DNA from: Neoconidiobolus thromboides FSU 785
Taxonomy: Eukaryota > Fungi > Entomophthoromycota
NCBI GenBank assembly: GCA_025603075.1
Contig: MU626471.1
Location: 1 to 32,376, forward strand
Reading direction: 5' to 3'
DNA: 32,376 bases
The notes below the pieces were generated by a model, which saw only the letters and a list, made by a program, of their open reading frames with translations, had not been told where the DNA came from and ran no database searches. Shown one piece after another: positions 1 to 32,376 of this stretch. Each line of letters opens with the position of its first letter. Positions within the stretch are counted from its first letter, which is position 1. Made by a program: the position numbers and the translations under genes.

Positions 1-20
1 TATTTTTATATTTGTATTAG

Positions 21-734
21 AGGTTTTAAAGTTATTGCACGTGGAAATACAGGCCATGCTTCTCAATTTATCTCGGACCTTGCTACTGATAAGATGGTAA
101 ATTATATTGACAATTGAAGATTTCCCTAAATTATAATCCTAGACTATTTTTCAAGCCAAAATGAGACTTTACCGTTATCAAGAAGAGAGGAAAATGAAAC
201 ATAAGAAATTAGAGCTTGGTGATGTTACAACTGTAAACCTTGATATGATGAAATCAGGCACTGCTATCAATGTAGTACCCGATATGGTTGAAGCTTGGTA
301 TGATGTACGAGCTAATCCTAAAGTAAATTTGAAAGAATTACAAGCCAAGTTTGAGACCTTTGCTAAAGAAGCCAATGTAACTTATGAACAAATTTCAAAA
401 GATGAACCACATTCTACTGTATTGGAAGGAAATCCATTCTGGGAAAATTTGAAGAAAAAAGGAGAAGAATTGTAAAATTTATCTAACGTATTATCCTCTA
501 AGCTAACTTATTAATAGCGGCCTCCCTTTAAGCCCAGCTATATTTCCTGCCGCTACTGATTCACGCCATTTAAGAGTACATGGGGTTAATGCGATTGGCT
601 TGACTCCAATTAATAATCACCCAGTTTTAGCACATGCAAATGATGAATATATCCGTATTGATTCATTCCTTAAAGGTATCGACTTTTATATTCATTGTTT
701 ACCTTCGTTGTTTCAACTGCCTGAATCTTTATAA
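21..734 (+). CDS. ACY1: Aminoacylase-1-like M20A metallopeptidase, 3' portion (5' part lies outside the window); visible exons about 21-96, 143-471, 518-734
   Basis: Spliced translation gives KVIARGNTGHASQF...DVTTVNL...INVVP...DVR...IFPAATDSRHLR...IGLTPINNHPVLAHANDEY..., matching ACY1 motifs (GHGS, TTVNL, FPAATDSR, terminal Zn-ligand His). GT-AG introns 97-142 and 472-517 keep the frame; stop TAA at 732-734. Confidence 0.88.
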
Positions 735-1129
735 AGGGTTAGTTGACCTTAAAATCTGAGTTTAAATAAAGTTTAATAGTATAATTAACCGATTATGTAT
801 ATCAATTATATTTTTTACTTTCTTCAAGTTTATTTATATAATTTTATCTGCATAATATAATGATAAGTGTTATAAAGGATAGTTGTATTTTCTTACATAA
901 CCTTATTTGTGCATATAATTTTATATGACCCTTTCCAAAATATAACCTATTTTTACAATACAAAAATAAATTTGTGTTAATTGATAAATTTTTCAAAGAG
1001 TAGATGAATAACTTGAAGCGTATTTAGTGCCCCTTTGAGACTTACTACTAAACTTTTACTTTCATGAAAAAATAAAATGTTAAAAAATACTGGCTTTTCT
1101 ATGATAGTTTAATTAAATTCATCTTAAGC

Positions 1130-3247
1130 TTACTCGACGTAGTATTCACAAATATCTGTCAAATCATAAATCAAATCCTCATCTATCCCGAACATGTTGT
1201 TTTCCTTGGCAAGTTTTTTCAAAACGGATCGACTTTCATGGCTCTTAAGCTTATTTAATATCGCATTCGACATATTGAAAGTTGAAGTTGAAGTTTGCAA
1301 CTTAGACGTGCATGTAAGTGAAGGAACTAAAAATATTAATAAAACTAAATATTGTTGAATTTTTTACTTGTTTTTGGCTTATTTTCATCTTTGATTCTAA
1401 TATTCATAAATACAAGAAAACTGCATTATTAAACAAAAACTACCTGTAAGATTCTAACCAAGAATTCTGAGATAATGGCGAACTGTAAACATTACTGAAA
1501 TTATGTTAGAGACATTATTTTGAAAATCACTATCACTTTAGAAATCATGACTGTTATAAAAAACATATTACCAAATAAAAGGAAATCTTGATCCACATGG
1601 CTGTTCTGTATAAACTCTAAAAAAATATTTAAAAAAACACAGAAACGAAGAATATCATATACCTATCAGTAAGTATAGATTTCGATAAATTCTCAACCCC
1701 ACTAGCAGTTACAACTTGTCCAAAAACCTTAAGTCATAAATAATTGAGATTATTAAATAGATAAGAGCCTACTTCATTATTACTATTTTTGACTATTGAA
1801 GAAAGATTATTTAAAGTTGAAAGCTTTGGTGTACAATCTTTTTCAATTGATAGATCAAGGTAGAGCTCACTAATATAAGTGTTACCGCGAGAGTTAAGCG
1901 TGTTTAAACAGTCGGTTAGATTTGAGTACAACGATTTCGACCTTTAACATTATTATTTAGAATTAGCACTTTTTTTAAAATATACTTGATGCTTGACAGC
2001 GCTGCATTGATTCCAGATGACAGTATTGAACTTGAACCCCAAACTCTATCATTCACCTTAACTAACATTAAAATGCCATTCAAAAATAAAAAATCAGCTT
2101 ACACTTAAGGAATCATAATTTTTTAAATTATTTGATGTGTTAGAAGGATATAACGGAATAAAAGTCCAGTTATATTTAGTAGCATCGATCATAGAAAAAG
2201 CCGAATTTATTTCCTTATATATGTTTGTCTAAAAATATATAAAGTAGAAAAATACTTTATGAATTTTGTACCTTTTTCTCAAAACTTTCACAAGGTTTGA
2301 ATGATCCAAATACAACAATAGACTTTTTATTATAATCATCTTGTATTTGTTGAAGATAAGCAGAAGTAAATCCAGAAAATCCATTGAATATATCTGAAAA
2401 AACTTGGAATCCCTGAAAGTCAAACCATCAATATTAATTTCAAATAGCTATAAAGTTATTACTTGGAGCTCATCACACTCTTCTGCAAAATATCTCAATT
2501 TTTCATCTATCGAATCTGTCTCCTGGATAATATTTAATATCAACCTATTTATACAAGAAAGAACACACCTTTTCAAATTCTTCAAAGGCTTTTGCTCCAT
2601 CAAAAAAACTATCAAAAGGATTAAGTTGATCATCCATATTCACCTTATTTAACATATTAGATGATCTTTCATTATAAGTAATGGAATCATTATCAGACCA
2701 AGAGAAATTTGATTCTTTCTAAGGAAATAAATTCAAAGTATATTAAGCTAAATAAAAAGTACCCTTTGAACATTCTCTAACTGTAGTTGTGGCTCTTGGC
2801 CCCTTATTTTCGTAAACTTTAAATTAAATCAACAAATTAATTAAAAGTTAATATACCATAAATCTCTATTAAAAATTCCACCACCTTGTTGAAAATCTTG
2901 GCTTCCGTTCAATGCAATGTCATAAGAGCCTTTATTATATTATGAGCCTTGCTTGATTCATGTAAATATCTAATACCTTTAAAATCAAAAATCATACATC
3001 TAGGCTATTTAAAAATTATTTTTAAACTCATTGTAAAATCAAACTTTTTACCTCTTTTTCTTTGTTACTCCTAAATAAAGCCTCGTCATTGAATTCTTCA
3101 GTAAATCCATTCCTCTTTTTTATTTAAAATTAAATACATTTTGAAATTAAATACTTGTCTAAAGTTAAAAATTACTTGTTGAGACCAATATTGGCTTCCG
3201 ATAAAATTGGAATAGTGTCCAAACTGCAAAGTGATTAATTCTTTCAT
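1130..3247 (-). CDS. DML1: Misato/DML1 tubulin-like protein (mitochondrial distribution/inheritance), about 12-13 exons
   Basis: ATG at 3247 gives MKELITLQFGHYSNFIGSQYW (Misato segment-II N-terminus). Later exons read PRCMIFDFKG, WSD, LRYFAEECDELQ|GFQVFSDIFNGFSGF, WGSSSILSSGI, LNSRGNTYISEL, VFGQVV and SRFPFI; the last exon ends EDLIYDLTDICEYYVE* at 1130. ORFs 2448-2633 and 1734-1931 are exon fragments. Internal boundaries at 1330-1620 are uncertain. Confidence 0.85.
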
Positions 3248-3544
3248 CTCGTTATGCTCTATCTTAAAAAATTGCTCTCTCCTCTTTTAAAGTAATAGGG
3301 TTAGGTGAATAACTTTTAGTTGAAATAATCTGATTACTCAAATCCTTTTTCTATTAATCCCGCTAACTTGTTGGCTATTAGTTAATTGCTACTATGTATG
3401 ACTATTTAGTCTTTTGTTCTAATTATTTAATTCGCACCACTATGAATTCTTAATAAATTAACATATACCCTTATGTAAAATAGCCTCGTGACGTAGTTTT
3501 TGAAAATAAAAACGAAAAAAAGCAAGAAACGATTTTTATTTCCA

Positions 3545-4387
3545 ATGTTAGCAAAAAATTTAGCCAAGATCAACCCAAAAACCTCAGCCTTTTTAGTTTG
3601 TGATATTCAAGAAAGGTTCCGCTCTACCATCTTTGGTTACCAAGGCGTTATCAATACAGCAAAAAAACTGGTAAATTTAGTTATTATAACCATATCATCG
3701 TAACTTATAGTTTATGTAGGTTTCTGCTGCCGAGATCCTTGAAAGCCCAGTTATTGTAACTGAACAGGTAAATAAATTTGAATATGGATTTCCTTTCTTA
3801 CGAATATTATTTTAGTATCCTAAAGGTAATACAGGTCGCTTAAACAATCACACATCCTTTAATTAGTAATAGCTTTAGGAAATACCGTTAAAGAATTAGA
3901 TGTATCGAAAGCTCGCTTAATCCAAGCAAAAACAAAATTTTCAATGGTTACTCCAGAAGTTCTTGAGCAATTAAAAGGCATTGAATCTGTCATAATTTTT
4001 GGTATTGAGGTAAGTAAATTATTATGAATATTATTAATGAAAAATTAATAGTTTTAGTCCCATGTGTGTGTATTACAAAGCTGTTTAGATTTATTAAGAA
4101 AAGATTTTGATGTTCGAGTAATTGCGGATGGAGTTTCATCTAGTAATAAATTTGAAATTCCTATAGCACTTCAAGTAAGCATTATTTAGTTTATACTATT
4201 TCATTAATCTTTTAAAAAGCGTATGCGTTCGGCTGGGGCTGTTATTACAACATCTGAAAGTATTTTATTTGAATTAATGGGTGATGCTAAAGAACCTAAA
4301 TTTAAAGCAATCTCTAATCTAGTTAAAGAATACCAAGAAGTTTCAAAAAGTAATCCACTTGTTACTAATTTTACTTCTAGCTTGTAA
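3545..4387 (+). CDS. Isochorismatase-family hydrolase (ISOC1/ISOC2/YcaC-like), multi-exon, including a 10-nt microexon at 3816-3825
   Basis: [26 protein letters not shown]...VTEQ|YPK|ALGNTV...KTKFSM...GIE|SHVCVLQS...VIADGVSS...[20 protein letters not shown]; catalytic D, K and C positions present; all introns GT-AG; ends TSSL* at 4385-4387. Confidence 0.88.
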
Positions 4388-4679
4388 TTTAGGTATTGTT
4401 GTTAAGGATACTTCCTTTCTTCATTATTAGTGGTACACATTACATTAACATTTCTAAATAAACAGCATTTACGAGTATATGGCACTACTAACCATTCATT
4501 TTATACATATTTTCATCATGATGTTAAGAAATTTAGACAGTTAAATAAATACAATAAACTAATGGCAAAATGTTATATAGATTTAGGAACAGTAAAGGGA
4601 ATAATATTTATAAATAAATGTACAGATTTTAATAAAACATAATCAAATTATTTTGAAGCGTCTATTTTTGTTATAATAT

Positions 4680-4740
4680 CTTGACCATTTTTAGCACAAT
4701 TAAATTCATAGTAAAATCCTTACATATAATAGACATCCCC
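4680..4740 (-). mobile_element. Degraded, truncated MITE copy (reverse orientation)
   Basis: Ends ...AGACATCCCC|ATAT. Its reverse complement (GGGGATGTCTATTATATGTAAGGATTTTAC...GTGCTAAAAATGG) resembles the left end and core of the MITE family, with an internal deletion. Confidence 0.5.
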
Positions 4741-4877
4741 ATATGAAAGGCAAAAATACTATCGATATTGGCATTTGTTTATTCTCATTTATAGCTTCTA
4801 CTAACATATTTACTTTGTTCAAGGTACAAAATGTTATTTTAGAAATGAATTTAGAAATTAAAGCTGATGCAAAATAT

Positions 4878-4972
4878 GGGGATGTTTTTTTTAACTTTAT
4901 TACAATCTTTCCACTCAATAGTGCTTAAAAATGGAAAAAGTAATGAAATTCTTAAACAAAAAAACACATCCC
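4878..4972 (+). mobile_element. MITE copy with an aberrant right end
   Basis: ATAT|GGGGATGTTTTTTT...TTTCCACTCAATAGTGCTTAAAAATGGAAAAAGTAATGAA...ACATCCC; family core present. Confidence 0.75.
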
Positions 4973-5230
4973 TACTATCGTTATTTATTATTTTAAATAG
5001 AAGATAAATTATTTGAATTTTCAATTACTTCTGTTACAGCAGTTATTTTATTTAACAGTAACAATTTAATATATAAAGCTATAAAGCTTTTAGAATGTAT
5101 AAAGTTAGCAAAATAAAATTTATTAACTTATAACCAACTCTCTATCCCTGTTTTTTACATACCACAGTTAAAGTTGCAACTTAAACTTCTTATGATGTGA
5201 TTTTAAAGGTGACTCTATAATTAACTATAT

Positions 5231-5324
5231 AGGGATGTATTTGTGTTTAAGGATACTAATAGTTTCTCCGCCTAAATAGCGCTTAAAAGATAGAAAAAAT
5301 AATGAACCCAAAGAAAACACCCCC
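5231..5324 (+). mobile_element. MITE copy
   Basis: ATAT|AGGGATGTATTTGTGTTTAAG...CCGCCTAAATAGCGCTTAAAAGATAGAAAAAATAATGAA...CACCCCC|ATTT. Confidence 0.75.
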
Positions 5325-6971
5325 ATTTACAATTAAAAATGAACAATTTAACTTACTTAATTTCAAAATCTAACCTAATGAAACACCGAATTTCTTATAA
5401 TAACCATTTAAACTTAAATTTATTTTAAATACAAATTTATATAAGACTAAATCTAAATAAATTCTAGTTGTATTCTGTTTAATTTTACTAAACCTTTATA
5501 TCTAATCTTTATTCCTAATCAAACGTTTTAACAATTTTTTATTAAATATTAGTGATAAAGAACTTTATATTTATTATTTTAACGTATCTGATGAAGTTTT
5601 ATATTGAGTATATATTGACATTTAATATTGATATGTAGTAGGATTTATCAAATAAAAGCTAGACTATTTAAAGTATAAATGCCCACATTGAGGTTTTTAA
5701 GAAGTGTTTATTATCTAATATTAAAAGTGTGTCTATCTAATAGTTCATATGACATATAAACAATAATCAAACATAAAATTAGATAAGTTTTATCAATTTG
5801 ACTTTTATAACTTAAAATGGTAACGTATTTAATCTTATCTATTATTTGTAATATTGTTTTTATCAGAAAGTCATTATGTTTTATGGTTCATTTTAGAATT
5901 TTAATGAAGATAAACACAACCAAAATTAATAGTAACTAAAGGTTTAAATATTTTTATTAAAACTCCTATCAAGGAAATAAATATAATGAATTAAATGTTA
6001 TAGAATCTTATTTCAAGTTTATTTGGTATAATTAACTTAATAGAGTAATCTATATCTCCACACAAATATCTGGGCCATTTATAAAAATTAATGAAAAAAA
6101 GGCTTGAATTGGAACTTCCAATCGCATCATATGGACTTACCATATGCTTTCATCTTATTTAATTAACTGTTAATAGAAGTCATGCATTTAAAGATCAAGT
6201 AATTAAATAAAAATAATCAATTTGATATCTATTTATTGTTTGAAATGATAAGTTATTCTAAATTTATAAAAATATCAAGTTTATAACAAGTTGTTATTTA
6301 TCCCTATTATCCCTATCAAAATGAACAATTTGAACAATTTGAAACAATGGCAATTTTTGTCTGGACAACCAGCATTAAGGATCAAATCTTTTGTTCAACT
6401 TACTATTAAGATTAAAACTAGATTTGGTTTCTAAGATTAAATCAAGGGACCTTCCTTCTTTGATATTATAGCAATAAAGAGTGTAAACAAACATTAACAC
6501 CTCTAAAGTATCTTTATATGTAGTGGTAATTGTTATTTTTATTATAAAAGTTTAGCTACGAGCGTGACGACGCTTTACGTAGCTAAAATAATGATTAATT
6601 GATATTTTGATTGATTAGTATGATTAATAACAAAGTAGAACAAAAAATGAGTATATTAAAAATTATAATAAAGCTATTGAAACAAAATATTGTATAAAAA
6701 TCATCACATAATAATTTTAATAGCTTAAATATTATAAATGGATCATTTTTCTAAGCTATATAGATTAATTAACAATGTGATAAACGCGATAACATATCAA
6801 AATGTGTTAGTAATAAGTCACTAAGGAGCTAAGGTAAACAAATAGGTATTAATGTTGGTAAACGAGTGCCTCATAAATAAAAAATAAGATTAAGCAAATA
6901 GGCAATAAAAAAACAGTTTAGTTGTTGCAAAGGGGGCTACGTACTAGAAAAAATTAATATTTTATATTAAA

Positions 6972-8006
6972 TTATAATAAATAATCATTACTTCTTGTAA
7001 ACTCTTGAACTTTTTTAGGTAAATAAGCCCTAGGTTTTAATGGACGAACAATCTTCTTAGCATAGATCATCGAAAATTCTGATGCTAATATTCTCCATCC
7101 AGCTGAATTAGGACGTAGATCTCTTCCTTTACTATAATTATCAAAACGAGAATTATATAAAGTGCGCTTTTCAATAATAGTGGCGAGGTCAGAAGCGGAT
7201 AAACTCATGCAAATTCCATGTAAATCTCTCACAGTTACTTCTGGGTTGGGTGAAAATAGATTACTTGAGTTTTTTGATGATGATATACTTGCTCTTGAAG
7301 TAACGAGTTCATTAGCGTATTTTAAAAAATAAGCCTTTTCTGGATCTAAACTTGCTATAACTTTATCCCTTGCGTAATGGAGTTTAAATTCTGGTGTAAG
7401 ATGATTAAGATTCAACGAAGATTCATAACTTTTAAATGCAGCTTGATGAAATACCATGAATGGTGGTGGTGGAGAAGAAGACATGGAGTCATCATCAGCT
7501 GAGTTTTCCGTCTCAGTATCAGAGACTTCTACTACAAGGTCAGGTAATGATTGAGGAGTAATTTCAATTGACGTTGTTTCTAATGGGAATTGAAATAAAG
7601 AATACATGGTAAGTGGTATACCTGAATCTTCTTCAGTTTCAGTCTCACTGTCGCTAGTCAAAAAAGGATTGAATTCCTGTTTTAAAGCCTTTTGAACAGG
7701 TGTTGATAAAGGTGGTGAAAGTGCGCGATCCTTTGGTGAACCCATCTTTTTTACTGGATTTGGTGGTAATGATTTAGATTTTGACTTCCTTTGACATGGT
7801 GGAATTTGTTTTGGAAGATGAGGCTGTTTGATCTTTTTAGTTGGTATTATACTTGATAGCTTTGGCTTTTCTATTGTTTTCGAAGCAGCGGCAGCATTAA
7901 GCTTTGGAAAATATTCTGAATATAGTTGACATTCTACTGCAACAAGGTCATCAACAACCTTAGATGCATCGTCAAAAAACCTTCCCATATTGCTAAAATG
8001 ATTCAT
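6972..8006 (-). CDS. Intronless hypothetical protein (344 aa from the ATG at 8006); low-complexity S/P/E-rich middle and an ordered C-terminal block
   Basis: An uninterrupted ORF of over 1 kb in very AT-rich DNA is unlikely by chance, and GC is visibly raised. The ORF track starts at TTG 8057, but the first ATG (preceded by AAA) is at 8006. No family recognised. Confidence 0.75.
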   Translation of the reverse strand: MNHFSNMGRFFDDASKVVDDLVAVECQLYSEYFPKLNAAAASKTIEKPKLSSIIPTKKIKQPHLPKQIPPCQRKSKSKSLPPNPVKKMGSPKDRALSPPLSTPVQKALKQEFNPFLTSDSETETEEDSGIPLTMYSLFQFPLETTSIEITPQSLPDLVVEVSDTETENSADDDSMSSSPPPPFMVFHQAAFKSYESSLNLNHLTPEFKLHYARDKVIASLDPEKAYFLKYANELVTSRASISSSKNSSNLFSPNPEVTVRDLHGICMSLSASDLATIIEKRTLYNSRFDNYSKGRDLRPNSAGWRILASEFSMIYAKKIVRPLKPRAYLPKKVQEFTRSNDYLL

Positions 8007-8224
8007 TTTATTATTTGTATACGCTTTATAATTGGAATTGTTGAAAAAAAATAACAAAATTTAAAAATGATGAAATATTCAATTTTTGAAAAATCGGAAT
8101 AAGAGAGTAAAATTTGGCTAAACTTTACTTTGCTCATCCTTATATATTGTATCAAACTTACTAAGAATTTTCAGATGCGTAGGTTTTTCTATTTAAAGTC
8201 AGCCACAAATGGAAAGTCCTGTAT

Positions 8225-8618
8225 CCAATTTAAGCGCTTATTATTGGCTGTAATAGTTTGACTCATTATTAGAAGCCAATCAAGCTAAATTTAAATTAAT
8301 GAGATGATAAATTTTGGAAAACACCGTTTAGCTACTTTCTAATTAATTGAAGGCCAATAAACCTTATCATTCTAGATGTAACTTGAAGATCATTTGTTTG
8401 AAAAGGTGTTTATTCAGTTAAATCTTTTTAAAGAGACGATTTGAGCTAACCAAATCCAGGCCTATTAATTGTAAGGTTATTCCATTTTAATTAAATTAAT
8501 TCTTGAGGTATGACATAATCTTTAATCAAAAAAAGGGTTTTGTGCGCCTTGAGTCAAGCACTAAACACAAGTGCAATAAATTACTATTTAAAAGTAAAGA
8601 TCTAAGCTATCAGCCAAT
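8225..8618. promoter_or_regulatory. Cluster of five CCAAT boxes upstream of the hypothetical gene
   Basis: CCAAT/ATTGG at 8225, 8243, 8276, 8354 and 8614, several in GCCAAT context (NF-Y/HAP consensus). Confidence 0.35.
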
Positions 8619-9637
8619 GGCTGTACTACTAAAATAATAGGTAGTTTTGTTAGTGAACAACTACATCTTTGTGTGGTTAACTTTATTTTTTTAAATTGCA
8701 TGTAAATACTACTTAAATTACAACCACCTTGAAGTTATAAATAAAATTAAAATTGCTTAGTTTCTATTATCATGATATTAAAACGGTATAACTATTTGGC
8801 CTTAACTTATACCGCATTTAAAATACTCAATTTTTAGTAACTGCTATTCAACTATACCCCTAAATTACAGTTGTATCACAAATCATCTTAATCAAAGGCT
8901 CAAGATTAAGGGGGACACAAGATAATACCAATCTTAGAATAAGATGCTAGAAAAATAGCAAGACGAGAATAACTCTTCAAAAAAGTTTAACGTACTTGGC
9001 TTTTAGGCGCTTATAAATTATATAAACTAGAATACAAAAGCTCAAGCATTATTAATATTTAATATGAAGCTAAAAATAAATTTGTAAATTCAAGATGAAA
9101 TTGTTCATTCTAGTAACAAATCATTTATAAATTTGCCATATATCCTAATATCTGTCAATAAAAAACTTATGTCTAGAAGTAAAGCTACGTTTACTCATTA
9201 CATTATTACTTATTTGAATAGTAAAGCTATATAATGCTAATAATACTAACAAATATTAAATTAAATTATATGTACCTTATTTTTAGAAATTTAAAACTAA
9301 ACTAGAGCTCATTCACTAAAATCAACTATAAGAATATATTTTTTAAATAAAGTAAAAATAAGAAAAAGAAAAATGCGATTAAAAGAGAAAACTTTCAAAC
9401 AATCTATTTTCAATAATAGTATCATAAATTATTTTATTTTATTTTATTTAATAAAATAAAAATAAAAGTAACTAAAATGCTACTCGGAATTCGGTAATTC
9501 TAGTTTATCGTATTTCCACTGGTTTCATCTAGATTCACATAGTTTCTTAGCTTCTTTTATTCTTTTGCCACTTAAAAGTATGACAAAGAGGCATTTAAAG
9601 GCGGGAATTTTACAAAAAAATAGATTATAGAATTTAA

Positions 9638-9684
9638 AAATTAGGATATAAAGTTATAAATTAGGATGTAAAGTTATAAATTAG
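9638..9684 (+). repeat. Short tandem repeat, 20-bp unit AAATTAGGAT(A/G)TAAAGTTAT, about 2.3 copies
   Basis: Read directly: aaattaggatataaagttat / aaattaggatgtaaagttat / aaattag. Confidence 0.8.
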
Positions 9685-12063
9685 ATTATGTCTATTTATT
9701 ACTCATTATTACTATTAATTGGATAGTAAATTTATAACTATGTTTTCGCAATCTATTACTTTTAAAACCTCAATTGACTATATCTTATAATTCAAGCTAC
9801 CACTTAAACAATTAGTAAAAGTATGTTTACATATTATGAAAATATACATTTAAAATTGTTAAATTTAAGCTTTGCAAAAATTATGAGATATTGTAAATAT
9901 TATAAAGGATTAGCTCTAAATATTTTAGTAAAAACTATTATTATTTTATTTTACTAAATACTTTAGCTGAAAAAAAATTGAACCTATTTTAGTGTTCAAT
10001 ATCTATTAATAAATATTTAGGTTAATCAAAAATCAGATTACTTGTTTTTGCAAGTTTACTTGAAAATAAACAGATTAAATAGTTATCTGATATTTCCTTC
10101 ACACAATATTAGCAATTAATCTATAATACTGTATTTAATTAAGGTGATTATGTAAAATATTAATAACCTTATTTTTTAGGCTATATCAAGCACTGTTTTA
10201 AAATACAATAAATTATTATAGACAATTTATATTAAAATGCAGACTGCTTTATTAATAAAGTTAGTTATTATGAAGCGCAAAAAGTAAGCTATATTGATCT
10301 CAATTTTTTGAAACTTCATTATAAGAAAAACCTTAATTACATAAAAATATTTTAAATAGATTATGTTGTTATTATGGTTGATATGTATTATAATTAGAAT
10401 AGATAATATCTTCATTTATGAATGTTCAGGAAGCCATAATTTTTATGAAGAACCAGGTTATAGACAAATATCACACGATCAATAACTTTAAGTCAGGCTT
10501 ATATCAGTTGATTTTGTAATATTTATATAACTAATCGTTCCTGGGAAACAGCTCAAATAAATTAAATTGAACAAAAATAGTATAAATAATTTTATTTTAT
10601 AATATTATAAAAACATTATCATAGAACGTATATTCTGCCCAGGCTAAATTTATGCAAAATGTTACAACTTTACTATATCATTTTATTTTGTATATTGCAA
10701 CATAATAAAGAGGAGAACTATAAAACTCAAAAATAAAATGAGTTTGTATAAAGTTTTTTATTTCTATATATGTCTTAAATTTATTATAGCTAAAATATTA
10801 TAACAACAATTTATCAAAAAATCATATAGTAATATCTATCGTATACTCTCAAATGATAAATTACTTAAAGTAGTAATATTTTCTTAGAATTTAATAAAAT
10901 TACCTTGGTTATATTTCTAAGATTTATTTATGTAGTTTATTGTATATATTATAAATAAAATAACACTAAGCTTCATGATAATCAAAATACTTGTATTCAA
11001 TAGATGATTAGTTTTAAATGGAAGCATTGATAAAACCCCAAGTTTGAATCATAAGAAATATAAACTATTAATAGTTTATTTACAAGCGATTCATTTTTTT
11101 ACTGTCATAAATCTAATATTTATTAAGCTTTATATTAAAAATGTCTAATTTATAGTATATATATCAAACTTTATGTATGTATGTATATCATGCCTGTAGT
11201 TATATTATTCTAAAAAACTCGAATTGATATATTAATTACTTTTATGTAGTTAACCATGTGTAAAGTTTATTTAATAGTATTAGCATTGTATGGTTTTTAG
11301 AGTTTAATACTTTATTGTTAAACTCTCTATTTATTTTATTAATATGAATTTGTTTTCTATTTAGTATGATAATATAATATTTAGTAACAAAATGATAGAT
11401 TATGAACTTCATAAAAGCTTTTAAAACATTATTTTGTGTTTGCGTACATGAAACCTCTAAAATATTTAGCCTTATTATTTAACTTAAAAAAACAAATATC
11501 AAAATGTAATTTAATATAACTATTAGCTATACATTTTAAGTTACATTAAAAATTTTACATAATGACTTGTTTCAATATTTGGTCATTAGTTTTTCCAAAT
11601 TTTTGTTAGCAATAAATAGACAAATAAATGAAATTGAAAAAGACATTACCACATATATTCATTTTAAACTATAATAAATTATTTTTATAGTGTAGCATTA
11701 AAAGAGTTATCTTATCGATTTGGCTTTTCGCTTATCCTATTTATTAACAATATAATATATTTTCTTTTTAAACACTGTAATAAACCCTTATCACATTGAT
11801 ATATTAGTAATTTATCTAATATACTTTTAATTAAAATCAATTACCACTATTAAAAGAAAGGTTTTAACAATTGATTAACAAGTTTTCTTTAGATCTGCTG
11901 GTGAGTTAAATTAAAGGTTTATAGCAGCCACTGAATAAATGAAATTGAAGGTTATTAAAAGTAGATAATAAGACTCAGAATTAAAACTGGTATCACTTAA
12001 CACTATTATCGATATTGTATTATCATTTGAATTACTTATTACTTTAGCTTTAACAAAAATAAT

Positions 12064-15016
12064 TTATTTTTTTACTTTTTTGCTTGGACTATGGTAGCCA
12101 ATCAAACTCTGTTTTGTTGGTGATAAAGAATTATCAAACCCAATCTCACGTTTGTGTTTCATTTTAGAGACTAAGTCGATAATATCCTGTTCGGACCAAA
12201 GTGATACACCAATTTGAACATTGTGCTGGGTATCGGGTTGCGCCATAGCTCTTAAGAATTTCTTTGCCATTGCTATAGCCATATCCGTACTTACATTAGC
12301 ACATGCCTCATTTATGTACTCCTGGATCCATTTTGGCAGTTTTGAACGCTTGTCGTTACGAGCGAATCGCTATAATATTTAGCTTTATAACTTATGTCAA
12401 CTTATTAAGTTTACTTTATCTACAAACACCATTAATCCATAATCTGTTTTACCCCTAAGAACTCTACCAACGCATTGAGCTGCATGACGCATTGCATCAA
12501 AACTAAGATAATCATTTTCTTTAATTTGATGTTCTTCTCTAAGGTATTCTAATCTGGCCTATAACAAAGTTAGCTTCATAACAAACAGTTGATCTTTTAT
12601 ACCTTTAAAATTCTACTCTCAGTGTACTGGAAAGGGATCCCGAACATAAGTACTGCTCTACCATAATTATGGTCAAAATCGATCCCTTCAGATACTTTGC
12701 CACGGGCCACAGACAAAAGTACTGCTCCCCTGCCATTATTACATGCCTATTTTATTAGTCACTACTTTAGTATTTTTGATATAACTTACAATTCTATAAT
12801 TCTCCAATGCTAAACTGGTCTCTGCTGCATCCGGAGTTTCTACAAAGATCAATTTATTTTTCCACACTTCATTTAAGATACCCTAAACCATGTTAATAAT
12901 TAATAAATGAAACAATCGATAACATACCATATCATTCCATAACGTAACAATGGACTCCATATAAAGATATGAAGGAAAGAAAGCCACAATACCATCTGGC
13001 ACTGACTTTGAATACTCAATCAATATATTGCCAAAATTTCGAACTACTGCTGGATCATTTCTCACTTCAAATTTCGAGGAGATAGCCACTTGGTCACTGC
13101 CCCTGGTAATGATGGTAGGTAGGAAACAATTTCGTGTTAAAGTCATTGAATAAGATGCTTCCACCTTCGCTGTAAATTTCAACATTCTTGGGTACATATC
13201 TAAGGGAGAGAGCGTACCAGAGGTTATTACCACTGAGTCGAAGCGCTTAAACACAGGCTTAATGGAAAGAGATGCATCCAAACAGCTAAAATATTATATT
13301 AATTTGATACAAAATTAAAGTGGTAAAAGAAAGTACACAAAATGAAGTATAGGATTGGGGATGGTAGCTGTGTCGGTTTCGAAGGGCTCTAAAATTAATA
13401 AAAAGCCTTAAAAATTACATTAATATCAATTTCCTATAAGCTAAATTAAAAAATCACCTTTATCAAATGAAGCTACCAAGGTAGCAAACTCAGCTACCTT
13501 TTGTAGCGCAATATAGTCTTCTAGGTCAGACAACTCCAAAGTTCTTACTAATGACGCTAGTCTTTCAGAGCTAAGTTTAAGCGGCCTTTGATCAATATAG
13601 GTAATTTCTTTTAAATGGTGCATAAATGAACGTGGGGTTTCAGCCACCACATGCAACACTCTAAGTCGAGTCTAACAATATAAACAAAAACAAAAAGTAG
13701 CAAGGACTTAGTTACCTTCAAATATTCAATAAATCTCTTCAAAAAGGAAACAAAGTGCTCCGCTTTACGGATATTTCCTGGTACCGCTTCCTCAAGGATC
13801 TCATCAGGTATTAATGGGTTTCCAAGCAATCTATCCTCATCTCGGGCGACCTTAGTTTCCTCCAGGCCTTGCAATAGCTTCTGATACTCAGACTGGAGCT
13901 TATCAGAATCTGAAGCTTTTATCTCCTGTACCTTTTCAGCTAATTTATTAACACTCTTTAAACTTGCTTCTAACGTGGGTCTACCTATATCGATACTCAA
14001 AGACTCCAAACATACGTTATCAATATTATGTGCTTCATCAAATACAACAATACTATTTTGAGGTAATTCTTTAGAGATTAAGTTAGCGACTTTGGGATCA
14101 AGTAGATAATGAAAACTGTAAATGATCACATTGGCTATTCCAATCAATTTACGTGACAAATAATACGGGCAAAGTTGTTTTTCTTTACATATTACTCTTA
14201 AATCTTCTAAAGTATATATACCAGATGCTATTGGTGATTTAATTATCCCATTTTCATCTTGCCCATCAGTTAATTTCGCTTGTAAGTTCTAAAAATTATT
14301 GAGATAAAATTCACAAATCCTAAATGGATATAAAGTTGAATAAAACTCACCTCATAATAAGGACACAAGTCCTCGATATCAGTGCACATATTACCCTTAT
14401 TCTTCTCTATCACTTTATTTCGAACCCAAGAAGCGGTCAAGTTACGACACTTAGAGTCGACCATCTTTCCTCTCTTTTCACTAGCTACTTTTTCGTTTAA
14501 ACATAAATTTTTACGTGAAGTTAAACCAAGTCCTAGAAAGTTAGCATCTAAACAACCGGCCTGTTTGCGATATTCCATCAAGCGTTTTAACTCCTCCAAA
14601 GCTTTTTCGATTTCAGGAACCGTTCGTGAACAGTAAACCAATTTACGGCCCTGTTTATGATGCTATTTTGACTGTTAAATGAAGTTGATTTTTTATTTAA
14701 TTTAATTACTTGTTGGTATGCTATAATCAATGATAACAATGAGATTGTTTTTCCAGTCCCTGAAGGCATCTCTAGAAGACAATGACCCTGGTTTCTTTAG
14801 TATTTAATTAATGGTTTGTTTTAGAAAATTACTTTTTGATCAAGCGCTTTTTTGAGATCGCACATGTAAGCATATTGCTCTGGGTAAATGTAATCATAAG
14901 GGAAATGAATTGTTAACTCCTCAATTTGAAATCTAAGTTTTATATTGTAAGTTCATGTTTTAATTCTTTATGGATCTTAGGAATGGCTAATTCTGACTTT
15001 TGAGCACTCACTTCAT
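12064..15016 (-). CDS. RAD3: TFIIH 5'-3' Fe-S DNA helicase XPD (RAD3/rad15/ERCC2), multi-exon; first coding exon is 5 nt (ATGAA, 15012-15016)
   Basis: MK|[31 protein letters not shown]; Walker A MPSGTGKT; [11 protein letters not shown]; four Fe-S Cys (RKNLC, SKC, LCPYY, LCPYY); DEAH; [14 protein letters not shown]; FFPSYLYME; [15 protein letters not shown]; [15 protein letters not shown]. Confidence 0.97.
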
Positions 15017-15364
15017 TTAATTTAATAAGTTAAGAAAAATAGAAGTTATAATGACTGGTGCTTGGATTTTATGAGTTTTAAATTGATGACTTAATATGGC
15101 AAATCAAGTAAATTCAATTTTAATAAAAATACTCGATTGAAGTCAACTTGAAGTGAAATATTAATAGTAGATTTGGCATTCAAAGGGTTTATTAATAAAT
15201 ACATATTTAACAAATGTATTTATTGAAAATTTATAATAGTGAATAGCAGTACTAAGCTCAATAATATAGCTTAGATAAATTCAAAATTTAAATTCTAACA
15301 ATTTATTGCAATAATTAATTTTACACTAAATACTATCCATTGAATACTAATACAAAATATTAAT

Positions 15365-17005
15365 TCAATTAAAACAATCCATATGAATTATATTGCGAGT
15401 AAGAATATGACCAGCAATTAAAAATACTGAAATAACAATCCAAGTTAATGGATAGTAGAACAAAATAAAGCCACTTTCATTTTTCAAAGACCAAGAATAT
15501 ATAACGCCAACCAAGTAAGGTCCTAAAGTCCTTGAAAATGATATAAAAGACTGGGCGATTCCATTGACTTTTCCAAGCATGTGGCTGGGGCAGGAATCGA
15601 TGATCTAAATCAAGATCTTATAAACATATATATAACAAATACAACAAATGAAACTCACCGCTAAATTGCTTGAAGATATAAGGATAGCATTAAAAAATGT
15701 TCTTAATGTAACAAGAATAATGAGATAAATCCAAACACTATATCCAATCACATTCAAATCAAAAAAGTATGAAGTGGCAGGAAACAATAAATAAATGGGG
15801 GCTGCACCAAGGAAGCCGAATTTGAGTAATTTTAATGACCCAAATCGATCATTTAGATGAACAAAAATGAAAACTTGGAATAAAATTAAGGGCAGCCCAG
15901 CGACTGATAATAATTTACCTACTTGTGTTGTATCGAACTCCAATCCTCCATGACGTTTGTCTCCAGAGGCCCAAAAGGGGGTTAATTCTGTACTCATAAC
16001 CCTTGTTAGACCTATCACACTATATACAGTAATAGATAACCATGTCTTTAATGGGATCACGTTATTTGAAGTATTAGCTGCAATATTTTGGTCAGAACAA
16101 CTTGGTTCAATAGCTCTAAAATTGGGATTTGAATCACTGCGATTTAATAAAGTTTCTCTTTCAGGCATGGAGTTCTGTTTGCAATTTCTAGGTAAACTTT
16201 CTTTGAGGAATAAGGCACCTATGGTAGCACTTAATAAACAAAGGGAGGAAGAGATAAAACATGGTAAAAAATAAGGATAATATATTAAAAATTCGGCCAA
16301 TTTAGGGTTTTTAATCAAATGAGGATACTTGTCTATTGGATTGGATAGATAACCACCTAATAGAGGACCTACTATCATGCCGATACCATATGTCATTGGA
16401 AGAAAGGAAAATGCGTATGCTTAAGTAGTTGAGAGTATATTCTAATCATAAATATATCATTGAATTACCTCGATTACTTTTATCTGTAATTTCAACAACC
16501 ATGGACTTAATAACAGCTATATTACCGTTTAGTAGTCCACATAAACTTCGGCTAGCTATAGCCCATAATAAAGATTTACTAAGTCCAAATAAAAATAAAC
16601 TTATTGTAGTTCCTAATAAACCAAATATAATCACAGGCTTTCTACCTATTTTATCTGATAATATACCCCAATGTATCCCTAATTATAAAAAATAAGTCAT
16701 GATTTTCTAATTGATAACTCGCTTTACCGCTGACTAGTTGGGAGATGGCAAACGAACTTGTAATAATACCCGCATAATAAGCCAAATCCTCTTTACCATC
16801 CGCTATATTCAAATCACCTACTAACTACTATCTTGTTAATACACTTATCATTAATAGTAGTTGTCCTTACATAATAAATAAATGGAAATAAGATGGTAAA
16901 ACTGATAGGTTCAGCTAAGCGAACCAATAATATAATAATCAATTGACTCCATGGTACTGGTGTTTTTGAGGATTTGTTTTCTTCTTCGGATGGTCTAATT
17001 GCCAT
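15365..17005 (-). CDS. Major facilitator superfamily transporter (fungal YCR023C / ZIFL / tetracycline-efflux-like, DHA1 type), multi-exon
   Basis: VPWSQLIIILLVRLAEPISFTILFPFIY; YYAGIITSSFAISQ; WGILSDKIGRKPVII (MFS motif A); RSLCGLLNGNIAVIKSMVVEITDKSNR; GMIVGPLLGGYLSNP; LGKVNGIAQSFISFSRTLGP. Confidence 0.92.
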
Positions 17006-17640
17006 GAGAGTTGAATTTTATAACATAAAACAATTTTAATTTTGATAGAGCAGATGAAACTTTATAAAATAAACTTTTATTTTGAGTTTTAGATTTAAAT
17101 AAGAACTATTCCATGCTTATCCTATTGGCTGATATAAATTGTTTTTTCATAATATTTATCATTGTTCCCCTTTATTTTAAATGTTCCCTTGTAACTGAGT
17201 TCTAGAATTATTACTTTATAATAGTAAATGTTTTTATTACTACTATTTAGCTCTCAATATAGACTATAATAATTTTTTAATCACGCATTAACTAAAATAG
17301 ATTTAAGTTTGAATTTCGGACTTAATTTTGTTCATTTAAAAGGTCTGACTTCACTTTTTTTAGAACCTTACTGATTGAAACACTCATGAAAAAAGTATTT
17401 TCATTATTTATTCATTTCTAAAAAGTTAAAATCCAAAAGGATTCTTAAATTTTTAAGCAAAAGCATGCTATTGTATATTCTTATTCTTAAAGATCTCTCC
17501 AAACAAGGGTTGTGTTTCAAACCTTAGTGGGGTAAAAATGATGAATTACCTGTTAAATAACTTGTCTGTTAAAATAATGAAAGTTTGAATTATCCATCGA
17601 GGACTCTCAAACCTTCAAATCTTCTTCCAATATTATATAT

Positions 17641-17740
17641 GGGAATGTATTTTTGTGTTTAAGAATTTCACTAATAATTTTTCTACTCAAATAGTGTTTA
17701 AAAGATGTAAAAAGTAATGAAGCCAAAAAAAATCATCCTC
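17641..17740 (+). mobile_element. MITE copy with ATAT/ATAT target-site duplication
   Basis: ATAT|GGGAATGTATTTTTGTGTTTAAGAATTT...ACTCAAATAGTGTTTAAAAGATGTAAAAAGTAATGAAGCC...CATCCTC|ATAT. Confidence 0.8.
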
Positions 17741-18166
17741 ATATCATGTTCTTTAAAGCTCTCAAATTCTTGAATAGATCGAGCATTCCAATTGGGCATG
17801 TAGCCAAAAAGTAGTATTTTTGTTTTACAATTACACTTTGTAAGTTTGATAACTAAATATTTTCCTAATAATACCTTTTAATTCAAGATGTTATTTTTAA
17901 GACTACATGGTTTGATTAATTTTGATGCTAAATTTGTAAGTATCCCTTACGACATATCATAATGAATATTAATAAAGTAGTATTAATTATAAAAAGCATG
18001 ATACTCAATTTAACTTTAAAATATATGATAAAGAACAAACTCTTTTTACTAAAAAAAAAGTCACTAAAAAAACCAAACATAAAGACCAATGATTAAATAA
18101 TCTATTTTAATATTCAAATTCATAAATTTAATAAATTTGATCTATCAATTCCCAACTTTTCTCTAC

Positions 18167-19551
18167 TTATTGTGCAATATTGCCTAAAGATCTTTTAACC
18201 ACTGTGCATTTTTCAATCAAGATATTAATGGCTTGTACCAAAAGATCCTGTGGTGGCAAGATACCTGTAGATTCTATTTTGACTATAAAAAGTTAATAAA
18301 TTGCAATTTATAATAATCTTGAAAAATATTTACACAAGAAGTGATCTCTAACTCGAGTTAAGATAACTTTATCGGCTAACTCCGGGTGTCTTAATACTTC
18401 TCTAGACATTGTACATTTGCGTGGATTAATTACTTTAGCTTTACGCACCCCTATTGAAACATTAATCATCAACGTAAGCCATAATTTTAATAGAAACACA
18501 TACCATTTTCAACTACAACCTCAGCCACACCTTCTGGGAAACAAGAAACAAATTTGTCAGCCAAATCTCCAACAATATCTTCTTTTAATATAATGTCTGG
18601 CATTAAACGATATGAGGCAGTAGCTACTGGTGACCATTTAGCATGTTCCCTACCACATCCTTTTCTAAGATGTAACTCAGCTTCAATACTTTGACCAGGT
18701 ATTAATTTTGCTATTAAAATATCATCATGAACTGGTCGAATTGGATTATCTTTAAAAAGAGTGAGCTGATCTCCTCTTGGGTCAAATTCTAAATGACTGG
18801 AATAAACTTTGGTAATATTTAATAACTTTTCATTTCAAAATTCAAATTATTCATTTACTTGATGAGTCTATATATGGCTCTTGATCGTCTTTACTTCTTT
18901 TTGGTTTAGGTTTACATTGTACGTTTAATTTCATAACGATCGTATCCACATCAGTAGCAACACCACCTAATTATTCAATGATTTTAGAATCTAATAATCA
19001 AATTCTTTGCTTACTTACCTTTATGAAAATCAAACTTAGTAGGATCAGCTTTAATAGGAATAAGGCCTAAACGATGGGCTAAAACTTCGTCTTGGATTAC
19101 TGAAGTATTATTCATCATAAAAACATTTTCAATAGCCATGGTTGGTACCTATTTGTATTGTTTTTAGTTTTTTAGTTACTATAGTTGTTAGGTTCAATTT
19201 ACCTCAGCTATTAAAATACGTCTTAAAGCATTAGCAATGGAAGCATCAATACCAATGATATCAAACTCCATACTACTTGGTGAGATTTTCCAAATTTTTA
19301 GTCTGAAATTCTACATTTTAATATTTAGTCTCTTATACATTTACAAGCTATCATTCTTATTAATACCTTTTTAAATGTTTCCAAATTAAAAGCCAAGTCT
19401 TCTCCTGGATATTGGTGAGGGAAATCGGTAGATGATACCTTGAAAACTATTAGCTTTATCCTTTGACATTCATTGGCTTATTTCAACTTACATGTGATAT
19501 ATGGTCTTCATGGAGTACTACCCTTGTACGACGTATAGTTTCTTCATTCAT
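18167..19551 (-). CDS. RPC40: RNA polymerase I/III shared subunit AC40 (RPAC1/POLR1C), 8 exons
   Basis: [22 protein letters not shown]|[36 protein letters not shown]; [16 protein letters not shown]; [23 protein letters not shown]; [14 protein letters not shown]; RVRDHFL|[11 protein letters not shown]; all introns GT-AG. Confidence 0.96.
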
Positions 19552-19925
19552 TTTGGAGTTTATTTACTTAAATGGCAAATTAATAAAAAAGATAATTTTA
19601 TGGGATTTGTTTGTTTGTTTGAATAGATTCAAAACAAAATAAATTCTTTTTGATTAAGCCTTAATTTTTACGAAGTTTTCAATCTGTGTTATATTAAGTT
19701 ATAAAGTCAATGGTTTTGATAATGAAATTTTAATATAACTTATTTACTGTTCTAAATAACAATCTATATTATAAAATATGGGCATAATTATTATTTCAAT
19801 TAAACTAGATATATAGTTGTTCAAATATATAGCAAAAATTAATTTTCAAATGGTTGTAACTCATAAAATACTTTATTAACTTGGAAGAAGTTAATTTACA
19901 TCAGAAGCATATTAAAAAAATGTAC

Positions 19926-20758
19926 TCATTTTGACCATTCCATATTAGTAAGTTGATGGATCCATTCACTCCTGAAAAAATAGTGAGTTATAAAAAATTA
20001 ACATAAAAGTATATCTAAACTTACTTTATCTCTGGCCAAGCTCTTTCTACTTTTTCAGCATCCTCCATAGCATCTTGTTGAGCCACCGCTCTTGATACTG
20101 CTTTTTTACTACTTTCTTGCATTTCGCCATTAATAATCAATTCGTCCAATATAAAGTAAGCCTAACAATAAAGTCAAATTGCACCTAAGGACCTTGTAAA
20201 ACAACTTACTTTATTAAAATTAAATATGAGATCCAATTCACAAACCTATATTAAAGTATTAAATGAAACCTAATAAAATACTTTACTATCTTTTTTACAT
20301 TTCCAAAATATTTATCCAAGATTTCTACATAACGATGTAAAATTTCTAAGGTAACTAACTCATTATCTCCAGCTTCTATATTGGTTACAAAAAACAAACT
20401 GGCATATCTAAAGAAATTTCGGGATTAACTTTCTGTTTTTATTCATTTACTCTTTTTATGCTCTGTCTACCTTCTATAAACGATAGTACTATCTAACAAT
20501 TTTTTAGTAATTTATAGAGATAAAATACATTTCACTTACCTTTATACTCCAAAAAGTTACACATTTTAGCTTTTCTTGATAATACCATTTGAGTTACTTC
20601 TTTAACAATCTTTGTCTTTTCTTTATTACTCATAGTTAAAAACCATTTAGCTAACCTTAATTTCCCTTGGCGGCTTATCAATAACATAAATTTTATCTAT
20701 AGAGCTTAGCATTAGTTTTTGTTGCAACATGTTTAGCAGTAGTGGGTATTACGGCCAT
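19926..20758 (-). CDS. APS1: Clathrin adaptor AP-1 complex sigma (small) subunit, multi-exon; first coding exon is 6 nt (ATGGCC)
   Basis: MA|[19 protein letters not shown]...[23 protein letters not shown]|DSTIVYRR|YASLFFV...[23 protein letters not shown]|[12 protein letters not shown]|[20 protein letters not shown]; KMCNF is AP-1 sigma-like. Not in the ORF track because the exons are short. Confidence 0.93.
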
Positions 20759-21159
20759 CTTGAAATCTCAATTTTTTAAACACTAAAACAATAGTTGACG
20801 ATTTAAGCCACTTGAAATCAATTTGGTAGCAATTTTGTTGAGCGTTTTTTATTGGTTCAGTGTTCCTTAAGTGTAATATTTATTTATATGATGAGCTGAG
20901 TCCATTTTCAATATGAATCAAAAATAAACCACTTCAGCACTAAATGTTTATACACGTATTTAAATTGACACAAATTTAGTTTTCCACTTCACCTATTAGT
21001 TTAACTAATAAGCTAATTATTTCAATCATGAAAACCATAAAAGTTGAAGCAACTTATTCAAAACATCATAAAGCATTTAAATTTAATAAAAAACGTTACA
21101 AAATAAAATTTAAAATATTATTTTAATCGAAAAACTAAAAAAGCCCCATTTTAAAAAAG

Positions 21160-21376
21160 TTAATAATCTTCATCATCAGAAATAACTACTTTTCTTCTAG
21201 CTACCTTCTTTCTACTATTTGCTTCTTCTGCAACGTCTTCTTCCTCTTCTTCCTCTTCTTCCTCTTCTTCCTCATCATCATCAGCTATGAAAATATTCCT
21301 TTTTCCCGTTGTTTTACTATTTTTATTTTTGAGTCTCTGGTCCTGGTCATAATCCCGGTCATAATCTTCTTCTTCT

Positions 21377-21411
<35 letters not shown>

Positions 21412-22144
21412 CTCGTAGTGAACTTTGTTATTCTTGTCATTTGATTTGGATTTTCCTATTTCATTCATAAAGTCAAAGTCATCACCAACTTCCTCTTCCT
21501 CCTCCTCTTCCTCTTCTTCGTCAGCGTATTCTGTTTCCTTAGCCTTACTTTTACTTTTATCTCCCTTATATAAAACATCAAAGATATTGGAACCTTCTTC
21601 TTCGTCCGCTCTTTGGTTATTATTCTCATAGTTATCTTCTTCACTATTATGTGCACTACCGAACAAGTCTTCTTCATCATAATCATCGAAGCTCTTTTTA
21701 TTAGAATATTCGTTTAAGAATCCGTCTTGCATTTCGGTATCTTCATCAAACCCTTGTTCTTTTAATTTTTCTCGTTTTTCTATATCATCTATCCAATCCC
21801 CATATACATCTACAGCTAAAGTTAACCCTAAGTAACCAATTAGCATCTATATTAAGGTTTAAAATTAGGTTAATTTAAACTTCTTACTAGATATCTTTGT
21901 CCTATAACCAGCAAAACATGAACGACAATAAATATGTCCTGTACCGGTAGCTTTATCACTAAATAAAATAATTTATTAGAAAATCACTCGTCTTTTTTAT
22001 AAATATTATTATAAGTTAACATGCTAAAACTTACGCTTTATAGTCAGTAGATTTTGATTCAGCACAATACGGACAATCGAAACTAGTTTCCAATTTTTCT
22101 TTCTTTTTTACTGGTGCTTTACGAGCACTCTTACGCTTACCCAT
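21160..22144 (-). CDS. ELF1: Transcription elongation factor 1 (ELF1/ELOF1) zinc-ribbon protein with a long acidic C-terminal tail, 3 exons
   Basis: MGKRKSARKAPVKKKEKLETSFDCPYC...(20 aa)...CRSC...KIS|RLTLAVDVYGDWID, followed by about 200 aa rich in D/E with poly-Glu runs. Confidence 0.92.
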
Positions 22145-22366
22145 AACAGTTGAATGTGTTTTTTAGAAGTTAAAAAACTAAAGATTATAAAATTAATGTT
22201 GATTTATCCCTTTTCTCAGATTAAAATATATCCTACTATTTAATTGGCTAAAACACAAGCTTGGAAAGTAACCAATTGAAGCTTAGAAATAGTTGAAAGC
22301 TGATTTTTTCGAGAGAGAGAAAATTAAAAGATTACCTTTACTTATCAAATTGAAATATAAGCCAAA

Positions 22367-22566
22367 ATGTTTTTCCAACCACAAGCACCTAAACTTACTG
22401 AAGAAGAATTAGCTATGTTAAGACAAAAAACTGTAGCTACTGCCACTACTTTTTTCACCCTTTCAGCTTTGTTTCAACTTAGTAAGTCATTTATCCTAGA
22501 ATTAATATGTGTTTTAATGTTTTTTTTATAGCTCCTTATGTATTAAAGGCTTTAAACCTTGCTTAG
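22367..22566 (+). CDS. TOM5: Mitochondrial import receptor small subunit Tom5 (49 aa), exons 22367-22481 and 22532-22566
   Basis: MFFQPQAPKLTEEELAMLRQKTVATATTFFTLSALFQL|TPYVLKALNLA*. This fits the fungal Tom5 pattern (MF..Q.P..S/T.EEL, C-terminal TM segment with L-S/T-P-aromatic). GTAAGT...TAG intron keeps the frame. Confidence 0.8.
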
Positions 22567-23037
22567 AAAATAGAAAATATATAAAGATTAAAATTATTTG
22601 CTTATATAGGCTTGTTGGTTTTTTATTTAGTTAAGAGAGATTTATAATAGTTTTTTATAGATTTTAAGTTTAAGATTGATTTAATAGTTATAACTAAATA
22701 TAAAATGGTTACTTTTTGGTTTTTGATTGTCTTTAACATTATCTACTCAGTTATTTGTTTAGATGCTTTTATTTGCATCCCTTTTTTTTAATTTAGTATG
22801 ATAGTTTATGTTTTAGATTTACCTAGTTAAAATCAATTGCTATTTTTATTCTATTAGTGTTGTAGATTATTATAAAAACTCTAGTAAATAGTAACTGTTA
22901 AGAAAAAAATCTTCTTACCATCTATTTTTTAAAATATAGTAAATCAAAAGATCTAATTATCGAATGTTATACAAAAAACTACAATTTTGATTCCCGTTCG
23001 CAAAAATATTGAAAAGTAACCACTTAAACCTTTTATT

Positions 23038-23713
23038 TTATTCTAAAATATCCAAATCGTATACCACAACTCTACCAAAAAAATCCGTTGATTTATCAAA
23101 TTGGATCTTCAATCTATCAAAGCCATCTTCAATGACCTTTCCTTTAAGTTTTATGCTATCGTCCATTTCAGCTATCTTTATCTCTGCCTGGTAAAAAATG
23201 AAAAAAGTTAAGGATAGTTAGTTAGCTATATATATTATTTTTTCTTTAAAAAAAGGATATCTGCTTAGCATTAATATCATCAAAATAAACCTTATTGATA
23301 TTAAAATACTCTCCTCCAAGCTTGGAGTTTTGTACCGACAGTTGACCTTCGCTACCTACAAAGCCACCTTGAAAGGTGATCTTTATCTCTTTAGCTTTTG
23401 TTAAACGACCAAAATCTAGAATTATACTTTGTGGTAAACCCTGAAATTGAGGAATATAAGTAAAGTTAGTAAATCGGGGTTATATTCGGAAACTCTAGAA
23501 TTAAATTTTGTGAAGACGCTATAAATATGTATTAACTTACACTATCACTATTCCAACAGGATTCAGTATCTTTATCGATTAAATTTTGTTTACCATATGT
23601 CTTGGTTTCTTTATTGAGGACGGAACTGACCCTAAGGAAGATGGTTAGGCTGATTGTATTGCAGAGCAAACAAGTTACTTGATTCGGGTGCTGGAAGTGA
23701 TAACGCTAGTCAT
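23038..23713 (-). CDS. NR2C2AP: Nuclear receptor 2C2-associated protein (NR2C2AP/TRA16) homolog, galactose-binding-like fold; exons 23679-23713, 23541-23631, 23261-23440, 23038-23190; about 152 aa
   Basis: MTSVITSSTRIK|VSSVLNKETKTYGKQNLIDKDTESCWNSDS|GLPQSIILDF...ITFQGGF...YFDDINAKQ|Q...DRLKIQFDKSTDFFGRVVVYDL matches the NR2C2AP motifs VSSVLN, CWNSD, FQGGF, STDFFGRV.VY. Exon lengths (35+91+180+153 nt) sum to a multiple of 3. Confidence 0.9.
23191..23260 (-). other. U12-type (minor spliceosome) AT-AC intron, 70 nt, phase 0
   Basis: Minus strand: exon ...AAGCAG|ATATCCTTTTTTT... (5' site at 23260), branch point TATCCTTAAC (TCCTTAAC = 23214-23207), then ...CATTTTTTAC|CAG (AC ends at 23191). Splicing restores the conserved C-terminus; read-through reaches TAA after four codons. 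Confidence 0.85.
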
Positions 23714-23943
23714 TTTTATTAAAGATAATGAAAATAGTAAAAAGTTAACAAAAAAATTGAATAAACGTGATTTAATTTCTATTCTTGTGAACTCAAAACA
23801 AAGAAAATTTATTAAACTACTTTTCTATTTTAATAATTAAACATAAATCATAACAATAAAACAACATAAAACTTTTGGTATTCCTAACTTACTTAAACTT
23901 CAATCTTTTATTACTAACTTTAAAAAATAAAAAACATAATACT

Positions 23944-26900
23944 TTAAACATAAACTAAACCTTGCATTGGAGGGATTGCACTAGCAAGCATACCACCACC
24001 AGCATTGATAGGGGGTTCTAAAGCGAATGCAGATAACCACACAACATAAGTCAATACCAAAACAGATCCTTTAAAATAATTGGATTTTCCTTCAATATAG
24101 ATATAAGTGATCAAAAACACGGATAACAATACTGAAAACATATCAAGTCGAGGGAAGATTAAGCTAATATAAAATGTCAATCTATAGCTATAGAGTATAC
24201 TATTATAATAAACTTACGTGAATGATTGTAAAGTAGGATCAATCTTATTGGACCAATGATAATAAGCTGAAAACGCTACTAAAGAAGGAATTTGGAGTAA
24301 AGCTACTTGAACAGTATAAGCAGAGCCGATCTCCATACTAAATATAGCGTAAATAAAAGCGTAGAAATATTACTAAATAAAGACTACCTTAAAGGAATAT
24401 TTCCATGTATAGCAAATGAAATAGCATTAACAAATTCAGTTACATTAGGTACCTAAAATTAATAATAAATAAAAGTGTCTCATTTTAAACATAATAAAAT
24501 AATTACCAAAGCAAAAATAGTTAATCCTAACATTTTCTCAGATATATTAACTCCTTCAATAACAGAGTCTACAGATCCAACCATGACTTCAGCAATAAGT
24601 GAGAACAATATAGTACATGAGCATAAAATCACTGCTGATTTTAATTTAGACCATTCAGGTGCATCATGACCACCAACCTCATCATCGTCTTCATCATCAT
24701 CTGAAAATATACCTGCATCTCTTGAATATGATTTGTTATTATTATGGGTCATATGAATAGCATCTACAATAGATTGATGCATAGCCAATGGAATAGTTTC
24801 TAGATTTTCAAATGCAGTAGTTTCAGGTCCAATTTTTGTAGTTGGGCTGTTTGATGAGCTAGGTTCTTCATCTGGTATAGGGTCAGTTTGAGTGTTACAT
24901 TCAACTACATTAACTGAGTGTAAAGTAGCATTATCACTATTTTGATTTGGTTCTACTTTTTTACTACTAAAATTTAATTGCTCTAAAATATGCCCAGGTA
25001 ATAACTTATTGTATATGCTTTGTAACATTTTAGATGGATTAGAAGGTGGTGCATAAATTAATTTAGTATGTGTTCTTAATGCAAACCATAATCCAATAAG
25101 ATAAGTTAAAGGTAGAATTATTGCGCAAATATACATTAAAGGTCTAGCATGGTCATAATAAAATTTAGATTCGGATGGATGAGGTTGATAATAAGCACAT
25201 GATTTGCAAGACCAATGATTGTTAGCATTAACAGGACAATCTGTACATCTTAATTCAAAATTAGCATAAATTGAATAAAATAAAGTGGGCGTAAATACAC
25301 CAATAAGGGACATAATTAACATAGTTGAAGTTACACCTGCACTTTTTGCATTAAATCTTTGCTGTTTCTTTTTTAAAGCACCACCAATCATTGAAAATCC
25401 AGGCATTAATAATAACCCAGCTAACATGGAACCAATGATAGAGCCTTCAACTAACTCTGCTTTATTTTCGGTCAGTGCTATGCAGTATAATATGATTTCA
25501 ACAATAGAACCAAAAGTGGCATTGATTACAGCGCCCATCCCCAAAGAAGACTGAGCAGAGATTGAAGATACTGCCATACCAATAAAATAAGCTAATGGCA
25601 CGGTTGAAGCTAAACAACCAGCAAATATAACAGATTGATCTGCGAGGGGATGCTTACCATGGGTCCAAGGGGCAAGAATATAAGCATCAGTCAATGTAAA
25701 GAATACCACCATCATAAGATTGATAAATAATATATTGATACCATCATGGGTATATTTATAATAGCCTAATCCAAAAGCATAGGTAGTACATAAAGAAGGA
25801 TGTGCATTTTCTTGATTTAACTTCAAATCACATGAACGATTGAATTTCAAGCTTAAGGGAATTCTACGTAACTTTTTGACCAAAACATAATTGAGTTTAG
25901 CCATTGGCACAGAGAATACCATTAACCAGCATAATAAAGATACAATTAACATTAAAGGGGCAACAATCGTATAATATATAGTGAAATAAAAGAATTTACC
26001 AGGAAAAAGACCTGATTTAGGGACGACTTGTCTAGGTGTACCACCTAATAAAGGTTCTTCATCACCTGAAACTTCAGCACGAGAGATTTCTTCTGGATTG
26101 ATTTTTTCTACGTATTTATTAAATGGCCAAAAAATATACCAAGCTAAGCCACTTAAAACTTTTGAGTATTCTAAACCACCAAAAGGAACTAAAAATAATA
26201 TCCACGATAATGTATAAAATACAATAGATAACCACCAACCGAATAATACTAGCCACACTAAATTACCAACAGAAAAATACAAAGCTTCAGTGGGTATTGA
26301 ATGTAAAGCTGAGCGTGCACTTCTTGTAATAGAACGTGATTTTTTATATAAAGCTGGCTTCCATAAAGGTAAACCAAATGGATGATATTCATTCAAAATC
26401 TCTTGTCTATCTTTGATAGTTTGTTCATGATCTGAATTTTCTACAAAATCGGTATCCATATTCAAATCAGTATCTGTGAAATCTAATTCTGGGCGATATT
26501 TCGATTGTCTAAGATAGGCAGATTTTCTTGTATTATTAAAGCTTACATTTCTTGATTTTGTTTTTGAGGCTCTCTTAGATTTTACTGTACTACTCTTTCT
26601 GGTTTCACTGTTGTCTTCTTCGCTACCATCTTGTTCCAAAGCTAGCTCTTCTTCTTCATCAATATCTGAGCCTAAATTTTTATTATTCATTTCGCGAATA
26701 CTTAGCTTGGAATCCCTACGCTTATTTAAGCTCATACGATGACGTAACTTACCATGGGATCCATAAGAATTATTTAGGTCCTTAGAAGTTGATTGAGCTT
26801 TTGAATTACGTTTACTCGTTGGATTGCTTCCTAATTCATTGTCGATTGTTTGTGTACTTGCTATACATGCATTGGAGTAAGTTGAATTAGCTCTACTTAT

Positions 26901-26984
26901 TACCGGTGTAGTATTTAAAGAAACTTGAGTTGAATTTGGATTTGTAGTGTCTTTGGAGATAGGATTATTGTCTTTATCTTCCAT
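23944..26984 (-). CDS. VNX1: Vacuolar cation/H+ exchanger, CAX type II (VNX1-like); one long first exon plus three short 3' exons
   Basis: 834-aa ORF with hydrophilic N-terminus, PFGLPLWKPALYKKSRSI, GNLVWLVLFGWW, alpha-1 motif GAVINATFGSIVEIILY, acidic loop (SDDDEDDDEVGGHDAPEWS); spliced alpha-2 motif LV|PNVTEFVNAISFA, then MEIGSAYTVQVALLQIP and YIEGKSNYFKGS. Confidence 0.93.
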
Positions 26985-28139
26985 TTTATTTTAAAACTAG
27001 AAACTAGGGGTTCTAGTTTTAGCTCTTTTATATAACCAATTTTAGGAGTAATTTTATCATTTTCAACCAATCAAATTTCTTATCTCCGCAATTTGCTTAT
27101 TCTGGGTTCAACCCTTTAAAGCTAAAATTTAATATAGTTTTTATAGATTTCATAGGCTCGAGGGAGATGTGGTTTATTAAATTTAAATTGTTTGTTAGTT
27201 ATATGTTATTTTATTATACATATAAAGTGATGATATTTTAGGGCTCTTAAAGACCTCTGGAATCTTGATCTTTAGCATAATGAGCAAAGCCTAATGTCTT
27301 GATTTGTGTTAATACTTCATTTTCTCTTCTAGTGATTTTTCTTATTTTCCATTACAGATTGTTGTTTTCTTTATAATTTCTTTTTTTAAAGGTGATCGCT
27401 TTTTGCTATTAAGAAATAGAGATACCATAATAGCATTATCCTTATAGTATAATTATAATTATAAGTTTTTTAAGTACATGGCAAGAAAATAAACTATTAT
27501 TATTTTAACATAATTGTAAATAATACGACTGATTATGATTGAGGATAATTAAAATGGGAATATCTTTAACCAAATTATTAAAACATTTAAAAAATAACGA
27601 CTATTACTATTAGTATAAAATGAAAAAGAGTAATAGCTTTTGAAATATTGTAAACAAAACTTTTGTTTTTTATTTCTATTCTGTGTATAAAGTAAATACT
27701 GTATCATAACAGTTATTTCTATTTCAAATGAAAGATTCAATTATCAGTTTTTTACATGATAAAGTTTTTATTTACTGATCAAATCCTTATCTATTTAATT
27801 ATAAATTTTATGCGTAAACGTCATTGCACTTTATAAGAATTTGATAGAATATGAGTTTATTTTATGAATAATTATTTTAATATTGTCCGAAGTATTCCAA
27901 AGATCGGATATTTAAATAGTTTTAATAATGGTGGATTTTTAAACATTGTACTGTTAAATAATAAATGTTTTTATTTAAAAAGGCTTTTAAAATGTAAATT
28001 GAATCCATTATAACGTTAATTTAACATGATATTTAGCTATACTCTTTGTAATACCAAATGCTTTATTAACTTGATAAGCAAAATATACGGGAGAAATTTA
28101 AAATTAAAAAAGTAAATACTATCCAGCCAATAAACTTTT

Positions 28140-28660
28140 GGTAATTAAACAGCTAATGTATGACAAACTGAGCATTCTGAAATTTTGAATTTACTTCTTT
28201 GTTCCATGAACAGTGCTTTTATATTCTATAGAAAGGGGAGTTGTTGCACCAATTTTATCAATCCCCATTTATATTGGGCATGTTGTAAAAACCTGAGTCA
28301 TTTCTTTCACATCAGGCTCCCAATATCAAGAAACTTGTGATGGCTTATCTTCTTACTACACAACACCTTTGTTATCTATAAAACTTTTATATAAGTCACC
28401 TTGATTTCATTTTCTAAACCATTATTGGGACTTGTAATGAGTTCATGTTTTGTAACAAAGCTTTGGATTCAACTTTCCATACCTAAGATATAAAATGTTG
28501 ATTGTTTTTTAAGCAATCTCAGTTCTTTATTAGGTCTTTTATAAGGCACTTGTTCTAGACTAGATACTCCCTTTTAAATGTTCGCACATATATTCAAACT
28601 CTGCATAACGAATAGAAGTGGGCTCAATATAATAATCAAGCATCTGAGATGTCTCTCTGA
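28140..28660 (-). pseudogene. Degenerate LTR-retrotransposon pol fragment (RNase H end / integrase start; possibly Ty3/Gypsy-like), with several stops and frameshifts
   Basis: Broken minus-strand frames read YAEFEYMCEHLKG (cf. L.EF.Y.I.Y..G after RNase H), YWEPDVKEMTQVFTTCPI* (cf. integrase zinc-binding YW...V.TC..C) and MGIDKIG (cf. rve start ..GID.IG). GC is higher than in the flanks. Confidence 0.4.
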
Positions 28661-28786
28661 CTTATAATAATTTAAAGCTTATTCAAATAAGCAGTACGAA
28701 TTTTATTAGAGTTTGAATGAAAACATAAATTATACAGTGAATTAGTAATAAAATATACTAGAATATGAAACATTTATTTAATATAT

Positions 28787-28884
28787 GGGGATGTATTTTT
28801 GTATTTAAGAATTTTATTAATAATCTTTCCGCTCAAATAGCGCTTAAAAGATGGAAAAAATAATGAAGTCAAAAAAACATCATC
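28787..28884 (+). mobile_element. MITE copy with ATAT/ATAT TSD
   Basis: ATAT|GGGGATGTATTTTTGTATTTAAGAATTT...TTTCCGCTCAAATAGCGCTTAAAAGATGGAAAAAATAATGAAG...ACATCATC|ATAT. Confidence 0.85.
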
Positions 28885-29057
28885 ATATCATAATGAAAAT
28901 TGGTGAAAATAAACAAATCCCCAACTATCTAATTAAACTGTTTATATTTCTGTAGATAACTATTATTTGCTTATAAACGCTTAAACTTATTTTTTTAATC
29001 ATTTTCGATATAATGAAAATTGCTTTCAAAATCAATGAAACACCTAAACTACTAAAT

Positions 29058-29252
29058 GGGGATGTTTTTTTGGTTTCATTACTTGGGGATGTTTTTTGTT
29101 TAAGAATTTCAGTACAATCTTTCCACTCAAATACCGCTTAAAAATGGAAAAATAATGAAACAAAAAAACAGAGCCCCACTTTTTCCATCCTTTAAGCACT
29201 ATTTGAGCGGAAATTTTATTAGTAAAATTTTTAAACATAAAAATACATCCCC
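29058..29252 (-). mobile_element. MITE copy (reverse), interrupted by a nested copy; AAAT/AAAT TSD
   Basis: AAAT|GGGGATGTTTTTTTGGTTTCATT...[insert]...TTTCCATCCTTTAAGCACTATTTGAGCGGAAA...ACATCCCC|AAAT. Confidence 0.85.
29085..29177 (+). mobile_element. MITE copy nested inside another copy; ACTT/ACTT TSD
   Basis: ACTT|GGGGATGTTTTTTGTTTAAGAATTT...GAGCCCC|ACTT. Removing the insert and one ACTT restores TTCATTACTTTTTCCATC, the reverse complement of the family core. Confidence 0.85.
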
Positions 29253-29629
29253 AAATGCTAAAACCTTTTTTATATCTAAAATTTATTTATAAGCTTTTTG
29301 ATGAGCTATATATTTTACTTTAAAATTATTGATCTTTTTTAATAAAGCATATGTTTAATATAAATGTATAACTTAAAGTAAGCAATAATTAAATATAAAA
29401 AAGCAGTTCAATTATAATTAATATATATTTAACAAAAAATAACATATAGAGTATCAATATAAAAAGCTAATTAAGATTTCACCAAAACAATTATAAATAC
29501 AGTATGGGTATAGCACAAAGGAACTTTTTTAAAGCTTGCTGAAAAAACTAGAGATTATTAAAAATAAAAATTTTAAAAAGCTTAATATGGGTTTAAAAAT
29601 ATATTATTATTTATTTTCAATCAATATAT

Positions 29630-29727
29630 GGGGATGTATTTTTATGTTTAAGAATTTTGGTAACAAATTTTCCGCTCAAATAGTGCTTAAGGAATAGAAA
29701 AAATGATGAAGCCAAAAAAACATCCTC
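29630..29727 (+). mobile_element. MITE copy with ATAT/ATAT TSD
   Basis: ATAT|GGGGATGTATTTTTATGTTTAAGAATTT...TTCCGCTCAAATAGTGCTTAAGG...CATCCTC|ATAT. Confidence 0.85.
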
Positions 29728-30102
29728 ATATCATAAATCGGCCATGGTATTAATACCGAAATAACAAAGGTTGCAAAAATCCTTTCCTAGCTTTTTAGTT
29801 AAAAATTAAAATTAAACAGTATAGTTTATAGACTTTATATTTAAACATTTTAGTATAAAAAGTTAAAATAAAAGTGCAATATCATAGCTTGATATTATAT
29901 ACATTTATATATAATGAAGTTTTATTTTGAAATACAACTTTTGTTATTATTTGTTAAAAACAAGCTTAAATATTAATTCTGAAATCTTCAGTTTTTAAAA
30001 TTGAATTTATATACTTACTATTGACAAGGTTTTTTAAATAAAAACGTATATAATAAAACTTTAAAAAATTAATATTATATAAAAAATGAAATTTCATTAT
30101 AT

Positions 30103-30200
30103 GGGTATGTTTTTTTGGCTTCATTATTTTTTCCATTTTTTAAGCGCTATTTGAGTGGAAAAATTGTTACCAAAATTCTTAAACTTAAAAATACATTCCC
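30103..30200 (-). mobile_element. MITE copy (reverse) with ATAT/ATAT TSD
   Basis: ATAT|GGGTATGTTTTTTTGGCTTCATTATTTTTTCCATTTTTTAAGCGCTATTTGAGTGGAAAAA...ACATTCCC|ATAT. Confidence 0.85.
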
Positions 30201-30272
30201 ATATATAAGGTATATTTTATTCAAAAAAATTAAACTAAAAAATATTAAACCCGTAATTTTAAGAGCAGATTT

Positions 30273-30695
30273 TGTGAAATATCGCTTTGTCAGTTCATGG
30301 TTAATTATAGCATAACAACCGCCTAAGCTGTTGTGTTCTCGAGTTCAGAGAAAATCAATCCCACATTCTTAGTTTGATTTGATATGAGAATTTCTATCTT
30401 CGTCTCAAAGAATATTCTCCCCTCGTTTTGATATTTATACTTATCGGAGTATAAAAGAGTTTACAGAGTTAGTTGTTTGAGGCTTTTTAACTAAATTATT
30501 CCCTGATATCTCGTACATTTAATAAAGCCATTAAGTTTTCTTAATAGTATTTTACGTAGGTTTTACATTAGTATTGTCTATTCTATTTGTCTTATATAGC
30601 TTGTAACCTATTACGTGCTATTCTTCGTAATCCAAGTCTATCTCAGTCACATAAACTAAGATCTTTTGGTTCCAAATACTGAGTACCAGATTTCA
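30273..30695 (+). mobile_element. Solo LTR (423 bp) with 5-bp TSD GATTT
   Basis: GATTT|TGTGAAAT...ATTTCA|GATTT; TG...CA termini; TATAAAAG at 30450 and AATAAA at 30521; about 90% identical by eye to the copy at 32034. Confidence 0.85.
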
Positions 30696-31316
30696 GATTT
30701 TTTATAGATTATTTTTAAAATTACTATTTAAACCTGAAAGTAAATTTTAATTTTATTGAGTATAAGTTAATTTAAACATAATATTGGTTTATAAAATATA
30801 TATTATTATATGCTAAAATAAAACATAAACTATAATGAAAAATATTAGAATTTTTTTTGATAGTATATTGAATATATTCTTTACTCCTGTAATTTTTTAG
30901 ATTAATGTTTTTTGTTTTATATAATTCTTCTAAATTTATATAATTTCAATTAGCTGTTTTTTAATCAAATTTATTATTTTGAGTTTTACGTTTTTTGAAT
31001 ATTTTATACATATACATTTTATTAATGTTTTTATCTACAATATTTTTTTTGATAGTTTTTTATTTTTATCCTTTTTTTTTAATTTTACTCTTTTTTCATA
31101 AATTAATTTGTAATTTCTATTTTTTTGTTTTTTTTAATTATTTTACTTTTTGAAGTTATTTTATTATTATTATAATATAGTCTTCTATACTGATTTTTAC
31201 TAATATAAATTTGATTTTAATAAAATTGATTAAAAGTAGATTTTTTATTATCATTTATTTTAAGATTTTTTATTAACTAATTTAATTTAATTTAGTACAA
31301 AACTAAAAACATTTAT

Positions 31317-31412
31317 GGGGATGTGTTTTTTTAAGAACTTTGCTAATAAATTTTTCGTGCAAATAGCGCTCAAAAAATGGAAAAAGTAACAAAACCAAAA
31401 AAAATCATCCTC
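31317..31412 (+). mobile_element. MITE copy, more diverged; TSD not preserved
   Basis: GGGGATGTGTTTTTTTAAGAACTTT...CAAATAGCGCTCAAAAAATGGAAAAAGTAAC...CATCCTC. Confidence 0.75.
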
Positions 31413-32033
31413 TATTATTTAGCTATTTTAATTATTTTTGATATATAAGATTTGGATTTCTTAAAGTAATGTTTGCTTGTTTGCTTTACCTGTTTTTTTT
31501 AGCTTTAATAGTTATAATAATAAGAAATTAAAGCAAATGTATAAAGTCTTACTTCTATAGCTATAAAAGTTAGTATTTAATAATTAAAATTAAGAGGAGC
31601 TTTTGCTTAATTAACTGACTACAAGTTAAAAAATCTTAGTTCATACAGTTAAAATAAACTTAAATTAACACAAATATTTTGCAATAAAAAATTAAGGATG
31701 TGTATAATTTTTGAATTTTAATTATATAATAAAATATTATATTTTCAAGTAAAAACCATTGTTATTTCCAGTATTATACAACCTTAAATAAAGTTGATAA
31801 TTGAAATAAATTATGGTTTATAAATCTGAACTATAATAAAAAATAAACTATATAAAATGTTATAAATACAAAATGTTTGTTAATAAACTATACAAAATAG
31901 TAAAAGCAAATATAATAAAAACAATGTATAATAATATTTAACTTTAAAATTTGATTTAACTTTAAAATTTCTCTATTTAAAATAATTTACATAAATAATA
32001 TTATTTTATTTAAAATGCTTTTAATTAAAGTAT

Positions 32034-32376
32034 TGTGAAATATCGCTTTGTCAGTCCCATGGTTAATTATAACATAACAATCGCCTAAGCTGTTGTGTTC
32101 TCGAGCCCAGAGGAAATCAATCCCATGTTCTTATTTTGATTTGTTATGAGAATTTCTAGCTCCATCCAAAAGAATATTATCTTCTCATTTTGATATTTAT
32201 ACTTTTCAGAGTATAAAAGAGTTTACAGAGTATAATAGTTCGAGGCTTTTTAACTGAATTATTCCCTGATATCTCGAACATTTAATAAAGCCATTAAGTT
32301 TTCTTAATAGTATTTTACATAGATTTTACATTAGTATTGTCTATTCTATTTGTCTTATATAGCTTGTAACCTATTA
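32034..32376 (+). mobile_element. Second copy of the same LTR, truncated by the window end (solo LTR or 5' LTR of a longer element)
   Basis: Begins TGTGAAATATCGCTTTGTCAG and is co-linear with 30273-30615 up to the last base of the window; left flank is AGTAT. Confidence 0.85.

Follow-up and report, generated by a model that had tools for sequence, protein, structure and literature searches.

An AT-AC intron, very probably U12-type and inherited, is spliced from an NR2C2AP-family gene of the fungus Neoconidiobolus thromboides

Introduction

Which spliceosome removes the third intron of an NR2C2AP-family gene in Neoconidiobolus thromboides FSU 785, and is that intron new or inherited? The fungus belongs to Entomophthoromycota (Entomophthorales in the NCBI taxonomy; Entomophthoromycotina). 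The window, that is, the whole stretch of DNA analysed here, is 32,376 nt long and comprises an entire scaffold, which is AT-rich (~28% G+C). An earlier note on this DNA had proposed that positions 23191-23260 are a U12-type AT-AC intron. The analysis described here leads to the view that intron 3 is very probably a U12-type (minor-spliceosome) AT-AC intron, and an inherited one. This view is supported by the signals in its sequence, by an exact junction in RNA, by the join in the deposited gene model, and by conservation of the intron's position.

Structure and product of the gene

The NR2C2AP-family gene consists of four exons on the minus strand (23713..23038), on which all of the following features lie, and has a product of 152 amino acids. 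Exon 1 (23679..23713) starts with an ATG at 23713-23711 and contributes 11 codons and 2 nt, as read from the sequence. It matches the N-terminus of the deposited protein K502DRAFT_320238, and an RNA joint removes the adjoining 23678..23632. That segment is intron 1 (23632..23678), a U2-type GT-AG intron of 47 nt in phase 2, with the termini GTAACT..TTAG. Exon 2 (23541..23631), which ends ..VSSVLNKETKTYGKQNLIDKDTESCWNSDS, is followed by intron 2 (23441..23540), a U2-type GT-AG intron of 100 nt in phase 0, with the termini GTAAGT..TTTCAG and a TACTAAC-like branch site. Both of these introns are delimited by RNA joints in four runs. Exon 3 (23261..23440) holds 60 codons (GLPQSII...VYFDDINAKQ), and intron 3 (23191..23260), the AT-AC intron of 70 nt in phase 0, is delimited by an RNA joint between 23190 and 23261. 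Exon 4 (23038..23190) reads QAEIKIAEMDD...DRLKIQFDKSTDFFGRVVVYDLDILE, its translation ending ..STDFFGRVVVYDLDILE before a TAA at 23040-23038. Exons 2, 3, and 4 are each defined by translation and RNA contigs.

The deposited product of this gene, K502DRAFT_320238 (P0125), is 146 aa long and is flagged 'partial'. It reads ..DDINAKQQAEIKIAE.., so the AT-AC join is present in the deposited model, and it ends at ..GRVVVY. The earlier note had expected predictors centred on GT-AG introns to mis-annotate the gene; contrary to this expectation, the deposited model already holds the AT-AC join and is only 6 codons short at its 3' end. The open reading frame and the RNA contigs run on through those codons (DLDILE; 23038-23058, minus strand) to the TAA, and the Entomophthora orthologue has a similar C-terminal end, ..IYDLDIV. 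The ORF of the neighbouring Ca2+/H+ antiporter is 100% identical to K502DRAFT_295832.

By sequence comparison, the product is a member of the NR2C2AP (TRA16) family: it is a single-domain protein in the range of ~140-150 aa, and its best matches are named NR2C2AP. The conserved blocks KVSSVLN, ETCWNSD, FQGGF, and STDFFGR stand out in the alignment. K502DRAFT_320238 and Entomophthora muscae P0121, the relative closest to it, together retrieved 307 relatives; many of these bear the name 'Nuclear receptor 2C2-associated protein', and the precomputed Pfam assignments are PF22633/PF00754. The family ranges over fungi, animals, Dictyostelium, Plasmodiophora, and Acrasis. Exon 3 alone, searched with HMMER against 1.84 billion representatives, gave four matches, one of which is E. 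muscae P0121. Pfam searches with the separate translations of three exons, pieces that are too short, gave no match.

Splicing signals of intron 3

On the minus strand, the sequence around intron 3 is ...GCT AAG CAG / ATATCCTTTT ... TATCCTTAAC TTTTTTCATTTTTTAC / CAG GCA GAG ..., where slashes mark the splice sites. The 5' splice site ATATCCTTT (23252..23260, minus strand) is U12-type and fits /[AG]TATCCTT, and a U12-type branch-point sequence, TCCTTAAC, lies at 23207..23214 on the same strand. Two candidate branch adenosines, 23209/23208, are placed by consensus at 18/17 nt from the last intron base, and it is from this consensus that one of them would be taken as the branch nucleotide within TCCTTAAC. 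The intron thus has both the 5' splice site and a branch motif that falls within the ~10-20 nt from the 3' splice site expected of U12-type introns. Its 3' terminal AC is at 23191..23192 (minus strand), as fixed by the RNA junction (both=0 in four runs). A point against this assignment is that phase 0, the phase of intron 3, is the rarest among minor introns.

Taken singly, these motifs are no rarer than chance: RTATCCTT has four matches in the window against 3.85 expected, and TCCTTAAC has two against 1.42 expected. The combination of donor, branch site, and A[CG] occurs once in the window, compared with 0.09 times per first-order Markov shuffle of it. The other RTATCCTT sites (2151, 4411, 5256, minus strand) are put down to chance, their upstream frame being closed and a branch motif absent. 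On their own, the signals of intron 3 are suggestive, and it is RNA that decides.

Other splice sites lie close by. An AG at 23189-23188, just past the terminal AC, creates a 73-nt AT-AG option, which is in frame, as is the 70-nt AT-AC option. A GT at 23290, upstream and in frame, would as a donor delete VYFDDINAKQ.

It is very unlikely that the major (U2-type) spliceosome excises intron 3, although it does so for a few AT-AC introns. Terminal dinucleotides alone do not fix the type of spliceosome, and AT-AC termini are what intron 3 has in common with U2-type AT-AC introns. In addition, the 16 nt from the branch site to the 3' end are T-rich, and a search with Rfam at gathering thresholds over the whole 32-kb window found no snRNA, minor or otherwise, nor any other family. 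However, U2-type AT-AC introns have major-type donor and branch signals, with a donor that is ATAAGT-like and not ATATCCTT, whereas intron 3 carries a U12 donor together with a correctly spaced U12 branch motif. The six U2-type introns in the same 3-kb stretch also have different signals, namely GTAAGT/GTAA.. and ..YAG, and the orthologous introns of human and mouse have been classed as minor (PMC6717393).

RNA evidence for splicing

Splicing was followed across positions 22000-25000 in RNA contigs from four public runs, which come from three studies and carry three organism labels (X1, label A; X3 and X2, label B; X6, label C). The run type, 'RNA?', is guessed; the contigs are nevertheless taken to come from RNA because six GT-AG introns are spliced in them and because X1 has zero depth over intergenic parts, as it does over intron 2. 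These six introns, two of which belong to the NR2C2AP gene, all lie within the 3-kb stretch and are spliced in the same contigs as intron 3.

In X1, X3, X2, and X6 alike, a joint between 23190 and 23261 removes exactly 70 nt with no ambiguity in its placement (both=0). The ends of the removed segment are GT..AT on the plus strand, that is, AT..AC on the strand of the gene, and AT-AC termini are accordingly those used in RNA in all four runs. The intron that the earlier note had proposed is thus borne out, its signals to the base and its joint in four runs: the RNA junction that it had suggested looking for was found in contigs, and its branch motif at about 17 nt from the intron end agrees with adenosines at 17-18 nt. 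Its point that a GT donor at 23290 would delete VYFDDINAKQ also holds in the sequence. The AT-AG alternative that it raised is indeed in frame; its use in RNA found no support, since no such joint occurs in the four runs.

Since all four runs join 23261 to 23190 exactly, the AT-AC sites are chosen over both the AT-AG option and the upstream GT donor. There is a slighter chance still than that of U2-type removal that splicing proceeds mainly through one of those two in-frame alternatives, with the AT-AC form as a minor product. Contigs made by an assembler may hide rare isoforms, such as one in which the AG 3 nt downstream is used at a low level. Against this, only the 70-nt joint appears among the contigs of the four runs, with no joint at 23187/23261 (73 nt, AT-AG) or at 23290, and the deposited model K502DRAFT_320238 agrees with the 70-nt joint.

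Intron 3 is also present in unspliced form. Contigs retaining it reach a depth of 506 in X1, compared with 430 for spliced contigs, and 18 compared with 59 in X6, although contig depth is a poor measure of isoform amounts and contigs drop rare isoforms. In X1, introns 1 and 2 have no unspliced contig. Minor introns are known to be removed slowly, and this pattern is in keeping with that. That the segment is in fact retained, with the protein ending at a TAA and the junction arising through reverse-transcriptase template switching or faulty assembly, accords with these unspliced contigs but has a negligible probability, as the junction lacks microhomology (both=0) and is identical in four runs from three studies, the conserved C-terminus arises by splicing only, and orthologues have the same intron.

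The source of X6 is a relative with 95-99% identity. All the differences in its intron 3, six substitutions and an insertion of 2 nt, fall within 23225-23247, between donor and branch site, while the donor ATATCCTTT, the branch site TCCTTAAC, and the 3' end are unchanged.

Several further observations were made on the same contigs. A 691-nt X1 contig (22482-23190) spans exon 4 of the NR2C2AP gene, its 3' flank, and a gene on the plus strand, including the GT-AG intron of that gene (22482-22531); it represents either transcripts that converge and overlap at their 3' ends or a join made by the assembler. In the Ca2+/H+ antiporter gene (24162-24221, minus strand), an X6 joint removes 58 nt with four other letters, AGTA, in between, while the other runs have a GT-AG intron of 54 nt at this place; the discrepancy resembles an indel or a splice-site difference between strains. 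An X2 contig that is unspliced over intron 2 (23411-23564) shows 15 differences in 154 nt and occurs beside contigs identical to the window, which marks it as a diverged second haplotype or strain in that sample.

Orthologous introns

The age of intron 3 can be judged from the genes of 11 orthologues, for which each protein was mapped exactly onto its DNA; the 12 proteins were then aligned and their introns marked. Intron 3 falls in phase 0 at column 126, where it follows the conserved Gln of 'D.N..Q'. The position of intron 1 (column 24) is common to nine of the 12 proteins, and that of intron 2 (column 55) is widely common.

In N. thromboides, column 126 holds an intron of the form ATATCCTTTT..AC (70 nt). 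In E. muscae, an intron at this column again has the form ATATCCTTTT..AC, is 80 nt long, and is annotated as AT-AC. The sea anemone Actinia tenebrosa has there a 290-nt U12-type GT-AG intron (GTATCCTTGA..TTCACTTAAC, 12 nt, AG). In Capitella teleta, the intron at this column and phase is U2-like (GTATAAAC.., 59 nt; L004:2230-2288), and is a candidate for minor-to-major intron conversion.

In three further species, the orthologous intron appears to be mis-annotated. For the teleost Lepidogalaxias salamandroides (CM110868.1), the DNA at column 126 reads CAG/ATATCCTTTG..TCTTAAC..CCCAC. Its annotation relies on an implausible AT..AG pair with a 2-nt shift that gives Ile (L003:1721-2006); with an AT-AC reading (ATATCCTTTG..TCTTAAC, 12 nt, AC), the residue would be Ser, in agreement with the Q/SF seen elsewhere. 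For Syncephalis pseudoplumigaleata (KZ989401.1), the DNA reads CAA/ATATCCTTTG..TCCTTAAC..GAAC (82 nt; L007:963-1044). The deposited protein reads through this donor as ISFGQRAMMNE, and a 49-nt GT-AG piece is removed instead; AT-AC splicing would give ..EDINALQ/SFQLPP.., in frame. For Ambispora leptoticha (CAJVPS010000316.1), a donor ATATCCTTTT directly follows ..EDVNTMQ, and the DNA reads CAG/ATATCCTTTT..AAAC, for which an in-frame intron of 96 nt is proposed (L005:1016-1111). In the annotated model, the donor is instead a GT lying 15 nt upstream, paired with an AG farther downstream, so that VNTMQ and SFPIFTK are lost. The proposed Ambispora intron has a weak branch motif, TTTTTAAC, which lies 23 nt before the intron end. 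In all three species, re-splicing as AT-AC would be in frame and would restore the 'Q/SF' junction. The mis-annotation foreseen in the earlier note, while it does not apply to the N. thromboides record, apparently does apply to the Syncephalis, Ambispora, and fish orthologues.

There is no intron at column 126 in Absidia, Gryganskiella, Allomyces, or Coprinopsis, and in the intron-less Absidia and Gryganskiella the 'Q/SF' sequence runs uninterrupted across this column. Plasmodiophora has a U2-type intron in another phase, three alignment columns upstream. A U12-type intron of the same position and phase is thus found in Neoconidiobolus, Entomophthora, and Actinia and, once the DNA is re-read, probably also in the teleost, Syncephalis, and Ambispora. 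U12-type introns occupy this position in vertebrate and cnidarian NR2C2AP genes and in those of other early-diverging fungi, and the comparison indicates that intron 3 is ancient, having been inherited and not newly gained. The U12 intron in animal NR2C2AP for which the earlier note had proposed a search does exist: it is listed for human and mouse in the minor-intron database MIDB, and fish and sea anemone have it at the same column.

Proposed mechanism and significance

The signals of intron 3, the class of its orthologues, and the fact that it is spliced at all point to the minor spliceosome as the catalyst of its removal. Splicing also suggests, as the earlier note had proposed, that the N. 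thromboides genome encodes U11/U12/U4atac/U6atac and the minor-spliceosome proteins. U11 snRNA pairs with U12-type donors and is later replaced by U6atac. On this model, U11 would recognise ATATCCTTT at the 5' splice site, and U12 snRNA would pair with TCCTTAAC, leaving the branch adenosine bulged at 17-18 nt from the 3' end. U4atac/U6atac.U5 would then take the place of U11, and two transesterifications would join 23261 to 23190. Excision links ..AKQ to QAEIK.. and so yields the 152-aa protein with its conserved C-terminal strands. Were intron 3 to be retained, translation would stop after four extra codons (..AKQISFF*), and the last 50 residues would be missing.

Poor removal of this intron might be a means of controlling NR2C2AP output that has been conserved from fungi through to mammals. 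The idea is raised by the unspliced depth in X1, which is similar to the spliced depth, by the lack of unspliced contigs for introns 1 and 2, and by the mouse retention index (MSI) of 0.26-0.50, yet it is doubtful. If it were true, retention would produce a protein without its last 50 residues, or a target of nonsense-mediated decay.

At this locus, RNA shows directly that a textbook AT-AC intron is spliced in an entomophthoralean fungus. One particular minor intron has probably stayed in place and remained of the same type ever since animals and fungi shared an ancestor; from those fungal lineages that are devoid of minor introns, it has disappeared completely. The apparent mis-annotation of the orthologous intron in Syncephalis, Ambispora, and the teleost, and so in no fewer than three public genomes, suggests that GT-AG-centred pipelines corrupt such genes. 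Nonetheless, intron 3 is a clean but ordinary example, and it leaves current understanding unchanged because minor splicing has already been documented in Zoopagomycota, as has the minor intron of NR2C2AP. The deposited gene model had already captured it; it is an example and not a discovery.

Comparison with known minor introns

In the literature searched, no paper was found that ties Conidiobolus to U12 or the minor spliceosome. Neoconidiobolus and Conidiobolus are not named in the main text and one supplement of a survey of fungal minor introns (PMC10639083), nor in a 2022 preprint on minor snRNAs (bioRxiv 10.1101/2022.10.12.511939). For NR2C2AP in connection with U12 or minor introns, main texts held nothing relevant, and the entry is in supplementary tables only.

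Those tables give a human NR2C2AP minor intron of 289 nt (chr19:19202042-19202330) and a mouse Nr2c2ap minor intron of 442 nt (MIDB, Olthof et al. 2019, PMC6717393, Table S1). In both species the 5' site is CAG/ATATCCTGC, and the branch sites are ATTTCCTTGACT in mouse and TTTCCCTTGACT in human (PMC6717393, Table S2). The mouse intron belongs to a set of minor introns that nearly all tissues retain, with an MSI of 0.26-0.50 across them (PMC6717393, Table S5). Intron 3 of N. thromboides lies in the same gene family and is of the same AT-AC subtype. Its donor follows a CAG (Gln) codon, as theirs does (CAG/ATATCCTTT in N. thromboides and CAG/ATATCC.. in human and mouse), and the teleost intron occupies the same alignment column and phase. 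From that shared donor context and the fish orthologue, the human intron presumably has the same position as that of N. thromboides. Both appear prone to retention, given the mouse MSI of 0.26-0.50 and the unspliced contigs that rival spliced ones in one N. thromboides run. However, the introns differ in host, a fungus compared with human and mouse, in size (70 nt in N. thromboides, 289 in human, and 442 in mouse), and in branch motif (TCCTTAAC in N. thromboides, TTCCTTGAC in mouse, and TCCCTTGAC in human).

Among fungi, no minor introns have been reported in Ascomycota and Basidiomycota (PMC10639083). Rhizophagus irregularis has 205 minor introns together with four minor snRNAs (Larue and Roy 2023, PMC10639083), and Basidiobolus meristosporus, a member of Zoopagomycota, has 249 minor introns (PMC10639083). 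Minor snRNAs have also been detected in mucoromycote and zoopagomycote lineages (bioRxiv 10.1101/2022.10.12.511939). Like the minor introns of these early-diverging fungi, intron 3 belongs to a lineage outside Dikarya, and it shares with them a 5' splice site and branch consensus resembling those of animals and plants, as well as conservation with animals of some intron positions (PMC10639083).
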